Of a DNA stretch of 63,266 nucleotides, positions 1 through 63,266 are shown one piece after another. The stretch spans positions 1 to 63,266 of IMG/VR virus record IMGVR_UViG_3300045970_000244; one strand, written 5' to 3'. How positions within the stretch are numbered: the stretch's first letter is position 1; each line of letters opens with the position of its first letter. The notes below the pieces were generated by a model, which searched no databases, was not told the DNA's origin, and saw only the letters and a list, made by a program, of their open reading frames with translations. Origin of the DNA: a virus. Taxonomy: Duplodnaviria; Caudoviricetes. Both the position numbers and the translations under genes were made by a program.

Positions 1-127
1 TAGATGTAGTTTGTCGCGCTTGTCGGATACGTCGCCTTAATGACTAGCCCATATGTGACACCAGAAGTGATTGTGACATTGGCGAAGTTAAAGTAAATCC
101 ACTGCCCACCACTTGTTGAGCCACCGG
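1..127. repeat. Terminal direct repeat copy 1 (assembly circularisation overlap)
   Basis: Bases 1-127 (tagatgtagt...gagccaccgg) are identical to 63140-63266 and fall inside an open reading frame. Confidence 0.95.
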
Positions 128-2285
128 CTTTAGTAATCGTGGATGGATCTATGGTATTGGTTGCGGTGGCGACAACTGTTCCATTTGGAAACCCGGCCGA
201 GGTCTGTTGAAGTTCACAACTGAGAGCGTAACCAGATGGGATCGTTCCCACTTGCCAAGCTCTAAAGCTTGCAGTTCGCAGCCGGTTTGAGGTCGCGAGA
301 AAGGTTTGGCCAGCATACGCTTGCGTGGTGTCTACTTTTAGCTGCGCACCTGTGTTTGGGCCAGCATAGTTTGAAACGGTTATACCTTGAAAGTTTGTTA
401 CATCGCAAATCTCGTAGAGGTGAGCGCGGTCTACAGAGTCGGGGTGAACCATGTCGGCAGCAATGAGAACATGGTTGTCGTTCGATGGGTTTACCACCAA
501 ACGATGCGGGGTTTTGTACCACGACACATATCCGGATGCTGACCATCCGTTATAAAGAGATGGAACCAAATTGCTGATTGCGTAGCTGGTGAAACTTGGG
601 GTCCCAGTGAGTACGTTTGCGGAATATCCGATTCTGGTTGTACCATTGGTGATATCACCAAACACAACATATGCTTTGCCAGAAGAGGTCACTCGGGCAT
701 CCATGATGTACTGAGCGGTGTTGAGGCTGCTTACGTTAACGGTCGTTCCCGTCAAATTGCCTTGATCCCAATACGTGTACCGCACCCAAGTGCTGTTGTC
801 AGAGACAAACAGATGAACTCGGTGAGCGGAGCCGGTGCCGGTAATGAACATGCTGGGTGGAAGAGTCCACAGTGCGACTACGTTCACGCCTGCACCTAGA
901 TATGTTGTGGTACTTCCGACCCACGAGAAGAATTTGGGTTGTAATGAATTACCACTGTAATCATTTGTGATGGCAACAAACGAGGCATCAACGGGGTCAA
1001 TACCAACAATACTTACTATGTCGACTGAACCACTGGCATGAATTTGACCCATGCCGCCGCCAGCGTTGTATTGGAAATCGGTGAAGGATGATGCACCAAC
1101 TGAAAGGTCACACTGAATGGCCCAAACTTCAGAGTATGTTCCGCCGCTTTTGCCGTATGTTGAAACTATTCGTCCGTTGTTTGCAACGGCCAACTGATTT
1201 GAGTTTTGATAGTTGAAATTGCCCTGAGCATTTTCATACTGAGCGTAGCCTTGTACGCCAGCGGAAGTTTTACTTCCAAGCTCAGAAAATGTCTTGCCGT
1301 AATCAGAAGACCCAAACCAATGCCACAAAGAGTTGTTTGACGCCTGTTTCTCAAGAACCCGAACCAAAACATATTGCCTATTGAGTGAGATGGCTGCATC
1401 GGTCTTGAGAATAGTTCCAGCAATGCTACCGCTGATCTTCGATAGGAAGTTCTCTCCCGGCAAGCGAATGGTCGATGGCTCGTAGATGCCAACATCAGCA
1501 ATAGAGACAGACTCAAACGTAGCTGCCACACCGCCGAGTTCAAACTGATAATCGAACGGTTCAATTCGAAGTTGTGCCGGGTATTCCGATGCCGACAGGC
1601 CCATCGAAAGATCGAGCGAGTTCGTGTTCGTCAGAACCAAAGTTGTCTCATCTGCGCCAGAACTGTAGGTGCAGCTTGACACCGGGAACAGTTCAAGAAT
1701 GTTCGTGGTAGCGTTGAAGATTGAGACAAGTTTTGGTTGCGTGAGAGCGCCGTCAGGGTAAACGAGTTTCGATACCTTGACCTTCTTGCTTCCTGTTGAG
1801 GTGAACAGGTTGGTCACATCACCCTGAATCTTGAACGTGTTTGAGGATACAGCCGTAGGTTTCGGAGCGATCTGAATGAGCGACGCAACGATGATGCCTT
1901 CAGCCGAAGACACCTTGGCCGACACGGCGCCGGAACGTGAATAGGTTCCGCTGAGATTCGATCCAGAAAGCTGAAGTTTTGATCCAGAGACAATGGTGTT
2001 TGAAAGAGTGCCGCGCCCAGTGGCGTTGAAGTCGTCCCACATCTGGCCCGGTGCTGTGGCGAATGCCGCCCCGAGTTCTCGTGCGGTCAAACCACCCAAG
2101 AGGTCAGTGCTCCCACCACCTCCACCGCCGATGTCGCCGTTGACGATTGCGGCGTAAAGTTGCTTGTTCAGTCCTTTGGCCGTGACGTAGATTTTGGTGT
2201 CGTTGATGAGTTGCGAATCGGTCCCGCCTGCGGAAGCCAATTCAGCCGAACTCTTCACATCTTCATTTTGAATTTTGCCAGCCAT
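1..2285 (-). CDS. 5' part of a ~1218-aa tail fibre / receptor-binding protein that wraps across the contig ends (continues 63139-61768)
   Basis: ATG at 2285 preceded by GAGGTG; reads MAGKIQNEDVKSSAELASAGG... without a stop to base 1 and joins in frame to ORF 61768..63075; Ser/Thr/Gly-rich, beta-type sequence; absent from the ORF track because it runs off the end. Confidence 0.85.
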   Translation of the reverse strand, partial: MAGKIQNEDVKSSAELASAGGTDSQLINDTKIYVTAKGLNKQLYAAIVNGDIGGGGGGSTDLLGGLTARELGAAFATAPGQMWDDFNATGRGTLSNTIVSGSKLQLSGSNLSGTYSRSGAVSAKVSSAEGIIVASLIQIAPKPTAVSSNTFKIQGDVTNLFTSTGSKKVKVSKLVYPDGALTQPKLVSIFNATTNILELFPVSSCTYSSGADETTLVLTNTNSLDLSMGLSASEYPAQLRIEPFDYQFELGGVAATFESVSIADVGIYEPSTIRLPGENFLSKISGSIAGTILKTDAAISLNRQYVLVRVLEKQASNNSLWHWFGSSDYGKTFSELGSKTSAGVQGYAQYENAQGNFNYQNSNQLAVANNGRIVSTYGKSGGTYSEVWAIQCDLSVGASSFTDFQYNAGGGMGQIHASGSVDIVSIVGIDPVDASFVAITNDYSGNSLQPKFFSWVGSTTTYLGAGVNVVALWTLPPSMFITGTGSAHRVHLFVSDNSTWVRYTYWDQGNLTGTTVNVSSLNTAQYIMDARVTSSGKAYVVFGDITNGTTRIGYSANVLTGTPSFTSYAISNLVPSLYNGWSASGYVSWYKTPHRLVVNPSNDNHVLIAADMVHPDSVDRAHLYEICDVTNFQGITVSNYAGPNTGAQLKVDTTQAYAGQTFLATSNRLRTASFRAWQVGTIPSGYALSCELQQTSAGFPNGTVVATATNTIDPSTITKAGGSTSGGQWIYFNFANVTITSGVTYGLVIKATYPTSATNYI

Positions 2286-2293
2286 CTTTCACC

Positions 2294-2542
2294 TCAGTAA
2301 GAGTAAACCGCCACCAAATCTTGGCCCGCTTTTGGGGCCGTCGTCATCGTAATACTGGTACCACTTCGAGAATAATCCGAAACGAGCAGTCCGTCACGGA
2401 ACAGAGAGAAGGAACCCGTGGTCGGAGTGTGAGCCAGAGTGAACGCGGTATTTGTGCCGTTGATTGAACCTGAAGGCGTTTCCGCCACCATCGTTCCACC
2501 ACCGCCACCAACCACTGAAAACTTTGACGTTACTCTTGCCAC
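2294..2542 (-). CDS. Small fibre-associated virion protein
   Basis: ETPSGSINGTNTAFTLAHTP motif paralogous to a segment of 3858..4643; located in fibre cluster. Confidence 0.7.
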   Translation of the reverse strand: MARVTSKFSVVGGGGGTMVAETPSGSINGTNTAFTLAHTPTTGSFSLFRDGLLVSDYSRSGTSITMTTAPKAGQDLVAVYSY

Positions 2543-2558
2543 GGGTTCCTCAGCTCAA

Positions 2559-3842
2559 TTAATACGCATACTTGACGAGAAGGACATCGCCGGCCACGAG
2601 CGCCGCCGCACCACCGGTGCAGAGATCTCCGCCAGTCTTGAACGTCAAGCGGGTTTTACCACCAGCGCCGCCGGTCAACGAAAGGTCATAATCCACACCT
2701 TCCGTCTGTACGATGCCTGAGATCACGAGGTCAAGGCTGTTCGCCTTAACGACCTGCGCCAAGTCAATGTACTGAGCGGTCACGTCGCCGGAGACAAGGG
2801 TTTTGCTTTCCTTGTTCCATGAGAACGTGCCCTGCTTGCCCGAAAGAGCGGAGTTGACAGCCGACACGCTCGGTGCCTGATCCGTTTCCGAACCAGCGAG
2901 GGTGTTAAGGACTGCCGCCGTTTTCGCGCGCGCCGCCGTGAAATACTGTGCCGTGCCTTCTGCAACGTCGCTCGTGGTGAGAACCACAACTCCGACCTGC
3001 CCGTTGACAGAGGTGACTTCGTTGCTGTTCAGCGACTTGAACCACTTGCCGTCGGCTCCGTAGATCACGAAGTCGCCAACTGCGAAGGTGATCGCCCCGT
3101 TGCCGAAGTTGCGAGTTCCAGCCACCGTCACTTCATAAACGTCGCCAGCATTGCCGGTTCCGTCAGAGAGCGAAGGCGTGTTGGTCGAGGCATTGTACTG
3201 CCCCTGAAGTTCCATCACGGTGTTCGGCAATTGCGATGCCGGAATTTTACCACCACCATCAAGGGTTGCGACACCGCTGTTCGCGCCCTTCTCCGATGAG
3301 CTGATCTTCGCGCCGAGAGCGGTATTCACCGCCGCGACAGAAGGAGCTTGGTCGGTTTCGCTGCCAGCCAACGTGTTCAGAACGGCTGCGGTCTTCGCGC
3401 GAGCTGCTGTGAAATACAGGTTCGCGCCTTCAGACACGTCGCCAGTGTCAAGGGTCACTGAACCGGTCTTGCCGGCCACGCTCTGCACCGGAGCCGCCGC
3501 CGAAGCGCGTCCCGTGGTGAAGTAAAGGTTCGTGCCTTCAGCGATGTCCGAAGTCGTCAGGACGACGACGCCCGTCGCACCGTTCACCGATGAAACCGGC
3601 GAGCTGGCCGAGATCAACGATAGAACGTAGGATTTGCGCGTCAGGCCGTTGTTGGTGGTTGGATCGGCGGCCACTTCTGGTACCGATGCGAACTCAACGA
3701 CGTCTGACGAATTGACGCGAAGGACGTTAATGTCTGCGGTTCCGGCAGCGTTGCGGCTGCGGAGCCATCCACCAGAAAGAAAGCGAAGCAGTTCATCGGT
3801 GATCTGGTTTACGCCGATGAACTTTGTTGTTAATTTAGCCAT
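2559..3842 (-). CDS. Tail fibre protein with internal repeats
   Basis: Three V.SV(N/A)G..G.V.L.T.D(I/V).EG...YFT repeats; two TAAVLNTLAGSETDQAPSV copies; KGANSGVATLDGGGKIP fibre motif. Confidence 0.8.
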   Translation of the reverse strand: MAKLTTKFIGVNQITDELLRFLSGGWLRSRNAAGTADINVLRVNSSDVVEFASVPEVAADPTTNNGLTRKSYVLSLISASSPVSSVNGATGVVVLTTSDIAEGTNLYFTTGRASAAAPVQSVAGKTGSVTLDTGDVSEGANLYFTAARAKTAAVLNTLAGSETDQAPSVAAVNTALGAKISSSEKGANSGVATLDGGGKIPASQLPNTVMELQGQYNASTNTPSLSDGTGNAGDVYEVTVAGTRNFGNGAITFAVGDFVIYGADGKWFKSLNSNEVTSVNGQVGVVVLTTSDVAEGTAQYFTAARAKTAAVLNTLAGSETDQAPSVSAVNSALSGKQGTFSWNKESKTLVSGDVTAQYIDLAQVVKANSLDLVISGIVQTEGVDYDLSLTGGAGGKTRLTFKTGGDLCTGGAAALVAGDVLLVKYAY

Positions 3843-3857
3843 GAGATCTCCTGAAGG

Positions 3858-4643
3858 TTAATAAAAGTAACTTACTCTCAACTGGTCATTCGCCGCTAAC
3901 AGCGCCTCAAGCCCTAGACCGGTCCAACTGAGTTGGTTTCCGCTTACTACGAAGTCCGTTCCATAGACTTGAGCAATACCGCCGATCATGTCCACGGTGA
4001 CCGCCGTGGGCTGAATCGGAACGTCGGGCAGCGTAATGGCCTTGTTGGTTATATCGGCTGCCAAAAGGATTGGGTAAATCGTTTTCGGTGTGATGCTGGA
4101 CCCACCGCCGCCTCCACCACCGCCGCCAGAACCACCGGTCGTGAGGTAAGCAACATAAGGGACTTGGCCTGTTTGCGGGATGCTCCCTACGGCAAATTTG
4201 ACCGCCTTGGAAGCGCCAGAATCGATCAGCGTGAAGTCGGCAACCACCTTCTGCACCACGTCAGCAAATACGATGAGCGAATCCTGATTCACCGGTACGC
4301 CGGTGAGAACGAACGTGTCGTTAATGCCGTCAACCGTGCCGATGGGCGTTTCTTGCTTGAGTCCAATTCCGTTGATTGCGGCGTCGAGCTGAGTGAGTTG
4401 CGTTTGGACCGTCGTGCCAACAGCGAAAACATGACCCGTTGGGTCTGCTGGAATCAGGGCGGCCGTCAGGGCCTCAAACCATTCAATCCATTTTCCGGTA
4501 AGCCAGAACAGCCAGTTCATGTATTGGAACGGAGGTTTTTCACCGGCGACCCAACCAGTAAATGCCTGCGGAGAAGGCGGCTCAACGACTTTTGAGTTAC
4601 TGCCGTCTGTCCAATTTAGAAACTTCGTCGGTTTGATCGCCAT
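3858..4643 (-). CDS. Baseplate-proximal tail fibre protein
   Basis: GW..GEKPPFQYMNWLF is a typical fibre N-terminal baseplate-attachment motif; follows baseplate wedge genes. Confidence 0.8.
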   Translation of the reverse strand: MAIKPTKFLNWTDGSNSKVVEPPSPQAFTGWVAGEKPPFQYMNWLFWLTGKWIEWFEALTAALIPADPTGHVFAVGTTVQTQLTQLDAAINGIGLKQETPIGTVDGINDTFVLTGVPVNQDSLIVFADVVQKVVADFTLIDSGASKAVKFAVGSIPQTGQVPYVAYLTTGGSGGGGGGGGGSSITPKTIYPILLAADITNKAITLPDVPIQPTAVTVDMIGGIAQVYGTDFVVSGNQLSWTGLGLEALLAANDQLRVSYFY

Positions 4644-4666
4644 AATCGCTTTCCTCTATCCTAACC

Positions 4667-5272
4667 TCATTGCGACGGATTATTAAATATCAGACTCGCG
4701 AACGTACCGCCTACGGCAGAATCGTTCACGTCGCCGAACCCACCATCGGTTTGCGCGCCACCGGCAAAAGCGAAGGCACCCAACCCGTCGTATACCGCCA
4801 AATCAACCAAGCTGATCCCCGCGCCCAGCGTGTCAATGATTATTTGCTCGACCAACGGGTAAAGGGCCGGGTCGAGTGTCGTTCCGCCAACGCCAAACGC
4901 GACAGCAGCGGGGTACATCTCCTTGAGTTGCACAACTTGTGCAGAAAACAAGAGTTGCACCAGAGTAATCATCGTGTCGATAGTGGTGTCAGAATTGTTT
5001 TTGGCGATCGTGCCAAGCAAAAATATAAGATACTGCGCGTCAGAGAGGCCGCCCCGGGTGATGCCAATAATCTCACCGAGGTTGTCGAGCTGCTTTCCAA
5101 CGGAGCTGTAAAGCTGACGGCCGGCGTCCAGCGCGTAAATCGCACTCTCAAGGTCTTGCGCTGGGTCGACAAACGCGGCAATAAGCGCCGCGAGACGTGG
5201 CTTGTCCTTGTACTGCTGCATCAAGCGGAACAAGGCGTCGGCTGTGTGCGTGTCAATTCTGCTGGCTAACAT
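4667..5272 (-). CDS. Baseplate wedge protein (DUF2612-like)
   Basis: QQYKDKPRL...GKQLDNLGEIIGITR...LSDAQY pattern; directly downstream of baseplate J. Confidence 0.8.
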   Translation of the reverse strand: MLASRIDTHTADALFRLMQQYKDKPRLAALIAAFVDPAQDLESAIYALDAGRQLYSSVGKQLDNLGEIIGITRGGLSDAQYLIFLLGTIAKNNSDTTIDTMITLVQLLFSAQVVQLKEMYPAAVAFGVGGTTLDPALYPLVEQIIIDTLGAGISLVDLAVYDGLGAFAFAGGAQTDGGFGDVNDSAVGGTFASLIFNNPSQ

Positions 5273-5281
5273 CGCCTACCC

Positions 5282-7132
5282 TCACACATAGTTCACCGTC
5301 ACGATGATGCGGAAGCTCTCGAACGCGGCCTGCTGCGCGGCTTGGAGCTGGATGTTGGAGTTGGTGACCGGGTTCGGCGCGATGCCGAAGGCCAAACTGT
5401 ACGAAACAATCCCGGGTACGTCGTTGAACGCGCCAACCAGACCGTTTGAGCCGAAGCCCACGATTGTGCCGCCAATCGGGATAGCGTTCCCGATGCCGAG
5501 GATGTCGCTCTGGATAGTCCCTACTCCGTCCGGTGGGAATAAGCTCTGTTTCACGTTCAAGGTGATGGCCACGTAGACCGGCATCTGTGTCGGCCGCGAG
5601 AACTTGATGGTGTACGGCTGCCCGAATCGGTCCGTGATGATGACGCTCTGATTGCCGTAGGTCTCGATGCCGGCCGGCTTGCTCTCGTAAATTGCTTGGG
5701 CGATGTCGTTGTCCGAGCCGCCAGCCACGACGATCTCAAAAGCCTTGCCCGGGCGCGTGAACTCGACTGCGGACCCCACAGGGTTGCCGGTCTTGGTCAG
5801 CGTGTTGGTCGTAATGACCGTAAGAGGCTGAGCCTGCCCGCCGGTGGCTCCGTTGAAATCGATGGTAAACCCAGCGATCCAATCGCCGATGACCAGCACT
5901 TCCTCGAACTCGGTGAGTAAGTTGATGGCGGCCTGAATGGTGGCGGCCGTGGCGCTGAACGGAATCAAGGCCGTGGTGCCCGGGGCGAGCTGTAAGCGAA
6001 AGTTTCCGGCGTCGGGCACGTCGGCGAAAAACAGCGTCTGCTCGGCGGCGATGTTCAGGTTCTCAAACCCGATGGCGGCCGAAACACCAGAAACCAACCT
6101 GACCTTCTCGACGATGCTCTGAAGTGGCCCGTTGGCCTCGGTAGCCAGCAAGGTCAACCGGCGCTGTAGGGCTTCGGTATCAGTTTCAATATTTGTGCCA
6201 ACAATGACGTCTAGCGGGTTATTTACACCCGTCCACCCAGAAACCGGCGTTACGATCTCCGTCAGGGTTCCTGCTGGCGCTGGGATGGGGCCGTTTTCCG
6301 CACAGATTGCCGCCGAGACGGCCTTTGCCACCGACCCGAGGGTTGTGGCTACAATCTGCACATTGACCGCTGTGGCGCCCGTCTGGAGCGTATTCGAGGC
6401 CAACGTAAAGAGGTTTTGTTTCTGGGAACCAGAGCTCGGGTTGGCTCCCGTGGGCGTGCCAGCACCGAACGTGATCGAAAAACCGGAAGTGTACGCCCCG
6501 CTGACCACGACGTCCGTGTACGGATAGTTGTTGTTCGTGAGGTCGTGCAGCGCGCGAATGGCGGATTGAACGTCGCCAGAGGTGGCGTCAAAATTGAGGG
6601 GTGTCGTGTCGAGAGTCACGCCGGAGGGTGCAACGATACGTAACACCATGGAGCCGCTGTTCGGAACCGACGTAAAGTAGATGCTCTGCACCGCGTTGAC
6701 TGCGGCGAGGATGGTCGCGTCCGCCGTGATCTGGAAGTTCTTCGTTGATCCCGGCACTCGCGCCAGAGAGCCAATGGGAACGATGGTTCCGGCGTCGCCA
6801 TAAAGTTCAAGCCCGTTGATGCCGGCCTCTGTGGGAGAGGTTTTGCTTGGCGTTGCCCCGAGGCGCTTCAGTCCGTTCAGGGCGAGGATGTTGTCAACCG
6901 AGGTGCCCTCGGCTCCACCCGGGTACTGTGATGCGTAGACGGCCTCGGCGAGCTGCCACAAAAGGGCCTCGCGCTCCGAGAAGATTCCGACAAGCTGGCC
7001 CAAAACCGACTCACCAAGCAGGTTCAGGTTCGTGCCGAAGGCCACGCGGAGACTGTCTTCAATCTCGCCCTTGATGACCTGCTGCTGTTTCGCAATGAAG
7101 CCACTCACCGTAAGGCCGTATTCAGTGCTCAT
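5282..7132 (-). CDS. Baseplate J/gp47-like wedge protein with two inserted domains
   Basis: YGLTVSGF N-terminus, AEGTSVD, G.N.ETD.E...R, EIVVAGGSDNDIAQAIYESKPAGIETYG motifs. Confidence 0.9.
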   Translation of the reverse strand: MSTEYGLTVSGFIAKQQQVIKGEIEDSLRVAFGTNLNLLGESVLGQLVGIFSEREALLWQLAEAVYASQYPGGAEGTSVDNILALNGLKRLGATPSKTSPTEAGINGLELYGDAGTIVPIGSLARVPGSTKNFQITADATILAAVNAVQSIYFTSVPNSGSMVLRIVAPSGVTLDTTPLNFDATSGDVQSAIRALHDLTNNNYPYTDVVVSGAYTSGFSITFGAGTPTGANPSSGSQKQNLFTLASNTLQTGATAVNVQIVATTLGSVAKAVSAAICAENGPIPAPAGTLTEIVTPVSGWTGVNNPLDVIVGTNIETDTEALQRRLTLLATEANGPLQSIVEKVRLVSGVSAAIGFENLNIAAEQTLFFADVPDAGNFRLQLAPGTTALIPFSATAATIQAAINLLTEFEEVLVIGDWIAGFTIDFNGATGGQAQPLTVITTNTLTKTGNPVGSAVEFTRPGKAFEIVVAGGSDNDIAQAIYESKPAGIETYGNQSVIITDRFGQPYTIKFSRPTQMPVYVAITLNVKQSLFPPDGVGTIQSDILGIGNAIPIGGTIVGFGSNGLVGAFNDVPGIVSYSLAFGIAPNPVTNSNIQLQAAQQAAFESFRIIVTVNYV

Positions 7133-7503
7133 GTCAACGCTCCCGCGTAATCAACGGTGCCAGTGGTGGTCTGGGCGCTGAACGCAATCTCAAGTTTTCG
7201 GTTCACAAAATCAGGCTTAAAGGCATAGGTGTTCAACTGGATGACCCCGGGCGTGCCCAGAATCTGGTTAATGAACAGCGCGTCGATCTTGCTCTGATCC
7301 GGATTTTTCACCAATATCTGTTGGAAATACGGCAGTCCGATCGTGTTGTCCATGAACCACTCACCCAAAAACGACCGCAACCGCTGAAGGATGTGCTGCC
7401 GGATGGCTTCGGTGCTTTCGGTCAGGACCAAGTCGCCGTCGACGATCTTGAGATCGAGGTAGTTTGGAGAGCCGCCGTCAAGATCAAGTGCGATGTCACT
7501 CAC
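7129..7503 (-). CDS. Baseplate wedge / sheath initiator (gp25/gp46-like)
   Basis: Start re-set to GTG 7503 (GTGA overlap); QRLRSFLGEWFMDNTIGLPY motif. Confidence 0.85.
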   Translation of the reverse strand: MSDIALDLDGGSPNYLDLKIVDGDLVLTESTEAIRQHILQRLRSFLGEWFMDNTIGLPYFQQILVKNPDQSKIDALFINQILGTPGVIQLNTYAFKPDFVNRKLEIAFSAQTTTGTVDYAGALT

Positions 7504-7742
7504 GCGATAGTTCCTGTTCCGGCTCCGGGACCGCTTACGCCGCCGCCCGGGACCACTCCCGACACCGAAGCGACCTGCACCGTAATCTGGGCGTTGGCCT
7601 TGATGTCGTCGTAAATAAGCTGCATGATGCCTTCCCACATCGCCTTGAGCTGGTTATCGCTCACTGGCGCGCCGGGCGCTGGCTGCTGGCTCTTGACGAA
7701 TGCTGCAATCTGGTCTCCTACGGGAGTTGGATTCAGCGCCAT
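7500..7742 (-). CDS. Small baseplate/spike-associated protein
   Basis: Between spike and wedge genes; IKANAQITV...GVVPGGGVSG..G.GTI pattern common at this position. Confidence 0.6.
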   Translation of the reverse strand: MALNPTPVGDQIAAFVKSQQPAPGAPVSDNQLKAMWEGIMQLIYDDIKANAQITVQVASVSGVVPGGGVSGPGAGTGTIA

Positions 7743-8458
7743 TAGCCTTTCAGTGCCTCCAGCTTGGTTTTCAGCTCGTCAATATCGGTCTTCAGCGTCG
7801 TGTACTGAGAAAAAGAGTTCAGCTTCATCGGGCCGAAGATCGTGTTCGTTGTGTCCTTGCTCAGAGTATCACTCAACGTACTCAGTTTGTCAGTGATTTG
7901 AACCAGAAGGGCAAGGACTTCGTCGCCGCCGACCTTGGCGAACTTGAATTTTCCGGGCTTCTTTACGGTAATCTCTGCCGCCCCGTTGTGAAGCACCATG
8001 TCGGCCGCAGCGCCGCTCAGAGGTGCGGCCTTTGCGTACAATCCCGGGATGAACACGGCGTCGCTCAGATCATGCCTGCGCGGGTCCGCCGGGTCGACCA
8101 TTCCGCCCGTCTGTGCCCAAGTGTCCAAGCTGCGTTCCGAGAACACCGCCAGCCCCGTGTCCCCTACGGCGATAGGGAGCTTCACCCAATAGTCAGCACC
8201 GCGCGGGTGAACCACCGGCACGTCCTGAATCACTGGCAGGGGCTTGAGCGAGCCGTCTTTGTACTTGCGCTGGAGCAAAGGTTGGATGTCGCACATGGCG
8301 TTGCCCTTGAGCGCGACGATCTTCGCGGGCATGGCCGTGTGGACGTCGTAGAGCATGGAGTCGATTGCGTCGCGCATCACAACGTCGAGGGGAAGGGTTT
8401 CGTTCGCGGTGTCGTCTGTGTTGGGGTCGAACGGGTCGTCGTAAATTGTCTCGCTCAC
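7742..8458 (-). CDS. Baseplate central spike (Gp138/gpV-like)
   Basis: HTAMPAKIV...DVPVVHPRG...PIAVGDTGL.VFSERSLD.W...RRHDLSDAVFIPG. Confidence 0.9.
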   Translation of the reverse strand: MSETIYDDPFDPNTDDTANETLPLDVVMRDAIDSMLYDVHTAMPAKIVALKGNAMCDIQPLLQRKYKDGSLKPLPVIQDVPVVHPRGADYWVKLPIAVGDTGLAVFSERSLDTWAQTGGMVDPADPRRHDLSDAVFIPGLYAKAAPLSGAAADMVLHNGAAEITVKKPGKFKFAKVGGDEVLALLVQITDKLSTLSDTLSKDTTNTIFGPMKLNSFSQYTTLKTDIDELKTKLEALKG

Positions 8459-9321
8459 GCGACGCCCTCCCGCGACCCTGCGATTTGCGTGTTCTGCTGC
8501 GGGTACGCTTGGGTCGGGCTGATTCTGACGGCTTCGGCGGTGACGCTCCAGTCTTGAGCGTGTGTATCACCCTTGAAGGTGGCGCGCTTGATCTTGAAGT
8601 GCCCGTTGATGTTTTCGCTGACGAGTTTCACGGCACAGTCAGGCATGAGCTTCGGGTTCAAGAGCGACCGGAACTCAATCCCACTTTCTTTTTGCGACGG
8701 GATTCCAAGCAGGCCGGTGTCTTTGGTGAGTAGGACGGCCTCTTCGCCCAAGTGCGCCTTGAGAGGGATGATCTGCAAGTACCCGTTTTGGACGTTCCAG
8801 CCGAGAGGTTGGCGCTTCATGATGGCGTCCATGATGGACTTCACCGTTCCCGAAAACGCAACACCCGAGTTGTAGGTCATGTTTTCAATGCCCATCACGG
8901 TGCCAATCGGAACGCCCAGAGCGCCTGCGAGGTCTTTGATGATCTCCATGTATGATGTGCCGGCCGGGTAAGACTTGTCGAAGTGCGCGTTGGTCAGCTT
9001 GCGCTCGGCATCGCCGCACTCGAACGTGGTGATGATGTCCGGGCCCTTGCGCTGAGAGAGCGTTCGGTTGACGTCGCCGTAGTAGAGGATTTCGAGCATA
9101 CCCTCGTACCCGGCTTCCAGTTTCACGGTCAAACCCTTGCGCTGAAAGTCCGCGCGCGTCTGTGGGTTCAGGTTATAGATGTCGATTTTGGCTTTGTTTG
9201 AAGACGAGGCCGAACTTTTATCTAAGTCGAACGTGGTTCTCAGGCTGGTGAAGCGTTTTCCTTCTTCGCCCTGATAACCTACAGTGACGGCCCAAGTGCG
9301 TTGAAAAAATGAGTCACTCAT
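8455..9321 (-). CDS. Baseplate hub protein
   Basis: N.AKIDIYNLN, LEAGY, TGLLGIP, SLLNPKL, G.FKI...F.GDTH..DW motifs; synteny. Confidence 0.85.
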   Translation of the reverse strand: MSDSFFQRTWAVTVGYQGEEGKRFTSLRTTFDLDKSSASSSNKAKIDIYNLNPQTRADFQRKGLTVKLEAGYEGMLEILYYGDVNRTLSQRKGPDIITTFECGDAERKLTNAHFDKSYPAGTSYMEIIKDLAGALGVPIGTVMGIENMTYNSGVAFSGTVKSIMDAIMKRQPLGWNVQNGYLQIIPLKAHLGEEAVLLTKDTGLLGIPSQKESGIEFRSLLNPKLMPDCAVKLVSENINGHFKIKRATFKGDTHAQDWSVTAEAVRISPTQAYPQQNTQIAGSREGVA

Positions 9322-9644
9322 GCACCCACCGGGTCAGCGTAAAAAAACGTGTGCGTGTTGCCAAAGGCGTACCGCCCCGGCTGCGAGCCCTTGTTGGTGT
9401 CGTCTGAGATGAACAGCGTGCCCGGAGGGATTGCCGCCATCACGTACTGGCCGGTCATGTCGCGTTCAAGCAGTACGGGAAGGCCGATCAGGATGGGGTT
9501 GTTCGACGGGTCGGCGATGTCCAGAATCCACCTGTCCATGCGCAAGTTGTAACGGAACCGCAACGTGTAAACCACGCCCGAGAGCGTGATCTTGAACCGG
9601 TACCAAGGGAAGTCGTTACGCGCCGGTATCAAGAGAAAGTTCAT
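9318..9644 (-). CDS. Small baseplate protein
   Basis: FKITLSGVVYTLRFRYNLRMDRWILDI pattern; between tube initiator and hub. Confidence 0.75.
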   Translation of the reverse strand: MNFLLIPARNDFPWYRFKITLSGVVYTLRFRYNLRMDRWILDIADPSNNPILIGLPVLLERDMTGQYVMAAIPPGTLFISDDTNKGSQPGRYAFGNTHTFFYADPVGA

Positions 9645-10363
9645 CCTCCCTGCCCCACAGTCTTCCTCAAATATTTCTGACCTTGCTTGAACTGTGTAAC
9701 CGAGCCCGGTTCAGCCTCTTGCTTGCCACCGTTCAACTCCTCGGGCGAGAGGTCAGAGTTGTTGTACTTGCCGATGTTCACGGTCTGCGGTTTGACGATC
9801 TTGAGCTTGACGAGCTGGAGCGTGAAAACCAACGTCTGCCCCGTGGCTGCGTCGCGCGGCACACTGATCGACTTGATGACCATCGAATCGTACCGGTTGA
9901 GCGTCGTGAGAACGTCAAACGGCTTGCGCTCCTCTTGGAGCTTGAGGAGTTGCGCGTAAGCCTGAACAGATGGGCTCTCAGACTTCTTGAGAGCGTTGAA
10001 CAGCGCCATTCCCACGCCGGCCGCGACGATTCCAATCGGAGGGATGAAGTGCGAGGCCACTGCTGTGAGCGCCGAGTTGATGACCGAGATTGGCGTGTCG
10101 GTGATGATGCCCTGAATCTCAAGGGCCTGCTGCTTCAGGATGATGTGGTCGGAAACCGTGCCGCCGTCTTCCAGTTCGAACTCGGTTGGCGGGCTCTCGC
10201 GCGAGTGGGTTTCCTGCGTGGTGCAGTCGATCTCGATGACGGTCTTGTTCTCTCGGATGATCTGGACCTTCTTGCCCTTGCCAGAAATCAGGTTGGTCAG
10301 GGCCGAACCCGCTGCGCTTGCGACCCCAACACCTCCGAGACTGCTCAAGCTGGGTAAGCCCAT
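9641..10363 (-). CDS. Tail tube initiator / Dit-like baseplate protein
   Basis: ID.T..E.H.RES..TEF..EDG..VSDH motif; follows tape measure. Confidence 0.8.
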   Translation of the reverse strand: MGLPSLSSLGGVGVASAAGSALTNLISGKGKKVQIIRENKTVIEIDCTTQETHSRESPPTEFELEDGGTVSDHIILKQQALEIQGIITDTPISVINSALTAVASHFIPPIGIVAAGVGMALFNALKKSESPSVQAYAQLLKLQEERKPFDVLTTLNRYDSMVIKSISVPRDAATGQTLVFTLQLVKLKIVKPQTVNIGKYNNSDLSPEELNGGKQEAEPGSVTQFKQGQKYLRKTVGQGG

Positions 10364-11850
10364 CAGTAAGCTACCGCCGTTCCTGTGCTGCGTCGGGTTT
10401 CGCGCATCATGCGGTCAAGGTGTTCGCGGACACCCTCTTTGACCTTGTTGCCGACTTCTCCCGGGTTTGTGCCGGCCGGTACGTTCACCGTGATCGGAGC
10501 CTCTACGCTATACGATGCACCGGCTTGATTGTTCACTACAGACGAAAGCGCCGTACCAGCGTCGGTCGCTGGGATGCCGAACTTAGACTCAACGGGAGCT
10601 CCGTCGTTCGCCCCGAAGAACCCAGCCACCTTATCGAACGCGCCGGAAAACGTGCCCTTGATAGCGTTCCAAGAGCGCGCGATCAGCTCGATGGTGGTCT
10701 TCACGATGTCGAGCGCCTTGATCCACTCCCAAAACTGCTGGAGCCACGTGGGCTGGCCGTTGAGGATTGCCCAGAGCTCATGAATGACGAGAATCACCGA
10801 GCCGACCACCGCCAAGATGGTGAGGAATGGCAACCCCACGACGACCTGAAGCGCAGCGACGGCCTCCGTGATGAAGGTAAACACCTTGGCCACCGTCGTC
10901 AGGACGGTAATCACGCTGCCGACGACCTTCATGAGCATGGTGATGCCGATGACCAAGCTCACCACTGCCATCACGGTCGACATGATGTTCTTCTCGAACC
11001 CGAACGCCTTGGCGAACCTGACGACTTCTTCGGTGAGGTACTTGAACGCCTCCCAAAGAAAACCAGCGCCAAACGCGACGTCCTCCAGCCACTTCGTGAA
11101 GTTCAACTGCACGATGTCCCGGTTGACGACGAAAAACTTGATCATGTCGTTGATGATGTACTTGAACAGCGGCGCGACCTCGGCACCAATGGTGGCGCCC
11201 AAAGCCTTGAACAGCGTCCAAAGTTTTTTCAGCGTGTCGCCGAAATCCTTGAGTGCCCTCACCTTGTCTTCGCTCAATATCAGGCCAAGTTTTTCGGCCT
11301 CGGTCATCTGGTCTCTGATTGCCTTTGAGCCCTCGGCGATCCACCCGGCCATTCTTTGTGAGCCGCGCCCAAGCAACTGCTGGCTTAAAGCGACGCGCTC
11401 GATGGGGTCTTTGGTGGCCTTCATTCGGTCGGAAAGTGCAAGAAGAACCTGTTGGGAGTTCTTGAACCCGGCGATCTGATCTGGCGAGAACCCGGCCTTG
11501 GCAAAGGCCTCTTGCGCTTGGGCAGACCCTTGGCGCGCCATGTACAGGTTTCGCGTCAGGCGGGTGAGGCCGGTTGAAAGTTCTTCTTGACTTACGGCGC
11601 TCTGGCCTGCTGAAAACGCGAGCTTTTGGAAGGATTCAACTGTGATGCCGGCGCCCAAGGCTGCTACGTGCAACTGCTCACCGAAGTCCGCCATGCGCTC
11701 GGTCATGTGGAACAGGCCCTTTACGACTTCGACTGTGGCGAGAAAATTGAGGCGGTTCTTGATGGCGTCAAGGCGGTTTTCAACCGACTTTAGCTTGTCG
11801 GTTTCGATGTCGAAGCCCCACTTGGTCAGCATTGACCGCATCGTGTCCAT
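10363..11850 (-). CDS. Tape measure protein (short, 495 aa)
   Basis: Helical, Ala/Lys-rich with hydrophobic C-terminal segments; follows tail chaperones. Confidence 0.85.
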   Translation of the reverse strand: MDTMRSMLTKWGFDIETDKLKSVENRLDAIKNRLNFLATVEVVKGLFHMTERMADFGEQLHVAALGAGITVESFQKLAFSAGQSAVSQEELSTGLTRLTRNLYMARQGSAQAQEAFAKAGFSPDQIAGFKNSQQVLLALSDRMKATKDPIERVALSQQLLGRGSQRMAGWIAEGSKAIRDQMTEAEKLGLILSEDKVRALKDFGDTLKKLWTLFKALGATIGAEVAPLFKYIINDMIKFFVVNRDIVQLNFTKWLEDVAFGAGFLWEAFKYLTEEVVRFAKAFGFEKNIMSTVMAVVSLVIGITMLMKVVGSVITVLTTVAKVFTFITEAVAALQVVVGLPFLTILAVVGSVILVIHELWAILNGQPTWLQQFWEWIKALDIVKTTIELIARSWNAIKGTFSGAFDKVAGFFGANDGAPVESKFGIPATDAGTALSSVVNNQAGASYSVEAPITVNVPAGTNPGEVGNKVKEGVREHLDRMMRETRRSTGTAVAY

Positions 11851-12076
11851 TACTTAGGGTGCTCCATTAGCCATTGTTCCATCTCCGCTTTGATGTCCAA
11901 GGCCTCGTGTGAGTCCATTAGGTCGTCGATCGACCACACAAACTGCACGTTGTGAAGTGTGTCCAGCCCAGCAAGAACCGGCCGCCAGATTGTCCAGTCG
12001 ACGTTGTTTACGCCGGCTTGGTATCCGCTGCTCTGGGTTGCAGTCCTCGGAGGCCGAGTACGGCGCCGAAAAAATT
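11850..12076 (-). CDS. Tail assembly chaperone GT extension (via -1 frameshift)
   Basis: WTIWRPVLAG...WSIDDLMDSHEALD lies in the -1 frame of 12008..12451 after slippery AAATTTTTTC. Confidence 0.7.
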
Positions 12077-12451
12077 TCCATACTGCACCTCCAGCTGGGC
12101 AGCGAGAACCTTGAAGAGATGGTCCAGACGACCTTCGTAGTGTGTATTGAACAGCACCTTCTTGCCGTCGCACAGGAGGTTGTCCCGGGCGGTCAGTTCC
12201 TCGATGATGTCAAGAACTTCGTTCTCATCAAATTGGTTGGTCAAGGCTTCAACGGCCATCGCTAGAACATTGGTGTCAACTTGCCGATCAAGCAGGTTGC
12301 CTTCGCCCTTGGCCGCCGACACCGCGAGCGCAAGCGGTTTGCCGACGATCTTCGAAAGGCGAAGCAGCATCCTGAGTGCGGGCTTGGCGCCGAACTTCTG
12401 AAATTCGTACTCATGCCCGTCGATTGTTTTTTTGATCAGCTCCATCGACAT
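12008..12451 (-). CDS. Tail assembly chaperone G
   Basis: Between tube and tape measure; K.IDGHEY...LEVQYGNFF C-terminus. Confidence 0.8.
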   Translation of the reverse strand: MSMELIKKTIDGHEYEFQKFGAKPALRMLLRLSKIVGKPLALAVSAAKGEGNLLDRQVDTNVLAMAVEALTNQFDENEVLDIIEELTARDNLLCDGKKVLFNTHYEGRLDHLFKVLAAQLEVQYGNFFGAVLGLRGLQPRAADTKPA

Positions 12452-12454
12452 TTA

Positions 12455-12883
12455 TTAATTTCCCCCGATGAACACGTCGAGTTCGTTGGTCTCAAGAACC
12501 CAAGTACGGGTGCCAACCTCTTTTGCGAACGGTGCCGGAGCAAACTTCTGAATCCAAGCCGTCGCCGCGCCGAACGCCGTGCGCCCCGAGCCGTCTCTAC
12601 CTAAAACGGGTACGACGCCCTTGTTGCTCGATTCGTCGAGCTGGGCATAGGCCGAGAGGTCGTCGTTGCTGCGCGAACTCTGCATCAGCACGATGGTGAC
12701 CTTGCCCGACTTGTTGTTGGACTTGGCCCGGGTGCCTTCACCGTCCACGCCGACCTTCAGATTGTAGGCCTGCTCATTGCGCTCCACCGTGATGTACTCG
12801 CCATCGGCAAAGCCGGTGATGATCTTACCGCCCACGATGAGCGAGAACTGCTTGGGGTCATAAGTTGTTACCAAGTTCGACAT
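12455..12883 (-). CDS. Tail tube protein (DUF3277-like)
   Basis: TYDPKQ...ITGFADG...VGVDGEG...SGKVTI.LMQSS.SN..L motifs. Confidence 0.9.
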   Translation of the reverse strand: MSNLVTTYDPKQFSLIVGGKIITGFADGEYITVERNEQAYNLKVGVDGEGTRAKSNNKSGKVTIVLMQSSRSNDDLSAYAQLDESSNKGVVPVLGRDGSGRTAFGAATAWIQKFAPAPFAKEVGTRTWVLETNELDVFIGGN

Positions 12884-12895
12884 GTGCGCTCTCCC

Positions 12896-13933
12896 TTACA
12901 CCGTCACGGTGCCTTGAATTTGTACGAAGTGCAACGCGCCGGCAAGCCGACACGACCACTTGCAATCGCCGAGGATTCGATTCGCCCGGTTGGCTTGGGG
13001 CTGGTCGAGCACCTTCGGCATGGTGATAACAATCGACGACTTGTCGATCAATCCGTTGCTCACGCCCTGATTCAGCGTCTCGCGGATGCGGTTCTCGATG
13101 AGGGCCACACCTTGATCCGTGTAGGGCACTTTGTCCACGCTCACCAACTGGCTGAACACGTTGTTCTGCATGGTGCTCTCAAGCCAGTCGATGCCGATGA
13201 CGACGTCGATGAACTTGCCCGAGGCCATGGTGCCTTCTTCGGTGATGGGCACGCCGCCAACGGTTTCGTAGATGTTGGCGTTCTTACCGGGATTCCCGGG
13301 AGTGCCGATGACGTAGTTACGAGCCGAGGCCGTCAGCGTGTCGGGCGTGATGCCCACGAGGGTCTTGAACTTCCAAGTGGACGAGCCCGGGATCTTCGGC
13401 AGTTCGCCTCCAACCCAAGCGGCGTCTGGTCCCTGAGCGGCGGTGGCCGAGTAGATCAGCGCCGTGCGGCCGTAACTTGAAGCCTTGAGGTCGCTGGCGA
13501 CGTCGTCCGTGGCCGAGGTGATGACTGCTGCGTCGGCCGAAGCCGCGATGAAAATCTTTTTCTGCGTCTCAACCCAAGCGGCGCACTCTTCGATGTCGGC
13601 CTTCACCTTTGAGCACAGCACGAGGCCGTACCAGATGTTCGATGCCGCGAGGATCGCGTTGAGGCCAGCGGTGAGTGCTAGGGCCGTGTACTTGCCGATG
13701 CCCACCTGAGTAGGGCGCAGCGCCTGACTGAATGCCTTGCTGGCGTGAATGTACTCAGGATCGGTTACGAGGAACCCGTCGCTCAACATGCCGGCCACGT
13801 CGGTGTAGTACCGGACGACTTCGGCAAAGCGGTTTGCGGTTCCAACGATCAGAGGGATACCGAACCCCTGCTGCGGCACAGCCTGCGTCTGCTGGCTGAT
13901 CTGTATACTGACGATTTGGTCTAAGGCGCTCAT
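12896..13933 (-). CDS. Tail sheath protein (DUF3383-like, compact 345 aa)
   Basis: GFGIPLI, PGSSTWKFKTL.G, G.FID...GIDWL, KVPYTDQG, LAGALH.V.I.G.V motifs. Confidence 0.9.
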   Translation of the reverse strand: MSALDQIVSIQISQQTQAVPQQGFGIPLIVGTANRFAEVVRYYTDVAGMLSDGFLVTDPEYIHASKAFSQALRPTQVGIGKYTALALTAGLNAILAASNIWYGLVLCSKVKADIEECAAWVETQKKIFIAASADAAVITSATDDVASDLKASSYGRTALIYSATAAQGPDAAWVGGELPKIPGSSTWKFKTLVGITPDTLTASARNYVIGTPGNPGKNANIYETVGGVPITEEGTMASGKFIDVVIGIDWLESTMQNNVFSQLVSVDKVPYTDQGVALIENRIRETLNQGVSNGLIDKSSIVITMPKVLDQPQANRANRILGDCKWSCRLAGALHFVQIQGTVTV

Positions 13934-13949
13934 GGTTTCCCCCTAAAAT

Positions 13950-14501
13950 TTAAGGCACGGTCGAATCGTTTTCGTCCGTCCCCTTCTCGTGTTCAACCTC
14001 GGAGTGCATCTGAACAGTTTCAATGCTCCCGAGATCTTCGGTTACGTTCGCTGCCACGCCGAATTGGACGTCCAAATTTGATCTGCCTTCATACCCAGTA
14101 TTCAACAATAACGAGATGTCGGCAACACTTCCTATTACCCAGACGGCAATTCCGGCCTTTCGCAACTCGGCTTGTATTGCCCGTTGCTCCAAGGCACTCT
14201 GCCACAGCGCAAGCCAGTTGTAAGATTGTTCCTGATCGACGGCATACGCTTTGAAACTCACCACCATCTTTCGGACGCCGCCGATGTTCACTTTACTTCC
14301 ACCAATGTTTTGCATTGAGTCATCACCGCTTTTGACTGACGGTGAGGTCAGCTTCATGCTCAGGTAGGGCAGCTCCGGGCGCGGGGCATCGGCCTCGGTC
14401 GGCTCCTCAACGATGGCTACGAGCTTGGTCACGGACTGCATCTGGGCGATGAGCGCCTTGCGAATCGCGACGAAGTCGATGGGGAAGCTCACTGGGCTCA
14501 T
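13950..14501 (-). CDS. Tail terminator / neck protein
   Basis: Start re-set to ATG 14501 (ATGA overlap); P.P.LPY motif; immediately upstream of sheath. Confidence 0.7.
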   Translation of the reverse strand: MSPVSFPIDFVAIRKALIAQMQSVTKLVAIVEEPTEADAPRPELPYLSMKLTSPSVKSGDDSMQNIGGSKVNIGGVRKMVVSFKAYAVDQEQSYNWLALWQSALEQRAIQAELRKAGIAVWVIGSVADISLLLNTGYEGRSNLDVQFGVAANVTEDLGSIETVQMHSEVEHEKGTDENDSTVP

Positions 14502-14908
14502 TGCTGTTGCCCCTTGGCGCGCTTGCCGGTGTCTATTCGAGCGATCCGGGCCCGAGTGTACGAGCCCCAATCCTCGACCTTTTGAACTTGGTACTGGATG
14601 CCGGTGCGCTCGATGCGGTCATTAAGCCGCAGGGTGGAGCCTTCTTCGGAAACCTCGGTTTCAAGTCCGTTCTCGTCGTAAATTGTGTCGTCCATGATGA
14701 ACAGCCAGAAGTTCTCCCGCGTGCGCTCACCCTCGGGCACGATCAACAGGTCAAACCCCTGCACAGGTTGCACGTTGGCCTTGAACCAGAAGGTGCTCTC
14801 GTTGTTTTCAACGGGCTTACCAGAAACATATCGCACAACGCCCTCGCGCGCGGCCTTCAGCAGTTCGTCCCCGGTGATGATCTGCGGTCTGCCCTGCATC
14901 TTAATCAT
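14498..14908 (-). CDS. Head closure protein
   Basis: ANVQPV...VPEGER...D.I...G.QYQV..VEDW motif. Confidence 0.75.
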   Translation of the reverse strand: MIKMQGRPQIITGDELLKAAREGVVRYVSGKPVENNESTFWFKANVQPVQGFDLLIVPEGERTRENFWLFIMDDTIYDENGLETEVSEEGSTLRLNDRIERTGIQYQVQKVEDWGSYTRARIARIDTGKRAKGQQQ

Positions 14909-15396
14909 GCGGCTATTACCACCTTGAACGTCACAGAGCGGAGCATCAGGCCGGTGTTGATCAAGCTGACAGGGGCGAGGCCTTCGCGTACCTTGGCGGC
15001 GGCCGTGGCCGGGGCGATCCGTGGCGGAACGTCGCTTTTGATCTTGTTCTGGAGCAAAACTTGAATTCGGAAGCCCATTGCTTCAAGGGCTTTCTCAACG
15101 GTCCAGCCCTTGGTCATGATGTTGTTCATCATCTCGTTGCGCCACTTGTTCAGCAGCTCACCGTTTTCGTCAATGGTGGAACGGAGCCAACTGCGCTCGG
15201 GAGAGTACTTGGTGCCGAACTCGGTCCACAAACCTACCTCAACAACCGTAGGCGGGTTTGCACCCTCGGTGTAGTGGCCGGCGTCTTCGTGCAGGCCGAT
15301 GGTCACGTATGACCGCTTGGCCTTTGCAATGTGCTTGACGAACTCTTTTACCTTGTCGTCGCCGGTTGTCTTGGTTGAGATGCGGGAACGTATCAC
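14905..15396 (-). CDS. Neck / tail completion protein
   Basis: EFGT...PERSWLR and P..APAT...K....LINTG.M..SVT motifs. Confidence 0.8.
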   Translation of the reverse strand: MIRSRISTKTTGDDKVKEFVKHIAKAKRSYVTIGLHEDAGHYTEGANPPTVVEVGLWTEFGTKYSPERSWLRSTIDENGELLNKWRNEMMNNIMTKGWTVEKALEAMGFRIQVLLQNKIKSDVPPRIAPATAAAKVREGLAPVSLINTGLMLRSVTFKVVIAA

Positions 15397-15854
15397 TCGC
15401 CGCCTCCTCCGCCGGTGTCATCTTTTGCGTGCTGGGTCCACGGGGCGATCTGCTCGTTCTCCATCTGGTGTTTGGTGAAGTCGGGCGGAATGCGGTCTTC
15501 GTCCTTGACGGCCATGTTGTGGTCGGTCTGGGAGATGCCGCCAGCGTAAGGCGTCATGTCTTCGGTGGCCATGCGTTGGCGCAGGTCTTCTTTCATCTTG
15601 CGGTAAGCCTCGACCTTTTGGCTCAGGCTCAGGCGAACTTGTCCTACGCTCTCGTCGCACAGGCGCGCGAAGTGAACGGCAATGGCCTCGCAACATCGTA
15701 TGGCCGAACCGTATGGCGAGTTGTTGCACTGCTTGATGAGGAACTTGATCTCTTCGTCCTGAAGGAGAGGGTCGTCGGGGCGGGTGTCGCCACAGAGGAA
15801 GCGGACTTGGTCTTTGAGTGATTTTTCTGGATTGCCGCTGTAAGACCACGCCAC
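15393..15854 (-). CDS. Head-tail adaptor
   Basis: WSYSG.P...KDQVRFL.GDT....PLLQDEEI motif. Confidence 0.8.
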   Translation of the reverse strand: MAWSYSGNPEKSLKDQVRFLCGDTRPDDPLLQDEEIKFLIKQCNNSPYGSAIRCCEAIAVHFARLCDESVGQVRLSLSQKVEAYRKMKEDLRQRMATEDMTPYAGGISQTDHNMAVKDEDRIPPDFTKHQMENEQIAPWTQHAKDDTGGGGGE

Positions 15855-15870
15855 TGAAGGCCTCCTCAGT

Positions 15871-16143
15871 TTACCGGTGCGAGGAGAGGTGAATCTTCAA
15901 CGCTCGCTCGGTTTTAAAATCGCGGCCACACTTGCCGCACTTTGCAACGGGATCGGCTGGTACGGCGACCTTTGTCGCCTGAGCTATCTGCTTATCCGAG
16001 GCGTCGTCGATCCACTTGATCCAGCCGAGGTTCAAGTTGGCGACCAGCGCCGGGTAACTCCAAGAAAGAGCTTCGGGGACGGGCTGACCTACGCCAACCC
16101 GTTCCCCGTTGCTCAGCACTAGTTCACGACAGGCTATGTACAC
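15871..16143 (-). CDS. Head-associated protein with C-terminal C2H2 zinc finger
   Basis: GTG 16143 after AGGAG; ends CGKCGRDFKTERALKIHLSSHR. Confidence 0.75.
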   Translation of the reverse strand: MYIACRELVLSNGERVGVGQPVPEALSWSYPALVANLNLGWIKWIDDASDKQIAQATKVAVPADPVAKCGKCGRDFKTERALKIHLSSHR

Positions 16144-16159
16144 CTTGCCGGTTCTCCTA

Positions 16160-17116
16160 TTAGGACAGGAGGCCCTGCAGGAAGCAGCCGAGGTCGGTAG
16201 CGACGACTTTCTGGTCGAACGCCATCTCGCCCTCAACGCGATCTGCCTTCAGGTGTTCCATGCGGAACGTCATGATGCGGCCGCCCTGCGCGCCAGCTCC
16301 GAAGAGCCCCTGCCACGCGAACGTGTAGCCCGCTGAGGGCTGCATGATCGACGGTGCCGGGTTGGCATAGCAAAGCAGTGCGCAGTTCTTCACGAGGAAG
16401 TCCATGGATGCGGCTGCACCCTCGGCTGCCGAATCCTGAACGGCCTGCATGACGAGGAACTTGTCCACGCCAAACAGAGCTGCCAAGAGGTCCTCGGTGA
16501 TGATACCGCGCTGCGTGTACTTGATACGATCAAGCACGGCCGGGTTGTTCTTGAGCGCCTGAAACACGTCGTACGTGATCGCGAGCGTGTTCGGAGCGAA
16601 CCCCGTCTTGCTCTTGATCTCGGCCTTCTTGTTGTCGACGTCGAGCATCGGGTTTGAGCCCGAAGCACTCCACTTGGTCGAGGGCGTGAAGTCAGCGGCA
16701 CCATTCCAGAGGCCGGCTTTCACGTACTTCGACATGAACAGGATCTCCCTGCGGAGAAGCTGTTGCTGGGTGACAAACAACGTCGCGTCGCGATCCATGT
16801 TGAGTGGGTCGTCGGCGTTCTGACGAGTCTGATCGTCGATGTCCTTGTGCACCGCCCAGATGTCGCAGAAGTAGTTCCCGCCCGCGTCGACGCCGAACCC
16901 GCTGCCTGACGATTCACTGGCAGGGGCGCGTTTCTTCGACTGGGTCTGGAACCAATACTTCTTCTCGTACTGGAAGTACAAATCGGACTGTTTCATTACC
17001 GGCACAATCGGAAACACCTTGTCCGCGACAAAGTCTGCCGCTTTCTGGATGTAGGCGATGCTGATGTTGGTCAGCGGCCGGTTGACGTGGACATCACTTC
17101 TTGTAGGTTGTGGCAT
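16160..17116 (-). CDS. Major capsid protein
   Basis: HVNRPLTNISIAY.Q....FVADKVFP.VPV, RAPASES, PSAGYTF motifs; AGGAGG RBS. Confidence 0.9.
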   Translation of the reverse strand: MPQPTRSDVHVNRPLTNISIAYIQKAADFVADKVFPIVPVMKQSDLYFQYEKKYWFQTQSKKRAPASESSGSGFGVDAGGNYFCDIWAVHKDIDDQTRQNADDPLNMDRDATLFVTQQQLLRREILFMSKYVKAGLWNGAADFTPSTKWSASGSNPMLDVDNKKAEIKSKTGFAPNTLAITYDVFQALKNNPAVLDRIKYTQRGIITEDLLAALFGVDKFLVMQAVQDSAAEGAAASMDFLVKNCALLCYANPAPSIMQPSAGYTFAWQGLFGAGAQGGRIMTFRMEHLKADRVEGEMAFDQKVVATDLGCFLQGLLS

Positions 17117-17128
17117 CTGTCAGCCTCC

Positions 17129-17506
17129 TTATGCTTTCACGCCGTCACGGAGGAGCTTCACGGCAACAACGTCGCCAGAAACGCCCGCTTCGAGTGCGCG
17201 CGCATAGATATACGCGCCGGTTATGGCGACAATGAGCTTACCGTTGGCATCGCCCGAGAGCTGGTCATCGACCGCTACCGTGCCACCCAACAGCGCCTTG
17301 CTGACGCCTGATTCCATGATCTCCGCAGCTTCACCCGAGATGGGCTTGTTCTGCAGAATCCCATGTGCGCTTGCGCCGGCACCTGCCGACACGATCGACG
17401 GAACACCGCTCACCGCTGCCACTGTGACAGCCGTGAACTGCTTCGCCGAAAGGTCTGCACCTGCCGGGAGCACACCAAATTTACGGCCCGGAATTTCGTA
17501 AGCCAT
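17129..17506 (-). CDS. Capsid cement/decoration protein (DUF2190-like)
   Basis: AGADLSAKQF..V...GILQNKP..GEAA...ALEAG.SGD motif; directly before MCP. Confidence 0.8.
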   Translation of the reverse strand: MAYEIPGRKFGVLPAGADLSAKQFTAVTVAAVSGVPSIVSAGAGASAHGILQNKPISGEAAEIMESGVSKALLGGTVAVDDQLSGDANGKLIVAITGAYIYARALEAGVSGDVVAVKLLRDGVKA

Positions 17507-18708
17507 TAGATGCCTCCTTTACGGTTCTTCTGGTGTTCAGCGTACAGTTTGCGGCCTTCGTCAGAAGTGATGAAGTCCGTGTACGCCTGTTCTTTTGAGA
17601 TCGTTCCACCAGACTTCTTGACGATTCCGTCAACGGCGGCGTCGATCTTGCCCGAGATGTCAGCGCCGGCATTGCCAGTCTGATCCGAGCCAGTTTCCTC
17701 GAACAGCTTGCCCTTCTCGGCTTGCTTGTCCAAGGCTTCGAACTGTTTGCACACGCGGTCAAAATCCTCTTTACCGGCTTTGTCGGCCAGTTTCAGGGTC
17801 TTGACGAGCTCTGCTTTGTCCAGAGCGATGTGCTTGAATTCCTCAGCTTTCGCCACGATTTCTTTCTCGCGACCCGAGGCTTTGAGCTCGGTGATCTCTT
17901 TTTCCAGACTTGCGGCCTTGGTTACCGCTTCCATCTGGGTCTTGAAGATCGCTTCGACTTCAGGGCGGAGCTTCTCAGGAACCGCCGCGAGGTCGATGGT
18001 TCCATCAGACTTCATGATGATTCCCATATCTCCCTCCCCTTCTTTCTTTACAGGTTCAGTTGTTTTGCCGTCGGTCTTAGCAATCCGTGCCTCAGCGTCG
18101 GGATAACCCTTGCCTAGTTTCCGAACATGGGACTTGACGGCTTTCATGTAAGCGTCCATGCCTGCGGAATGAGCGGATTCCTTCTCCTCGTCCGACGCTT
18201 CGGGCAGTGAGCCCTCTACGCCAGCCTTGGAACCTTTGTCGACTTCCCCTTCGTCGCCCTCTTCTTCTTCTTCGTCTTCGGTGAGGCCGGCTTTGCCAGC
18301 GCCTTCCGTTCCGGGCTCGTCGTGGGGAGCGCCCTCGCTGATCCCGATGCTCTCAAGCACCTGATCGACGAGTTCGTCGGTAATTTCTTCTTTGAACGGG
18401 GCGAGAATACGCGCCACCGCTTTGAGGGCTGCCTGCGCCTGTGGGCTCAGGGCCGGGGCCGCTGCTGGGTTTGCTGCTGGCGCTCCGGCGGCCGGCGCTG
18501 GTTTCGTGGGGTCTACTGTGGGCATGGGAGCCTCCTTCGCTGTGGCAATGTAAGCCTTGAGAACAGCCTCAACCTTTGCCATTTGCTCGGGTGTGACGGA
18601 TTGAATGGCTTCGAGCGCCGACTTGAAGATGATGAACTTCTTCTTGTTCGCGCCTCGGGGCACCAAACTGACTTCGGCTGGTTCAAGACTGTGTAAACGT
18701 CGTATCAC
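17506..18708 (-). CDS. Scaffold protein with N-terminal EVSLV..GAN protease strand
   Basis: Acidic/coiled-coil body; N-terminus RRLHSLEPAEVSLVPRGANKKKF; many [IVL]xK motifs. Confidence 0.75.
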   Translation of the reverse strand: MIRRLHSLEPAEVSLVPRGANKKKFIIFKSALEAIQSVTPEQMAKVEAVLKAYIATAKEAPMPTVDPTKPAPAAGAPAANPAAAPALSPQAQAALKAVARILAPFKEEITDELVDQVLESIGISEGAPHDEPGTEGAGKAGLTEDEEEEEGDEGEVDKGSKAGVEGSLPEASDEEKESAHSAGMDAYMKAVKSHVRKLGKGYPDAEARIAKTDGKTTEPVKKEGEGDMGIIMKSDGTIDLAAVPEKLRPEVEAIFKTQMEAVTKAASLEKEITELKASGREKEIVAKAEEFKHIALDKAELVKTLKLADKAGKEDFDRVCKQFEALDKQAEKGKLFEETGSDQTGNAGADISGKIDAAVDGIVKKSGGTISKEQAYTDFITSDEGRKLYAEHQKNRKGGI

Positions 18709-18788
18709 TGAAATTGATCTCGCTTATTCCCAAGTTGCACGATTAACAAGAATCGCGCAAGCCGAAACGGTCGAATACTTCCTTTGCT

Positions 18789-21155
18789 CTAGGCAGGGTT
18801 TTGCCCATCACGAAGCCCAAACCCGCCCACACTGAACGCCTGATACTCGCCTTCGAGCACCTTTTGCCACTCTTTTGCGTCCTTGATTTTGATGCCCAGC
18901 ACCCACGATCCCTTCTTGATCTTCTGCGGCCCGTACTGCCCGCCTTCAAGCTCCATGTCGACCGGGGCGATGTAACTCTCAACAGGTTCGGCTTGTATCG
19001 CCCGCCCGTGCCCAGAGCCCACAACCCGCGATTTCTGCAAATATATGTGCGCTGCGCTCTCAATATCATCGGCAGACATCCAATCTTCTTGAGAGTCGAC
19101 CTCGTCGGGAGCGAGCACCACACCGTAGACGACTTGCTTGTGCTTGTCGGCCTTGATGATAGGGACCTGTCTCAAGTCTTTGGAATCTGCCTTCTTTACC
19201 GGCTTTGACCAGTGCGAAATATTGTACCGAAACCCACTGGAGGTCTTTCCCCCACTTATTCCTGCTTCACGCATGAGGGATTCGTGAACGTGCTTGGCTT
19301 GTGCGCTTGGGAGCCCAGAGGAAACACGCTTTGCCCCTTGCGCTGCCGCTGCCGAATACAACGAGCGGTACATCTCTTTACCGAGCCCTTTACCCTGAAA
19401 CTCATCCTCTAGATCCGTTTCCCCTATGTGGAGGGTGTCTCCGAGGACGATCCCATTCCCGATTCCAACCGTCTTCCCTTCTGAATCCTTTATTTTAACG
19501 CGAACCGCCGGGCTGTCGCGTTCGTCTTCCGAGAGGTCGAGCCCCAAATCTTTCCCGGTCAGATGCTCAACTTGCATTGTGGTTTTGGTTGCGTTGTCTT
19601 CAGTGTCCGTGGTCTCGCGCTCCCACTTGTCCCACGCCGCCTTGTGTTCGTCCTTGGCCTTCTGAAACTCGCGCCCGGTCTTCTCTTCGTGGGCCTGAGC
19701 CTCTTGATGAATCTCATGAACCCGCTGGTCGGTGGGGTTCTTGTCGGCCTCTTCTCGCGCGTTGCGTTCGGCGGTCTGAGCCTTGTGCCATTCGCGACGT
19801 GTTTCCTTCATTTTCTTTTGCGCTGAATCAACGACTTTCATGTGCGGGCTGAGCTCTCCCTTGCCCTTGCTCTCTCCACCGCCAGACCCGAATCGCCCTT
19901 TCTCGTCGCGCGACACCTTGCTCTCGTCCCAATCGCCGGCCTTGCTCACTGCCATGCCTGCGCTGCGGGAGTAAGGCTTGTCGCCTTCGAGCTTTGTTTG
20001 GTGATAGCGCACCTTCTGCTCAAGGGTCTGTCGGGCCTTCATCGCGGCCTTCATGTTGTTGTGGGCCTGCTCATCTTTCGGGTTCTTCTCGTAGGATTCG
20101 CGAGCCTTCTTCTCTTCTGAGTGGGCGTCCTTCAGGCTTGCTTGGGCCGTCATCAGGTGGTCGGCATGTGCCTCGCGTGGGGTCGAGTAGTGCTTGCCGC
20201 CAGATTCACCACCGCCAGAGCCAAAGCGTCCGCGCTCGTCGCGGGGATGTTTTGATTCTTCAAAGGATTCCTCTTTGCTCACGGCGTCGGTCCAGTACTC
20301 GCCCAGAGTTTCAAACGCGAGCTGCGCGTCTTCGGACAGCGGCTCCTTCTCGCTCACGCGCTCGAATATCTGCCGGTACACGAGCTTGGCGCCCTTGGCG
20401 ACTTGGCCCTCGTTGGTTTCGAACCACGTCATGACGAGTTCCTTGGGGTACTCGGTCAGTTCTTCCGGGCCCTCGTAAAGCATCTCGCCGCCGTCTTTGA
20501 GAACCCGGGCGATCTCTCCCAGAATCTCCTTCGGCTGAACGTTCTCCATGTCATGCAGGGCGTTGACTACGCGCACACCCTTGGCCACCCTCTCGGGGAA
20601 CGGGAGGCCCAAGCCGAGGTCATGGATCAGTGTCCCATGATCATACGGATAGATGTCGATGCCGATGTGTCCGGGCTCTCGGCAGGAGGAGCATCCGAGG
20701 TCAAGCATGAGCGATGGTTCGCTCTGCGCTTGCCGGACTTGGTCTTGCTCACCGCTGAAAGCCGCGTCCCCGCGCAAAATCTTGCCGTAGTGGTCGGCGT
20801 CGACGTCAAGGCGGGCCTTGGCCGTGATGCTGGCAACCATCGGGTCAATATTTCCGTTGGCGAACTCGTAATCGGTTCCTTCGATTCTCTGCTGCAAAGC
20901 GAGAACGTCAGCAAAAGCGTCGTCATCAACAATGCGGTCAGCCTTAGTAGCCTTGACAATCTTGTTCCTCTTCTTTCCGAGCGGTTGGTTTACGTGAACG
21001 TCAGAGCCGGCGGGCTGGGCCTTCTTGCACTTGGCGGCCTTTGCTTTGCCTCCAGCCGACGCGCGTGAAGCGCGAAAGAGCTGCGACATCATCCAGTCTG
21101 GTAGGTACGCTTTCGATTTCTTGTGCAGGGCCTCAAGGTATCCGGGTGTCGCCAT
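18789..21155 (-). CDS. Polyprotein: capsid-mimic peptide, SAM methyltransferase, two HPRDxxGRF-type modules, GNAT, C-terminal XkdF-type prohead protease
   Basis: LDLGC...LPFP...EIARVLKDGG (class I MTase); EFQGKGLGKEMY (acetyl-CoA motif A); VYGVVLAPDEVDSQED...IESAAH...ESYIAP...KKGSW...AFSVGG (XkdF). Confidence 0.85.
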   Translation of the reverse strand: MATPGYLEALHKKSKAYLPDWMMSQLFRASRASAGGKAKAAKCKKAQPAGSDVHVNQPLGKKRNKIVKATKADRIVDDDAFADVLALQQRIEGTDYEFANGNIDPMVASITAKARLDVDADHYGKILRGDAAFSGEQDQVRQAQSEPSLMLDLGCSSCREPGHIGIDIYPYDHGTLIHDLGLGLPFPERVAKGVRVVNALHDMENVQPKEILGEIARVLKDGGEMLYEGPEELTEYPKELVMTWFETNEGQVAKGAKLVYRQIFERVSEKEPLSEDAQLAFETLGEYWTDAVSKEESFEESKHPRDERGRFGSGGGESGGKHYSTPREAHADHLMTAQASLKDAHSEEKKARESYEKNPKDEQAHNNMKAAMKARQTLEQKVRYHQTKLEGDKPYSRSAGMAVSKAGDWDESKVSRDEKGRFGSGGGESKGKGELSPHMKVVDSAQKKMKETRREWHKAQTAERNAREEADKNPTDQRVHEIHQEAQAHEEKTGREFQKAKDEHKAAWDKWERETTDTEDNATKTTMQVEHLTGKDLGLDLSEDERDSPAVRVKIKDSEGKTVGIGNGIVLGDTLHIGETDLEDEFQGKGLGKEMYRSLYSAAAAQGAKRVSSGLPSAQAKHVHESLMREAGISGGKTSSGFRYNISHWSKPVKKADSKDLRQVPIIKADKHKQVVYGVVLAPDEVDSQEDWMSADDIESAAHIYLQKSRVVGSGHGRAIQAEPVESYIAPVDMELEGGQYGPQKIKKGSWVLGIKIKDAKEWQKVLEGEYQAFSVGGFGLRDGQNPA

Positions 21156-21157
21156 GT

Positions 21158-22123
21158 TTATTCTTCCTCGCTCTCTTCTGGTTGCGCGTCTTCCAGCCTC
21201 TGTGCTGAATTGCCAAAGTCAAGCTCCATGCCGCAAAAACAATGCGGGTGGCTCTCGGTTGGGACGTCAACTTGTTCTCCGTTCGGTAGTGTCCAAAATT
21301 CGTCCAAGGGCACCGCGACACCATCCATGGGTTCACAGATTTCGCACGGGGCTCCATCCACGATCCAGACCTTACGAGCGGTTCCCCGATCAATAAGGCT
21401 CTGGTCTGCGGCCTGCCGCCACACGGCTAGCTGCCCTTGGTTTGTGGCGAGTCTGGTTTCGGTGCGGGCGATCATCATGGCGCGGTACTGCAGCAGGTCG
21501 TCCATCTTCTTGGCGGCGTATGCCTGCTGGTTTGCGGCCGGGATGTCCTTACCCTGCATTCCCCGAACATAATTTTGGTACGCTGCTGTGAGCCGTGTTC
21601 CGAGGCCGATTGTGCCCTTGATCTCGGCTGCCACTTGGCGCGGCGTGAGGGCTTCGTTCATGGAGCGCGCGACCTGTTGCTGGATGAGTTCCTGTGTTGA
21701 TTTTTTTGCGTCGGTTATCCACTCGCCGGTGCGCTTGTCCACGAAGTTCCTGATGGACGGGTTCTTCATGTCGAACCGGAGCTCGTTCTTCACGGGAGGA
21801 GGCAACCTCTCCAAGCTGAATCCAGCCGCTGAGGTCAGCGTGCCCGCGAGAGTGCGGCGCGCGGGGCCCATGTCCTCGTGCATGTCGTCCCACGGGATGA
21901 TGGCCATGATCTTGCTTGGGTCGCCGGAAATCCAGAACTCTTCAATCTTCGCTGCGCTGACTCGTTTTTTGAACGTGCTGTATCCGTGAACGAGGTCCAC
22001 TCGGACGGCGCCGGCCATGTTTTTACTCAGGTTGGTCAGACGCGTGTACGTGCGGGTCTTGGCCCACTTGCTCTTTGGGGCTGCTTTGAGGATAGAGGTG
22101 CGTGGCTCAGAGTGAACCCACAT
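21158..22123 (-). CDS. MuF / SPP1 gp7-like minor head protein
   Basis: RAMMIARTETRLA.NQG, W......CEICEPMDG, HPHCFC; start re-set to ATG 22123 (TGATG overlap). Confidence 0.85.
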   Translation of the reverse strand: MWVHSEPRTSILKAAPKSKWAKTRTYTRLTNLSKNMAGAVRVDLVHGYSTFKKRVSAAKIEEFWISGDPSKIMAIIPWDDMHEDMGPARRTLAGTLTSAAGFSLERLPPPVKNELRFDMKNPSIRNFVDKRTGEWITDAKKSTQELIQQQVARSMNEALTPRQVAAEIKGTIGLGTRLTAAYQNYVRGMQGKDIPAANQQAYAAKKMDDLLQYRAMMIARTETRLATNQGQLAVWRQAADQSLIDRGTARKVWIVDGAPCEICEPMDGVAVPLDEFWTLPNGEQVDVPTESHPHCFCGMELDFGNSAQRLEDAQPEESEEE

Positions 22124-22422
22124 CACCATTGAACCTTTCCGTCGCGTACCCAGCCGTGGAACTTGCACTGGCTCTTGATCTCGCGGCCGTCAGCCAACTT
22201 GAGCGCGCCGGTACAGTCGATGATCGGCGAAACCGTCACCGTGGCGATGTCGTCAGATGACTTTGACCAGATTGCCCCGCTGCCAAACAACGACGGGGCC
22301 GTAAAGCTCACGGCGATAGAGTGCCCGCGCTCGCACACGGGGCAGTCGAACATGAGCACGTTGTCGGCGCGTTCAGCGAACTTGACGAACTGCCCTTTAA
22401 GCTCGCGGAGAGATTTTTCCAT
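22123..22422 (-). CDS. DUF6527-like Cys/His protein
   Basis: F.CPVC...H...W....TVSPII.....C.FHGWVRDG.V.W pattern; GAGGAGG RBS. Confidence 0.65.
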   Translation of the reverse strand: MEKSLRELKGQFVKFAERADNVLMFDCPVCERGHSIAVSFTAPSLFGSGAIWSKSSDDIATVTVSPIIDCTGALKLADGREIKSQCKFHGWVRDGKVQW

Positions 22423-22432
22423 GGCGTCCTCC

Positions 22433-23950
22433 TCAGACGTTCAGGGTCAGTTGCCGGGCCGCTGCTGCGCGCATGGCGGACTGTTGTTCCGTGTCACCTG
22501 TGGCGTTGGTCACTATCGGTGTCGCGGGCTGGCCGTTCACGGGAGTGGTGTCCCCTGAGTTTGCGCCTTGGGGCCGCTGTTTGTCGTCATACGGGATTTC
22601 AACCTGCTTGACGAACTCGTCGGTCGTCTTGCGCGGCGGTGCCACTACTTGGCTTACGGTGCGCAGAGGGTCGATCGGTTCCGGGAGCCCTGCAATCTTC
22701 ATCAGGTACTTCTCAAGCTCACCGTCAGTGGACGGGAACAGCGGATACCCGGCCGACGCCAACGACGAGATGTACGCGCCCAAGTCCTTCAGGTCGATGG
22801 TCTCAAGGTCGCCGTGCACGAGCGTTGGGTAGTCAGTCACCTCAAAGTCGTTCAACTCGAACAGACGCGGTATCGCAAACCGGTTGAACACGTCCGCGAT
22901 GATGTCGAGGAACGCGCCAATGGCCACACTGAACAGCTCGGTCTTGCTCGACTGGAGCGCGAACGAGCCCACGTTGCTGTGCCCGATCAGGATGAAGTCG
23001 GCCAGAGCCGTCATGGCGATGCGTTGGTCGTAACGCTGAATAATCTTGTCGGTGTCGAACTGACGTTGGCCGCCGGTGCTCAACAGCTTCAACTCATACA
23101 TCAGCTTGCCGTTGGTGTCGTAGGCCATGGGGAACACGATGCCCTCTTGTTCGTCGCGACGGATATTCGTGACGATCTCCTTCAGGTTCTGGAGGATCGC
23201 CTTCTGCCCGGCGTTCGCGCCGGATGACAGCAACTCAGGTGGAACCAGCGCCACGGGCAAGCCCGCAAGATCGCGCTCAATGCCGATGGCCTCGATGTTC
23301 TCGATGTTCTTCTTCATGTACCAAGGGCGGTACGCGCCACGCAGGATGCTGCGACCCTCGGGATTGTTCTTGTCGATGGCCGTGCGGAACAGGAGCATCT
23401 TCTCAATCGGGATCTCGGTCAGGTAGTAGTGCGGCGGGGCCAACTGCTGCACGCCCTTGATGCCGCCGTGATCGTCGAACAGCCAGCGGTAGATGGTGTC
23501 CTGTGAGCGGAGGGGAATCTTGCGCCAGCCAATGCGGCCGTCAGCGTGTTTTGACTTCATCCACCCGGGCCCGCTCTGCCCGCAGCGGCGCTTGTAAACG
23601 ATCTCGTGCGCGCTGTACCCGTACTGGAGCATGGTGAGGATTTCGCTAATCGTGTCGGTCCACGACTGCGACATATCGTTCATACAGCTTTCAAGAAAGT
23701 CCGCTGCCTCTTTGTCGTAAGGCTGCTCTGAGGCGGGCTTGGCTCGCCACTGAACTCCACGACAGAGCATGGTGATGGCGAACAGAACGGCGTTCACCGT
23801 GGGGTCGTTGTTGGCCATCTCTTTGTAGATGGCAACCCCTTTCCATCCGACTAATTCTCGAAGGAATTCCTCGTAGACGAACCCGGAGAACCTTTTGAGG
23901 CCGGAGGCTCCGACTTCTCTCATGTCAAGTATGCGAGTATCTTGTTCCAT
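22433..23950 (-). CDS. Portal protein (DUF935-like)
   Basis: YGYSAHEIVYK, NPEGRSILR.AY.PW, IGIERDL.G.P, IPRLFELN; follows terminase. Confidence 0.9.
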   Translation of the reverse strand: MEQDTRILDMREVGASGLKRFSGFVYEEFLRELVGWKGVAIYKEMANNDPTVNAVLFAITMLCRGVQWRAKPASEQPYDKEAADFLESCMNDMSQSWTDTISEILTMLQYGYSAHEIVYKRRCGQSGPGWMKSKHADGRIGWRKIPLRSQDTIYRWLFDDHGGIKGVQQLAPPHYYLTEIPIEKMLLFRTAIDKNNPEGRSILRGAYRPWYMKKNIENIEAIGIERDLAGLPVALVPPELLSSGANAGQKAILQNLKEIVTNIRRDEQEGIVFPMAYDTNGKLMYELKLLSTGGQRQFDTDKIIQRYDQRIAMTALADFILIGHSNVGSFALQSSKTELFSVAIGAFLDIIADVFNRFAIPRLFELNDFEVTDYPTLVHGDLETIDLKDLGAYISSLASAGYPLFPSTDGELEKYLMKIAGLPEPIDPLRTVSQVVAPPRKTTDEFVKQVEIPYDDKQRPQGANSGDTTPVNGQPATPIVTNATGDTEQQSAMRAAAARQLTLNV

Positions 23951-23964
23951 GCTTTTACGTTACC

Positions 23965-25464
23965 TCATCGCCATTTGCTCGGGCCAGTGAAACTTATCGG
24001 TGCCCAGTCTGTCGGCATCCCTTCGTTCAAACGTGTCAGGGCTTGCGACGTGCTGTCAATCTGGTCGTCGTGTGCGCCGTTGGGAAACACGGCCCACTCT
24101 TCAACGTAGTCATGAATCCACGGGGCAATGCTCGGGTCCGGCAGTATCACATTGCCGGCCTCTATGCTTGGCGTCACGGCTTGGGCTCGTGCGAGCTTGG
24201 CGCCACGGGGTCTGATGGGGATCATGCCGGGGATCTTGTTGCGGAGCGTGTCGATCATCGCAGCGCCGTTGGCGGCCTCTTCGACGAGCTTGGCGTGCGC
24301 GGCGGGCCACTTTGCCGTCAGCGTCATGATGGCCATGATGGTCTCGGTGAACGTGAGCCGGGCCCTCACCTGATCCAGCAGATATTTGTTCGCGCCGATC
24401 TTCCCCCAAACCTGCCCAACAACAAAGTCTGTTTGCGGGCCGTCTTTGAAGGTCAAATCCCACGACTGAATGATCTGGTCGAACGCGCTCGTGGCCGGGG
24501 CTTCGCGGTAGTACTTCCACCACCCGCGCTTGATTAAGGTGCCCTCCTCTGGTGACGGGCGCTGCTGGTAAAGCGAAGACCACACGCGCCGTGAGGCCGC
24601 TTTGATCTTGCCCATGTCCTCTAAGCTGAACACAGAGGGCCACAGGGGTTCGCCTATCTTGCGCGGGTCTTCGTCGTTGGAGTCGTCTTCCCTGATGGCT
24701 GGGAACGACAGCACCGTCCATTGGTCGGCCTGCGGGTCGTCCTTGGCGAGCTTGAGGAGCCGGCCGGCGAGGTCGTCTTCGTGCCAGCGGGTCATGGTGA
24801 GCAGGATTCGCGCGGGCGTGCCGTCAGCGGCGTCCTTCAGCCGGGTGCGGGCCGTGGACATGAACCAGTCAAACTGATGCTGCCGGAAGGTTTCGCTGGA
24901 CGCTTCCTTCATGTTTTTCACCGGGTCGTCGATGATGAACGTGTTGGCCGTCTTACCCGTGAGCGATCCGCCCACGCCCACGCTGTGATACTTGCCCTTT
25001 CGGTTGACGATCTCAAAGACCTCAGTGTTACGGGCCCAGTTGCTGTCGCGCCCATCCGAGAGCTTCACGTCCGGGAACAAGGCGCGGTACTTCTCGCTGT
25101 CGATGATGCGCTGTACGTCTCGGTTGAACTGCGCCGTGAACTGCCACCCGTACGACGCCGCGATGATGTTGTGGTCCGGGTCCTTCCCGAAGATGTACGC
25201 GGGCAGGTGCCGGCTCACCATCTGTGACTTACCGATCTGCGGCTGCAGGAAGATCATCAGCCGGGTAATCTCTCCCTTTACGAATCTCTCCAGATACCGC
25301 GCTATCAGCCTGTGATGCCAGTTGATCTTGAACTCGGGCATCGTGTACTTGGCGAACGATAGGAAGTTCTCGCGCCCGAACGAGGCGACCTTCTCACTGG
25401 TGAGGTCGTGCCACGTGGTGAGCTCGTTATTTCTGGTGTTCAATAACTCTGGGCTTGCTTCCAT
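23965..25464 (-). CDS. terL: Terminase large subunit
   Basis: Walker A PQIGKS, Walker B IIDDPVK, MTRWHEDDL, SWD, FPNGAHDDQID. Confidence 0.95.
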   Translation of the reverse strand: MEASPELLNTRNNELTTWHDLTSEKVASFGRENFLSFAKYTMPEFKINWHHRLIARYLERFVKGEITRLMIFLQPQIGKSQMVSRHLPAYIFGKDPDHNIIAASYGWQFTAQFNRDVQRIIDSEKYRALFPDVKLSDGRDSNWARNTEVFEIVNRKGKYHSVGVGGSLTGKTANTFIIDDPVKNMKEASSETFRQHQFDWFMSTARTRLKDAADGTPARILLTMTRWHEDDLAGRLLKLAKDDPQADQWTVLSFPAIREDDSNDEDPRKIGEPLWPSVFSLEDMGKIKAASRRVWSSLYQQRPSPEEGTLIKRGWWKYYREAPATSAFDQIIQSWDLTFKDGPQTDFVVGQVWGKIGANKYLLDQVRARLTFTETIMAIMTLTAKWPAAHAKLVEEAANGAAMIDTLRNKIPGMIPIRPRGAKLARAQAVTPSIEAGNVILPDPSIAPWIHDYVEEWAVFPNGAHDDQIDSTSQALTRLNEGMPTDWAPISFTGPSKWR

Positions 25465-26026
25465 CGCCTTCGATTTCTTGCAGAAACTTCTGCATCTCCA
25501 AAATCTCTTTCATCTTCTCGGCCGGGGTAAGCTGGTCAACGCGCCTGACTTGAATCGGCGAGCCCTCGCCATCGCCGCTTACGCTCATGGTGCGCGCGTC
25601 GCGGAAGCCGTGCAGGTTCTTCAACATAAAAATCAGCGCCGCCGGGTTCCCTTGTGCTGGCTCGTACTCCCTGCGCATGAGCATTTGCCCGGTGTCGGGG
25701 TCACGCATGGGCCGCCCCTCGGAATCCACCAGCGGGGTTTCGCTCTTGATTCTACGGAGCAAACCGGCTGCTTGCATCTTGGCGAGGTTCTCCCAAAACC
25801 GGAGCGACAGGCTCAGTCCTTTTTGTTTGGCCTCCATGAACTCTGGGTATTCATGTAACCACTCGTAAAGTTTAGATTTACCTGTCAGCGTGATCGCCCC
25901 GAACGACTCAAACGAGTTGCCCTCGCCCATGTGTTTGATGAGCTGGTCGCACCACTCTTGTCGGAACGGTGTCGGTTTGCGTCCGACCTTGAGTTTGTCT
26001 TCTGGGTTTTTCCTTGGGGTCGCCAT
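25427..26026 (-). CDS. terS: Terminase small subunit
   Basis: GRKPT.F...HTH (KSKLYEWLHEYPEF..A), AALIFMLKN..G.RD; directly upstream of terL. Confidence 0.85.
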   Translation of the reverse strand: MATPRKNPEDKLKVGRKPTPFRQEWCDQLIKHMGEGNSFESFGAITLTGKSKLYEWLHEYPEFMEAKQKGLSLSLRFWENLAKMQAAGLLRRIKSETPLVDSEGRPMRDPDTGQMLMRREYEPAQGNPAALIFMLKNLHGFRDARTMSVSGDGEGSPIQVRRVDQLTPAEKMKEILEMQKFLQEIEGDGSKPRVIEHQK

Positions 26027-26100
26027 TTGTTTTTCCAATGTATCAGAGCTGGTTCAGCTTTCACACTGGATTGAATTTGCCGAGAGGTCAACCGATTACA

Positions 26101-26327
26101 CAGGGAAGAGGCGGGGACCGGTCAGAAGCATAACTGCCGATCCCCGTGCCCGAAGGCTCCCTAATGGCTGAGTTCAGTTTGCAAGAGCCGCCGACGTGAC
26201 GGAAGCCCTTGTGTCACATGACAGAAGGTTTTGTGTCAGTTCCGGGGCGGTAACTTCCGTGTAGGCCATTCCCCGGATGGATGAGCGACGTCAACCACTG
26301 AGTTCCGGCGCCCACTATAACCGAGCC
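26101..26327 (-). ncRNA. Candidate pseudoknotted structured RNA upstream of terS
   Basis: Nested long-range stems, a 9-bp pseudoknot, a cUUCGg hairpin and an upstream TATAAT; detailed in findings. Confidence 0.55.
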
Positions 26328-26330
26328 TAT

Positions 26331-26364
26331 ATTATAGTCCCCGGGGCTTGGTGCATTATTGCAC
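26331..26364 (-). promoter_or_regulatory. Putative late promoter -10 box with adjacent palindrome
   Basis: Perfect TATAAT (26336-26331) with no consensus -35; palindrome GTGCA-TTAT-TGCAC at 26351-26364. Confidence 0.45.
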
Positions 26365-26457
26365 TTTTGTTGCGGTTTTCTTGCGTTTTGCTTGGGCGAT
26401 ATACTGTTTAGATTAATGATTCTCAGGCGTTAACACTCTTATATCATAATATATATT

Positions 26458-26826
26458 CTATGCGTTTTGCGGCGGGTAGGACCACTTGTTTTCCTTCGCC
26501 CAGTCCAAGGCCATCAGCGCCACGAGGCAGATGAGCTCCGGCGGATTGATGCCCAGCTCGAACTCAAAGTTGCTGTCGCCAAAGAACTCGGCCTTGACCA
26601 CGTAGTCCCAACGGCGGTCGTGGGTGTGGTAGCAGTGGCTCAGGTTGAGCGTGATGCCCTTGGTGCGTAGGACCTCGATAACGCGCAAGGCGAGGTTCAT
26701 GTCTGAGCTGTAGTGCGGCACGAACGCTCCGGACAGGGTTTCGCGGAACTCGTCGTCGAGCATGGACGGTTGCACCTCGACGTTGAACACCCGCCACGCT
26801 ATGTCTGCGTCAAGATCGCGGCTCAT
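26458..26826 (-). CDS. Phage ABA-sandwich-like protein
   Basis: RDLDADIA..VF...PHYSSDM..A..VIE...PELIC..AL pattern. Confidence 0.7.
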   Translation of the reverse strand: MSRDLDADIAWRVFNVEVQPSMLDDEFRETLSGAFVPHYSSDMNLALRVIEVLRTKGITLNLSHCYHTHDRRWDYVVKAEFFGDSNFEFELGINPPELICLVALMALDWAKENKWSYPPQNA

Positions 26827-27125
26827 GCGTCAATCCCCGGTACAGTGTTTTCAAGGTCTTGCAGCAGGAGCAACGCCGCATAGCGCAAGTTCTTCAGGTA
26901 GACCTGCGTTGGCTGGTCGTGGGTGTCGCGCTTGATCTCGTCGTTGAGTTCGTTGATTTTGCTGCGAAGCCGGTCCTTGGATTCGGTGTAACCGCGCAGG
27001 AAGGCTGACCTCAAAAACCCGGCCGCCAGTTCAACGTGCTTGGTTTCGGTCGTAACCTGCGATGCCCCTTGATCTTTCAGGAACGAGAGTAACCCAAGGG
27101 CTTCTTCCGTCGGGTTGAATGCCAT
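26823..27125 (-). CDS. Hypothetical protein
   Basis: GAGGAGG RBS, ATGA coupling to next gene. Confidence 0.7.
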   Translation of the reverse strand: MAFNPTEEALGLLSFLKDQGASQVTTETKHVELAAGFLRSAFLRGYTESKDRLRSKINELNDEIKRDTHDQPTQVYLKNLRYAALLLLQDLENTVPGIDA

Positions 27126-27176
27126 AGGCGCCTCCTCAACTACAGGATGACCGCAAACCCTTGAGATTGGAAGCAG

Positions 27177-27482
27177 TTATTTTGAGGTGACGACGCTCTG
27201 GTGCGCGCTCAGCAGAGTAGTCAGGTGAGAGATGTTCCGGCGGATGGCTTGGTGAGTTGGGTTGCTGCACACCGCGCGGCACGGCGCCGGGCACTGGGTT
27301 TCGCGGCAGTTGTCACGGTCGAGGACTCCCCTCATGTTGGTGATGGCTTCGCGAATCAATTTACAGTCGTAGCACTCACACCGCTGGAGCCCGACCTGAA
27401 TGGTAATGTCGTCGATGGGCTTGATCTCCTTGCCTGCTACGGAGATTCGGGCTTTCTTCGTTTCGTAAGTCTTTGAACTCAT
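27177..27482 (-). CDS. Hypothetical Cys-rich protein
   Basis: CECYDC and CRETQCPAPC..VC; fits operon. Confidence 0.6.
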   Translation of the reverse strand: MSSKTYETKKARISVAGKEIKPIDDITIQVGLQRCECYDCKLIREAITNMRGVLDRDNCRETQCPAPCRAVCSNPTHQAIRRNISHLTTLLSAHQSVVTSK

Positions 27483-27500
27483 GAATCTATTGCCCTTATC

Positions 27501-27746
27501 TTACGCAGGTTCAATCACAGTTGTGATATTCCGCCATTCTTCAAGAAACTCTGCCGGCAAGTCGCTGCCGTGGACGTATTTCATCACGTCCCACTTTTGT
27601 TGAAGCACTGGTACTGAGAGAATCATGATACCCTCTGTCGCACCGAGGACCAGATGCTGAAACCAGCGCAGGGACGAGGTCGGTTTCTCAACCTGAGTGT
27701 AAACCGGCTCGCCCATCGCCAAACCGTCAGATTTGCCCTCAGTCAT
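27501..27746 (-). CDS. Hypothetical protein
   Basis: Start at MTEGKSDG (ATGA overlap); LRW...VLQQKW...EWR pattern seen in phage early genes. Confidence 0.6.
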   Translation of the reverse strand: MTEGKSDGLAMGEPVYTQVEKPTSSLRWFQHLVLGATEGIMILSVPVLQQKWDVMKYVHGSDLPAEFLEEWRNITTVIEPA

Positions 27747-28081
27747 GCGATGCCCTCTGGGCTGACACCAGCGGTAGGGCTGACCCCTTCGGACGTCAGG
27801 GCTGGGCGGTCCGGCATGGATTCGGGCAATACGTCGAAGCCCTTGAACCCCATAACGACATACTCCGGGTTGATGCGGTACTCGTTCAGGTACAGGATGT
27901 AAGAAACCTCCGCCTTGACGGCCTTGCCCGTGTACTTGAGCGTTTTGTCGTCCCACTCCTTCAGGATCAGCGTGTCGTACCGCCGGAACCCTCGGTCGTC
28001 CTTCCTGACCTCAAAGGTCTTGTCGCCGGCGAGGATAGCCCGAAAGAATCTTGGCAATATTCTCAGTTCGTGTGTCTTCAT
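27743..28081 (-). CDS. ASCH / DUF3850 domain protein
   Basis: MKTHELRILP.FF.AI..G.KTFEVRKDDRGF...D.LIL.EW; GAGGAG RBS. Confidence 0.85.
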   Translation of the reverse strand: MKTHELRILPRFFRAILAGDKTFEVRKDDRGFRRYDTLILKEWDDKTLKYTGKAVKAEVSYILYLNEYRINPEYVVMGFKGFDVLPESMPDRPALTSEGVSPTAGVSPEGIA

Positions 28082-28270
28082 GTCACTCCTCGTCCTTTCC
28101 GTTGAGTTCGTTTTGCACCCGCTGATAGATCTGCCTGAGCTTGGTCTGCTGCCCCGGCAACAGGTTACAGAATAACTTCCGGCTGATGTCGATGACAAAG
28201 CCTTTCTCGGCCTCGTTCATGGGCGCCCCGTCGAAGTTCTTCAGCATCCAGTCCATCATGTCTTGGTCGT

Positions 28271-28600
28271 TCACTTCCACTTGCCTCGCTTCAAGAACAC
28301 CACACACCGGCGCTCCCAAGGGCCGGCCGAATGCGTTCCGGTGTACCCGGGGTAAGGTGACGTCGTGCATCGAAAATGATCGCGGTCGAAAACATCAGTG
28401 ATGATCTGCTCTGCCTGTTTCATCCCGAGCGTCACAACCCGGTCGCCTACCTTGGGCTCCCAAAAATACCGCGTGCGGAGCTTGTGGAAGGTCAACACTC
28501 CAACCGCCAAAGCCAAGCGCAGCCCGACGATTCCCAGAACGACGATGATCGCGACGTCGAACAGCCGTTTCCAGTTTCCGACAAGCCAGTCCACGGCCAT
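28271..28600 (-). CDS. Membrane protein, hypothetical
   Basis: N-terminal hydrophobic helix; AAGGAG RBS. Confidence 0.6.
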   Translation of the reverse strand: MAVDWLVGNWKRLFDVAIIVVLGIVGLRLALAVGVLTFHKLRTRYFWEPKVGDRVVTLGMKQAEQIITDVFDRDHFRCTTSPYPGYTGTHSAGPWERRCVVFLKRGKWK

Positions 28601-28602
28601 GT

Positions 28603-28773
28603 TTACGCTCCTTTGGGCGTGACTTTAGGTTTAACTAAAGCTGCGCGCAAAACCGACAGTTTGTGCGAGGCCATTGCCTTTGGGTTCGCCCTCTCGATGC
28701 GTTCCCTCTCCGCCAGCTTGTCGATGCACTGTTTGAGGTACTTCATCCTGTTTTTCTTCAACGTCTTGCCCAT
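28603..28773 (-). CDS. Small basic hypothetical protein (56 aa, below ORF-track cutoff)
   Basis: AAAGGA RBS; MGKTLKKNRMKYLKQC...PKGA*. Confidence 0.55.
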   Translation of the reverse strand: MGKTLKKNRMKYLKQCIDKLAERERIERANPKAMASHKLSVLRAALVKPKVTPKGA

Positions 28774-28880
28774 AAATTCCTTTCAATAAAGTTGGTGCGG
28801 CGGGCCGAAGTTTGGGCATGACCCCGTGGCTTCCGTAAGCCCTTTGCACGGGCACCCGCCGCTTTGCCGTATCTGTGCTT

Positions 28881-29156
28881 TTACGTGGAACTGTAATACG
28901 GCTTCCCCACGTGCTCGCGACCGGAATCAATACCGGCTGCCATGATCTCTCTTCTAAGCCCTTCCGGCGTATACACCGGCGCGTGATTGTAATCATGGTC
29001 GGGAACTTCTGCCGCAGCGTTGCCTTGGCTTTCCCTGTGTGTCGCTCCACACTTCACGAGCAAAAGACGGCGGGCCGGGGAAGGTCGCTTCATTCGCTGT
29101 ACGTTACCCCGGTCTCTGACATACGCCACGAGCTTACCCGCCGTCTTCATCTTCAC
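28881..29156 (-). CDS. Hypothetical protein
   Basis: GTGA coupling to upstream gene. Confidence 0.45.
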   Translation of the reverse strand: MKMKTAGKLVAYVRDRGNVQRMKRPSPARRLLLVKCGATHRESQGNAAAEVPDHDYNHAPVYTPEGLRREIMAAGIDSGREHVGKPYYSST

Positions 29157-29707
29157 ATGCCCATCGCTGGGACACTCGTCAGGTTCGGGCCATCGGCGGC
29201 CGAACGTGCCGTTTTTTTGTTAGTCTGTTCCTTGATGTCCTCGGCGACCTGCTCACCAAGGGTCTTCTTCACCTCGGCGATTCCTTCGACCGTCGTTTCC
29301 GAACCAAGGTGGCTCTGAATCCCTTCAACCTGCCCGAGCGACATCTCACGTTGCAACTCGTGAACTTCCATCACGCGCTCGTCAACTTTCTTCCCGTCGT
29401 GGAAGTACGTCACGCTCTTTGAGTTCCAGTCGTACACGGCTTCGCATTCAAGGGTTTGGCTGTCGCGGCCGTTGTGTGCCACGCGGAGGATCGCCTTGAT
29501 CTTCTCCTGCTTTGACTTCTTGGCGGTGTCGTGGGTTTCTTTTACTTTCGCGAACTCTTGGTCCAACTCCTCAACTTCTGAGTTCAAGGCGCCGGCTTCC
29601 TTTACCAGCTTGGCCAGTTCAGGCTCTTGTAGTTCGACGCGAATCTCCCGCGTCACTGTGCGCCGTTCGATGTCTTCGGTTGGCGCCGACTTTGTTTTCT
29701 CTGTCAT
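29153..29707 (-). CDS. Hypothetical coiled-coil protein
   Basis: Start re-set to MTEKTKS; coiled coil followed by beta hairpin. Confidence 0.7.
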   Translation of the reverse strand: MTEKTKSAPTEDIERRTVTREIRVELQEPELAKLVKEAGALNSEVEELDQEFAKVKETHDTAKKSKQEKIKAILRVAHNGRDSQTLECEAVYDWNSKSVTYFHDGKKVDERVMEVHELQREMSLGQVEGIQSHLGSETTVEGIAEVKKTLGEQVAEDIKEQTNKKTARSAADGPNLTSVPAMGM

Positions 29708-29845
29708 CTCTCGTCCCCTATTCGTGTTGCTGTTTTCAGGAACCGGTGGGCCAGTTCCATGACCTGCAAAGACGGCCTTGTAAGACCGCAACCCACCGAT
29801 ACTGCAATTCCGGCACACGCAACTATTGAGCGCCGGAAAGTTTTC

Positions 29846-30241
29846 TCACTCCACTCCGAATGCGTCAGCGATTTCCAAAAGCGTCGGACGCATGTGGTGA
29901 AACTGCTCTTGAAGCTCAAACTTCGTGATCTTGGTTTTTGCCACGCCGAACAGAATATCCTCAATCTCGACTTGGATCGTTTCTTGGGCCTTCAACTGCT
30001 GTTTTTCGCTGAACTCAGCCATCGCCTTGTCGTGCGCGGCCTTCTGTTCAACTGTCATTTTGTCCAGCGCGATGTCCGACGAGGGCGCGGCCTCCGTCAA
30101 GGAGTTAAACTTGCGGAAGTGCTTGGCGATCTTCGTGTACACCTTCAGGTCTTTTATGGTCGTTCCGCGACCCGGTGCGGGCGCCTCCATGATCTGTGCT
30201 ACCAAGTCACACTGCTGTCGTTTCAATTCAACTGTTGCCAT
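29846..30241 (-). CDS. Hypothetical protein
   Basis: AAGGAG RBS; typical composition. Confidence 0.7.
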   Translation of the reverse strand: MATVELKRQQCDLVAQIMEAPAPGRGTTIKDLKVYTKIAKHFRKFNSLTEAAPSSDIALDKMTVEQKAAHDKAMAEFSEKQQLKAQETIQVEIEDILFGVAKTKITKFELQEQFHHMRPTLLEIADAFGVE

Positions 30242-30452
30242 TGTTTTTCTCCTTCGTTTTGTTGAGTTTCTCTATTAATGCATCGGCCAATTCGACCGCG
30301 CCAGCGATTAGTTCTGTTGGTAAGTGGTGTGCACCGGGGATGGAGTTTGCCGCCAGCCCCTGCATCGCCATCGCCGCGAACAATTCTCTTTTTGTCAGTC
30401 CGCCAGTGTGTCCGTTTTGCGTCGTTGGAAACGCCGGTTCTTCGTTTCTCAA
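30228..30452 (-). CDS. Conserved small phage protein (PAFP...GLTKRELFAAMAMQG family)
   Basis: Recognisable motif; TTG start after GGAGG. Confidence 0.75.
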   Translation of the reverse strand: MRNEEPAFPTTQNGHTGGLTKRELFAAMAMQGLAANSIPGAHHLPTELIAGAVELADALIEKLNKTKEKNNGNS

Positions 30453-30545
30453 TGCACGATCCTCCCGAACCAAATCCCGATGCTGAAGAAGATGAACCCA
30501 AATGCGAACACCAACAACAACGTCACTCTGTCTTGCGTTTTCATG

Positions 30546-30914
30546 TCAAAACACCGGCAAATGTTCTTCGCCTTCGGGCTGGGCCTCTGGCGCGGGCTGT
30601 TCTTTTGCGTTCGAGCGCAGCACCTGTCGCGCAACAACTTCCGTTGAGGTGCGGGTCTGCCCGTCCTTGTCGTACTGGCGCGTCTGAATCTCACCCTCTA
30701 CGAACACGCCGTCGCCCTTTTGCCACGTGGCCATCTCTTCGGCCGTCTTACCGAACCCTACAACGCGGTGCCAAGTCGTCTCGTAGGTGCCGTCTTTCTT
30801 GCGCTTCGACGTGGCTATGCTCGCGTTCGCCCAAGTGGTGCCAGAGTTCGTAGTGCCGCTCTTGGCGGGCTGCCCAACGCGGCCCACGAGAACGACCATG
30901 TTAGTTGTTAACAT
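30546..30914 (-). CDS. ssb: Single-stranded DNA-binding protein
   Basis: N.VVLVGRVG, TTWHRVV.FGK.AE, KGD.VFVEG.I.TR.Y, acidic tail ending PVF. Confidence 0.95.
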   Translation of the reverse strand: MLTTNMVVLVGRVGQPAKSGTTNSGTTWANASIATSKRKKDGTYETTWHRVVGFGKTAEEMATWQKGDGVFVEGEIQTRQYDKDGQTRTSTEVVARQVLRSNAKEQPAPEAQPEGEEHLPVF

Positions 30915-31239
30915 CGGGCGCCCCTTTCTCTGCGGAAGCCCGGAGTTCTTCTTCACGGAGCTGTGCGAACTTTGTGCGCACTCCGTTCACTGTGGCCTCT
31001 TCAATCTCTTTGGTTGGGCCGGCGATCTGGTTACCCAGCGTGACCGTCGCCGCGATCAGTGCGTCGTACATCACGTTGAGCATGACCGTGAGGTGTTCGG
31101 TCTTTGCACCCGGAAGACGGCGCTTCATGTCGGCTAAGGTGATATTGAACCCCTTGACGATCTCCTGACAGAACCCGTTGGCGGTCGTATCGACCACGTC
31201 TTTCCACTCTTGTTTTTTCCCTAGCAATTTATTCAGCAT
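30901..31239 (-). CDS. Hypothetical protein
   Basis: Start re-set to MLNKLLG after AAGGGG. Confidence 0.6.
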   Translation of the reverse strand: MLNKLLGKKQEWKDVVDTTANGFCQEIVKGFNITLADMKRRLPGAKTEHLTVMLNVMYDALIAATVTLGNQIAGPTKEIEEATVNGVRTKFAQLREEELRASAEKGAPDVNN

Positions 31240-31240
31240 C

Positions 31241-31495
31241 TCAGTTCCCCTTCTCGTTGAGTCGCCCGTTTTCTTGGGCAATCTGTTTTACGCGGGCTTC
31301 GATTTCTGCTATCCGCGCTTCGTTGTATAAAAACTTCATGAGTAAGGCCCGGCGTTCAGCGTAAGTGGTGCGCTTTGCCTCATCAGGTGAAGGCAGGTAG
31401 GACGCGATCAGTCGAATCTGCTCGTCGTCGGTCAACATACTGAAGATTCTCTGCGCCTCAGCCCTACGCCGAAAGCCCTCGTACCTATTATTCAC
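31241..31495 (-). CDS. Hypothetical protein
   Basis: GTG start (GTGA overlap) MNNRYEGF... Confidence 0.55.
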   Translation of the reverse strand: MNNRYEGFRRRAEAQRIFSMLTDDEQIRLIASYLPSPDEAKRTTYAERRALLMKFLYNEARIAEIEARVKQIAQENGRLNEKGN

Positions 31496-31779
31496 TTGCG
31501 CACCAATCGTTTCCGCCCAAGCTGTTCGACTATCTCCCAGCCGAGGTCGTTGAGTTTCAATTCCAGCACTGGGAACCTCTCGCACATCTGCGACCATCCG
31601 ACGGCATGTTGGGTAATGTGGTGAAGACGACACATTGAGATTAAATTGCTCACGGCATCGCCTCCACCACTCCCCCGGCTCTGAATGTGACAAGCGTCCC
31701 CCGGACGCCGACAGATCACACACGGAGCACCACTAATTGATTTGAGTAGGCTGCGATCCCTGAGCCTGTACTTTGCCAT
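31492..31779 (-). CDS. Zn-binding HNH-like protein (DUF968/DUF1364-like)
   Basis: PCVIC...DACHIQSRGSGG.D...NLI.MCRLHH..QH..GW. Confidence 0.75.
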   Translation of the reverse strand: MAKYRLRDRSLLKSISGAPCVICRRPGDACHIQSRGSGGGDAVSNLISMCRLHHITQHAVGWSQMCERFPVLELKLNDLGWEIVEQLGRKRLVRK

Positions 31780-32854
31780 CGGTAAGGTACGCCTTGTTGA
31801 GTTCATCGGCCAAAGAAGAACTTGGCGCTGTCCCGACGGCGTCTCCGTCCCATTCGATGATTCCGATCCCGGAAAGGATGTCTGGGAACATGTCTTTCAG
31901 CGCCCAACTTCTTGCTCGCATTTGCAACATTCTCTTTGGGTATGACTTCCAAACGTCTTTCCCCCAAAGTCCGGCGCGTTTGGCGTCTTCCACTGAAAAA
32001 TCACGAACGATTGGGTCAAATCCCGTGCGCTTGAGGGTACATTCTGCGTATTTTGGACTTAAGTCTTCATTATGGAAAAACACTTCCTTGATCGACTCTA
32101 AAAGACCGGATTTCATGACCAAAGACAGCGGTAAATCCCCAAATAGGCTCGGCGTCCCATTAATGACCGCTATCTTTCCAACAGAGGACATTGGAGGAAG
32201 ACCAAGTTCTCGACAAATTTGAAGAGCAACCAATATTTTTTCCGGTGAATTCAGTCCTCGCGGCATCAGTCCGCTTCTGTGATACGCCGTAGCGAGCCGA
32301 AACTCTTCTTCAAGGGTTGAGCCAACTAGGACGCCATTGTCCTTGGCTTGTAGGGCGGTAGGTCTGGGTTGAGTCGTCGCCGGTAGATTGCTCGTTGCTC
32401 GCGCTGTCTCGTGTTCACGCAAGTTCGACACGCTCGTTGATTCTTTCGCGCTACCAGATTCGCTCCGCTCAGCGGATGTCCGGCCGGGCAATGCGTCTTC
32501 TTCTGATAATGGTGTCGGCCCTTCTGTATTTTGTCGCCCGCGTTGTCCTTGTGCGTCCCCAGAAAGAGGTGTTCCGGGTTCACGCACGCTGGGTTGTCGC
32601 ATTTGTGGCAGACCAGAAGTTTTCCCAGTATCGCTCCCTTGAAGTGGAGATACGAGAGGCGATGTGCAAGATGAAGCCTCTTTCTCCCTTCCCCGATTAC
32701 TCCGTACCCCTTGTTGGTTTTGGCCGCTATCCACTGCCAGCATCCCTCCGTTTTGCGCACCTTGCTCCAAAATCGTTCCGTCAGTTTCATAGTCTTCCCA
32801 CTTCATGTCGTTTGCGATCTGGGCTTCACTTTTGTTTTCCGTTTTGTTTTCCAT
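31733..32854 (-). CDS. RecT-like single-strand annealing protein with long disordered N-terminal region
   Basis: [30 protein letters not shown]...[22 protein letters not shown]; adjacent to RecE-like exonuclease. Confidence 0.85.
32326..32790 (-). CDS. HNH homing-type endonuclease nested in recT in another frame
   Basis: RFWSKV...CWQW...GYG...AHRLSY...[24 protein letters not shown] plus KTHCPAGH...R.CRTC zinc motif. Confidence 0.9.
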
Positions 32855-33069
32855 TGTTCCGTTTCCTCTGTGGCCCGAAGCCGCACCCGTAAGGCAAGAA
32901 TTTGGTCAAACAGAAAGGTAATCTGCGTCCAGACGTGGGTTTCCGTCAACGGGGCTCCAAACTGTGTCTGGAACTCCTCGTGCATTGCCTTTCTCTCTGC
33001 CTCCAACTTGCTCACGTATCCGCCTCGGTCTATGGTTATTTGGGGTGCCCCGGCGGACGCGGTGCTCAT
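32803..33069 (-). CDS. Hypothetical protein
   Basis: Likely start MSTASAG; overlaps the recT 5' end. Confidence 0.5.
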   Translation of the reverse strand: MSTASAGAPQITIDRGGYVSKLEAERKAMHEEFQTQFGAPLTETHVWTQITFLFDQILALRVRLRATEETEQWKTKRKTKVKPRSQTT

Positions 33070-33180
33070 AACATCCAAGCCCGCCGGAGCGATGTCTGGG
33101 CTCACTATCAATAGTCTGTTGAGACTGAACCCAAACCTACAAACGCCCTTGCAATAAAGCAAGGTATTATATTTATTTTT

Positions 33181-34083
33181 TCATTCTTCGTCGAAGTCTG
33201 GGACCGACACCCATTCCGGGACCGTCACTGGAATCGCCCTCTCCGGGTAAGATGGCCAGATGTTCACCTTTAAACACTCAGCGTAACGCTTGGTGAGCAT
33301 CGCCCTCCATTGCTCGGCCGGCGCCAGACAACCCATATCGAGCGGGTAAATCATGATGCCGTAGGGCGGTTCCTTCTCGATTGCCACGATGGTCGAAGCC
33401 TCTGACTTGCTGATCCCAGCGACGCGCAAACAGTGAACATAGTGCGCCGCTTGGAGCGCGTACCACGGTGAGCGCGGGTGATTACTGAAGATGGCGTTCG
33501 TCATGTGCCCCGGGCGCGCGTCGATACTCGTCTTGAAGTCCACCAGAAACCCCTCCTTGCTGATGAAGTCGGGCCGGCACTTCAGCTTGACGCCGGTTTC
33601 CGGGTCTTCAACAACGAGCGAGGTTTCGCGCACGCCGCCCATGAGCATCTTGCCCAAAAGGCGGTGCGAGCTTATGGCCTCCAAAACACCGATGAGCATC
33701 CGTTCTTCTTCCTCACTGACGAACACGGCGTCACTCGGTTGGGCCGCAAGCCAGTTCTTTTTGGCTTCACGGGCCTCAGCCGATTGCGTGCTGTCGCGAC
33801 CGTCCTTGGTCTTGCCGACGAACACGGGCACGCGCTTCATCTTCTTGAGAAGTTCGGGCCCGATCTGCAATGCGAGGTGTACCAGAGAACCAGCCTTCAT
33901 CGCGTCCGTCGGTTCCTTCTTGTTCGTTTTGCTCAGCAGGTAATGTCGTGGGCTTCGGTAAAGTTCATAGAGATCGCCGGAGCGCAGAGCGTCGATGGCG
34001 TCGTACATCTCGTACGATAAGCCGCTGATGAGCTTGCCAACCTCGGGCTTGAACGCCTCGGTGGTTTCAACAGTGGGCTCCAT
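33181..34083 (-). CDS. RecE/ExoVIII-like PD-(D/E)xK exonuclease (DUF3799-like)
   Basis: TDAM..GS.VH, E.S....DPETGV.LKCRPD, VDFKTS, Y.LQAAHY, IEKEPPY. Confidence 0.9.
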   Translation of the reverse strand: MEPTVETTEAFKPEVGKLISGLSYEMYDAIDALRSGDLYELYRSPRHYLLSKTNKKEPTDAMKAGSLVHLALQIGPELLKKMKRVPVFVGKTKDGRDSTQSAEAREAKKNWLAAQPSDAVFVSEEEERMLIGVLEAISSHRLLGKMLMGGVRETSLVVEDPETGVKLKCRPDFISKEGFLVDFKTSIDARPGHMTNAIFSNHPRSPWYALQAAHYVHCLRVAGISKSEASTIVAIEKEPPYGIMIYPLDMGCLAPAEQWRAMLTKRYAECLKVNIWPSYPERAIPVTVPEWVSVPDFDEE

Positions 34084-34429
34084 CGCTGGCCTCCTTGTAA
34101 GTGCCGTCTGCGATCGCCTTGTGCGTCATTATGGTGTCGAGCTCTGTCTTATCGTTCGAGTGATCCTTCCCGCACGGGCACATCATCGCGTCGAACCGCC
34201 CGGGGCTGAAAACTTCCATCGTGGCGCGCACGGTCTGGTTGATGGTCTGGAGCCGTGTGTTTTCCAGCTCCAAGGCCCGAATACGCCGTTGACGAGTCTC
34301 CAGCTCCTCGTGTAGTATCCGGCGCTCATTGTTGAGCAGCACAATCTCGTTGCTCAACGGGTGACTGACCTTCAATACCCGAATCGTTTTTTTCCGTTTC
34401 ACTTTGACCTTCCGTTTTGCCTTCTTCAT
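34067..34429 (-). CDS. Hypothetical coiled-coil protein
   Basis: Basic N-terminus, coiled coil, CPCG..H. Confidence 0.65.
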   Translation of the reverse strand: MKKAKRKVKVKRKKTIRVLKVSHPLSNEIVLLNNERRILHEELETRQRRIRALELENTRLQTINQTVRATMEVFSPGRFDAMMCPCGKDHSNDKTELDTIMTHKAIADGTYKEASDGAHC

Positions 34430-34432
34430 GGC

Positions 34433-34657
34433 TCATTGTTCCTTTCTGTTTGATGATGAAAAATCGTTCGCCTTAGTGCACGTCAGGAAGTGGCTCACGT
34501 GGAACCCCTCGCTCACCAAGTCCGCATACGGCTGCCCAGAGAAGTCCTTCTTGACCTCGTACACGGCGGCTCGGGCGTCCAACGGCATGGTCTTGCCGGC
34601 CTTTGTCTTAAGAAAGATGATGGGCTTACCGCAGCCCTTGCACGGCACGGTATTCAT
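34433..34657 (-). CDS. Small zinc-ribbon phage protein
   Basis: CKGCGKPIIF..T..GK.MPLD...SHF.TC. Confidence 0.8.
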   Translation of the reverse strand: MNTVPCKGCGKPIIFLKTKAGKTMPLDARAAVYEVKKDFSGQPYADLVSEGFHVSHFLTCTKANDFSSSNRKEQ

Positions 34658-34926
34658 GGTGCCACCGCCCGGCTCTCCTTGAGATTCCACTCGCCCTCAA
34701 GGAACCGAACCTTCTCTGGTGAAACCATCCTGATTCGCCCGTTATCCAGCTCAACGATGCCGACAGTCTCGCAGTTCCCCGTGGGATTCGGCGCTTTCGA
34801 GTACCTTGAACCCCAACGGTGAAAAATCGCTGCCCTCGTCGTGACCGCCCACTTGTCCGGCGCCCCGTCAACCGGGAGTTTGATCTGCACCTCAACCTTT
34901 CGGAATACGTGCTTTGGTGTGCTCAT
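34654..34926 (-). CDS. Hypothetical protein
   Basis: FHRWG...T.GIVEL.NG.I..V.P..VRF motif common in phage early genes. Confidence 0.7.
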   Translation of the reverse strand: MSTPKHVFRKVEVQIKLPVDGAPDKWAVTTRAAIFHRWGSRYSKAPNPTGNCETVGIVELDNGRIRMVSPEKVRFLEGEWNLKESRAVAP

Positions 34927-35132
34927 TGAAGCGACCCGCCTTTCAAACCGCGCTCGAATGCGGCCGTGTACCCGTCGTAGAATGCCTTATGAAGCCCGAG
35001 GGGCATCTGCTTCAGCATCCCCTTGAGCATAGCTCCTGCCATTCTCCCAAGCGCCCTTCCGACGTCGCGCGCGATGAGTTTCTCGGCTTTAGTGACTCGT
35101 TGTTTTTTCTTCTCAGCCTTCATGGTGTTCAA
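34923..35132 (-). CDS. Hypothetical protein
   Basis: Coupled to both neighbours. Confidence 0.55.
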   Translation of the reverse strand: MNTMKAEKKKQRVTKAEKLIARDVGRALGRMAGAMLKGMLKQMPLGLHKAFYDGYTAAFERGLKGGSLQ

Positions 35133-35392
35133 CCCTTCAGCTCAGAGAGCATCTTCTCAATGACGTCGTGCAGGGTTTCGCTTCGCACCTTCTCTTCGCG
35201 AACCTTGATGCGTTCCGAATTGAGCAGCGTCTTCATGTCGTCGCAGGTTCTAGTCAGGCGCTCGACCTGCTCCTTCAGCGTAAGATTCTGCTTATCGCTT
35301 TCCTCGGCTTTGAGCTTCCAGCTTTCGCCTTCTGCTCTCAGCTTCGAGATGGCCTCTTCGTTCGTGATTGGGGTCTGTTCCGTGTCTGTCAT
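35129..35392 (-). CDS. Hypothetical coiled-coil protein
   Basis: GAAGGA RBS, heptad pattern. Confidence 0.7.
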   Translation of the reverse strand: MTDTEQTPITNEEAISKLRAEGESWKLKAEESDKQNLTLKEQVERLTRTCDDMKTLLNSERIKVREEKVRSETLHDVIEKMLSELKG

Positions 35393-36009
35393 GTTCGTTC
35401 CTTCCTGTTTTTTCCGTTTATATGAGCCCGCTCATGCGAGCCTTCCGCACTTCGCGATACAAATCGACTTGGAGCCGCATCAAACTGCCCATTTGCTTTG
35501 CGCAGTTGCACGCGGCGTTTACCTCTTCTGGTGTTGGCTGTTTCTCCGTCCCAACAGCGGCGGCGGATTTCATCAAGCCGTTCAAGTGCTTTACTGAGTC
35601 TCCGATTAAGTTCGTTGACCGTGAGATTTCCACGACGGCACTCTCGGATAACTCCGCTGAGTCCGTAGGCTGGATGCCAGCGATTGACTCGTGACTGATA
35701 CCACTCTCGCTGCTTTCGTTTTCGCTCTGGGTCTGCCTTTGCACGTTCGTGTCTCCTTCGGTTGTACTGTTTTCGAAACTCTTCTCCTCGGCTCCAATGT
35801 TTCCGAGCCCACTTTGCGCGCTCTCGCTCTGGGTTTCTCCAGTATTGTGCTCTTTTTCGGGCTCGGGATTCGGCGAGGCTGCTATGATACCGCTGATGCG
35901 CTCTTCGAGCCGCTTGAGCCTTTCTTCTTTCGACAGATTCTTTGCTGCGCCACGCGCCCGAGTACCAGACGCGCTCGCCTTCAGGGATTCGAGGTGTTCG
36001 TTTGCGCAC
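35389..36009 (-). CDS. Arg/Trp-rich basic protein (overlapping frame B)
   Basis: GTG start 7 nt after GGAGG; stop overlaps next ATG. Confidence 0.5.
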   Translation of the reverse strand: MRKRTPRIPEGERVWYSGAWRSKESVERRKAQAARRAHQRYHSSLAESRARKRAQYWRNPERERAKWARKHWSRGEEFRKQYNRRRHERAKADPERKRKQREWYQSRVNRWHPAYGLSGVIRECRRGNLTVNELNRRLSKALERLDEIRRRCWDGETANTRRGKRRVQLRKANGQFDAAPSRFVSRSAEGSHERAHINGKNRKERT

Positions 36010-36014
36010 TTCAT
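35418..36014 (-). CDS. Protein with acidic disordered middle and helical C-terminus (overlapping frame A)
   Basis: ATG 6 nt after GGAGG and coupled to upstream stop; C-terminus NAACNCAKQM..LMRL..D. Confidence 0.55.
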   Translation of the reverse strand: MKCANEHLESLKASASGTRARGAAKNLSKEERLKRLEERISGIIAASPNPEPEKEHNTGETQSESAQSGLGNIGAEEKSFENSTTEGDTNVQRQTQSENESSESGISHESIAGIQPTDSAELSESAVVEISRSTNLIGDSVKHLNGLMKSAAAVGTEKQPTPEEVNAACNCAKQMGSLMRLQVDLYREVRKARMSGLI

Positions 36015-36604
36015 GGCCTCCCTCCGTTCCAATTCAACCCCGGGTAAAGAACAGGCCAGAGCTTCATGGGTGGTTGCAATTGGTTTCTCGGGTAGATGTA
36101 GATCGGGTGGCCAGCCTTCTTGTTCTTACTCACCCGGGCCTTGCGCTTGATTACCTCGCCAAGCTCAAACCCGGTGATGAACAGCAAGCTCGGGAACAGG
36201 CACACGATCACGTTGACGTAGTATTTTTCTTCTTTCAACTGATCCTGATTGACCACGAGGTTCCAAAACTGCGGGTCTGGTTCGCGGCAGCTCTTGGTTT
36301 CAATGTGCGAGCCGTTGTCGTTGGTCGCGTTCAACTTATTGTAGTCTTCTGTGTAAATCAGGTTCACGCGAGCGACACTCCCGTACAGGAGCCACACTGC
36401 GAGTTCACCGGCAACGCCGGCCGCGTGCCACTTGTTTTCAGCGTCTGCGGTCTTTGATGTCCAGCCCTGTTTTTTACCGTTGTTGTTGCGTTGCGCGCCC
36501 ATCTTCTCACACCAAGTCGCCTCACCCGGACCGATGTTCACCGGGCACCAGTGCGGGTTCTCCTGCCAGAACATCTTGTAGTTGTCCAAGGTCATCAGGC
36601 TCAT
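36011..36604 (-). CDS. Putative PD-(D/E)xK-like nuclease
   Basis: G.AGELAV...D....IETKS pattern. Confidence 0.5.
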   Translation of the reverse strand: MSLMTLDNYKMFWQENPHWCPVNIGPGEATWCEKMGAQRNNNGKKQGWTSKTADAENKWHAAGVAGELAVWLLYGSVARVNLIYTEDYNKLNATNDNGSHIETKSCREPDPQFWNLVVNQDQLKEEKYYVNVIVCLFPSLLFITGFELGEVIKRKARVSKNKKAGHPIYIYPRNQLQPPMKLWPVLYPGLNWNGGRP

Positions 36605-36804
36605 GCTTCACCGGCCGGTCTCAGTGCCCAACGTGCAAGGGCAACGCTGATCTCTTTGACGGCCTCGTCGCTGGCGTCATCGATGGTCACAGTTCGGCCG
36701 TCAGCCTCAATCACTCGGGTCATCGTGTGGTGCTCAGGCCCAAAGGTCAGGCTCTTGAGAAAGGCACGGCAGTCGTCAGGCTTGCGGAGGCCCCACTGTT
36801 TCAT
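36601..36804 (-). CDS. Hypothetical protein
   Basis: GGAGG RBS; MKQWGLRKPDDC start. Confidence 0.6.
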   Translation of the reverse strand: MKQWGLRKPDDCRAFLKSLTFGPEHHTMTRVIEADGRTVTIDDASDEAVKEISVALARWALRPAGEA

Positions 36805-37421
36805 CGCGATTTGTCCTCCAGCGCCTTGAGTTTCTGATCTACGAGCGCGCCTACGCTCTGCGGCCCGACCAACTGCGGCCCTTGGCGGCTGGCGGCAAAA
36901 GAACAATCCGGCAGGAGCCGGCGGGCCTCGTCCACTCCGAGCCGACCGGATTCAACAGCCTTGCGCAAAACGCGCTCTTGCCCGGCCTTGTCGTGTCCCA
37001 AGGTCACCGTCCACTTGGTAGGCACACCGTTGCTTCGCGCGGTCACTAGGAGCTGTGAGTATTTTTCTTTGAAACTCATGCGAGCCGCAATCGGGTCGCC
37101 GTTGCAGATCAGCGGCAGGGCGGCCTCGTAAAACGCCTTTGAGACTTCCTCCGTCCAACAGGCCGACGAATCCTCCGTCATTGGACAGAGCGCCCAAGCC
37201 TGCTCGATTCCGGGCCGGCCGTCGTCCAACCGCTCGATGATCTCTGCGATGGTCGGGAACCTCTTGATCTCCAGCCGGCAGCGGCGCAAGGCTCCCAAAA
37301 CCTGTTGCGCCGGGAAGCGCATTAAGTCCTCGGCCATCATCACTGCGGCAGCCGGTGAAACCCGGGCACCGCTGATCTCCGCCATCGCCTTCAATGTTTC
37401 GATGATTTCACTTGTCGACAT
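36801..37421 (-). CDS. Replication helicase-loader-like protein (lambda P position)
   Basis: ALRRCR.E...FPTIAEII.RL.DGRPG.EQAW...ARMSFKE.Y; directly after initiator. Confidence 0.7.
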   Translation of the reverse strand: MSTSEIIETLKAMAEISGARVSPAAAVMMAEDLMRFPAQQVLGALRRCRLEIKRFPTIAEIIERLDDGRPGIEQAWALCPMTEDSSACWTEEVSKAFYEAALPLICNGDPIAARMSFKEKYSQLLVTARSNGVPTKWTVTLGHDKAGQERVLRKAVESGRLGVDEARRLLPDCSFAASRQGPQLVGPQSVGALVDQKLKALEDKSR

Positions 37422-38223
37422 TCAACCCGTTCCCTTTCGACGCCATGTGCTTTGCGGCGTAGTCCCACGAGTTCATGTTGCTTTGCGTCTGGTCAACTTG
37501 GTTTGCCTCCGAGCGCATCACGGGGCGGCCCCGAGCCCACTGTGTCCTCATCGCCTCGGCGTCGTGCAGGAGCAGCCCTATAGGGTGACACTTCTCAACG
37601 AAAAACGACTTATTGTGCTTCAGGTAAAAACTGACAACCTCGGGCGCCTCATTGCCGAGCCGCTTGCCGAGCTGTGCGATTTGCCCGTTCACCGTTGCAT
37701 TGCGCACGGGCTTGGTCTTGTACCGCTGGAAGTACGCACTCTGGTAAGAATCCCATATCGCGCGGTTCAGGGCTGTGGCAGGCGTTTGCTTGGCCTCGGG
37801 TTCTACAGGGCTTTCCCCTTCAAACATGGCTGATTGAGCCGGTCCTTCTTCATTTTGTTTGGGCAACAAGCGCCCCAGCTCATCGCGCGGGCGTTGGGCT
37901 GAAACCTTCCCACCTTTGGCTCCGGCCTTTCTGCGAATTTTGATAAGCTCCATGGCTTCGGCAAAATATTTCTCGCTGCCCTTGATGTAGATTCCTGTTT
38001 TACGCCGTTCGGCAAGTCCAACTTCAATGAGGCTGTCGCAAAGGCCAAACCGCGTCCAGTCCTCCTCTGAAATTAAGTCTCTCTCAGGAACCCAGAACCG
38101 CTTGGCGATTCGGAGGGCCTTAGCTATAACCCCGGCCGCTTTCTCCTCGTCATCACCCAAAATCCGCGTCAGTTTCTGAAACCGCCGGTCCTCCCAAAGA
38201 CCGTCGTCCAATAAGATAATCAT
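37408..38223 (-). CDS. Replication initiator (lambda O-like)
   Basis: N-terminal wHTH-like region, RRKAG.KGGK.S linker, C-terminal W..Y..AY..RY...PVRNA.VN domain. Confidence 0.75.
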   Translation of the reverse strand: MIILLDDGLWEDRRFQKLTRILGDDEEKAAGVIAKALRIAKRFWVPERDLISEEDWTRFGLCDSLIEVGLAERRKTGIYIKGSEKYFAEAMELIKIRRKAGAKGGKVSAQRPRDELGRLLPKQNEEGPAQSAMFEGESPVEPEAKQTPATALNRAIWDSYQSAYFQRYKTKPVRNATVNGQIAQLGKRLGNEAPEVVSFYLKHNKSFFVEKCHPIGLLLHDAEAMRTQWARGRPVMRSEANQVDQTQSNMNSWDYAAKHMASKGNGLNVDK

Positions 38224-38299
38224 CCCAAATCCCCCCTATGCCACTAAGCAAAGTGCCCTTCTGCTGGTGCTTCCTCGGGTTTTGCTTGGTCCCCTAAAT

Positions 38300-38645
38300 C
38301 TAAGCTGTAAAGTCGTTAAGGCTTGTTTTCCTTGGTAGTCGTTCCTCCTACCAAGGGGCCTTTTGTCTTTGCTGTTTCCCCGTTTTGGTGACACGTATCC
38401 TAACGAGGGAAAACCCCCAAGGCGACGCTCACCACGGCCGAGGACGGCCGCCGTGACACCTGTGCAAGTGACAGCCTGCACATGGTTCCGCGAGACTTGA
38501 CGGACGCTGCACGTCCGAACCCTCAGTGCTCTCGCAGAAAGGTCTTACGACCCCTCGCATCCACACTCGGCGCCGTGAGGTCCCTGTGGCGCCACTTCAA
38601 CTCTCCCCACGGTCGTTTGCATTACCCCTGAGAAAGCCTTACTGC
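38300..38645 (-). ncRNA. Candidate large structured RNA in the leader of the replication initiator
   Basis: At least 7 hairpins, an 8-bp closing helix and a pseudoknot; no convincing ORF; see findings. Confidence 0.55.
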
Positions 38646-38651
38646 CGGCGT

Positions 38652-38775
38652 AAAAAAAAATAACCCCTCTCAGACCTTTTACGGTCTGCACGGCCAAGTG
38701 CTTGCTTCGGTAGATTAATGGTTGTGGAAGCGGCCCGAGAGGGGTCGACACGCTGCCCTGTTCCCAGAGAGCGTG
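38652..38775 (-). ncRNA. Candidate four-way-junction small RNA / attenuator ending in U9
   Basis: GGAA tetraloop hairpin, 10-bp closing stem with three arms, then A(T)9. Confidence 0.5.
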
Positions 38776-38950
38776 CAAAATTGTTTTCTATCGACAAACT
38801 CATAATCTACCTTTTGCTCGCCAGTGCCTTGGCCGACCCACACAAACAAGCCGCTTTGTTTCGTTGAGGAAAGGTTTCGCTTATTTTTTACAGAAAAAAA
38901 AGGTTTTTTTTTGGCCAACGCCATTTTTTTTTCAAAGTCACAAATACAGC

Positions 38951-38980
38951 TTGCACTCCGATGGCTTACGGACGTAAGTT
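38951..38980 (+). promoter_or_regulatory. Sigma70-like promoter of parB1-radical SAM operon with palindromic operator
   Basis: TTGCAC-18-TAAGTT, ATG 7 nt later without SD (leaderless); CTTACG-GA-CGTAAG overlaps -10. Confidence 0.5.
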
Positions 38981-38987
38981 TTTTTGC

Positions 38988-39602
38988 ATGGAAGCCATAA
39001 AAGCAGAGAAAATCAAAATCGTGCCCCTGAAAGACCTCAAACCCAACCCGTTGAACCGCAACAAGCACCCGCCCGAGCAAATCGTCAGACTTATAGAGAT
39101 AATTCGCTACCAAGGGTTCCGCAACCCCATCGTCGTGAGCAACCGTTCCGGCTTGGTCGTGACTGGCCACGGTCGTCTGGAAGCCGCTAGGGCCATGGGT
39201 CTTGAGCGAGTGCCGGTGATTTTTCAGGACTACGAGGACGAGGATCAGGAGTACGCCCACGCCATCAGCGACAACGCCATCAGCATGTGGGCCGAGCTGG
39301 ACACAGCCGGAATCAACGAAGACCTCGCGCGCATGGGCCGCGAGTTCAGCCTTGAGCAGCTTGGTATGCGCAGTTTTACACAGGAGATCCCCGGGATGCC
39401 CGGCGGCGGCCACTCAGAGCTCCGCGACGACCTTCCGAATGTTGACATCCAAGGGTCCGTGAACAACCGCACTGAAATTTTGGTCATCACGTTTGCCGAC
39501 CCCGAAAAATACGCTGAGGTGCAACGCCAGTTGGGGCTCCGGCCCACACAACGCACCATCACCTATACCGAAATCGTCGACAAGTGGGAGCTGCCGACAT
39601 GA
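38988..39602 (+). CDS. ParB/Srx N-terminal domain protein (modification island)
   Basis: LKPNPLN.NKH..EQI..L...I...GF.NPIVV...VVTGHGRLEAA..MG...VPV...DN. Confidence 0.9.
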   Translation: MEAIKAEKIKIVPLKDLKPNPLNRNKHPPEQIVRLIEIIRYQGFRNPIVVSNRSGLVVTGHGRLEAARAMGLERVPVIFQDYEDEDQEYAHAISDNAISMWAELDTAGINEDLARMGREFSLEQLGMRSFTQEIPGMPGGGHSELRDDLPNVDIQGSVNNRTEILVITFADPEKYAEVQRQLGLRPTQRTITYTEIVDKWELPT

Positions 39603-40864
39603 GCGAGTACATGAGCCCGCGTTGGAGCGGTGAGGTAAGCGATTGCTCCATGCCTATGACTTTCGATACTTACGACCGCTGCACCTACGGGTGCCTGTAC
39701 TGCTTTGCGGTTTACCAGAAAATCAACAGCAAGGGCCCGAACTACTGGCTTGAGCAGCCTGACTTCGTGAACCCCGAACGCATCAAGGCGATGTTCCGGC
39801 TTGAAAAACCCACACAGTTCGAGAAGTACATCCGCGACCGGATGACCATGCAGTGGGGCGGCATGGCTGACCAGTTCGACGAGAACGAGCGCGAGCACGG
39901 CGTCACGCTGGAGCTCCTGAAGTTCTTCCGGGAGATCAAGTACCCGATCTGTTTTTCGACCAAGGCGACGTGGTTCACCAAGGACGACCGCTACATGTCG
40001 CTCATCAAGGACGCCGACCACTTCAACTTCAAGTTCAGTATTATCAACCTCGACCCGGTGCGGGCCGCCGTCATGGAGGAGCGCGTGGATTCCCCACAGG
40101 AACGCCTCGCGGCCATGAAGCGCCTGAACGACATCAACCCCAAGGGAGGCGTCACCCTCAGACTGCGGCCGTTCATCATCGGCCACACTGACCGGCGCGA
40201 CGAGTACCTTGACCTGATCCGTGCGGCGCACGCCTCTGGCGCGTCGGCCGTGACTACGGAGTTCTACTGTGTTGAGGCCCGACTGAAACCCTCTGAGCGG
40301 TGGCGCTACAACCGTGTGTCCGAGCTCTGCGGGTTCGACGTGTTCGAGTTCTACCAGAAGCACAGCACCGGCTCCGGCTACATGAGGCTCAATTATGAAG
40401 TCAAGAGGCCTTACGTCGACAAGATGAAGGCCCTCTGCGACCAACTCGGGATGCGCTTTTACGTCAGCGATGCCCACCACAAAGAGAAGTGCTCGAACGG
40501 CTCCTGCTGTGGCCTTCCTCCGTCATGGAATTACTCACGAGGCCAGTTCACCGAGGCCCTGCTGATCGCCAAAGAGAAGGGAACCGTGCGCTGGTCTGAC
40601 ATCAGCGGCAAGATGGACCACCTCAAGCAGATCAATTACGCCCGGGCCGAGGGCTTCAATACGGCGAACGTCATGAACCGAGCCACGCGCGGCCGGCAAA
40701 CCCTGTACGATTATTTGCAAGAAATCTGGAACACGCCGAACAACCTGAAGTCACCGTACAAGTACTTCGGCGGAATCATGAACCCAACGGGCACGGACGA
40801 AAATGGCGACGTGATTTACGAGTACCGGCCTAAGCCCTGTCCTTCATCAACTCAGCCAGAATAA
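39599..40864 (+). CDS. Radical SAM enzyme (thymidine-hypermodification isomerase-like)
   Basis: CTYGCLYC (CxxxCxxC); extra CSNGSCCG cluster; ATGA-coupled to ParB gene. Confidence 0.85.
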   Translation: MSEYMSPRWSGEVSDCSMPMTFDTYDRCTYGCLYCFAVYQKINSKGPNYWLEQPDFVNPERIKAMFRLEKPTQFEKYIRDRMTMQWGGMADQFDENEREHGVTLELLKFFREIKYPICFSTKATWFTKDDRYMSLIKDADHFNFKFSIINLDPVRAAVMEERVDSPQERLAAMKRLNDINPKGGVTLRLRPFIIGHTDRRDEYLDLIRAAHASGASAVTTEFYCVEARLKPSERWRYNRVSELCGFDVFEFYQKHSTGSGYMRLNYEVKRPYVDKMKALCDQLGMRFYVSDAHHKEKCSNGSCCGLPPSWNYSRGQFTEALLIAKEKGTVRWSDISGKMDHLKQINYARAEGFNTANVMNRATRGRQTLYDYLQEIWNTPNNLKSPYKYFGGIMNPTGTDENGDVIYEYRPKPCPSSTQPE

Positions 40865-41384
40865 ACCCCGCCGCGTTACTGATGTCCGCCTGACACTCGT
40901 TGGTGAGCTGGTGGACGTCTTCAGGGTTCAAGTTTTTCTTGATGTTGGAGATCTTCGTTTTGCGCCCCTTGAGAAAGGTTTCGGTCTGGGTATCGTTCCG
41001 GGCTTTGTGGCGCGCGGCTTTGGTTTCTTCCGTGCACTCCAACACGAACACCTTGATATCCAGTCTTTCGGCACACCAGCTTAGAAAGCTCAGATTGCCG
41101 AGCCGGTCTCCTTCAAAGAAGATGTTCCACTCGCGCGAATTGAATATGAGCTGGTCGATGTAGAGCTGCACCTGCGGCTGGGCCGCCATGCTGAACTTGT
41201 CCGTGCCGCAAAACGTGTCGCCGTCGTTGTAGAACCCGAGAACGATGATCTTCTCGTCCATGTGTTTCGTTCCGTGAACCAAGCCGCTCTTGAAGGGCAT
41301 CCCGGGCGATAACCGGCGCATCATCTCGCGTACGATGGTTGTTTTACCGGAGGCGGGCTCACCAATCATAGCAACAATTTTCAT
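40830..41384 (-). CDS. P-loop kinase, putative 5-hydroxymethyluracil-DNA kinase
   Basis: GEPASGKTT Walker A; LG.Y....F.GTD..SM..QP, FEGDRL, R...R.D.Q...FL.GR.TK motifs; adjacent to transferase. Confidence 0.75.
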   Translation of the reverse strand: MKIVAMIGEPASGKTTIVREMMRRLSPGMPFKSGLVHGTKHMDEKIIVLGFYNDGDTFCGTDKFSMAAQPQVQLYIDQLIFNSREWNIFFEGDRLGNLSFLSWCAERLDIKVFVLECTEETKAARHKARNDTQTETFLKGRKTKISNIKKNLNPEDVHQLTNECQADISNAAGFILAELMKDRA

Positions 41385-42520
41385 GTGTCAATCTCCTTGT
41401 TGAAGTCGTTTTCAAAACAGGGCCAGTCCCGGTGCATCATGATGACTTGCCCGGTCAGGCGATAGTGGTTCTGTTTGCGTGGGACCAAACCCGGGTCGCG
41501 CGGGTTGTCCTCAATCCGAAGGTGCGGCGGTAAGTACCAGCGGCGCGCGTCCCAGAACAGGCTGAAGTCCTCAGCGCCGGCCCAAGCCTCCTCGGCGGTC
41601 TTTATCCGGTTGTAAAACATGTCCATGTAGACGTTCGGGTACCGGCGGTTTTCGCGGTGCCAGCTCTTGTAACAGCACAGGGTTGATTCCAGCGTGAAGT
41701 ACCCGACGTCGCGCTCATCGATGTCCGGGTTGCCGGTCAGGCGCATTCGCGCGGCGTTCAGGAGCAGGTGCCCCTCGGCCTTGAGCCAGTCGATGATCTC
41801 TTTGTTGTAACCACGGAAGGCCGGATTCAGCGTGTCGTGCCAGTCGAGGTCGTCGCGGCCGTTGACCTTACACAGCCCGTTACGGTGAGACTTTGAGCCG
41901 TCGATGTCGTCCAGAAAGAGTTGGTCGCAGTCGATGTTCAGGCCCATGATGCGCAAGTACTCAAGATAGGAAAACGTCGAGAGCCGGCCGAACAACTCGA
42001 ACCCCATGACGTGCCGCCACACACGGCGGAAGTTCTCGTCCTCGTCGGCGGTGTTTGCGAGCTCGCCCTCGAATAATTCTGTTTGACTTTTGCCGCGCAA
42101 GTTCAGCTTGTAGCTCATCACACACTTCTCAAATTGGTTCTTGACATAGCGGCGGTCAGTGTCCCACCCGAGCTTTGGGTAATTCTCACGGAACCAGCGC
42201 GAGAGCTTGTCGATGTTCAGCACCTTGAAGTCAGGGAACCGCTTGAAGATCGTCCAAGTGGTGACGGCGTGCTGGCACAGCCCGTTGATGTACGCGAACC
42301 AGTACCGCTGCTCCTTGTCGAGTTTCTGCGTCTCCACGATGTACGGCATCATCTGGTACACGGCGCCCGGGTGAGATCGGTACTTCAGGTGGAACTCGTA
42401 AAAACGTAAGAACGTCTCTCTTCGGTACTCTGGGAGGCGAAAGTCCATCCCCTTCTCAAGTTCCGTGACCTCGTGCGGGGCGCCACGTCCGGCGCTGTGA
42501 GGGCTACTTTGGTTGAACAT
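41381..42520 (-). CDS. Amino acid:DNA transferase (aG/PT-pyrophosphorylase clade 2 family)
   Basis: DFRLPEYRRE.F..FY.FHLKY.SHPG.VY, WDTDRRY, FGRLSTFSYLEYL, GSKSHRNGL, FTLESTLC.YKSWHR..RRYPNVY. Confidence 0.85.
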   Translation of the reverse strand: MFNQSSPHSAGRGAPHEVTELEKGMDFRLPEYRRETFLRFYEFHLKYRSHPGAVYQMMPYIVETQKLDKEQRYWFAYINGLCQHAVTTWTIFKRFPDFKVLNIDKLSRWFRENYPKLGWDTDRRYVKNQFEKCVMSYKLNLRGKSQTELFEGELANTADEDENFRRVWRHVMGFELFGRLSTFSYLEYLRIMGLNIDCDQLFLDDIDGSKSHRNGLCKVNGRDDLDWHDTLNPAFRGYNKEIIDWLKAEGHLLLNAARMRLTGNPDIDERDVGYFTLESTLCCYKSWHRENRRYPNVYMDMFYNRIKTAEEAWAGAEDFSLFWDARRWYLPPHLRIEDNPRDPGLVPRKQNHYRLTGQVIMMHRDWPCFENDFNKEIDT

Positions 42521-43601
42521 ATTCGTTGATCCTCGTAGGGAAGGCACCAAGCCTCGGAGCAAGCAGGGCACGCATGTTCTCGGCGCGGGGTTTGGACCCG
42601 ACGATCCAGAACACGCTTTTGTGGTTGAGGAGGGCCGGAAGTTTTTCGCAGACGTAGGTCATCATTTTGCCTTCATACGTCGGGTGAAACTCGATCCCCT
42701 TGTAGGAAAACGGCACCTCGGTCTGGTAGTCGACGTACCCAGTGGTGTGCAGGTCATGGTGGATCAGCTCGTAAAGGGGCTCGTCCACGGTGGCTTCATA
42801 CTCAGATTGCACGTCAGGGTGTGAAATATAGTCGCGCTTGAACAGCCGGGTCGGGAGGCCCGCCACCCGCGAGATGATCTCAAGGCGCTCCTCGATCAAC
42901 TGGAGCTTGGGCGGCCCGATGCCGATCAGGTACACGCGTTTCAGGTTCTTCGGCCGAAAGCGCGCGAGCCCGTAAAGAATGCTCACCGTCGAATTGCATG
43001 AGCCAGACGGGATGACCAGAGTTTCCATGTCGTCAGGCAGGTTACGAACCTGTTCAGAACCAATGAAGTGAAACCGCTCGATCCGCCCGCCCGGGTGGCT
43101 ATGGTGGTCAAGTGTGATGCCGTACTCAAGGTAAAAGTATTGTGAGAGCTCGGGGTCGGTTTCCTTGAGGTCGCGCACCTTCTTTTGCAGAACGGGGTTG
43201 TAGGCGATGTTCGGGTTGATGGCAAACCGGGCTCCGAACCACGTGGCCATGGCGACGTTCTCGTGCCGGATGGCGGCGTCGGTGTTCGTGGCGCCGATGA
43301 CGTGCAAGCTCTTGAGCCCATAGTGTGCCGCGATTGCCGAGCCCATCGGGAGCTGCGGTGACTTCACGGAGGTGCCGGAGATCATTCCCACGGCGCCGGG
43401 CTCCTTCAGGTACTCGGTCACGAGCCAGATACACTGCCGTAACTTGCTGCCGTTGATGCCGCCGTAGCCCAGAGGAGCGAATTTGTCCTCCCGCTTGAAT
43501 CGGAGGTTGCCAACCCCTTCAACCGGAGTGAGGTCGAAAATACGCTCCTCCCAGCGGGATTCTGAGCGATCAAGACTGAGTGTCTGGAAGATTGTTTCCA
43601 C
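42504..43601 (-). CDS. Fold-type II PLP-dependent enzyme (putative DNA amino-acid decarboxylase)
   Basis: TPVE...FKRED.F...GGINGSKLRQ (PLP Lys), PSGSCNS, HPTYEGK, FWIVG; start re-set to GTG 43601. Confidence 0.85.
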   Translation of the reverse strand: METIFQTLSLDRSESRWEERIFDLTPVEGVGNLRFKREDKFAPLGYGGINGSKLRQCIWLVTEYLKEPGAVGMISGTSVKSPQLPMGSAIAAHYGLKSLHVIGATNTDAAIRHENVAMATWFGARFAINPNIAYNPVLQKKVRDLKETDPELSQYFYLEYGITLDHHSHPGGRIERFHFIGSEQVRNLPDDMETLVIPSGSCNSTVSILYGLARFRPKNLKRVYLIGIGPPKLQLIEERLEIISRVAGLPTRLFKRDYISHPDVQSEYEATVDEPLYELIHHDLHTTGYVDYQTEVPFSYKGIEFHPTYEGKMMTYVCEKLPALLNHKSVFWIVGSKPRAENMRALLAPRLGAFPTRINEYVQPK

Positions 43602-44475
43602 ACTTCTCCCAAAGAGGATCGCCGGTTTTGCGGCGCTTGGCTTGCTCAAGCTCCTCTTGCGCAGATTTGCAGCGAATCATGGCCTCGCGATAGTAGTAAA
43701 CGATAGTACAGCGTTGGGCGTCGGGCGTGAGCGGTACGATCTGCGTGTTGCCGTGCCACTCGTGAGGGTCGAACAACAGGAGGTCATAAGTGTCGAGCTT
43801 GACGGCAATTCGCCAGTTGGGCAGCACGAGGTCACCGCCCTTGTAAGCGCCCTGCCTGATGGCCGAGATGCAACTGAACCCTTGGGCGAGGTCACCGGCG
43901 TCTTTGTGGCAAGCCGTTCTGAAGTTCTTGTTCACCGTCATGGTGGTGAAGGCCGTGTCAGGAATCAAGAAGTCAGGGGCCGTCCGCCGTGCGTAGTCCT
44001 TCTGGTACTCGTACCGGTCGGGAACGTGCTCGGCAAAGAGGCGGTCTACCTGTTTGACCATCGGCATCAGGGCGTTGAACTTCTCCGGGTGCTGAAGGTT
44101 CCAAGCACAGGCCCGGCAGTAAGGCATCCTGACGGTGCGCTCAAAATAACCGATGATTCCAGAGTACACGCCCCAACCCTTCGGCACGCGCTGGGTCTGC
44201 GACCGGGTGCCGTCTTTGCGCATCCGGCCCTCGCTCTCAATGCCGGCGGCCGTGCCACGGTTGTCGGAGTTCTCGTAGTACCCGTGAAGCACAGACCATG
44301 CGTTCTGAACCAGCAGCGGTGAGAGGGCTTGTTTCAGGAGTACGGCCAGAGGCGAACCATCGGGGCGCTCGACGCGCGTGGTTTCAGTGAGCAGGACGTC
44401 GTAGTCCCGCTCGTCCACGAACCTCATTCCCCAATCTTCGCTATTGGGCTTTGACGGTAGCCTTATGAGCTTCAC
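43570..44475 (-). CDS. TET/JBP-family 2-oxoglutarate/Fe(II) dioxygenase
   Basis: FTT.TVNKNFRTACHKDAGD (HxD), DPHEWHGNT (distal His), R.TIV.Y.RE (2OG Arg); SGIIGYFER...PYCR. Confidence 0.9.
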   Translation of the reverse strand: MKLIRLPSKPNSEDWGMRFVDERDYDVLLTETTRVERPDGSPLAVLLKQALSPLLVQNAWSVLHGYYENSDNRGTAAGIESEGRMRKDGTRSQTQRVPKGWGVYSGIIGYFERTVRMPYCRACAWNLQHPEKFNALMPMVKQVDRLFAEHVPDRYEYQKDYARRTAPDFLIPDTAFTTMTVNKNFRTACHKDAGDLAQGFSCISAIRQGAYKGGDLVLPNWRIAVKLDTYDLLLFDPHEWHGNTQIVPLTPDAQRCTIVYYYREAMIRCKSAQEELEQAKRRKTGDPLWEKCGNNLPDTQS

Positions 44476-45190
44476 GCACTATCCCCAACAGAGTGTCCGA
44501 TATATTGTCCGTGCCGCGCACGGTTTGCAACGCTTCGACCATTGAAACGAAGTCCACGTAATCGTCCATCGTGAAAAACAACTGAAGCTGTTTAACCTGC
44601 GTGGAGCCAGAGGCCATAGTTTTTTCTGGCATCATTCCGGTGTTCGGCGAACCGATGTCAGCCGGGGCCGGGATTGATCCGTCTGTCGGCGAAACAAACG
44701 TCGCGGCCAACTGCGAGAAGTCAACCTCCGGGAAGTGAAAGTTGGAAACCATGTCCTCGTAAGGGATGTCGTTCTCGCGCATAAACTGCGCCAACGAATC
44801 CTTGGTCAGTTTGCCGTACTGAGAGGCCGCCGCAAGCACCTTGCGCTTGGCTTCGGCATAGCTTTCGGCTTCGACCACAGCGACCGGGATTTCGGGAATC
44901 GTCCAGCCCTCGATGGCCTTCATCTGGTTCAGGGTGAACACGCGCTGGTGGCCGTCGATGATGAAAAACTTTCCTTTGTCCTTCCAGACGTGGACAACGA
45001 ACGAGAAACCGAAATCGCCGAGCGTCTTACGCAGGGCCTCGTACTCGGTGCGTTCAAGGTGTTTGAGTGAGCCCTGAAACGGCTCTAATTTTTCGAGCGG
45101 GAGGGTCTGGCTGCCCTTCACGGTGATCTCAAGGGTTTTGCCCGCGATTTTACGCCGGGGCGCGCGTTCTTTGGTCGTTTCTGTTGTCAT
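44441..45190 (-). CDS. Second ParB/Srx-like protein (modification island)
   Basis: LEPFQG.LK.L...Y..L..TL...GF...V.VW....IIDGHQR...L; GAGG RBS. Confidence 0.85.
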   Translation of the reverse strand: MTTETTKERAPRRKIAGKTLEITVKGSQTLPLEKLEPFQGSLKHLERTEYEALRKTLGDFGFSFVVHVWKDKGKFFIIDGHQRVFTLNQMKAIEGWTIPEIPVAVVEAESYAEAKRKVLAAASQYGKLTKDSLAQFMRENDIPYEDMVSNFHFPEVDFSQLAATFVSPTDGSIPAPADIGSPNTGMMPEKTMASGSTQVKQLQLFFTMDDYVDFVSMVEALQTVRGTDNISDTLLGIVREAHKATVKAQ

Positions 45191-45210
45191 GTTGATTTCC
45201 TCTCATCGCG

Positions 45211-45240
45211 ATCATAATGGGTTCCGAATGGATAGAGCAA
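45211..45240 (-). promoter_or_regulatory. Sigma70-like promoter of the parB2-TET-PLP-transferase-kinase operon
   Basis: TTGCTC-18-TATGAT on minus strand. Confidence 0.55.
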
Positions 45241-45264
45241 GGGGTTTTTTAAAGGTTTTTTTCC

Positions 45265-45293
45265 TTGGTTTTTTTAAAGGGCGGGCCTAAAAT
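45265..45293 (+). promoter_or_regulatory. Divergent sigma70-like promoter (leaderless start at 45300)
   Basis: TTGGTT-17-TAAAAT, ATG 6 nt downstream. Confidence 0.5.
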
Positions 45294-45299
45294 GAACCC

Positions 45300-45491
45300 A
45301 TGACCACCAACCAAATCTCAGACATGAAAACGCAGATAGCCAAGGCGACCCGGGCGCAACTTTTGAAGGCCCGCAGCATGAACGAGATGGTCTGCCTCGA
45401 TGCTGAACAGCATGCCGATGTACGGGCGGACGCCCTGATCTGGATTTCCAACATTGACACCGCGCTAAAGACACGGAAGGAGGGAATATGA
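45300..45491 (+). CDS. Hypothetical protein
   Basis: First gene of plus-strand block; ATGA coupling. Confidence 0.6.
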   Translation: MTTNQISDMKTQIAKATRAQLLKARSMNEMVCLDAEQHADVRADALIWISNIDTALKTRKEGI

Positions 45492-45802
45492 AAACGAAAA
45501 CTGATAAGCGCCAGCAGTTTCTGGACTGGGTGAATCGCACATTCAGGCCCGAGAGCGCGAAGCACCCGGTCGCTTTTAAGACCGCTGACGGCCGGTACGT
45601 CGTCACGTCGGAGTGTTCCGCCATTTACCCGAAGGATGAGCAGGACGAAGTGGTTTCGATCTCGCTCCCGGTGGTCGACTATTATGGTGAGTACCGAGGC
45701 GGCTACGCTTGGATTCATCCCAAAATTATTCGGAAGGCCCAAGAGATGCGGCTCCACATTGAGTGGGAGAACGCCGCCTGCATTAACATCTACGAGGAGT
45801 AA
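45488..45802 (+). CDS. Hypothetical protein
   Basis: GGAGG RBS. Confidence 0.7.
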   Translation: MKTKTDKRQQFLDWVNRTFRPESAKHPVAFKTADGRYVVTSECSAIYPKDEQDEVVSISLPVVDYYGEYRGGYAWIHPKIIRKAQEMRLHIEWENAACINIYEE

Positions 45803-45806
45803 AACC

Positions 45807-46523
45807 ATGAGAACCACTATGTTGACCGTTTTTCTGATGTTCCTCAGTGCCCCGGCCATCGCCGGGATGTACCACGAGGCCGACGTCATGGAGGCTCTGA
45901 CCAAGGGCCGGATGTGCGACAGCAGTGTGGTCGGGGACCGCCTCATCAACTTCGACGAGGACGTAACCGAGGACATGCTGTTTGAGGCCGTCACCCGCGA
46001 GTGCAGCAAAGAGCTGATCGAGAAGTTCATGCTCAGGATGAACCGGGGTCAGTTCCTCAAGGTGCAGAAGATGTTCGCGGACGCCATCAAGGTGCCGGAC
46101 TTCCGGTGGAACGATGACCGTGGCAACCACTTTGCGTACGCGGCGGGCGTGTTGTTTGCACAGGCCGAACTCGGGTGCACGAAAAAACAGGTGACAGAAT
46201 ACTGCCCGTTCCGCGACAACCTCCAGAAGACCTTCGACGAGCTTGAGGCCAAGGGTAAGGCAGAGGCCGCAGCCCGCCCCAAGAACAAGATTCCCGACGA
46301 CTGGTGCCAGATGCTCAATCAGCGCGACCGGGCCCAGCGGGAGATCGCCAAGCAAAAGGAGATCGCCAAGATCAGCGGTGCCTTCGACAAGTCTGAGGCC
46401 TACCGCTGGGGTCAGGAGCTTTACAACGTGAATCAAGAGCTTGCCCCACGCGAAGCCATCTACAAGAAGAATACCGGCGGCAAGAAACTGAACCTTGACC
46501 TCTGTCCCGCAACGATTCGCTAA
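45807..46523 (+). CDS. Secreted/periplasmic Cys-containing protein
   Basis: GAGGAG RBS; signal peptide MRTTMLTVFLMFLSAPAIA|G; six Cys in the mature part. Confidence 0.75.
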   Translation: MRTTMLTVFLMFLSAPAIAGMYHEADVMEALTKGRMCDSSVVGDRLINFDEDVTEDMLFEAVTRECSKELIEKFMLRMNRGQFLKVQKMFADAIKVPDFRWNDDRGNHFAYAAGVLFAQAELGCTKKQVTEYCPFRDNLQKTFDELEAKGKAEAAARPKNKIPDDWCQMLNQRDRAQREIAKQKEIAKISGAFDKSEAYRWGQELYNVNQELAPREAIYKKNTGGKKLNLDLCPATIR

Positions 46524-46554
46524 CCAAACCCGATAACCCATAAGGAGTACACGT

Positions 46555-46986
46555 ATGGAAAAATCGAAACTCGGAAACAAGAAGCCCCAAGTCAAACCGC
46601 CCGTCTTCGGTGATCGCGACAGGAAGGTCACCATGCGCAACGCCGTTGCCGACGCCATCAACAAGCTCGTCGGGCAGCTCAAGCAGAAGGAGATTGAGAT
46701 CGCGCCGATGAAGCGCCGCCTCGCCTTCCTGCGCACGGAGCTGGCACGCCTCAACCGGGCCCCGGGAAGCAACAAGCCCGGCCCCGCGCCCAAAAAACCC
46801 GGCCCGAAACCCACGACGAAGAAGGTCGCCAAGAAGGCCGGCCCCAAGAAGGGCACCAAGCCCAGCCCGAAAGCGATGGCCGCGCTGAAGCTGTACTGGG
46901 AGAAAAAACGGGCCGAGAAAGCCGCAAAGGCCGTTGCGACACCGCCCGCTGCACCAGAAGCAAACAACGGAAACAAAGCAGCTTGA
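46555..46986 (+). CDS. Lys/Pro/Ala-rich histone-like DNA-binding protein
   Basis: Coiled coil then KKPGPKPTTKKVAKKAGPKK...SPKAMAALKLYWEKKR; TAAGGAG RBS. Confidence 0.7.
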   Translation: MEKSKLGNKKPQVKPPVFGDRDRKVTMRNAVADAINKLVGQLKQKEIEIAPMKRRLAFLRTELARLNRAPGSNKPGPAPKKPGPKPTTKKVAKKAGPKKGTKPSPKAMAALKLYWEKKRAEKAAKAVATPPAAPEANNGNKAA

Positions 46987-47214
46987 TTTTTGCTGGTCAC
47001 GGTGGCTGGACGAACACGGTCACCGTGATTTCCTTTTGAACCACTCGGAACAAAAGGCCCTTTATTTTTCCAAAGATTTTCCTTTTATTTTGCTAAAGAA
47101 TGAGCTAAAACTAAGGGCACAAGTGCAACTTCTGCACGAGAACGGTTGGCGAAGCTCCGGCCCATGACTGTCGCTAAAACCGGTAACGCAAATGGGCCAA
47201 CAGGAGCAATCCAC

Positions 47215-48303
47215 ATGAAGCAAGGTAAGAGCTTGATTGAGCTCGCACAAGCCCTCGAAGACATCAAAACCAACGCCAAGGACTTCTTGGTGCCCACCGC
47301 CCGCCTTAAAATGACCGAAGACAACCAGATCGAGTTCGCCAACGGCAAGACCAGCACGCTGTCGCCGAATGCGTACTCGCACGGGCAGATCGCCACGTAC
47401 AGCGGCGTGCCCAAGGCGTACTACGACAAGCTGATGAGCGAGAACCCGAAGCTGCTCACCAAGAACGTGAACCACGGGTTCGAGAAACAGGCCTCGACCA
47501 TCGGCAAGAACGGCAAGCCCGAAACCCGGCTGATTCGCGCCTATGGCGACAATGTTCGCGCGTTGTTGTCGTCGTCGTATCGCCGGCTGGACAGTTACGA
47601 CTGCTGCCAAGCGGTGCTCCCGGTGTTGCACGATGGCAAGTTCGAGGTCGTCAGCTCGGACATCACCGAAACACGGATGTACCTCAAGGCACTGACGCCA
47701 AAACTCACCGCTGAGATCAAGAAGGGCGACATGGTTCAGTACGGGCTCGTCATCAGCAACTCAGACGTCGGGGCAGGTTCGCTTCGCGTGGAGCCGCTGA
47801 TTTACCGACTGATCTGCACCAACGGCATGATCTCCAACACGGCGATCAAGAAGTTCCACGTTGGGCGCAACATGGCGGCCGGCGATGATGTGCTTGAACT
47901 CCTCAGCGACAAGACGATGGCCCTCACGGACAAAGCGTTCTGGGCGCAGATTCAGGACATCGTGCTCGCCTCAATGAAGCCCGAATTGTTCGAGTTCGAG
48001 GTGAACCGGCTCCGCGAGGCCGCCGATCAGCGCATCAAGAATGCCGACATCCCTGAAGTGGTCGAGCTGACCATGAAGGCCGTGAACGTGGACGGCGAAG
48101 GCACGAAAAACAACATCATCCAGTACCTTGCGAATGGTGCGGACGGTGCGGGCCTGACCAAGTGGGGTCTGGTAAACGGCATAACCTATGCCGCCCAAGA
48201 CGAGAAGATTGGCTACGACAAGAGCATCGAGCTGGAACGGGCCGCCTCCAAGATTTTGGAGTTGAACCCGAACCAGTGGCGCCGCATCGCTGAAGTGGCA
48301 TAA
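47215..48303 (+). CDS. DUF932-family protein
   Basis: RALLS.SYR.LD, G.VISNSDVGAGSL.V.P.IYRL.CTNGMI, T.WGL.N.IT..AQ; AGGAG RBS. Confidence 0.85.
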   Translation: MKQGKSLIELAQALEDIKTNAKDFLVPTARLKMTEDNQIEFANGKTSTLSPNAYSHGQIATYSGVPKAYYDKLMSENPKLLTKNVNHGFEKQASTIGKNGKPETRLIRAYGDNVRALLSSSYRRLDSYDCCQAVLPVLHDGKFEVVSSDITETRMYLKALTPKLTAEIKKGDMVQYGLVISNSDVGAGSLRVEPLIYRLICTNGMISNTAIKKFHVGRNMAAGDDVLELLSDKTMALTDKAFWAQIQDIVLASMKPELFEFEVNRLREAADQRIKNADIPEVVELTMKAVNVDGEGTKNNIIQYLANGADGAGLTKWGLVNGITYAAQDEKIGYDKSIELERAASKILELNPNQWRRIAEVA

Positions 48304-48314
48304 GTGAAACTCAG

Positions 48315-48350
48315 GGGCCTCGGGCGCAAAGCCCGGGGCCTCACCCTTTC
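48315..48350 (+). terminator. Putative intrinsic terminator
   Basis: GGCCTCGGGC-GCAAA-GCCCGGGGCC hairpin right after stop; weak U tail. Confidence 0.5.
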
Positions 48351-48363
48351 TACGGAGGTCAGT

Positions 48364-48672
48364 ATGACTCTGAAAAAACCAAGGTACACACCTTCCCCGT
48401 GGCGCGTTAACTGCATTGACGGAAGATGGCCGGGAGGCGAACCGCTTGTCCGATATGAGATCGTGGACGCTGTTCAATCTGAGTGGCACTGGAATGAGCG
48501 ACTCATCACGGCTGCACCACTTATGCACAAAGCACTCGATAGCTCGAAGCGAACTCTTGAGACAGTCCTCCCGGTGCTTCAGTTCACCAGTTCTGGCGCG
48601 TACGCAACGATCAAGGAACTTATTGAGGCCATCGAAGCAGCCTTGAAAGAGGCAGAAGGGCGGACAAAATGA
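48364..48672 (+). CDS. Hypothetical phage protein (TP.PW...RLI.AAP family)
   Basis: GGAGG RBS; YTPSPW...NERLITAAP. Confidence 0.7.
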   Translation: MTLKKPRYTPSPWRVNCIDGRWPGGEPLVRYEIVDAVQSEWHWNERLITAAPLMHKALDSSKRTLETVLPVLQFTSSGAYATIKELIEAIEAALKEAEGRTK

Positions 48673-48866
48673 ATCCGAGCGAGGTCAAGGTTCTTTGCCC
48701 GAAGTGCTCACGCTTAGTTCCGATGCGCGGATATAACCCAGAGAAGCACCTCTGCTCCGTCTGCCTGCTGCCCGAGGCCCCGCCAGAGGTCTACTCCGAG
48801 CTGGACAAGATTGTACGGGAGGAACTCAGCCGGAGTCTCTTAAAGCCAAAGCGGAGGCGAAAATGA
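48669..48866 (+). CDS. Small zinc-finger protein
   Basis: CPKC...CSVC. Confidence 0.6.
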   Translation: MNPSEVKVLCPKCSRLVPMRGYNPEKHLCSVCLLPEAPPEVYSELDKIVREELSRSLLKPKRRRK

Positions 48867-49252
48867 GTTACATCGATATCCAAAAGATGTTGGTCCGCGT
48901 TCATCGAGTGGTTTTGGTTCCCGAGGGATGCAATTGGCGACGAATGCACGCGCACCCGGACGGGACTCGGAGGGTCTGTAAGTGGCACTACCGGGAGAGT
49001 TACAAGGCCCTGTTCGACCTCCTTCATGAGATCGGCCACCTTGAGACGATGACCAAAAGCATGGGCCGCACGATCAGCGAGATCAAGGCAACGGAGTGGG
49101 CCGTAGACCGACTTCGCTCTCTCGGGATTACAGTGAAGCGGCGGTACGTTCATGACTACAAGAAGTACATCACGATGACTCACGACCGCGCCAAGCGCCG
49201 GGGTCTGAAGGCAAAGATCTCCAGCACACTGATTTTGAGGGAGGAAAAATGA
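48863..49252 (+). CDS. HExxH metallopeptidase-like protein
   Basis: LLHEIGH...EIKA..WA (ImmA/IrrE-like spacing). Confidence 0.65.
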   Translation: MSYIDIQKMLVRVHRVVLVPEGCNWRRMHAHPDGTRRVCKWHYRESYKALFDLLHEIGHLETMTKSMGRTISEIKATEWAVDRLRSLGITVKRRYVHDYKKYITMTHDRAKRRGLKAKISSTLILREEK

Positions 49253-50157
49253 AACGCCTACACTTCGAGCAGGTTCTGGAGCAATTCCCAAAGTTCGGAA
49301 GATTCGAGATGAACCTGAAAGCCAAGGAGAGCGCCAAGTACCCGCTTTCGGTGTTGGCGAGCATTCAGGAGAGGGTGGAGCAGAATTACCCGGACGGGAT
49401 TCCGAGCGGTGACTTCGGAACGGTGATGACGCCACGGTTTTCGTCTTACTGGATTTACTTCCAGATCACCGGGCGACCCATCTACAAGATGGCCCGGGAG
49501 TTCTCGCACGAACTTTCCAAGGTGAAGCTCGACGTCGCCACGGGGAACATCCCTTACGGGCTGCCAATGTTTTGCGTTGAATTCCCAGAGGACATGCGCT
49601 TCGACTTGGGCGATGAGAAGTTTGCCCATTGCGTTTACATCTTCACCACGGAGGAGCGAGGAACCACCGACGATGGGACGTTGGCCAAGCGGTACATCCA
49701 ATTTACCATCCCGCTGTACGACAAGGACGGCAACCTGACCCTTGAGATACAGGAGTTCGGTGTTCCGGTGACTGATCTCGCTCAGACGTTTGAGCAGGCC
49801 GCCGAGAGGGCTCACGGACACAGCACCATCAACCACATGAATCGCGACTTCGTAAACTTCTGCCTGAATTGCTTGCTTTATATCTGCTCTGGCGACCCAG
49901 ACCTGCGCGACAATCGCGCGCAAAAACCGCCGCAGACTCGCAAAGCCAAGCAGCTCCGCAAGTGGCACCGCGAGCACAACACCCTCGACGTCATGCTGGT
50001 GGGCTACAACTTCAAGAAACCCATAACCTACAACGTCGGCTCGACAACGGTTTCGGGTCACTTCCGATGGCAGCCCTACGGCACTGGGCGGCAGCAAGTG
50101 AAGCTGATCTGGATTGACGCCCACGAACGACACTTCAAACAGGAGCAGAGCGCATGA
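49249..50157 (+). CDS. Hypothetical protein with C-terminal GH(F/W)R.Q..G...IWI..H motif
   Basis: GGAGG RBS; VSGHFRWQPYGTGRQQVKLIWIDAH. Confidence 0.75.
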   Translation: MKRLHFEQVLEQFPKFGRFEMNLKAKESAKYPLSVLASIQERVEQNYPDGIPSGDFGTVMTPRFSSYWIYFQITGRPIYKMAREFSHELSKVKLDVATGNIPYGLPMFCVEFPEDMRFDLGDEKFAHCVYIFTTEERGTTDDGTLAKRYIQFTIPLYDKDGNLTLEIQEFGVPVTDLAQTFEQAAERAHGHSTINHMNRDFVNFCLNCLLYICSGDPDLRDNRAQKPPQTRKAKQLRKWHREHNTLDVMLVGYNFKKPITYNVGSTTVSGHFRWQPYGTGRQQVKLIWIDAHERHFKQEQSA

Positions 50158-50477
50158 GCGATATAGTGGTAAGACCAATGACCGATGAAGACCTCGAACG
50201 AATGATGATTCAGGAGCAACTTGATCGAAGTGAGCACGAGCTGACGGAGGATGACCTAGCGCCGCTGCATCGGTACGTCCAGAACCGGATCGAGCCGGGC
50301 GACTTTCTGATGGCCGTACTCTGCAACGACTTGAAGGAGGCCTGTGGCCGGGCCGACAGTAGGAACCGTAGACGGATTTTTGAGTACGTCAGTTGGCTTT
50401 GGAACGAGGCGCCGAGCACTTGTTGGGGATCGCCTGCGAAGGTGGCAGCGTGGCTCTCACGAGGAGATGCCGCATGA
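50154..50477 (+). CDS. Hypothetical phage protein
   Basis: RY....I.PGDFL.AVL.NDL..A..RAD...P..CWGS..KV..W. Confidence 0.75.
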   Translation: MSDIVVRPMTDEDLERMMIQEQLDRSEHELTEDDLAPLHRYVQNRIEPGDFLMAVLCNDLKEACGRADSRNRRRIFEYVSWLWNEAPSTCWGSPAKVAAWLSRGDAA

Positions 50478-50752
50478 CACGCTGGAAACTCGTCATCGAC
50501 AACACAACGCCGGTGCACCAGTTCGTCATTCGCGAGGTGACAGACCCTCCGTACATCGGGATTGAGATTGCGCGCGTCAACCCGGGGAACATCGTCTACC
50601 GCGAGAAGCATGGCAAGCTGATCGCCGCCGCGCCGGCCATGTTCGATCTTCTCCAGAGGCTGACGCATTACTTTGATGGCTTAGAGGGCCCGTACAGCGA
50701 CATGAAGCGGGACATCGTTGATGTTCTACATCTCGTCGAGGAGGAAGCATGA
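50474..50752 (+). CDS. Hypothetical protein
   Basis: GAGGAG RBS; LIAAAP motif. Confidence 0.65.
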   Translation: MTRWKLVIDNTTPVHQFVIREVTDPPYIGIEIARVNPGNIVYREKHGKLIAAAPAMFDLLQRLTHYFDGLEGPYSDMKRDIVDVLHLVEEEA

Positions 50753-51069
50753 GAAGAGTGCGCCCGCTGACGCTCTACGAGTTCAACATCATCACGCGCG
50801 ATTTTGAAAGGCACGTTTGCGCGGCCGAGTGCGCTCCCCAGTACGTCAACGACGACAGCTTCGGCACCCGTTGGCGTTGCCGCTCCGACGATCACGATTG
50901 CTACGGCTACGACAAAAGAAAGAGCGCCAAACTGCGTGGCGTCTGTGACTTGGAGCGAGAGATTCACGAGTTGCAGAAATTGCTTATAACCATGAGAGGG
51001 CCGGACACGGCCGAGGAGAAAGAATGCGAAACATCGAACTCAGCGCAGCCGAACTCAACATCCTGCTGA
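50749..51069 (+). CDS. Hypothetical Cys-rich protein
   Basis: GAGGAGG RBS; ATGA coupling. Confidence 0.6.
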   Translation: MRRVRPLTLYEFNIITRDFERHVCAAECAPQYVNDDSFGTRWRCRSDDHDCYGYDKRKSAKLRGVCDLEREIHELQKLLITMRGPDTAEEKECETSNSAQPNSTSC

Positions 51070-51251
51070 ACGCCTTGGACGAACTCCACGGCACACAGCG
51101 GAGGATGGCCACAACCGTTGGCCTTGTTGATCCCGAGCAGGTACGGCGAGGGATGGAGATGGTGATGGTCTTGCGCGCCAAGCTCGGCGTTTTGGCGTTG
51201 ATCGAAACAGCTCAAAAGCCGCCAGAGGAGGGCCAACATGAACGGACTTAA
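51024..51251 (+). CDS. Hypothetical protein
   Basis: GAGGAG RBS. Confidence 0.6.
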   Translation: MRNIELSAAELNILLNALDELHGTQRRMATTVGLVDPEQVRRGMEMVMVLRAKLGVLALIETAQKPPEEGQHERT

Positions 51252-51567
51252 AGAGTTCCTAGACGTAAAGCTCTTGTCAGCCAAGTTGAAGGCCGCGTGG
51301 CAGGCAAAGTACGGCATCGAGGTCATCGAAGTAGATCAGTGGACTTCAACGGGCGACATCGAACAGCAGATCTTCAGCGTTGTTTCAATTTTCCCTGCGG
51401 CAATCCACGGCGGAGACAGCGAGGCCGCCCGTGAGCTAGGCATCGACATGTTCAAGATGAAACGGGTAAGGGCAGAGGATTCGCCACCCATGGCTCGCGT
51501 GTGGTACGTAGAAGGTGACGACGGATATTGTAAATTTTGGAAGGCCACACATGACAGTTCAGACTAA
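51238..51567 (+). CDS. Hypothetical protein
   Basis: GGAGG RBS; ends W....DSSD. Confidence 0.65.
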   Translation: MNGLKEFLDVKLLSAKLKAAWQAKYGIEVIEVDQWTSTGDIEQQIFSVVSIFPAAIHGGDSEAARELGIDMFKMKRVRAEDSPPMARVWYVEGDDGYCKFWKATHDSSD

Positions 51568-51727
51568 GAAGAAAGCGAAACCCACGAAGAAGGCCGAGCC
51601 CAAAGCCGCCCCGGTCGTCGGCGAGAAGGCCCTCGACAAGCGAATCAACACGCTGATGAACGACCCAGACCTCAAGGATAGTGACTTTGTTCTCTGGCTC
51701 AAGAGCCGAAGCGCCAAGAAAGGCTAA
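51551..51727 (+). CDS. Small basic protein
   Basis: MTVQTKKKAKP... Confidence 0.5.
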   Translation: MTVQTKKKAKPTKKAEPKAAPVVGEKALDKRINTLMNDPDLKDSDFVLWLKSRSAKKG

Positions 51728-51805
51728 AGTCCTTTATTTTTCTCTTGGCGCCGCACAGGGTTTTCCTGTATGTGTCTGTCTATGGACACGAAAGGAAAAA
51801 CCAAA

Positions 51806-52015
51806 ATGCAAGTTCAGACTACGAAACCCGACCTCACTCCGCCGATGGCGGTTCTCAACCCCAAGCGCACCTTCACCACGGACATCGACGCGGCGCTCCT
51901 TGACCGCGTTACAAAAAAACGCAAGGCCCGCCGGATCAAGATGTGCCAGATCGTCGAGTGGGGCCTCCGCATGTGGGAAGCCGAGATCGAAAAACAAGAA
52001 GGCAAAAAACGCTAA
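51806..52015 (+). CDS. Ribbon-helix-helix transcription regulator
   Basis: KRTFTTDID..LLDRV......R.IKM..IVE.GLR.W pattern. Confidence 0.65.
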   Translation: MQVQTTKPDLTPPMAVLNPKRTFTTDIDAALLDRVTKKRKARRIKMCQIVEWGLRMWEAEIEKQEGKKR

Positions 52016-52557
52016 TGGCTGGTGATGGACCTGCCGCCGGGCGCGAAGCGGGCCTCTTCTTTGAGGAGGTCTTCGAGCGTCAGGCGCACTCCAATGGTCT
52101 ACTGGTTCTCAAGAACCCGCCCGGGGCGCAATACTGCGGCAAGGGGCGGCTCCGAGTTATCTTCAACAATCTTGACTACTTCCTCGGAACGCAGGCCGGC
52201 CGCGTAGCCTTCGTTGACTGTAAATCGTATGAAAAACACTACTTTACCTACTCAGAGATCAACATCCGGCCAAAGCAGCTCGAACGCGCCGTTCTCCTGA
52301 ACGAGCACCAGATCCCGGCCGGGTTTGTCGTTTACTTTCGCAAGACGGGCGAGATCGTCTACTTCACAGGCTCCCAGATTGCTTTAAAGGGCCCTAAGAC
52401 GCGCTTTACGGCGGATGAGGGGCTTCGGCTGGGTCGGCTTGAACAGTTTGATCTCCGGGCTGTTCTGAGCGAATTTCACCCTATCGGGAAGGCCCGTACA
52501 CAGGCCGCCATCGCGTTCGGCAGACTGGACACTGTTCGTTCTCGACCTGAACGCTGA
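52015..52557 (+). CDS. RecU-like Holliday junction resolvase
   Basis: G..FEE...LDY......AFVDCKS...QL...AGFVVYF; TAATG overlap. Confidence 0.7.
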   Translation: MAGDGPAAGREAGLFFEEVFERQAHSNGLLVLKNPPGAQYCGKGRLRVIFNNLDYFLGTQAGRVAFVDCKSYEKHYFTYSEINIRPKQLERAVLLNEHQIPAGFVVYFRKTGEIVYFTGSQIALKGPKTRFTADEGLRLGRLEQFDLRAVLSEFHPIGKARTQAAIAFGRLDTVRSRPER

Positions 52558-52696
52558 ACCCACACCCGTAACAATAGTTGAACAGGATCGTTGGCTGAAT
52601 CCCGCGCTTGTCCGGCTTTTGGTTGGCCATGTCCCGGGCCTGCTGGTCGGTAAGGTATGGGAACTTGCGCTTCAGGGCTTTCCAGTCATCGCTCAC
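52481..52696 (-). CDS. Hypothetical zinc-ribbon protein
   Basis: CYGC...CPVC; GTGA coupling. Confidence 0.5.
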   Translation of the reverse strand: MSDDWKALKRKFPYLTDQQARDMANQKPDKRGIQPTILFNYCYGCGFSVQVENEQCPVCRTRWRPVYGPSR

Positions 52697-52920
52697 CGGC
52701 CCTCGATGTCGCGGAGTTTGTCGCTTTCCTCGTTGGCGGCAGTATTTTGGCCCTCAACGGTCTTGCGGGCGGCCTCAACCTCAGCCTGATTGGCGGAGTC
52801 TTGCGCACGCTGAAACCACGGCAGGAGTGTCCGCTTGAGGAAGTACAGCGCAATCACGCCCAGCAGCGCCCCGCCAACGTACAGGATGATCTTCCAAGTG
52901 GCCGGCAGAGCTAGTGACAC
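52693..52920 (-). CDS. Single-TM protein, possible spanin component
   Basis: N-terminal TM plus coiled coil; in lysis cluster. Confidence 0.5.
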   Translation of the reverse strand: MSLALPATWKIILYVGGALLGVIALYFLKRTLLPWFQRAQDSANQAEVEAARKTVEGQNTAANEESDKLRDIEGR

Positions 52921-53486
52921 AGCAGGTTGCTCCTTCCGGCGTCAGAGTATTCGATTTCACAGGTGGAGCCCCAAGTCGAAAACCCGCTGTCTATCGGTAA
53001 ACGCTCATAACCGGGTGCCGTGATGAAGATCTTTGCGATCCCACGGTACTTGGTGACGCGCTCTAAACCGGTGCCATCGGTCCACTTGATGGTAAGCAGC
53101 GCCATAACCTCGCCATCCTGCGCTTTGCTCCACGCCTTGGCGCCGAAGAAGTCAGCCCATTTTATGGTCACGACCGAACCGCTTGATGCGCTGTATTGTT
53201 TGTGAATGTCGCGGTAATAGACGTCTGCCTCTGCCCCGATTATGGTCTTGCCCTTTGGGGCAATGAGGTTCCAACCGGAGGTAATTGGTGAACCGGCGGT
53301 GAAGAAACAGGCGTCCATACCACGACCGGGAACCGCGCCACACGCGGTATTGAGCAGGGCGTAGTCCCCGGAATCAAAAGCGTCGGGGCTTGGATCGACC
53401 TTTGTGGGCCGACCCGAGCACCCGATGGCGAACGCCACGATGAAGAGCACGAAGGATAGGAACCCGAGCGTTCGCGGATTGATCAC
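52911..53486 (-). CDS. Lipoprotein (lysis cluster)
   Basis: Signal with lipobox AIGC. Confidence 0.7.
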   Translation of the reverse strand: MINPRTLGFLSFVLFIVAFAIGCSGRPTKVDPSPDAFDSGDYALLNTACGAVPGRGMDACFFTAGSPITSGWNLIAPKGKTIIGAEADVYYRDIHKQYSASSGSVVTIKWADFFGAKAWSKAQDGEVMALLTIKWTDGTGLERVTKYRGIAKIFITAPGYERLPIDSGFSTWGSTCEIEYSDAGRSNLLCH

Positions 53487-53487
53487 G

Positions 53488-53697
53488 TTATTTCTGCTCC
53501 ATGTCTGGCAACGCGGGCTTGCCGGGGAACAGCTTTCCGTAGCCGAACTTCAGACCATTCTGTACGGCCTGAAATACGCCATTGGCCTTGACTTGCGGGA
53601 TGTAGCTAAGGGCTTCGCTCATCAGCCACAGGCCCATGAACACGGCTGCCCCACCGGGGCCGCTCACGAACGTCCAAACATTCATCACCATTTGCAT
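53488..53697 (-). CDS. Putative holin
   Basis: Hydrophobic helix, SEAL..IP.VKANGVFQ motif; after endolysin; AAGGAG RBS. Confidence 0.65.
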   Translation of the reverse strand: MQMVMNVWTFVSGPGGAAVFMGLWLMSEALSYIPQVKANGVFQAVQNGLKFGYGKLFPGKPALPDMEQK

Positions 53698-53709
53698 GTC
53701 AGTTCTCCT

Positions 53710-54159
53710 TTACACCAGACCGTACTTGCGTAGGTTCTCGGTGTTTAAAGCGAGGTACTTCTGTGTACCGTTGACCTCGGCTCCAAGCCAAAGTGCCTTG
53801 ACCGGCGCCTGCCGCCAGTCGAGATGCAGTCCCCCAAGCTCCTTGCCTTCGAGCTTCCAGTTGGGGTAAAGGCCAATCCCACCAAATTTGAACCGCGTGG
53901 CGGCCATGTAAAGATCGAACAGTTCGGCGCGCGACTTCCCGGGGAACATGATGTCTGCGGCCTGACCGATGTAGTGCTGAGAGCCCTTGACGTGAATCCC
54001 GCCGGTGCCGCACGTCACCAATATGGCCGTGCCGATGTGCTCCCTGTAGGCGTCAAGCTCGTACAGGAACCACTTCTCCATTTTGTCGGGATTGCCCCAG
54101 TTCTCGGTCCGTCGAAAAAATTTGAGCCCCGTCCAGTCCTCTTCGGTCATTACGGGCAT
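53710..54159 (-). CDS. Endolysin, peptidase M15-like
   Basis: SQHYIGQAAD...GIGLY...LHLD zinc-ligand pattern. Confidence 0.85.
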   Translation of the reverse strand: MPVMTEEDWTGLKFFRRTENWGNPDKMEKWFLYELDAYREHIGTAILVTCGTGGIHVKGSQHYIGQAADIMFPGKSRAELFDLYMAATRFKFGGIGLYPNWKLEGKELGGLHLDWRQAPVKALWLGAEVNGTQKYLALNTENLRKYGLV

Positions 54160-54169
54160 CGGAATCCTC

Positions 54170-54505
54170 CTAGAACACGGCGGCTTCGACGGCCAGAACT
54201 CCCTTGGGTTGTGCGATGCTTCTTTTGGTGCCTTGATCGATGGTGATCTTGATGTCCTGACTGTCGCCGGGTTCCAATGCTGCTGTATCGGTCTTCGTCA
54301 GCGAGCACTCAAGTTCTCCTCGGTCGGAAGATTTTACCGTTGCGCTCTTGGTCAGGGTCGTGTTGTCTGCGTTCTTGAACGAGACAGACGCCGCCGTCAG
54401 ACCGGTCAACGGAAACACTTTGCCGGTGTTTTTGTCCAAGATGGTGATGACAAGGTTGATGTCAGAACCTTGGACGATGGTAGCCAATTTGTTCACGGGG
54501 CTCAT
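54170..54505 (-). CDS. BppU N-terminal-like virion protein
   Basis: I.QG.D..L.ITI.D...G...PLTG...G.L...LT..DTA.L. Confidence 0.6.
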   Translation of the reverse strand: MSPVNKLATIVQGSDINLVITILDKNTGKVFPLTGLTAASVSFKNADNTTLTKSATVKSSDRGELECSLTKTDTAALEPGDSQDIKITIDQGTKRSIAQPKGVLAVEAAVF

Positions 54506-54996
54506 GGAATATCCTCCTGAATGTCGATTCTTGCTTCAAGTGCCGTCGCATCAAGCTCGGCCACAATCTCTTCGCTCCCAACGCCGACCATTACTTCAAG
54601 TGCTAGGGCCTCAAGTTCGGCGGTGATCTCCAACCCTTGGGCAACAGCAACAGAAAGTTGTCCGCTGATTTCAAGTTCGGCAATGACTTCGACCTTGTTT
54701 TCAATGGTTGTTGGCGTGAGGTCGGCAGGGAGTTGAAACGAAATTCGCTTGTCGGCGACGTGGACTTCTGTTGGCGAGAAGATTCGCGCGATCCACTCGC
54801 CCTCTGGGTCTGAGGTTGTCGTTGGTAGGGTGGCCTCATACAAGCCTTGAAAGCCCGGCTCCGTCATCTCAGCCATGGGCAGGGTGGCCGCTATGCTCAA
54901 ATCTGGGCGAAGCACGCGGCAGAAGACGTCCGTAAGGCCGGACACCATGTTCTTCGATTCGTAGCAGATTCTGAACGGCACCCCAAGATTTGCCAA
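54502..54996 (-). CDS. Putative virion protein (Ig-like N-terminus, acidic C-terminus)
   Basis: Paralogous to 56252 and 55088 N-termini (GL..V...E....G.Y). Confidence 0.6.
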   Translation of the reverse strand: MANLGVPFRICYESKNMVSGLTDVFCRVLRPDLSIAATLPMAEMTEPGFQGLYEATLPTTTSDPEGEWIARIFSPTEVHVADKRISFQLPADLTPTTIENKVEVIAELEISGQLSVAVAQGLEITAELEALALEVMVGVGSEEIVAELDATALEARIDIQEDIP

Positions 54997-55026
54997 TCTT
55001 TCCCCTTTTGCTCCATCCTACCTGAA

Positions 55027-55066
55027 GTTGGCCGAGAGGCCCAACAGTAGAACCCCTCGGCCCAAG
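55027..55066 (-). terminator. Inverted repeat, possible terminator or processing stem
   Basis: GGCCGAGAGG ... CCTCGGCC in intergenic gap; no clear U tail. Confidence 0.35.
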
Positions 55067-55087
55067 CACTTCAGACGTTGAGCAATA

Positions 55088-56236
55088 TTAGACCGCCATG
55101 CCGCCGGAGTATACCCGGTCGGACAACGCCTTCAGGCTGTCGGTTCCAGTTGCGAACCCGGTGCCCTTCACCAGACCGAGGTCGGTCAGGGCGTTGCCTA
55201 CGGCCGTCTGAATTGCCAGTTGCAGGGTGTTGGCGGCGGCCAACCCGATGGTTCCATCGCCGATTTTGTCGGTCTGGACCTTGATCGCGTCCTGCACTGC
55301 CTTCGCTGCCGCAAGGCCATACGAGGCACTGTTGATTTTCGTCTGGATGTCCGTGGTCTGCGTCAGAACGCTCTGCGCTGTCGTCTCAAGGGCGAACCCG
55401 CTTGCCGAGACGTCCGTTTCGAGCGTGGCTGCACGACTCTGATTGAACGGGCTGCTGCTCACGGCGTACACGAACTCAAACAGCAACTCTTCGATCACTG
55501 CGGTCGAGGCCACAACGAGGTCGATGTGGTAAACGCCGAGAGCGTCGCGAACAGCCGGGGCCGTTCCGCCGCTGTAGCCGGTTAACATCGCACCGCGATC
55601 GGTTCCCGAAACGTTCTTCAACGAAACGAGGATCGACTGTGAATCCGGGTCTGCCATCTGCCCTTGGGCGTTGAAGATGCGGACAGGGATTCGGTACGTC
55701 TTCGAGCCGGAGGTCGGAACGACGAGGTCGTCGGGAATGTCAGCCGAAAAACTGACATTGTTCTGAATTGAACCGACGGCGCTCTGAACAGACGCGATGG
55801 CCGACATGATCGACGCAAGGCTGTTCGGACCAGTTTCCAAGTCACCCTTGACGGCCGTGATCTTGGTGTTGCTGTCCAAGCCGGTTGACTTGATCGAGGC
55901 GATTTCTGTGTCCTGAGTACCTAAGTGAGTATTGATGTCCTCAAAAGTCAGGTCAGATATCTTCTCCTTGTAGGCGGCGGGAGCTGGTTTTGTCGCAGAA
56001 TTGATAACGGCTTCGACCGTATCCCCGACAACCGCGCCCCAACCAGTGAGGGTTGAAGCAGCAATGTCAACGTAGTAAATGCCGGGTGCGTTCGTGGCGT
56101 CGAGTTCTGAAAGCGTCAGGGCAGAGCCGCCGACCGCTTTCGGTACTTCGTTTACATAAATCTGAGCCTTTACGTTCGCTAGTCCTGTGGTGAACTCTCT
56201 CGACGAGTACAGTATTCTAATCGTTTTCAGTGCCAT
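55088..56236 (-). CDS. Putative virion fibre/appendage protein
   Basis: Two Ig-like segments separated by coiled coil; AAGGAG RBS. Confidence 0.65.
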   Translation of the reverse strand: MALKTIRILYSSREFTTGLANVKAQIYVNEVPKAVGGSALTLSELDATNAPGIYYVDIAASTLTGWGAVVGDTVEAVINSATKPAPAAYKEKISDLTFEDINTHLGTQDTEIASIKSTGLDSNTKITAVKGDLETGPNSLASIMSAIASVQSAVGSIQNNVSFSADIPDDLVVPTSGSKTYRIPVRIFNAQGQMADPDSQSILVSLKNVSGTDRGAMLTGYSGGTAPAVRDALGVYHIDLVVASTAVIEELLFEFVYAVSSSPFNQSRAATLETDVSASGFALETTAQSVLTQTTDIQTKINSASYGLAAAKAVQDAIKVQTDKIGDGTIGLAAANTLQLAIQTAVGNALTDLGLVKGTGFATGTDSLKALSDRVYSGGMAV

Positions 56237-56251
56237 TTTAGCTCCTTGTTT

Positions 56252-56554
56252 TTAGGTTGTTCGTCCAGAGGACATTGCAACATCAGATTCAGTATCCTCG
56301 ACATCAAAGAACTCATCCGTGACCTTGTCGGATTCTGTGTACACCGCAAGGCAATGACGTTTTGTTGGAAGTCCGCCGCTCCAAATATATCGGTAGAAAC
56401 CTGCGAAAACTTCACTGAGTGCCGTTGACGGCAGCAAAACTTCCCCGGTGTGTCCGTCGTACACAGTCACCGTCACACTGAGTCCAGAGACCGGAAGCCC
56501 TAGCTGAATTTTTCGGTAAACCAAAGGGATGTCGTCGTTGATCTGAACGATCAT
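56252..56554 (-). CDS. Putative virion Ig-like protein
   Basis: SGLSVTVTVYD...LSEV..GFY.Y. Confidence 0.6.
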   Translation of the reverse strand: MIVQINDDIPLVYRKIQLGLPVSGLSVTVTVYDGHTGEVLLPSTALSEVFAGFYRYIWSGGLPTKRHCLAVYTESDKVTDEFFDVEDTESDVAMSSGRTT

Positions 56555-57042
56555 AGGCCGACCTTTCCAGCTTGAATTTTCAAATAGAGCTTATAAGGCG
56601 AAACCATTGACAGATCACCAAGCGTCTCTTTGTCGAGCACCTGTTTGGGCAGGGTTCCGGCCATCTCAGTGCAGATTTCCGAGGCCGAAGACGCCCAACG
56701 GTTCACGGCAGGGATAGGAATGTTGAACAGTTTCCAGATCAAAGCCCGCCACATGAAGTAACAAAACGCGCCGTAATCGTAGTTTTGGCCGTCGTACTGC
56801 GGAATGAGCCCCTCGTAAATGCGTTCTTCTTCTTCAAGGGGCAAAGGGATCTCGACCGTGTACACTATTTTTGCTGACCCAGACGAAAACCTCTTGAGCG
56901 ATTCCATGTGAACGCCAAGCAAGTTCGAGTGAAACACGAGAAAGTCGTCGAACACGATGGCGAAGTGGCTCACCGGCTCATTCAATCCCCAGCGGATGAG
57001 GACCGAGAGGGGAGCTGAACTCTTCGTCCAAATGAGCTTCAT
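56551..57042 (-). CDS. Permuted papain-like (NlpC/P60) amidase
   Basis: S..IRW....VSHFAI (His first), YD, and ICTE (Cys last). Confidence 0.7.
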   Translation of the reverse strand: MKLIWTKSSAPLSVLIRWGLNEPVSHFAIVFDDFLVFHSNLLGVHMESLKRFSSGSAKIVYTVEIPLPLEEEERIYEGLIPQYDGQNYDYGAFCYFMWRALIWKLFNIPIPAVNRWASSASEICTEMAGTLPKQVLDKETLGDLSMVSPYKLYLKIQAGKVGL

Positions 57043-57455
57043 GTGCGCGCCATCCCCAAGTAGTCTTGTATTTTGTGACGGAAGTCTGTGATTTTCGATT
57101 CAGTGACAACGACGCCGTCTGGAACAATATTCGCCACCTCATCGAGAGCGACGTAAAGTGAGCCAGAAAGCAAAGCAGCTTGAACGTCGGCGGTCACTAG
57201 CATCACCTGTTTGACCTGAGCAAGCGTCAGGCCAGAAACGATGTTCGAAGCGCCGTACTCTGCCATGAGGTTCTTACCGAAGTCCATTGCAGAAAGAACT
57301 CTGGTCTTGACGTAGCCAACCATGTCGGCCTGCGGGCTCGGTGTTCCTCCGTTGAAAAACGCCTGAAGCGCCGCCTTCTCGTAATCCGTCATCGCGGCCG
57401 TTGCGGCGTCAAACTCAACCTGCGTTCTGATGATCTGCCCGTTTATGTTGATCAT
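57039..57455 (-). CDS. Hypothetical protein, possible fibre chaperone
   Basis: Directly downstream of long fibre gene, ATGA coupled. Confidence 0.6.
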   Translation of the reverse strand: MININGQIIRTQVEFDAATAAMTDYEKAALQAFFNGGTPSPQADMVGYVKTRVLSAMDFGKNLMAEYGASNIVSGLTLAQVKQVMLVTADVQAALLSGSLYVALDEVANIVPDGVVVTESKITDFRHKIQDYLGMART

Positions 57456-59944
57456 GCGACCTTCTCAATCTTCAGGACTGCCCCAGCGCGAATCGAAACG
57501 GCCGTGCCGGTTTCTGACCTGATTTGAATTGCCACGGTTCCAGCGACCGAAACCGTGAATGCACCACGCCCCGTATTGACGGCGTCCGCGTTGGCCGTTG
57601 CTGCAGCCGTCGATGTGACGTTGGTCGTCGCCGTGAGCTGTTGATATTGGAACGTAGCCGTTGTTCCATCGGCGGCCTGACCCAACCACCAACGACCAAA
57701 GCACTGTGACAACGTGGCCGTGACAGCACCAATACGAATGCCCCAACCGGTGGTAGTGTTCGTGGTCTGCATCAGAGCGTCGAACTCCCACTTGTAGACG
57801 CCGGGCTGAAGAATAGGTGTGATGAGTTCGGTGACGTTCGCATACGTCGTGGAAGTGGAGCTCTGGACGATTGTCGTGACTTCGGAAACGTTTCCGTCGA
57901 GCTTGGCCTTATCTGCTCCGCTCATTAACCCAGAGGCACCACCAGAGACCGCATCTGGGATGATGTCGCTCCCACCAGTGACGTGATTAGCGGCGTGAGC
58001 AGTTGGCGTGCGGGCGTCGGAGAGCCGTGAATCATTACCTTGGCAAACGGTGCTCACCGCCGATCCGAACGGAATTTCAGAGGCGAGGTGCTTTGAGGCC
58101 GCCGTCAACGAGGCATACCCGCTGGCCGCACCCTTGCTGGCGGCGTTTTCGGGAGTGAACCCGAGCGCGTTTTGCTTGGCGTTCCAAGTTGTTTTCTCGG
58201 TGTCAGTGACGAACCTGAATGATGCCGACTGAGTGATGTTCGCGGGATTCGTCGTATCTACGTTCAGGACGTTGCCCAGACCGATGGCGAGCCTGTCCAA
58301 GTTCTGCCACGTCTTATCTCCACGCCAATATTGGGCCGTGCTCCCTGCTGTGATCGAACCCTCTTTAGCGTTAAGGGCAGTCTGTGTGGCCGTGGATATG
58401 GGCTTACTGAGATCGGTCGTGTTATCGACGTTTCCGAGGCCAACAGAGGCTTTGTCGTGGGCTTGCCACGTCTTGTCGCCCCTCCAGTATTGCGCGGTTG
58501 TCCCGGCAGCGATGCTTGCCTCTTTGCCGTTCAACGCCGTTTGGGTCGCGGTGGAGATGGGCTTGTTCAGATCAGTGGTGTTGTCGACATTTGCAAGACC
58601 TACGGCCGTCTTATCGAGGAGCTGCCATGTTTTGTCCCCGCGCCAGTATTGGCTCGTGGCTCCCGCTGTGATGCTGGCTTCTTTCCCGTTGAGAGCTGTC
58701 TGGGTCGCTGTGGAAATTGGTTTGCTCAAGTCGCTCGTATTGTCGACGCTTCCCAAGCCAACGTCTGCCTTCGCGAGTACGACCGCGCCCGTTCTTCCGG
58801 CTACGCTCTGAACAGGTGCGGCGGCGGCTGCTCTTATGTTCGTGAAGTAAAGATTTGTGCTGCCCTCTGGGACGGCGTCAGTGCTGCCCGGGCTCGGCGA
58901 GATTTCGATATAGGCCGAACCGCTCCATCGATAAGTTTTGTTTGAGTCCAAGGCGACGTAGATTTTTGCGTTCTCACCGGTGCCCGGGAATGCCGCAAGG
59001 TTTGCGAACTCCAACACGTCATCAACGAACGACGGCAAGTAGATCGCCGCGATCTTCGAGGTTGCATCGAGCGGGCAAACCCCGCTGGCTGCGCCCTTCT
59101 CCGAGGCATTGAGCTTCAAGCTCAAAGCTGTCTGAGTTGCGGTCGAGACCGGCTTGTTCACGTCCGAAGTGTCGTCGACGTTTCCAAGGCCAACGGCGCT
59201 CTTGTCTAGAGTTTGCCAAGACTTATCACCGCGCCAATATTGAGAGGTGGTTCCGGCGACAATCGTCGGCTCTTTCGCATTCAGTGCGGTCTGGGTGGGC
59301 GTTGAAATCGGCTTACTGAGGTCGCTGGTGTTGTCGACGTTCGAAAGCCCAACTGCGGCCTTGTCTAAGGCGGCCCAGATCTTGTCCCCGCGCCAGTATT
59401 GAGCCGTGGTGCCCGAAGCGATGGCGGATTCTTTGCTGTTCCAAGTGGTTTTTTCGGCGTCCGAAACAAAACGGTGCGTGGCGTCTTGGGTGATGTTCGC
59501 CGGATTACTGGTGTCTAGGTTCGGCACGCTTGAGAGGCCGACGGCCGCTTTGTCCAAAGTCTGCCAGCTTTTGTCGCCGCGCCAATACTGGCTCGTCGTT
59601 CCGGCCGAGATCGCGGCCTCCTTCGCGTTCCAAGCCACCTTCTCGGCATCTGTCACAAAGCGATGTGTCAGGTCTTGTGTGATGTTCGACGGGTTTGTGG
59701 AATCTGCGTTCGGTACGTTGGAAAGACCGATGTCGGCCTTGGTGAGAACGACGTCCACGCTGAGGGCGTGACCGTTGACCGTCCGCGAGACAGGCACGGC
59801 TTCGGTCGAGGCCAAGAACTCAACCTCAGCAAGAGTGTCGCCGTCTTTGCGCCAAAAGGTTCCGTCCGGCTTAATGTAGAGGCCGACGGTGCCAGCCGGA
59901 GGATTGATTGTTGGGACTTCTTTTGTCAAAACTAGATCGCTCAT
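57452..59944 (-). CDS. Long tail fibre with QYWRGDK repeats
   Basis: Six KE..I..G.T.QYWRGDK.W...DK..VGL.NV units; LPSFVDDVLE...YRWSGSAY.EI knob motif. Confidence 0.9.
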   Translation of the reverse strand: MSDLVLTKEVPTINPPAGTVGLYIKPDGTFWRKDGDTLAEVEFLASTEAVPVSRTVNGHALSVDVVLTKADIGLSNVPNADSTNPSNITQDLTHRFVTDAEKVAWNAKEAAISAGTTSQYWRGDKSWQTLDKAAVGLSSVPNLDTSNPANITQDATHRFVSDAEKTTWNSKESAIASGTTAQYWRGDKIWAALDKAAVGLSNVDNTSDLSKPISTPTQTALNAKEPTIVAGTTSQYWRGDKSWQTLDKSAVGLGNVDDTSDVNKPVSTATQTALSLKLNASEKGAASGVCPLDATSKIAAIYLPSFVDDVLEFANLAAFPGTGENAKIYVALDSNKTYRWSGSAYIEISPSPGSTDAVPEGSTNLYFTNIRAAAAAPVQSVAGRTGAVVLAKADVGLGSVDNTSDLSKPISTATQTALNGKEASITAGATSQYWRGDKTWQLLDKTAVGLANVDNTTDLNKPISTATQTALNGKEASIAAGTTAQYWRGDKTWQAHDKASVGLGNVDNTTDLSKPISTATQTALNAKEGSITAGSTAQYWRGDKTWQNLDRLAIGLGNVLNVDTTNPANITQSASFRFVTDTEKTTWNAKQNALGFTPENAASKGAASGYASLTAASKHLASEIPFGSAVSTVCQGNDSRLSDARTPTAHAANHVTGGSDIIPDAVSGGASGLMSGADKAKLDGNVSEVTTIVQSSTSTTYANVTELITPILQPGVYKWEFDALMQTTNTTTGWGIRIGAVTATLSQCFGRWWLGQAADGTTATFQYQQLTATTNVTSTAAATANADAVNTGRGAFTVSVAGTVAIQIRSETGTAVSIRAGAVLKIEKVA

Positions 59945-60201
59945 AGAACTCTAACCCTTCCATTGACGACGAGACGCCCGCCGGCTGCTATCGTCAGACG
60001 CTGAAACAAAATCATCTGCCTGTGCAGAGGAACGGTGTATGTGCCTTGAATGTAGTCCGGTGGCAGGCTGCCGCTGGACGTTCCGGGCGCCGTGTCTCTG
60101 GCCTCAACGATTGCGGCCTTGACGCTGGCCGATGAAAACCCTGCCGGAGCGTCAGAAAATGTGATTTCTTCGGCATCGAGAATCTTATTTGACGCGCCCA
60201 T
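59941..60201 (-). CDS. Small virion protein
   Basis: A.EI.F....GF....V.AAI.EA; TVP..RQM......L....L...G motif. Confidence 0.6.
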   Translation of the reverse strand: MGASNKILDAEEITFSDAPAGFSSASVKAAIVEARDTAPGTSSGSLPPDYIQGTYTVPLHRQMILFQRLTIAAGGRLVVNGRVRVL

Positions 60202-60221
60202 CGTTCCTCGCTGTAGCCTTC

Positions 60222-60250
60222 AGTCTACCGGCCTATGGTGGCGCTGTAAA
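60222..60250 (-). promoter_or_regulatory. Sigma70-like internal promoter for the second fibre/lysis block
   Basis: TTTACA-17-TAGACT on minus strand. Confidence 0.5.
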
Positions 60251-60260
60251 ACGGCAAGTT

Positions 60261-60494
60261 CTACCGTGAAATCTCTTTACGCAGCGCGATTATCTCGGTC
60301 TGAAGCGACTTTACCTGTGTCTCGACAACATCCCGCCAGTATTCATTGAGTTCGTGAATCTGCTGGAACAGGAACAGGTCAGCCGGACGAAGCTCTGATG
60401 GCAGGTCGTGCTTCCGGCACCAGTAAACAAAGGCCATGCACGCCTTGCGCTGTTCCTCAGAATCCCACTTGATTGTTTCTAGGAACTCGTTCAT
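60261..60494 (-). CDS. Hypothetical protein
   Basis: ATGA coupled. Confidence 0.6.
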   Translation of the reverse strand: MNEFLETIKWDSEEQRKACMAFVYWCRKHDLPSELRPADLFLFQQIHELNEYWRDVVETQVKSLQTEIIALRKEISR

Positions 60495-61045
60495 TGGCCC
60501 TTCTTTCTTAGGCTTATGGCCTTTCCAATCTCTTCCAGCCCGGATTCGATCAGCTTGATCTTCCCAAACGCCTGAACGACGTCCTCGTTTACCTTCTGGA
60601 CGGCTTTGTACAGGGTCTTGGTGCCAACCACAATGGCCGCGATCTTCTCCTCAACCGTGGGCAGCCTCTCAAGCCTCGGGGCCAGTTCCGACATCTTCTG
60701 GTAGGTGAAGTCAACCTTCGGAATGATTGAAATCACGTCGGCGTTCATCTCGTGGACCTTAGTCGTGAACTCAACGAACAGCTCAGAAGTCTTGGTTTGG
60801 GTCTTGGCCGATTCTTCTTGAACGGCTTTGTGGACGTCGCGCAGTTCGTCTTTCACCACCTCGAACTCTGTGGCGATGTGGTCGATGCGCTGGTGCATAC
60901 GAATGTGAGCATTTGCATTGTCGTTGTATGTTTTCTTCAGGAAGTAAAGCACTGCGACGCCCAAGAAGGTCAGGATCGAGGTCGACCCACCGAGCATCCA
61001 CCAGAGAATGGAGTTGTTGATCAGAATGCCGTCTTCGTGCGCCAC
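60491..61045 (-). CDS. Single-TM coiled-coil membrane protein (holin/spanin-like)
   Basis: WWMLGG...LGVAVLYFLKK TM followed by long coiled coil. Confidence 0.65.
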   Translation of the reverse strand: MAHEDGILINNSILWWMLGGSTSILTFLGVAVLYFLKKTYNDNANAHIRMHQRIDHIATEFEVVKDELRDVHKAVQEESAKTQTKTSELFVEFTTKVHEMNADVISIIPKVDFTYQKMSELAPRLERLPTVEEKIAAIVVGTKTLYKAVQKVNEDVVQAFGKIKLIESGLEEIGKAISLRKKGQ

Positions 61046-61047
61046 GT

Positions 61048-61761
61048 TTATGCCTTCAGTCTCACCCTAGCAAACGGGTGGTTCTCTCCAAAGGGAATAG
61101 AAAGCATTTTGCCCACGGTGCCGTAGGTGTCGTTGAACTTCTTTCGCCAAAGGGCCAGCGCCGGGTCGATCTTCGGGCCGCGTGCCACCCAAGACATGAG
61201 CAAGGTCATCATCTTTCCGCTGATGTCGTCGCTCTTGGTGTCGAGCTTGATGTGTTGGGTGAGGAGCCACTCGTCCAAATTTGAGAGAGGTTCTTTGGAG
61301 CTGCACCGGTAAAAGGCCGGGATGCCCACAAACTTCCCGTGCCATGCCGACCACTTATGCCTGATCCAAGCAAAAGGGCTTCCAATTTGGAACGGCATCG
61401 GCTCGTTGTTATAGCTCCAATTGTGCTCCGAGCCGTACTTCAGGATCATCTCGGCGTGCGAGGTGTGCATCAGGAACGACGCCGCGCACACGCCAACGTA
61501 GTCATCTCGGCTTTCGAGGTCTGTTTTGGTTGGTGATCGCTTCAGGAGGCCGTACTCCTTCATGCATGGCTGGACGGTTTGGCAAAAGCGAGAAACATCC
61601 TCTGAGGTGATTTCGCCAAGCTGGTAGAGGATTCCGTAAAAGAGACCGGCGTGTAAAAGTCCATTCCCCGTTGAATCAATAGAAGGATCGCGATCCCGAG
61701 TCACAAGACCGCGATCCATGTAGTGTTCGATGATCTCAGTCTTGAAACCTTCCAACACCAA
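61048..61761 (-). CDS. Hypothetical all-alpha enzyme-like protein
   Basis: DSTGNGLL...G...RSP....SRDDY.G motifs; AAGGAG RBS. Confidence 0.65.
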   Translation of the reverse strand: MVLEGFKTEIIEHYMDRGLVTRDRDPSIDSTGNGLLHAGLFYGILYQLGEITSEDVSRFCQTVQPCMKEYGLLKRSPTKTDLESRDDYVGVCAASFLMHTSHAEMILKYGSEHNWSYNNEPMPFQIGSPFAWIRHKWSAWHGKFVGIPAFYRCSSKEPLSNLDEWLLTQHIKLDTKSDDISGKMMTLLMSWVARGPKIDPALALWRKKFNDTYGTVGKMLSIPFGENHPFARVRLKA

Positions 61762-61767
61762 ACTCCT

Positions 61768-63139
61768 TTACGCCTTAGAGAACTGGTGCATGTACCCTTG
61801 GATGCTTGAGTTGTCCCGAGTTGACACCCTGCCGAGCGTTGCCCTGAACTGAGGCTCCGTTCCCGGCGTTGTGAGGTTCAGCTTCAGCTTCAGGATCTGG
61901 TCGTAGCTATCCACCACGGCTTGGTTGTTGAAGCGCGGGATGTAGGCGGGCTGGATAAAGTTCTGACCAGCGGTTGGGCCTGATTGGCCAACCCGGTACT
62001 CGCCCAGAATCTCTGTCCCAAGGTTCATAATGCCGGTGATCGGAGGCTGAGATTTGTAGCCAGAGAAGGCAAACGAAGTTGTCCCCTGAGCAAACTTCAC
62101 ATCGCTGATTTTTCCATAAAATTGGTAAGCCGGATTTGACACTGCGCCAAGACATAATCCCGCAGAGCTGGCTGTTGCGGTTACAGTTTGTTGCGATGAG
62201 TAAGATGTCACCTCAGTGAACGTCGTGAACGGGCTAGTCTCTGCTCGATAAAGACGACAAGTGGTCCCGTCGTATACGACTCGAACTTTGTGGGGCGTTA
62301 AGGGCTCAGTCTTATCATTGGCTTGGATGGTAGCGGTAGGTGCGTTTCCACTTGAAATAACAAATGACAAATACCCGCTACTCAGAAAACCCCAATGCCA
62401 AGCAGTTCCGATGGTATTATAGGTCGAAAGTATGACCTGCGCGGTAGGCTGTGCTCCGGGAGAAGTCAGGCCACTCAGATGAATCATTGCTTCCATCACG
62501 AATGGTTTCCCCACTACCAAATTATAAATGCTACAGTTATTATACAGGACGTATTGGTTTGAACCGTTGAAGCTCATGCTTCCGTTTTGAAAATTCGCAT
62601 CAGGTACGTTTACGGTAGGCGTCCCAGCATAATTTGGAGTGACATTGGAAAAACCGCTTCGATCCTCCGCTCTGTTTGCAGCGTCCACGACACCAGTGGT
62701 TACGTTGATTCTTGCACATTCCACGCTTCCCGGAGCTGTGGTGAACACGAGATTCGGATCATACTGACTCGGCGCATACCCCGCAATCACAGGAGAAGTG
62801 AGAGCCGACTGGGTTCCACCGTTACCGAAACTCAATACGCGACGGAACGGATGGCCGACATAAGGACGATCTGCATCAGCACTCATCAGTGGCGTCCTTC
62901 GACTTACAATCGCCGCAGTCGTGCTGTCAATCAGTTCGATCTGTGTCTCTTGGTCGTGAATATTTTGACCAGTCCATGAAACAGTCGAATGAAGAGCCTG
63001 ACCAACGTGCGTGACGTACTCGCCGTTGATTTCGAACAGCAGGTCGTGCGTACCACCCAAGTTGGCCCATGCCAAGGTTCCGGAGTTGTAGATTACAGCA
63101 CTGCCCGATGCGTACGCGCTGGTGTTTGACGCATGAAGA
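61768..63139 (-). CDS. 3' part of the origin-spanning fibre protein; concanavalin A/LamG-like lectin domain
   Basis: In frame with 2285-1; SMSFNGSNQY...HKVRVVYDGTTCRLY...FYGKISDVKF is a LamG-like pattern. Confidence 0.8.
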
Positions 63140-63266
63140 TAGATGTAGTTTGTCGCGCTTGTCGGATACGTCGCCTTAATGACTAGCCCATATGTGACAC
63201 CAGAAGTGATTGTGACATTGGCGAAGTTAAAGTAAATCCACTGCCCACCACTTGTTGAGCCACCGG
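63140..63266. repeat. Terminal direct repeat copy 2 (assembly circularisation overlap)
   Basis: Exact copy of 1-127; unique genome length is 63,139 bp. Confidence 0.95.

Follow-up and report, generated by a model that had tools for sequence, protein, structure and literature searches.

The locus described here raises the question of how an intact HNH endonuclease gene can lie wholly within a recT ORF, in a different reading frame, and leave the recT frame open. Homing endonuclease genes are thought to persist by means of introns, inteins or intergenic seats, and a sequence-only reading of this DNA had proposed that in this case the host gene is spared by overprinting instead of splicing. The window, by which we mean the whole stretch of DNA analysed, is a complete virus record of 63,266 bases with terminal repeats present and a G+C content of 56%, and most of its genes are carried on the minus strand. 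The recombination module on that strand consists of an exonuclease gene, a 119-codon ORF, a 373-codon ORF and an HNHc_6-like gene, with an SSB gene located beyond. The nesting itself is confirmed: both ORFs are present in the ORF list, the HNH frame being the recT frame +1. The features of the locus are as follows.

31733..32854, minus strand: long recT ORF of 373 codons, comprising an N-terminal extension and a RecT/Red-beta-type annealing protein (ORF list, PHROG 561, Foldseek).
32326..32790, minus strand: intact ORF of 154 codons for an HNH_3 (His-Me finger) endonuclease, in the +1 frame relative to recT (Pfam, PHROG, structural model).
32432..32854, minus strand: recT-frame N-terminal extension of 141 codons, without RecT homology and predicted to be disordered, which for the most part corresponds to the HNH gene in the -1 frame.
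31733..32344, minus strand: structured core of RecT, beginning near residue 171 of the long ORF (predicted secondary structure and pLDDT), with invariant columns from G174.
32852..32854, minus strand: first ATG of the recT frame, preceded at a distance of 8 nt by an AGAGGAA ribosome-binding site.
32803..32808, minus strand: ATGA overlap, seen in the sequence, between the recT-frame ATG at 32806 and the TGA stop of the upstream ORF.
32732..32734, minus strand: recT-frame GTG within the HNH gene, a possible extra start, preceded at a distance of 9 nt by a strong ACGGAGGG site.
32429..32431, minus strand: GTG at the family-typical RecT start, without a ribosome-binding site, its position matching the starts of short homologues.
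32326..32328, minus strand: TAG stop of the HNH gene, formed within the Leu-Val codons of the RecT motif G-V-L-V-G.
32803..33162, minus strand: upstream ORF of 119 codons without known relatives, its stop coupled to the recT-frame ATG.
33181..34083, minus strand: PD-(D/E)XK exonuclease, the partner of RecT (Pfam DUF3799, 2.8e-20; PHROG 412, 8.4e-44).
31492..31806, minus strand: HNHc_6-like small nuclease gene, located downstream of recT and overlapping its 3' end.

The exonuclease gene, which lies upstream of recT in the window, is syntenic in 11 locus entries representing 10 distinct contigs, and the HNHc_6-like gene in 11 locus entries representing nine. The ORF at 32803..33162 has a codon-usage score of 0.106, the best of its three frames (the others score -0.62 and -0.17), and searches with Pfam, PHROG and sequence databases gave no relative for it.

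The HNH ORF is a genuine HNH_3 gene, and its product is predicted to have the beta-beta-alpha-metal fold. It matches Pfam HNH_3 (PF13392) with an E-value of 2.3e-9 and 37.2 bits against a cut-off of 24.8, as well as PHROG 826 'HNH endonuclease' with an E-value of 2.5e-38, and its product keeps 17 of the 17 columns that are invariant in a family alignment of 26 sequences, and the motifs are complete, as noted before. The catalytic and zinc-binding residues are retained, namely H62, N66, H74 and N83, the cysteines C61/C64/C69 and the tail C-x2-G-H ... C-x2-C. The predicted model has a pLDDT of 91 and is folded up to residue 140 (nt ~32371). A sequence search of the PDB with this protein returned no match; Foldseek placed the model on I-HmuI (1u3e) with a probability of 1.00 and an rmsd of 2.7 Å over 72 columns, and on I-PpoI (1a74) with a probability of 0.98, both with weak E-values ranging from 2e-3 to 1e-2. 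The gene is free-standing and most likely encodes a homing endonuclease. As the fold reaches residue 140, it covers the family-typical RecT start and any signals that would serve this start.

The C-terminal two thirds of the long ORF is a RecT/Red-beta-type annealing protein. Residues 159-330 match PHROG 561 'RecT-like' with an E-value of 1e-25, homology to the family overall extends over residues 145/159-330, and Foldseek returned Red-beta (7ujl) and RecT (7ub2) with a probability of 1.00; the window protein has no Pfam RecT match at E<=0.01, and PF03837 is present in many of its close homologues. The family homology, the invariant columns and the predicted structure all begin at about residues 145-181. 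In 113 of the 120 best RecT homologues, which lack the extension, the protein starts within -30..+50 residues of the position of GTG 32431, while the other seven are long, each with an extension resembling that of the window. Because both the RecT homology and these 113 starts begin near GTG 32431, the first ~141-165 codons of the long ORF are not RecT sequence, and in this sense the RecT N-terminus does map to about 32431, a result that the sequence-only reading had named as counting against its own proposal. The extension has a predicted pLDDT below 50 and no predicted secondary structure until about residue 165, in agreement with the disorder expected from its composition, and its sole conserved motifs mirror the conserved HNH motifs read in the other frame. 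In the alignment the insert replaces the unconserved N-terminal tail of RecT and is not placed between conserved host residues, with host homology resuming some 10-15 residues before the G-x-L-V-G motif; this N-terminal placement is the reason why an internal start stays a formal escape. Flanking repeats or a duplicated target were sought at the ends of the insert, and only short chance-like repeats were seen.

The same arrangement, with the HNH gene in the same place and in the same frame relation, is present in two further loci for which DNA is at hand, namely L009 (located on the same contig as L002) and L006. Between the three loci the HNH proteins are 40-47% identical in the family alignment (about 48% by tblastn) and the RecT cores 50-59% identical. 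The position of the HNH TAG is exactly the same in L009, and in L006 it is shifted by four codons downstream. Ten long RecT forms were counted altogether: those of the window and L009 and the proteins P0002, P0003, P0005 (which is that of L006), P0012, P0013, P0024, P0122 and P0123, of which the eight P-numbered ones are known from protein sequence and were counted by their extension. P0123 is divergent, with an overall identity of only 32%. The search with the RecT alignment yielded four loci in viral contigs, 22 in metagenome contigs and three in genome contigs, and among the loci from these searches the upstream HNH gene was found only in L002/L009 and L006. A tblastn search of 50,697 phage records matched 227 of them, none covering the extension, and scans of the viral contigs with P0125, P0124 and P0123 found nothing. 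The insert is thus patchy in its distribution, 113 of 120 homologues being without it; in a quick RecT tree, eight long forms are scattered within one subclade of 56 rows with five label changes, which fits a single old insertion followed by losses as well as repeated homing.

The recT frame is open over 158 codons upstream of GTG 32431. Across the HNH gene it contains no stop in the window, none in L009 and one in L006, so the openness first seen in a single sequence recurs in diverged relatives; as the three loci share only 40-47% (HNH) and 50-59% (RecT core) identity, it has been held through long divergence. A stop can arise in the recT frame only where an HNH codon ending in T precedes a codon starting with AA, AG or GA. 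In the window such a T-ending codon precedes none of the 39 codons at risk, compared with 16 of 115 elsewhere in the gene (within-gene Fisher p 0.0067); the corresponding figures are 0/50 and 19/103 for L009 (p 0.00028) and 1/54 and 12-13 of 93 for L006 (p 0.017), giving a combined Fisher p of 5e-6 for the three loci. When the synonymous codons of the HNH protein were redrawn with the codon usage of the phage, an equal or greater openness was obtained with P = 0.00115 for the window (mean of 6.0 stops expected), P <5e-5 for L009 (0 of 20,000 draws) and P = 5e-5 for L006. The naive estimate of the sequence-only reading, that the frame would stay open by chance in under 0.1% of cases, was therefore of the right order by resampling, but the empirical background is less stringent: 268 of 6647 windows of 155 codons (4.0%) in 53 other genes of the phage are stop-free in the same off-frame. 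For the window alone, the openness is only moderately beyond chance, and it is the relatives that make the case strong.

As a family control, homologous HNH genes were taken from 80 loci in other viral contexts, several of them near-identical copies. The number of stops in the corresponding frame ranged from 2 to 30 in these genes, and from 2 to 16 in those with a gene G+C of 0.48-0.59, with none of the 80 having fewer than two. A depletion of stops among homologous inserts, which had been suggested as a check, is accordingly complete in the window and L009 and broken in L006 by one stop near the HNH start. At third codon positions the three recT-linked HNH genes have 36-43% G and 9-12% T, resembling first codon positions, compared with 20-32% G and 20-31% T in controls of similar G+C. 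Over the length of the HNH gene the recT frame has a codon-usage score of -0.12, which ranks in the top 1% among 388 off-frame windows averaging -0.44, and the HNH frame has one of 0.03, low for a true frame (mean 0.34). This pattern of composition and codon usage matches the prediction for dual coding. Taken from three HNH-bearing loci with DNA, with closed-frame HNH alleles expected to appear as short RecTs and possibly missed, these sequence comparisons support the view that selection, and not chance, has preserved the open recT frame over the HNH gene. Amino-acid identity of the extension frame among the three loci is 0.22-0.30, which does not clearly exceed the 0.204 +/- 0.041 of 524 control pairs, and a rise is seen in the third frame as well; selection appears to act on openness and composition only and not on the amino-acid sequence of the extension.

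Both upstream recT starts pointed out earlier are present, ATG 32854 behind an AGAGGAA-type site and ATG 32806 within the ATGA overlap. According to ribosome-binding scores, which were based on an anti-Shine-Dalgarno motif and on longest-ORF starts and are indicative only, ATG 32854 has a duplex energy of -6.0 kcal/mol, equal to the median of the gene starts of the phage, GTG 32734 stands behind a strong GGAGGG site with -10.0, and GTG 32431 has only -2.2. The HNH ATG at 32790 lies 13 nt past the upstream stop and has a weak ribosome-binding site in the window. Counterparts of GTG 32734 are ATG 2552 in L009 and ATG 2510 in L006, the latter being at or near the L006 start by necessity. In L009 the exonuclease stop overlaps the recT-frame ATG as ATGA, as does the stop of the upstream ORF in the window, and the HNH ATG follows 22 nt past the recT-frame ATG with a strong AAGGAG site. 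In L006 the two frames have exchanged roles: ATGA serves the HNH frame, the single recT-frame stop falls close to the beginning of the HNH gene, and some 50 nt inside that gene there is a recT-frame ATG with its own GAAAGGA site. Where the HNH gene is absent, recT is coupled directly to the stop of the exonuclease gene, by TGATG in L025 and with a GGAGG site in L008. A ribosome-binding site at the family-typical RecT start was absent from all three HNH-bearing loci. When aligned to the window, seven of the long forms begin at the HNH start or before it and three (P0005, P0013 and P0024) begin within the HNH gene; given these internal starts and the stop in L006, full read-through of the HNH gene is not universal.

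With these observations it is reasonable to suggest that the HNH gene probably settled behind the start signals of recT and that recT is read through the insert to give RecT with a disordered N-terminal extension. The HNH_3 gene would sit just past the translational start signals of recT, in place of the short unconserved RecT tail. The element would not be spliced; ribosomes in the recT frame, having initiated by ATGA coupling at 32806, at ATG 32854 with its ribosome-binding site or possibly at GTG 32734, would read the HNH gene in the -1 frame, and the product would be RecT with a disordered N-terminal extension of ~115-158 residues. Selection would keep the frame stop-free by excluding T from third positions before codons starting with AA, AG and GA, and the HNH protein would be made separately from its own ATG at 32790. 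Production and activity of the long RecT, as well as homing by the HNH enzyme, are our inference; alongside the long form there may also be a short RecT that is initiated internally. Of the original proposal of overprinting instead of splicing, the stop depletion and the lack of an intron or intein signature have stood, while the stretch overprinted has proved to be an insert and not RecT.

Several other explanations have to be weighed against this read-through of the insert. The open frame may be selected and the functional RecT nevertheless be short, the frame serving only for ribosome delivery (by long-range coupling or mRNA unfolding) or for throttling of HNH initiation; alternatively, the long form may be trimmed or both isoforms may be made. 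The predicted disorder of the extension and the lack of any constraint seen at its amino-acid level are in keeping with this, N-terminal additions may disturb Red-beta/RecT assemblies, and the recT-frame and HNH starts are only 16-22 nt apart and must therefore compete. Nevertheless, since no stop separates the extension from the core, each ribosome reading the extension makes the long protein; there is also no internal ribosome-binding site near the core, and no processing site is known, which leaves a short functional RecT rather unlikely.

In another account, RecT starts at about GTG 32431, the late start offered as the alternative from the beginning, the HNH gene is an ordinary free-standing one located between the upstream gene and recT and overlapping the latter by ~105 nt, and the open frame is due to chance or base composition. 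The position is indeed family-typical: short homologues start there, RecT homology runs from residues 145-159, and openness by accident finds room in the 4.0% of comparable off-frame windows of this phage that are open. But none of the loci has a ribosome-binding site there, the folded HNH domain covers the position, and chance would have to account for 0, 0 and 1 stops in three of three diverged loci, with P from 0.001 to <5e-5 for each, where none of 80 control HNH genes has fewer than two. We consider this account improbable.

It is very improbable that a programmed -1 frameshift leads from the HNH frame into the recT frame to produce an HNH-RecT fusion, with openness needed only downstream of the shift. 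The frame relation, recT being the -1 frame of HNH, permits it, and the window has a G GGA AAA heptamer at HNH codon 56, but the heptamer is not conserved in position (it is at codon 118 in L009 and L006 has none), and in the window and L009 the open frame also extends to before the HNH start, where it has a coupled ATG of its own. There is equally little to recommend the HNH ORF as a decaying remnant in a region that now serves as an N-terminal domain of RecT: the codon-usage score of 0.03 is low for a true frame, as decay would have it, but the HNH frame is intact in three of three loci at 40-47% identity, with all 17 invariant residues and a pLDDT of 91, and the polypeptide read in the recT frame is disordered and shows no conservation other than that imposed by the HNH gene. 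Removal of the insert by splicing, as a group I or group II intron or an intein, is scarcely credible even though homing endonuclease genes are generally known to live in such elements, as the HNH gene fills the insert in the other frame and the host frame lacks stops, something that a spliced intron would not require, and, in line with the absence of such features noted from the sequence, an Rfam scan at E<=1 gave no intron family (one chance lncRNA match only) and Pfam on the long ORF no family, Hint or intein included.

Read-through of an off-frame endonuclease represents a third way of life for such genes, described only in 2025 and for methylases, and the recT case, if the insert is read through as proposed, would extend it to a phage recombination module and across deep divergence (about 48% identity). 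Avoidance of T at third positions before AA, AG and GA codons provides a quantitative signature that is usable for finding further cases. For annotation it matters that gene callers give either a long 'RecT' or an HNH gene, never both. RecT is a recombineering tool, and it is practically useful that in some natural alleles the protein would bear a long N-terminal extension that looks dispensable. The off-frame peptide signature, present in two RecT subfamilies, recurs in the middle of a PD-(D/E)XK exonuclease (P0124) and in the middle of an SbcD-like nuclease (P0125). We tentatively raise the possibility that this HNH_3 lineage is a portable 'read-through cassette' with a stop-free -1 frame, able to settle in several recombination and repair genes unspliced. 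If so, the reciprocal start layouts, in which the coupled start belongs to recT in the window and L009 and to the HNH gene in L006, would determine, through competition between start sites, how much host protein is made relative to endonuclease.

Among known systems, free-standing homing endonuclease genes lie between phage genes or split them, as with seg and mob of T4 and mobE, which splits nrdA in Aeh1. Like these, the recT case has no intron or intein and is found at a junction of DNA-metabolism genes, here between the exonuclease and recT; there, however, the host gene is either intact beside the insert or split in two, whereas here the host frame crosses the insert. Inteins with the homing endonuclease gene in a separate reading frame are reportedly the subject of a 2025 preprint. 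They share with the recT case an endonuclease gene overprinted on an open host frame, and differ in that the intein product splices itself out, while nothing suggests removal in recT. I-HmuI and I-PpoI, whose HNH motif residues are kept in the recT-nested enzyme, are both intron-encoded. A search of the available literature found no paper combining RecT, an HNH endonuclease and an out-of-frame arrangement.

The closest counterparts are the 'hidden' out-of-frame HNH genes in mycobacteriophage DNA methylase genes, the ShiLan domain and Pacc40 gp60 (Arsenault, Gosselin & Gogarten 2025, PMC11855218). The features in common are a complete HNH ORF nested off-frame, a host frame without stops, no intron or intein signature, an unstructured host-frame product of the insert and a patchy occurrence among host alleles. 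The differences are several: the host is recT, which goes unmentioned in that paper; the insert occupies the very 5' end of the gene and gives rise to an N-terminal extension, whereas that of ShiLan forms an internal loop between conserved residues; the tail and stop of the HNH gene overlap the first conserved RecT motif; both ORFs have start signals in the form of coupling or a ribosome-binding site, where leaderless initiation is invoked for ShiLan; and the recT carriers are diverged (about 48% identity), with the stop depletion quantified against 80 control genes. The principle is already published for methylases (2025, PMC11855218), and recT is an additional host gene, with N-terminal placement of the insert.

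The window contains two small ORFs flanking recT, one on each side:

32803-33162, minus strand, ORF of 119 codons separating the exonuclease gene from recT
31492-31806, minus strand, HNHc_6-like small nuclease gene directly downstream of recT

The former has no relative in Pfam, PHROG or sequence database searches, its frame is ranked first among its three by codon usage, and in related loci its position is occupied by different fillers or is empty. The small nuclease gene overlaps the recT 3′ end by no more than 74 nt, and the gene order exonuclease, recT, small nuclease is kept in 11 related locus entries representing 9 distinct contigs.

In L009 and L006, two related loci with the HNH gene at the 5′ end of recT, the HNH gene has a higher G+C content than its surroundings (0.50 versus 0.46 and 0.52 versus 0.445, respectively), which is the opposite of what is seen in most of the control HNH genes, the homologues from other viral contexts. 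The raised G+C is a by-product of the depletion of T and enrichment of G at third codon positions. Another relative, L015, has a different HNH gene (1304-1846, 28% identical) on the downstream side of recT, and the −1 frame of this gene contains 16 stops.

Elsewhere in the window, three minus-strand genes (10363-11850, 23965-25464 and 45783-47000) possess unusually long stop-free runs of 285, 237 and 208 codons, respectively, all in the same −1 off-frame that recT occupies relative to the HNH gene.

The window's recT extension bears the peptide signature of an HNH gene read off-frame, and other database proteins share this signature. The C-terminal ends of a phage integrase fragment (P0121, residues 164-258) and an Sf6-type small terminase (P0126, residues 180-283) continue into it, and these may be host ORFs prolonged into an HNH gene that lies downstream, or else artefacts of gene calling. 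Two repair proteins, both known from protein sequence alone, carry the signature mid-protein with host sequence flanking it on either side: a PHROG 69 exonuclease of 553 aa (P0124, residues 221-327) and an SbcD-like Metallophos nuclease of 512 aa (P0125, residues 265-352), which probably represent internal out-of-frame HNH inserts in further repair genes.

Follow-up and report, generated by a model that had tools for sequence, protein, structure and literature searches.

The 346-nt stretch at 38300-38645 is the GC-rich middle of a 737-nt divergent region, and the interpretation we prefer, held tentatively and with a chance short of even, is that it is a G-rich chain of seven hairpins within a long untranslated 5' leader, transcribed leftward, at the head of a replication/recombination operon. 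The original prediction had offered a replication-control RNA, a structured origin element or a new class of large non-coding RNA. Of these three options, the evidence speaks least for a large RNA of a new class, and a cis-acting leader is the most plausible reading.

The window (the whole stretch of DNA that was analysed) is a complete phage genome of 63,266 bp that carries direct repeats at its ends (bases 1-127 are the same as 63140-63266). It comes from a pond metagenome; a DNA run, the single sequencing run found to contain it, is possibly its source sample. Genes for TerL, portal, major head protein and tape measure, all on the minus strand, mark it as a tailed phage. A gene set at 38961-45190 encodes two ParB_N proteins, a radical SAM protein, a P-loop nucleotide kinase 3, an amino-acid:DNA transferase (PF18724, E 1.1e-23) and members of phrog_3650 and phrog_24024; by its domain matches this is a thymidine hypermodification set. 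The best identity of TerL is 52% in IMG/VR and 48% in genomes, and the phage is without a close relative in these collections. Two further features were noted in this genome. A tail-fibre-like gene of 830 aa contains, at 58304-58728, 2.7 repeats of a 159-nt unit, of which a third copy, now diverged, lies at 59177-59451. An open reading frame of 788 aa at 18789-21155 matches head maturation proteases in its last 120 to 150 or so residues only, the N-terminal 640 being without a match.

The gene-free gap at 38224-38960 is a divergent control region: a putative initiator gene leaves it on the minus strand and a ParB-like gene on the plus strand (Table 1). The name initiator is an annotation-level one for a putative function. 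The C-terminal half of the protein matches phrog_11527 (E 1.5e-24) and, weakly, phrog_391, 'replication initiation O-like' (E 8.4e-4), and homologues of this half are annotated as replication initiation protein in phages of Ralstonia, Erwinia and Pseudomonas; there was no match to the protein in Pfam, NCBIfam or PDB. An SD-like G-run (38231-38236) lies just before its ATG. On the other side of the gap, the PHROG matches of the ParB_N gene are to ParB-like and methyltransferase N-terminal families.

Table 1. Coordinates of the features in and beside the divergent gap
Feature	Position	Strand	Description or basis
Putative replication initiator, 271 aa	37408..38223	-	First gene of leftward block
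Weakly structured segment with ribosome-binding region of initiator	38224..38316	-	Folding
Hairpin chain, seven local hairpins (H1-H7)	38317..38645	-	Folding and pair probabilities
H7	38318-38362	-	Predicted hairpin, perfect 9-bp stem
H6	38386-38434	-	Predicted hairpin
H5	38430-38455	-	Predicted hairpin
H4	38458-38486	-	Predicted hairpin
H3	38492-38524	-	Predicted hairpin
H2	38525-38567	-	Predicted hairpin, GUAA tetraloop (GNRA)
H1	38568-38594	-	Predicted hairpin
54-codon ATG ORF, AAGG 6 nt upstream (doubtful as a gene)	38639..38803	-	Crosses terminator-like stem
Terminator-like element	38650..38746	-	15-bp basal stem enclosing two small hairpins, then UUAUUUUUUUUU (U9)
Homopolymer runs of at least 8 nt	38652-38660 (U9 on minus strand), 38894-38901, 38904-38912, 38924-38932		Run count
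Stretch holding start of 54-codon ORF	38860-38747	-	Gap anatomy
AT-rich segment, 35% GC, A8/T9/T9 tracts	38861..38960		Composition and homopolymer runs
ParB_N-domain gene	38961..39602	+	PF02195, E 1.5e-7; first gene of rightward unit

The claim that the region holds no credible gene was upheld. Of the 11 ORFs of at least 30 aa that overlap the gap, none scores above the 11th percentile of the gene windows of the phage, and no conserved coding signal was found in codon scores or in protein and translated searches. Three minus-strand ORFs of the gap were tested and had no match in Pfam or PHROG. When gap ORFs were compared with 50,697 phage records by tblastn, there was either no match or one at E 0.5-0.7 only, and the best tblastx match of the gap to the upstream loci of relatives was at E 0.095. 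The 54-codon ORF that crosses the terminator-like stem is doubtful as a gene: its codon score of -0.09 is at the 5th percentile of gene windows, and it had no match in Pfam, PHROG or NCBIfam and no phage tblastn match at E ≤ 1. The gap is, as judged from codon usage and searches, non-coding. Both the low ORF scores and the lack of protein matches favour an untranslated leader.

The local hairpins of the original prediction are largely borne out by folding. All 19 of the strings that it quoted are present on the minus strand at the places given; CGGACG is among them, at 38517-38512 and not at 38516 as had been stated. Mean pair probabilities in the 361-nt fold were 0.92 for GGCGCC, 0.997 for GGUC/GACC, 0.99 for CGGACG, 0.996 for UGUGCA and 0.99 for CCUUGGUAG, and the same five hairpins (the last again formed by CCUUGGUAG) kept probabilities of 0.78 to 1.0 when folded in three other transcript contexts (38900-38200, 38760-38200 and 38650-38224). 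The proposed GGUGA/UCACC arm was recovered in part, with a pair probability of 0.57. The letters of CACGGC/GCCGUG are in place, but their pairing is superseded by a better register that gives a 7+3-bp hairpin of -19.1 kcal/mol.

The long-range architecture found no support in folding. The 8-bp helix that had been proposed to close the whole structure (38641-38634/38324-38317) has a probability of 0.05-0.10 in the 361-nt fold and of ≤ 0.002 in the three other contexts, the pairing of UUUCUCAG with CUGAGGG has a probability of 0.0 and that of the crossing helix is 0.05-0.08. With the closing helix enforced the energy is -141.6 rather than -144.8 kcal/mol, a cost of 3.2 kcal/mol. By an arithmetic estimate, about 0.9 perfect 8-nt complements are expected by chance within 345 nt, and the 3' strand of this helix has a rival 9-bp partner at 38852-38844. 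A closed multi-domain fold is thus predicted not to be thermodynamically favoured, and in these models 38317-38645 is better described as a chain of seven independent hairpins than as a single closed RNA of many domains.

The most telling structural point is the asymmetry between strands. On the minus strand the region reaches a minimum free energy (MFE) of -144.8 kcal/mol; the plus strand reaches -123.3. By GC-corrected MFE it comes 4th and 8th among 557 windows on the minus strand, versus 214th and 278th on the plus strand. H2, H3, H5 and H6 are each 4.7-10.5 kcal/mol more stable on the minus strand than on the plus strand, while H7 is equally stable on both; G-U pairs make up 15 of the 112 pairs of the MFE structure. 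The predicted folding is specific to the strand of the initiator, which favours the leader reading. So does composition. On the minus strand the hairpin chain has a GC content of 0.59 (G 0.34, C 0.25), in a stretch that is non-coding within a genome of 56% GC, and its C/G ratio of 0.74 falls in the lowest 4.8% of minus-strand windows.

How far the structure exceeds chance depends on the comparison. Against dinucleotide shuffles (100 for each strand), the minus-strand fold of the whole region has a z of -2.98 and the plus-strand fold one of -2.14. Two 340-nt windows on the minus strand gave z of -3.83 and -4.01 (36 shuffles), to be set against a mean of -0.54 (sd 1.32) for 29 control windows spaced evenly along the minus strand of this genome, a difference which favours a leader. 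Two of these 29 control windows fold as well, however, at z -3.45 and -4.04, and this counts against it. They are coding windows, at 23601-23940 and 17301-17640 respectively, and their strong folding could be mRNA structure or chance. When the hairpins were folded singly on the minus strand, four of the seven were more stable than all 200 of their shuffles (z -3.9 to -4.3) and the other three were no better than shuffles (z -1.1 to -2.0), values that are all biased upward by the choice of segments after folding. The region holds four hairpins of ≤ -17 kcal/mol, and 6.7% of the 350-nt windows of the genome hold at least four; its three hairpins of ≤ -19 kcal/mol are matched by 5.5% of windows. 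That some 5-7% of windows are as hairpin-rich again disfavours the leader reading. The region is moderately elevated in structure, yet it is not unique in its genome, and the structural signal alone separates it poorly from ordinary sequence of that genome.

The sequence on either side of the hairpin chain is informative. Upstream, the terminator-like element has an MFE of -43.8 kcal/mol, its structure makes up 42% of the ensemble and none of 200 shuffles was as stable. The hallmark of an intrinsic terminator, a GC-rich stem directly before a U-tract, is present in the sequence at 38746-38650, on the minus strand only, as a predicted structure. A simple-hairpin terminator scan did not flag it because the stem is branched. 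Downstream, no hairpin with a U-run was found on the minus strand between 38645 and the start codon, so that RNA entering this part would run into the initiator gene. Both this absence and the terminator-like stem and U9 upstream favour a leader. Finally, 38330-38224 has an MFE of -19.6 kcal/mol (z +1.08), a value equalled or bettered by 177 of 200 shuffles. These last 107 nt before the ATG are predicted to be an open ribosome-binding segment, which also favours the leader reading.

Only four homopolymer runs of at least 8 nt occur in the whole 63-kb genome and all of them are in the gap. The AT-rich segment next to the ParB-like gene is presumed to be the site of divergent promoters, curved DNA or both. 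No sigma-70-type promoter was recognised in the gap at the default or a relaxed threshold, which counts against a leader, with the proviso that the sigma-70 consensus may not be that of the host. The sequence CGCUCUCU at 38773-38766 resembles boxA by eye. The AAAGGTTT motif has 5 matches, versus 2.0 expected, and 6 of 100 shuffles also reach 5, so it is not counted as evidence. No tRNA or tmRNA gene was found in the whole window. Another divergent gap, at 45191-45300, contains phased T7 tracts and a unit, 'TTTTTTAAAGGT', that is repeated 2.9 times; it resembles the A/T tracts at 38880-38935.

From this arrangement we infer leftward transcription that would start in the AT-rich segment. Some of these transcripts would end at the U9 element and others would continue past it. 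Read-through RNA would carry a G-rich, C-poor and tightly folded leader, which would keep Rho and nucleases off the untranslated RNA until translation begins at the start of the initiator gene. The regulatory role of the leader might be protection or insulation of untranslated RNA or, alternatively, control of read-through. Termination at U9, if efficient, would mean that the hairpin stretch is rarely transcribed, a point against the leader reading.

Database searches gave no known RNA and no homologue of the stretch, and the lack of a homologue also weighs against a leader. The covariance models of Rfam 15 (4227 models) gave no match at gathering thresholds in the whole window. With permissive filters and E ≤ 10, there were five chance-level matches in 38100-39100 (10.7-21.1 bits, E 1.8-8.6, against gathering thresholds of 45-100). 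No homologue was found by blastn against 50,697 phage records. Neither blastn nor nhmmer matched the stretch to any of 174 loci, drawn from initiator relatives in IMG/VR and in metagenomes, from the loci of ParB and TerL and from three annotated phages, nor to any of 80 radical-SAM loci (best blastn match 20 nt, E 0.13). Single-sequence covariance models of H2-H5 (R1) and H6-H7 (R2) found only themselves among 254 loci and the window; the best non-self matches (E 0.076 and 0.077) were on the wrong strand and in GC-rich sequence. There is no second copy of the stretch in the genome by the same searches.

The phage itself offers few relatives for comparison. Among about 5.8 billion proteins, those similar to the initiator over most of its length are at most 41% identical (37-41% for the full-length relatives P0002, P0004-P0007 and P0009, which come from Logan, ENA and JGI assemblies), and a single-protein query found no relative of it among the viral contigs or genome contigs searched. 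An initiator alignment gave 74 IMG/VR loci and the best 80 of 156 metagenome loci. Only a few of these span the whole protein, at 32-39% identity (L002, L003/L097, L096 and L099-L101). Upstream of the full-length relatives are short gaps or small ORFs with no similarity to this gap. Initiator relatives usually lie within an operon or behind a short gap, without a long leader, which disfavours the leader reading. The nearest case of a divergent gap, in L002 (34% identity), is AT-rich, about 300 nt long and quite unlike the one described here.

Other marker proteins gave the same picture. ParB relatives comprise one locus (61% identity), which is not syntenic. TerL has 13 relatives in IMG/VR (44-52% identity) and three in genomes, in MAGs of three phyla (40-48% identity), from which no host can be assigned. 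Five TerL-relative records were searched in full; none matched the gap (best E 0.47) and the initiator was present only in L002. The radical-SAM protein has 207 IMG/VR relatives, unlike the initiator and TerL, for which there are few. Its best 80 are 42-58% identical, none of these 80 has the initiator nearby and none matches the gap.

Nearly as likely as a leader, and a real possibility, is that the structure is incidental. The gap would then be a spacer or a site of DNA-level control (operators, promoters of an unknown host, or the target of a sigma factor or antiterminator), with hairpins arising by chance in GC-rich, G-skewed sequence. The two background windows at z ≤ -3.45, the proportions of windows that match the region in hairpin number (6.7% and 5.5%), the three hairpins no better than shuffles and long-range helices at p ≤ 0.10 are all consistent with this, as are an empty Rfam search and the lack of a homologue in phage records or the 254 loci. 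Chance does less well in accounting for ranks of 4th and 8th of 557 on one strand only, for four of seven hairpins that beat every one of 200 shuffles and for a GC content of 59% kept without coding constraint.

A replication origin is an unlikely explanation for the gap. The AT tracts would be an unwinding element, and a G-rich structured transcript or DNA would activate the origin by an R-loop or by transcription. The gap adjoins the putative initiator gene, has all four of the long homopolymer runs of the genome and combines a segment of 35% GC with a G-rich minus-strand RNA; the cumulative GC-skew minimum is near 40-41 kb, where it is confounded by the switch in gene direction. However, repeats in the gap reach at most three copies, and 5, 12 and 12 of 20 shuffles equal or exceed those seen at three settings (three copies were obtained with 12 nt and 2 mismatches and with 14 nt and 3 mismatches, and 12 of 20 shuffles reach at least three in each case). 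There are no iterons in the initiator gene either. Three DnaA boxes (TTATCCACA, ≤ 1 mismatch) occur in the genome, where 7.0 are expected by chance, and none of them is in the gap. The asymmetry of the structure between strands is also unlike that of a DNA cruciform.

The leader reading can be extended to a new cis-acting RNA device in a phage with hypermodified DNA, which we regard as a long shot. The hairpin chain and branched terminator would together form a leader of about 420-650 nt that gates RNA polymerase into the 38-kb leftward block running from replication to structural genes, or that primes replication by an R-loop, and a related device would be present at 26039-26457.

The gap at 26039-26457 is the second-largest gene-free gap, lying ahead of the packaging and structural genes, and it is GC-rich and folded. 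Its plus strand, with a z of -2.49, heads the list of 557 windows by GC-corrected MFE; the z of its minus strand is -2.18. It contains a 22-nt tandem repeat at 26197-26238 and a TATAAT. A purine-rich box of 36 nt at 26395-26360 is shared, with 75% identity, with 38289-38254; its Smith-Waterman score of 27 is borderline when compared with shuffles (19.9 ± 2.2, maximum 30), and the box is not counted as evidence. The presence of a second large gap that is also GC-rich and folded favours the leader reading.

It is improbable that the region consists of decayed genes, in which case the minus-strand ORFs 38778-38545, 38566-38429 and 38481-38236 would be remnants of a gene of about 180 aa. These three ORFs tile the region in three frames, and in relatives the initiator is often immediately preceded by small genes. 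Against this, their codon scores are +0.04, -0.23 and -0.12, compared with a gene mean of +0.22, and the Pfam, PHROG, tblastn and tblastx searches described above gave no credible match.

It is very improbable that the 8-bp helix closes a free-standing large non-coding RNA that represents a new class. Its size, its seven helices with a GUAA tetraloop and the low cost of the closing helix (only 3.2 kcal/mol) are what such an RNA might be expected to show. Yet the helix is hardly populated in any context folded, no promoter or terminator of its own was recognised, and there was no homologue, second copy or Rfam match. The large ornate RNAs GOLLD, ROOL and OLE (PMC12286853) are likewise longer than 300 nt with many helices; they differ from the linear hairpin chain predicted here, which has no favoured closure, no Rfam hit and no family of homologues.

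Equally far-fetched is a plus-strand countertranscript for antisense copy control, running from a promoter-like site at 37940-37967 inside the initiator gene to H7 and its T-rich tail (38341-38369), since the plus strand, despite having one promoter-like and two overlapping terminator-like sites and an H7 as stable as on the minus strand, has these at chance counts (1 versus 0.6 expected and 2 versus 2.3 expected) and ranks only 214th to 278th of 557 in folding.

If the leader is functional, it would show RNA-level gating of a replication operon in a phage that carries amino-acid:DNA-transferase (hypermodified thymidine) genes. Among the structured leaders that precede replication genes in phages, it would also be an unusually long one. 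As an orphan in a singleton genome, the element cannot be generalised.

Several known systems can be compared with this region. Iteron-type origins are found upstream of rep genes, as in P1 oriR, F and pPS10. Here, too, an AT-rich tract lies beside an initiator gene in a large non-coding region, but there are no iterons beyond chance and no DnaA boxes in the gap. RNA II of ColE1 is a pre-primer that acts at an R-loop origin. The transcript proposed here would similarly be several hundred nucleotides long, hairpin-rich, G-rich and located by replication functions; in contrast to ColE1, the phage encodes a protein initiator, and no antisense partner and no sequence similarity to RNA II were found.

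The CI RNA of P4 and the C4 RNA of P1 and P7 are antisense leaders that act on the same transcript, and leaders of plasmid rep genes mask the ribosome-binding site by helices. As in these phages, an untranslated RNA that is predicted to be folded lies directly ahead of a phage replication gene. Here, however, the best leader-to-TIR duplex (-30.4 kcal/mol) is at chance level: 300 shuffled TIRs average -28.8 kcal/mol (sd 2.8), and 24.7% of them pair as well as the real one. The lack of pairing between leader and ribosome-binding site above chance disfavours the leader reading. A further difference is that the ribosome-binding segment is open in the predicted fold, and there is no Rfam match.

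Lambdoid phages have leaders that run from pR to tR1 before cII-O-P and from pR' to tR', the latter giving the 6S RNA, before the late genes. The region described here differs in that its predicted stem is branched and followed by a further 420 nt of predicted folded leader. The likeness would lie in a short promoter-proximal segment ending in a stem and a U-tract, beyond which the same strand carries a long block of genes, with an O-like initiator, for whose expression read-through would be needed.

What the first reader, a model, noticed from the sequence alone, without database searches (positions are those of the whole stretch)
38988..45190. Post-replicative thymine hypermodification island driven by a TET/JBP dioxygenase
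Seen: seven contiguous genes with clear motifs: TET/JBP (HKD...H...R), P-loop kinase, amino acid:DNA transferase (aG/PT-PPlase clade 2), CxxxCxxC radical SAM, fold-II PLP enzyme and two ParB-like proteins. Known: in Pseudomonas phage M6, a 5hmU-DNA kinase, transferase, radical SAM isomerase and PLP decarboxylase convert 5hmU to 5-aminoethyluracil, but the 5hmU comes from a dUMP hydroxymethylase and is incorporated during replication. JBP enzymes oxidise T to 5hmU within DNA. Seen: this complete genome has no recognisable thymidylate-synthase-like hydroxymethylase, dCMP deaminase, DNA polymerase or cytosine methyltransferase. Inference: TET/JBP oxidises T in already replicated DNA and feeds the M6-like chain, giving a portable cassette compatible with host polymerase. 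TET-transferase neighbourhoods have been noted computationally, but I do not know of this full set being characterised.
Basis: partly seen in the sequence, partly recalled or inferred. Interest (0 to 1): 0.9.

Follow-up and report, generated by a model that had tools for sequence, protein, structure and literature searches.

The report
Phage thymine hypermodification island, dual entry
A complete uncultured phage genome carries an already described kind of gene cluster that oxidises and then decorates thymine in its own DNA, and unusually it holds both the oxygen-dependent oxidase and a radical-SAM enzyme that takes that oxidase's place in phages of anaerobes.

Summary
The seven genes are real and the genome (complete, 127-bp terminal repeat) has no ThyA, ThyX, C5-methyltransferase, dCMP deaminase or family A/B polymerase. 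The central idea is right but already in print. A TET/JBP enzyme making 5hmU in replicated DNA for a kinase and an amino-acid:DNA transferase was predicted by Lee et al. 2021. ParB-dependent phage thymine dioxygenases were shown by O'Toole et al. 2026.

The "M6-like" part is not supported. The transferase and PLP enzyme are of the Salmonella phage ViI type (28% and 44% identity; the PLP lysine is conserved). None of the four enzymes resembles M6 gp51-54 by BLASTP.

The minus-strand operon ParB2-TET-PLP-transferase-kinase recurs elsewhere without any radical SAM gene, once in a complete genome.

The plus-strand pair ParB1-radical SAM belongs to a separate, widespread module with a spore-photoproduct-lyase-like fold. 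That module heads kinase/transferase or TET-associated-glycosyltransferase cassettes, mostly in DNA assigned to anaerobes. I found no TET in any of its 240 sampled loci (overlapping sets) and no such radical SAM in any of 88 TET loci.

This scan has already proposed, on other DNA, that the radical SAM stands in for TET. This window is the only case I saw with both. The ParB C-terminal domains track their neighbouring enzyme.

The parts
38961..39602 (+). ParB1, a ParB-like protein (213 aa) heading the plus-strand pair. Its C-terminal domain is of the type found in radical-SAM-linked ParBs.
   Evidence: PF02195, E 1.5e-7. phrog_498 at 3e-31 and phrog_620 at 3.5e-26. In the tree of the last 85 residues it groups at SH-aLRT 100 with the ParBs of L005, L006 and L007, and is 42% identical to L007 over 72 columns.
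39599..40864 (+). Spore-photoproduct-lyase-like radical SAM enzyme. The ORF is open from GTG 39584. The likely start is ATG 39599, which overlaps the ParB1 stop as ATGA and has GGGAG upstream.
   Evidence: PF04055, 3.7e-7. NCBIfam PA0069-family rSAM, 4.6e-16, below its cut-off. AlphaFold model with pLDDT 88.5. The six best PDB matches are all spore photoproduct lyase, best 4fhg at E 6.5e-8 with TM 0.48/0.59. C21, C33, C37, C40, C229, C303, C308 and C309 are invariant in 26 of 26 sequences. Start codon read.
40830..41384 (-). P-loop kinase, candidate 5-hydroxymethyluracil DNA kinase. Its 3' end overlaps the 3' end of the convergent radical SAM gene by 35 bp.
   Evidence: phrog_800, 1.4e-13, the same PHROG as M6 gp54 (2e-39) and Zemanar gp4 (4.5e-35). 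Pfam Ploopntkinase3 at 8.7e-5 is below its cut-off. It is 37-46% identical to the kinases in TET loci and 36-41% identical to those in two radical SAM loci.
41381..42571 (-). Amino-acid:DNA transferase (AADT, formerly aGPT-Pplase clade 2). A possible later start lies at the ATG of residue 17.
   Evidence: PF18724, 1.1e-23. phrog_3271, 1.1e-80, shared with ViI gp247 and Zemanar gp3. 28% identity to ViI gp247, E 3e-30. 41-42% identity to Coopervirus mycobacteriophages. 51-54% identity to L094, L096, L097 and L105.
42504..43649 (-). Fold-type-II PLP enzyme, candidate decarboxylase of an amino-acid-thymine conjugate.
   Evidence: phrog_3650, 1.4e-110, shared with ViI gp226. 44% identity to ViI gp226 over 379 columns, E 5e-102. 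The GINGSKLRQ motif is identical, so K69 aligns with gp226 K92. K92 is the lysine named as the likely aldimine site in PMC8989533 section 19.
43570..44475 (-). TET/JBP-family Fe(II)/2-oxoglutarate dioxygenase (5mYOX), candidate thymine dioxygenase.
   Evidence: PF12851, 9.6e-20. phrog_24024, 5.9e-63. H190, D192, H241 and R255 are invariant in 8 of 8 sequences. 32 residues follow the invariant C269.
44441..45190 (-). ParB2, a ParB-like protein (249 aa), the first gene of the minus-strand operon. Its stop overlaps the TET ORF by 35 nt. It is a chimera in domain kinship.
   Evidence: phrog_498 at 3.5e-11 and phrog_620 at 4.4e-6. The N-terminal part groups at 99 with the ParBs of L005 and L007, with 45% identity. 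The last 85 residues lie in a 99-supported set of 37 rows: 35 TET-linked ParBs, ParB2 itself and one radical-SAM-linked ParB. Gene junction read.

Best explanation
The island is two modules that converge on each other.

Module 1, minus strand, 45190 to 40830 (ParB2, TET/JBP, PLP enzyme, transferase, kinase), is a self-sufficient post-replicative thymine hypermodification pathway of the published ParB-dependent 5mYOX kind. All steps below are inferred from homology and context.
1. With ParB2 as activator, the dioxygenase oxidises thymine in replicated phage DNA to 5-hydroxymethyluracil.
2. The P-loop kinase phosphorylates the hydroxymethyl group.
3. The transferase displaces the phosphate with an amino acid, attached so that its alpha-amino acid end stays free. 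By analogy with ViI gp247 this is most likely serine through its hydroxyl.
4. The PLP enzyme removes the carboxylate, giving an aminoalkyl base. The ViI product, 5-(2-aminoethoxy)methyl-dU, is the best guess.

No radical SAM step is needed for this line.

Module 2, plus strand (ParB1, radical SAM), is the conserved core of a different, widespread cassette. My preferred reading of it, an inference and less than even odds, is a second, oxygen-independent way to activate the thymine methyl group. It would feed the same kinase, transferase and PLP enzymes when O2 is absent.

The host polymerase replicates the genome with ordinary dTTP.
For: Architecture:
- The genes are tightly coupled.
- The genome has no ThyA, ThyX, C5-MTase, dCMP deaminase, PolA or PolB.
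- The TET catalytic residues are intact.

Literature:
- ParB-dependent clade C1 5mYOXs make 5hmU on DNA. They are 'consistently linked' with P-loop kinases, AADTs and GATases and lack a neighbouring C5-MT (PMC13229309 sections 5, 6, 13).
- Lee 2021 predicted TET_JBP as the in situ 5hmU source.

Relatives:
- Among 88 TET loci, a ParB profile hits 81, a kinase profile 31, a transferase profile 28 and a PLP profile 4.
- L094 has the same order: ParB, TET, PLP (53% identity), AADT (54%), kinase (38%).
- Mycobacteriophage Zemanar gp1-gp4 are ParB, TET, AADT and kinase.

ViI-type chemistry:
- PLP enzyme 44% identical to gp226, with the lysine aligned.
- AADT 28% identical to gp247, and the two pairs share PHROGs.
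- In ViI, O-serinyl-T needs no isomerase before decarboxylation (PMC8989533 section 19).

No radical SAM requirement:
- 0 of 88 TET loci hold the family.
- The complete 48-kb genome behind L097 has TET, AADT and PLP but no such gene, with a positive control.

Module 2 as a separate unit:
- It lies on the opposite strand.
- ParB1's C-terminal domain groups at 100 with radical-SAM-linked ParBs, and ParB2's with TET-linked ParBs.

Module 2 as an entry enzyme:
- The fold is SPL-like.
- The family sits behind a ParB gene: 69 of 80, 60 of 80 and 66 of 80 loci, and 45 of 45 loci of at least 10 kb.
- It sits beside the same downstream toolkits as TET: kinase 43 of 80 against 31 of 88, AADT 33 of 80 against 28 of 88, and the same GT family 25 of 80 against 32 of 88. 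The GT hits Pfam 'TET-associated glycosyltransferase' in 3 of 3 proteins tested.
- TET is absent from 0 of 240 such loci. TET and ThyA are absent from 5 of 5 larger related genomes, 4 of them at least 90% complete.
- SAM synthetase is present in 22 of 80 of these loci against 0 of 88 TET loci.
- 57 of 67 genome-derived loci with at least 40% identity come from Bacteroidales, Clostridia, Victivallales, Selenomonadales, Coriobacteriales, Bifidobacteriales, methanogens or Thermotogota.
- TET relatives in cultured phages infect Microbacterium, Gordonia, Mycobacterium, Arthrobacter, Pelagibacter, Caulobacter, Synechococcus and the like.
Against: - No chemistry has been measured for any gene here.
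- Thymine rather than 5mC as the TET substrate rests on context only. Host-installed 5mC cannot be excluded.
- I could not compare the TET with the assayed 5mYOX sequences, because the supplements are closed.
- 28% identity does not fix the transferase's donor. Relatives of this family use glycine, serine, putrescine or diaminopropane.
- The kinase reaches only sub-threshold Pfam scores.
- If radical SAM and TET were equivalent, holding both needs a special reason (changing oxygen), and the host is unknown.
- Both the window's radical SAM and M6 gp53 are SPL-like and distantly alignable (hhalign probability 61%, E 8e-5). A tailoring role is therefore not excluded.
- Earlier notes of this scan describe cassettes with two ParBs and one radical SAM, so two ParBs need not mean two partners.
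- Full-length ParB2 groups with radical-SAM-linked ParBs.
- The locus sets overlap and each keeps only the best 80 of 207, 292, 92 and 311 matches, so co-occurrence elsewhere is not ruled out.
Confidence: 0.62

Rival explanations
1. TET makes 5hmU and the kinase phosphorylates it. The transferase adds glycine through its amine. The radical SAM enzyme isomerises N-alpha-glycinyl-T to C-alpha-glycinyl-T as M6 gp53 does. The PLP enzyme then decarboxylates it to 5-(2-aminoethyl)uracil.
For: The same four enzyme classes as M6 gp51-54 are present. The radical SAM enzyme and M6 gp53 are both SPL-like (PMC8989533 section 18). They align distantly (hhalign probability 61%, E 8e-5, 173 columns). M6 gp53 also gives a secondary hit to phrog_13321 at 2.6e-14.
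Against: BLASTP to M6 gp51, gp52, gp53 and gp54 gives only E 0.007, 0.15, 0.085 and 0.011, and there is no tblastn hit of the radical SAM in 50,697 phage records. The transferase and PLP enzyme are in the ViI PHROGs, not the M6 ones. The radical SAM family has no PLP neighbour in 0 of 240 loci. Its closest members (L005, L006, L009; 55-57% identity) sit in ParB-glycosyltransferase-radical SAM cassettes with no transferase to supply a glycinyl substrate. TET-PLP-transferase-kinase sets exist without it. In 3 of 80 loci a second, gp53-like radical SAM stands beside this one.
Confidence: 0.1
2. The radical SAM and ParB1 pair performs a different step that is neither entry nor the M6 isomerisation. 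It could tailor the final aminoalkyl base further, or make an independent modification of another base. TET alone supplies 5hmU.
For: Both genes are intact and have the genome's own G+C (0.575 against 0.563), so both are kept. Radical SAM enzymes catalyse many reactions. Lee 2021 list radical SAM enzymes among combinatorial tailoring genes. Co-occurrence with TET in this genome is easier to explain if the functions differ.
Against: In the family at large, nothing else in the cassettes or in 5 of 5 related genomes could supply the hydroxyl that the linked kinases and glycosyltransferases need. Strict mutual exclusion with TET (0 of 240 and 0 of 88) is the pattern of equivalence, not of a downstream step.
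Confidence: 0.2
3. The TET enzyme oxidises 5-methylcytosine installed by a host methyltransferase, as in the phage 5mC dioxygenases of Burke et al. 2021, and the island modifies cytosine.
For: Phage TETs of clades A and B act on 5mC (stated in PMC13229309 section 5). The assayed T-dioxygenases also oxidise 5mC in vitro (abstract).
Against: There is no C5-MTase anywhere in the genome. The neighbours are thymine-pathway enzymes (kinase, AADT, ViI-type PLP). The ParB-coupled architecture is the T-dioxygenase subclass.
Confidence: 0.05

Closest known systems
ParB-dependent phage thymine dioxygenase clusters (5mYOX clade C1; O'Toole et al., PNAS 2026, PMC13229309). Also annotated in Coopervirus mycobacteriophages (Zemanar gp1-gp4) and Rhodococcus phage Tonitrus (PMC11955845).
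   Same: A ParB-like gene sits directly upstream of a TET/JBP gene. No C5-methyltransferase is present. A P-loop kinase and an amino-acid:DNA transferase are in the same operon. No dUMP hydroxymethylase is present.
   Different: A ViI-type PLP enzyme is added, which only 4 of 88 related loci have. A second ParB plus an SPL-like radical SAM gene is present, seen in none of the 88. ParB2 has an N-terminal domain akin to radical-SAM-linked ParBs. TET identity to the nearest relatives is only 36-44%.
Salmonella phage ViI 5-NeOmdU pathway (kinases gp67 and gp243, serine:DNA transferase gp247, PLP decarboxylase gp226; Lee et al. 2018 and 2021).
   Same: The transferase (28% identity, E 3e-30) and the PLP enzyme (44%, E 5e-102, lysine aligned) are homologues in the same PHROGs. 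The pathway logic needs no isomerase.
   Different: ViI gets 5hmdU before replication from a dUMP hydroxymethylase and its own polymerase. Here the source is a TET enzyme acting on DNA, and the phage has no polymerase. The kinase is of the M6 gp54 and Zemanar gp4 type, not the gp243 type. The amino-acid donor is unproven.
Pseudomonas phage M6 5-NedU pathway (gp51 glycine transferase, gp52 PLP decarboxylase, gp53 radical SAM isomerase, gp54 kinase).
   Same: The same four enzyme classes are present. The kinase is in the same PHROG as gp54. Both radical SAM enzymes are SPL-like.
   Different: There is no significant pairwise similarity for the transferase, PLP or radical SAM enzymes, and their primary PHROGs differ. 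M6 has a thymidylate-synthase homologue, a dCMP deaminase and a polymerase. This genome has none.
ParB-headed radical SAM cassettes of uncultured phages. They are unpublished as far as my searches show, and were noted repeatedly by this scan on other DNA.
   Same: ParB1 and the radical SAM gene are translationally coupled. The radical SAM enzyme is 52-59% identical to more than 300 environmental homologues. ParB1's C-terminal domain is of their type.
   Different: Those cassettes lack TET (0 of 240 loci) and PLP (0 of 240 loci). This genome has both. Here the pair stands alone on its strand and faces the downstream enzymes.

Membership tests
ParB-dependent 5mYOX thymine dioxygenase cluster (O'Toole 2026) | TET_JBP domain with the HxD...H iron ligands and the 2-oxoglutarate arginine | tested here: met
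   PF12851, 9.6e-20. H190, D192, H241 and R255 are invariant in 8 of 8 sequences.
ParB-dependent 5mYOX thymine dioxygenase cluster (O'Toole 2026) | A ParB-like gene co-located with the dioxygenase | tested here: met
   The ParB2 stop overlaps the TET ORF. A ParB profile hits 81 of 88 related TET loci.
ParB-dependent 5mYOX thymine dioxygenase cluster (O'Toole 2026) | No neighbouring C5-cytosine methyltransferase | tested here: met
   PF00145 has no match in the whole genome at E <= 1.
ParB-dependent 5mYOX thymine dioxygenase cluster (O'Toole 2026) | Extended C-terminus after the last conserved cysteine, and clade C1 placement | tested here: inconclusive
   32 residues follow the invariant C269. 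The reference 5mYOX sequences are in supplements I could not open, so no placement was made.
ParB-dependent 5mYOX thymine dioxygenase cluster (O'Toole 2026) | T to 5hmU activity that depends on the cognate ParB | not testable with these tools
   Needs co-expression and nucleoside analysis.
ViI-type 5-NeOmdU pathway | Homologue of the serine:DNA transferase gp247 | tested here: met
   28% identity over 359 columns, E 3e-30. Both are in phrog_3271. Donor specificity was not tested.
ViI-type 5-NeOmdU pathway | Homologue of the PLP decarboxylase gp226 with the aldimine lysine | tested here: met
   44% identity, E 5e-102, and K69 aligns with K92. Both are in phrog_3650.
ViI-type 5-NeOmdU pathway | 5hmdU supplied before replication by a dUMP hydroxymethylase | tested here: not met
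   There is no PF00303 or PF02511 match in the genome. So it works like the ViI pathway downstream of 5hmU but is not a member of that system.
M6-type 5-NedU pathway | gp51-type glycine transferase and gp52-type PLP decarboxylase | tested here: not met
   BLASTP E 0.007 and 0.15. M6 proteins are in phrog_6364 and phrog_7093, the window's in phrog_3271 and phrog_3650.
M6-type 5-NedU pathway | gp53-type radical SAM glycinyl-thymine isomerase | tested here: inconclusive
   BLASTP matches only the cluster motif (E 0.085). hhalign probability is 61%, E 8e-5. gp53 is in phrog_9252 and the window protein only in phrog_13321. Both have an SPL-like fold.
Spore-photoproduct-lyase-like radical SAM enzymes | CxxxCxxC cluster motif and SPL-like partial TIM barrel | tested here: met
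   C33, C37 and C40 are invariant. PDB ranks 1-6 are all SPL, E 6.5e-8 to 8e-7. The SPL catalytic Cys and Tyr were not examined.
ParB-headed radical SAM cassettes (TET-free) | ParB-like gene upstream of the radical SAM gene | tested here: met
   ATGA overlap. ParB1's C-terminal domain groups at 100 with the ParBs of L005, L006 and L007.
ParB-headed radical SAM cassettes (TET-free) | Absence of TET/JBP from the locus and genome | tested here: not met
   The window has an intact TET 2.7 kb away. 0 of 240 other loci do.

The most novel reading that the evidence does not exclude
The island holds two interchangeable, ParB-coupled starters for thymine hypermodification. One is an O2-dependent TET/JBP dioxygenase with ParB2. 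The other is an O2-independent, spore-photoproduct-lyase-like radical SAM enzyme with ParB1, which abstracts a hydrogen from the thymine methyl group and yields 5hmU or an equivalent electrophile. Both would feed one kinase, transferase and PLP line, so the phage can modify its DNA whether or not oxygen is present. The C-terminal domain of each ParB would decide which enzyme it serves. ParB2 looks like a natural domain swap: an N-terminal domain of the radical-SAM-linked type joined to a C-terminal domain of the TET-linked type.
Probability: 0.3. Interest if true: 0.85.

Novelty: new variant of a known kind. Interest (0 to 1): 0.58.

Why it matters
The TET-driven pathway itself is ordinary by 2026 standards. 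It adds one more example, probably with a ViI-like aminoalkyl product, in a phage that relies on the host polymerase.

The value of this genome lies in the pairing. It is the only one of 329 loci I examined that carries both the oxygen-dependent thymine oxidase and the radical SAM enzyme that otherwise replaces it, each with its own ParB-like partner and with a single shared set of downstream enzymes.

That makes it a compact test bed for two open questions:
- Does this radical SAM family give an oxygen-free route to hydroxymethyl-uracil in DNA? That would be a third way, after thymidylate-synthase homologues and TET/JBP, of preparing a DNA base for decoration.
- How do ParB-like activators recognise their enzyme?

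A portable, polymerase-independent DNA hypermodification cassette that works with and without oxygen would also be useful as a tool.

Tried and rejected
- **DNA search of phage records.** A megablast of the island against 50,697 phage records found nothing.
- **Radical SAM sequence searches.** The radical SAM protein had no tblastn hit in those records at E <= 1e-3. A profile search of PDB sequences gave only chance hits to viral phosphoproteins. Only the fold search was informative.
- **Binding of the radical SAM enzyme and ParB1.** The complex prediction returned 'no answer' (scores 0.00, 0.50, 0.01). I draw nothing from it.
- **Full-length ParB tree.** It put ParB2 with radical-SAM-linked ParBs and left ParB1 on a long unplaced branch. 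I rejected it as a guide to partnership after separate trees of the two domains gave conflicting but well-supported placements. With 95 and 123 columns these trees are thin.
- **Promoter and terminator scan.** The numbers were not above shuffles.
- **Host inference.** The large terminase gave scattered best hits (Bacillus, Proteus, Faecalibacterium, Stenotrophomonas), so the host and its oxygen habit remain unknown.
- **G+C content.** It gave no sign that either module is a recent import.
- **Possible methyltransferase in the 788-aa head protease protein.** Pfam found only the protease and a GNAT domain at E <= 0.01.
- **M6-like assignment.** I considered it and rejected it.
- **Literature.** Searches for a published link between radical SAM enzymes, ParB and phage base oxidation found none. 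These cover only the held open-access library.
  - O'Toole 2026: I read the abstract and sections 5, 6, 11, 12 and 13, and ran a word search.
  - Lee 2021: I read the abstract and sections 16, 18, 19 and 21, plus passages.
  - PMC11955845: passages only.
  - PMC13458397: abstract and outline only.
  - Burke 2021: seen only in a search listing.
  - Iyer et al. 2013: recalled, not seen.
  - Figures and supplements were not visible (Lee 2021 Figure 2, sequences 22-25; O'Toole Dataset S10). They could contain this very contig or another TET plus radical SAM combination.

Full report
**What is there.** The window is a whole virus genome of 63,266 bp. The record carries direct terminal repeats and a CheckV estimate of 100%, and its first and last 127 bases are identical. 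Structural genes (tape measure, baseplate wedge, tail fibres, terminase), a RecT-like annealing protein and a PD-(D/E)XK exonuclease are recognisable.

Between 38961 and 45190 lie seven tightly packed genes in two convergent units.
- Plus strand: ParB1, then a radical SAM gene. The likely ATG of the radical SAM gene at 39599 overlaps the ParB1 stop as ATGA.
- Minus strand: ParB2, TET/JBP, a PLP enzyme, an amino-acid:DNA transferase and a P-loop kinase. Each overlaps its neighbour.
- The two units overlap tail to tail by 35 bp (40830-40864).

Family assignments are significant for six of the seven genes by Pfam or PHROGs. ParB2 is ParB-like by PHROGs and by alignment only. The TET iron ligands and 2-oxoglutarate arginine (H190, D192, H241, R255) and the radical SAM cysteines (C33, C37, C40) are conserved.

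Six-frame searches of the genome found no ThyA-type, ThyX, C5-methyltransferase, dCMP deaminase, family A or family B polymerase domain at E <= 1. Controls rang in reference genomes. Pfam and PHROG scans of 20 further large ORFs showed no hidden hydroxymethylase or methyltransferase. Small ORFs were not all scanned.

**The central idea is already published.** Lee et al. 2021 (PMC8989533, section 21) report metavirome contigs that lack a dUMP hydroxymethylase. These contigs encode a TET_JBP protein beside thymidine hypermodification genes, and the authors infer in situ conversion of thymine to 5hmU.

O'Toole et al. 2026 (PMC13229309) show this by co-expression in E. coli and in vitro.
- Phage 5mYOX enzymes oxidise thymine in DNA after replication.
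- One subclass needs a neighbouring ParB-like activator.
- That subclass is consistently linked with P-loop kinases, AADTs and glutamine amidotransferases and lacks a nearby C5-methyltransferase.

The same four-gene set is annotated in actinophages. Zemanar gp1-gp4 are ParB, TET, AADT and kinase, and Rhodococcus phage Tonitrus has the set too (PMC11955845). The minus-strand operon here meets every architectural criterion I could test. Activity and clade placement remain untested.

**The downstream chemistry looks like ViI, not M6.**
- Pairwise BLASTP against the characterised M6 enzymes gives nothing beyond short motifs: gp51 E 0.007, gp52 0.15, gp53 0.085, gp54 0.011.
- Against ViI, the PLP enzyme is 44% identical to gp226 (E 5e-102). 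The GINGSKLRQ segment is identical, so K69 aligns with the lysine proposed to carry PLP.
- The transferase is 28% identical to the serine:DNA transferase gp247 (E 3e-30).
- PHROG membership agrees. The window's transferase and PLP enzyme share phrog_3271 and phrog_3650 with the ViI proteins, while the M6 proteins fall in 6364 and 7093. Only the kinase shares a PHROG (800) with M6 gp54.

In ViI the amino acid is attached through its side chain. Its alpha-amine is therefore free for PLP chemistry and no isomerase is needed.

**Relatives show that this line runs without a radical SAM enzyme.** Among 88 loci encoding TET relatives (36-44% identity), profiles find:
- ParB in 81, the kinase in 31, the transferase in 28, the PLP enzyme in 4 and the radical SAM family in 0.
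- tblastn gave 74 (ParB1 query), 30, 23, 4 and 0.

L094 repeats the window's order: ParB, TET, PLP (53%), transferase (54%), kinase (38%). The complete 48-kb genome behind L097 has TET, transferase and PLP but no member of the radical SAM family. The same search finds the gene in the window and in L005's record.

**The radical SAM gene belongs to another module.** Its AlphaFold model (pLDDT 88.5) is closest to spore photoproduct lyase, which takes ranks 1-6 (best E 6.5e-8, TM 0.48/0.59). NCBIfam places it near the PA0069 and Rv2578c 'DNA repair photolyase-like' families, below their cut-offs. Eight cysteines are invariant in 26 of 26 sequences, which suggests an auxiliary cluster.

Homologues at 52-59% identity are abundant:
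- 207 viral loci, 92 genome loci and 311 metagenome loci.
- I analysed the best 80 of each, and the three sets partly overlap.

In these loci:
- A ParB profile hits 69, 60 and 66 of 80, and 45 of 45 loci of at least 10 kb.
- The kinase profile hits 43, 39 and 37. The transferase profile hits 33, 26 and 28.
- A glycosyltransferase family hits 25, 16 and 19. SAM synthetase hits 22, 19 and 23.
- PLP hits 0 of 240 and TET 0 of 240.

The glycosyltransferase hits Pfam 'TET-associated glycosyltransferase' above its cut-off in 3 of 3 proteins tested. A profile of it also finds 32 of the 88 TET loci. L007 reads ParB, amidotransferase-like, transferase, GNAT, kinase, radical SAM. Five larger related genomes, four at least 90% complete, have neither TET_JBP nor a ThyA-type domain.

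So two cassette types share the ParB head and the same downstream toolkits. They differ by TET versus radical SAM (plus SAM synthetase), and in my samples the two are mutually exclusive.

The genome-derived loci with at least 40% identity come mostly from taxa I know as anaerobes. These are 57 of 67: Bacteroidales 26, Clostridia 21, Victivallales 3, Selenomonadales 2, Coriobacteriales 1, Bifidobacteriales 1, methanogens 2 and Thermotogota 1. The 36 cultured-phage TET relatives infect hosts I know as aerobes or oxygenic phototrophs. Binning of phage contigs into MAGs is error-prone, so this split is indicative only.

**What this means for the window.** This scan has drawn the inference that the radical SAM enzyme stands in for TET several times on other DNA. 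I reached it on my own loci before reading those notes, but it is the same idea and remains untested at the bench. My literature searches found it nowhere in print.

The window is the exception to the mutual exclusion, because it has both enzymes intact. I see three readings of its radical SAM gene:
- A second, oxygen-independent entry into the same pathway. I prefer this one, at about 0.3.
- A different tailoring or independent modification step, at about 0.2.
- The M6-type isomerase, at about 0.1. This is disfavoured because the family's nearest members sit in cassettes with no transferase and never with a PLP enzyme, and because three loci carry a separate gp53-like radical SAM beside it.

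**The two ParBs.**
- A full-length tree was confusing.
- Split by domain, ParB1's last 85 residues group at SH-aLRT 100 with the ParBs of the three cassettes whose radical SAM enzymes are closest to the window's (L005, L006, L007).
- ParB2's last 85 residues fall in a 99-supported set of 37 rows that holds all 35 TET-linked ParBs, ParB2 itself and one radical-SAM-linked ParB.
- ParB2's N-terminal part groups at 99 with L005 and L007, at 45% identity.
- The partner label needs 3 changes on the C-terminal tree and 7-8 on the N-terminal tree.

I read this as two cognate pairs, ParB2 with TET and ParB1 with the radical SAM enzyme. ParB2 would be a natural chimera, and the C-terminal domain would carry partner specificity. 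The trees rest on few columns and this is inference. The complex prediction gave no answer.

**Verdict.** It is wrong about M6 likeness and about novelty. The island is a new variant because it unites the TET module and the radical SAM module, each with its own ParB. That makes it a good test bed for an unproven oxygen-free route to 5hmU.

Noticed in passing
L005-L084, L174-L253, L254-L333 (radical SAM gene near position 8001-9250 in full-length loci): A widespread family of SPL-like radical SAM genes sits behind a ParB-like gene and next to the terminase genes. Beside it are kinase plus transferase, or TET-associated-type glycosyltransferase, or GNAT only. TET is never present (0 of 240 loci).
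   Followed up: yes
window 44441-45190 and 38961-39602: ParB2 looks chimeric. Its N-terminal part is closest to radical-SAM-linked ParBs (45% identity to L005), and its C-terminal 85 residues are closest to TET-linked ParBs. ParB1 has the radical-SAM-linked C-terminal domain.
   Followed up: yes
L012:7608-9245 (545 aa); also L014 and L005: A GNAT acetyltransferase domain is fused to the N-terminus of the radical SAM enzyme in some loci. In many others a separate 95-155 aa GNAT gene stands directly upstream.
   Followed up: partly
L034:4981-5535, L078:9383-9925, L082:6597-7139: A second, shorter radical SAM gene, 21-24% identical to M6 gp53, lies beside the family radical SAM gene in 3 of 80 viral loci. 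This suggests the two have different roles.
   Followed up: partly
L062:2513-3748 and 21 other viral loci: Phage-encoded S-adenosylmethionine synthetase lies close to the radical SAM cassettes (22 of 80 loci). None is found in the 88 TET loci.
   Followed up: partly
window 18789-21155: The 788-aa protein has an XkdF-type prohead protease domain and a GNAT domain. Pfam found no methyltransferase domain at E <= 0.01, although an earlier first-reader note proposed one.
   Followed up: partly
window 40830-40864: The convergent radical SAM and kinase genes overlap by 35 bp at their 3' ends, with no terminator-like site between them. Transcripts from the two units would therefore be antisense to each other.
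   Followed up: no
L003 (Zemanar gp2, gp4), L004 (M6 gp54), L001 (HTVC112P gp18): Public annotations mislabel these families. The 5hmU DNA kinase appears as 'terminase small subunit' (phrog_800). The TET/JBP enzyme appears as 'queuine tRNA-ribosyltransferase' (phrog_6059) or 'SNF2 DNA repair protein / DnaJ'.
   Followed up: partly
window 1-127 and 63140-63266: An exact 127-bp direct terminal repeat is present, consistent with a complete, circularly assembled genome.
   Followed up: yes
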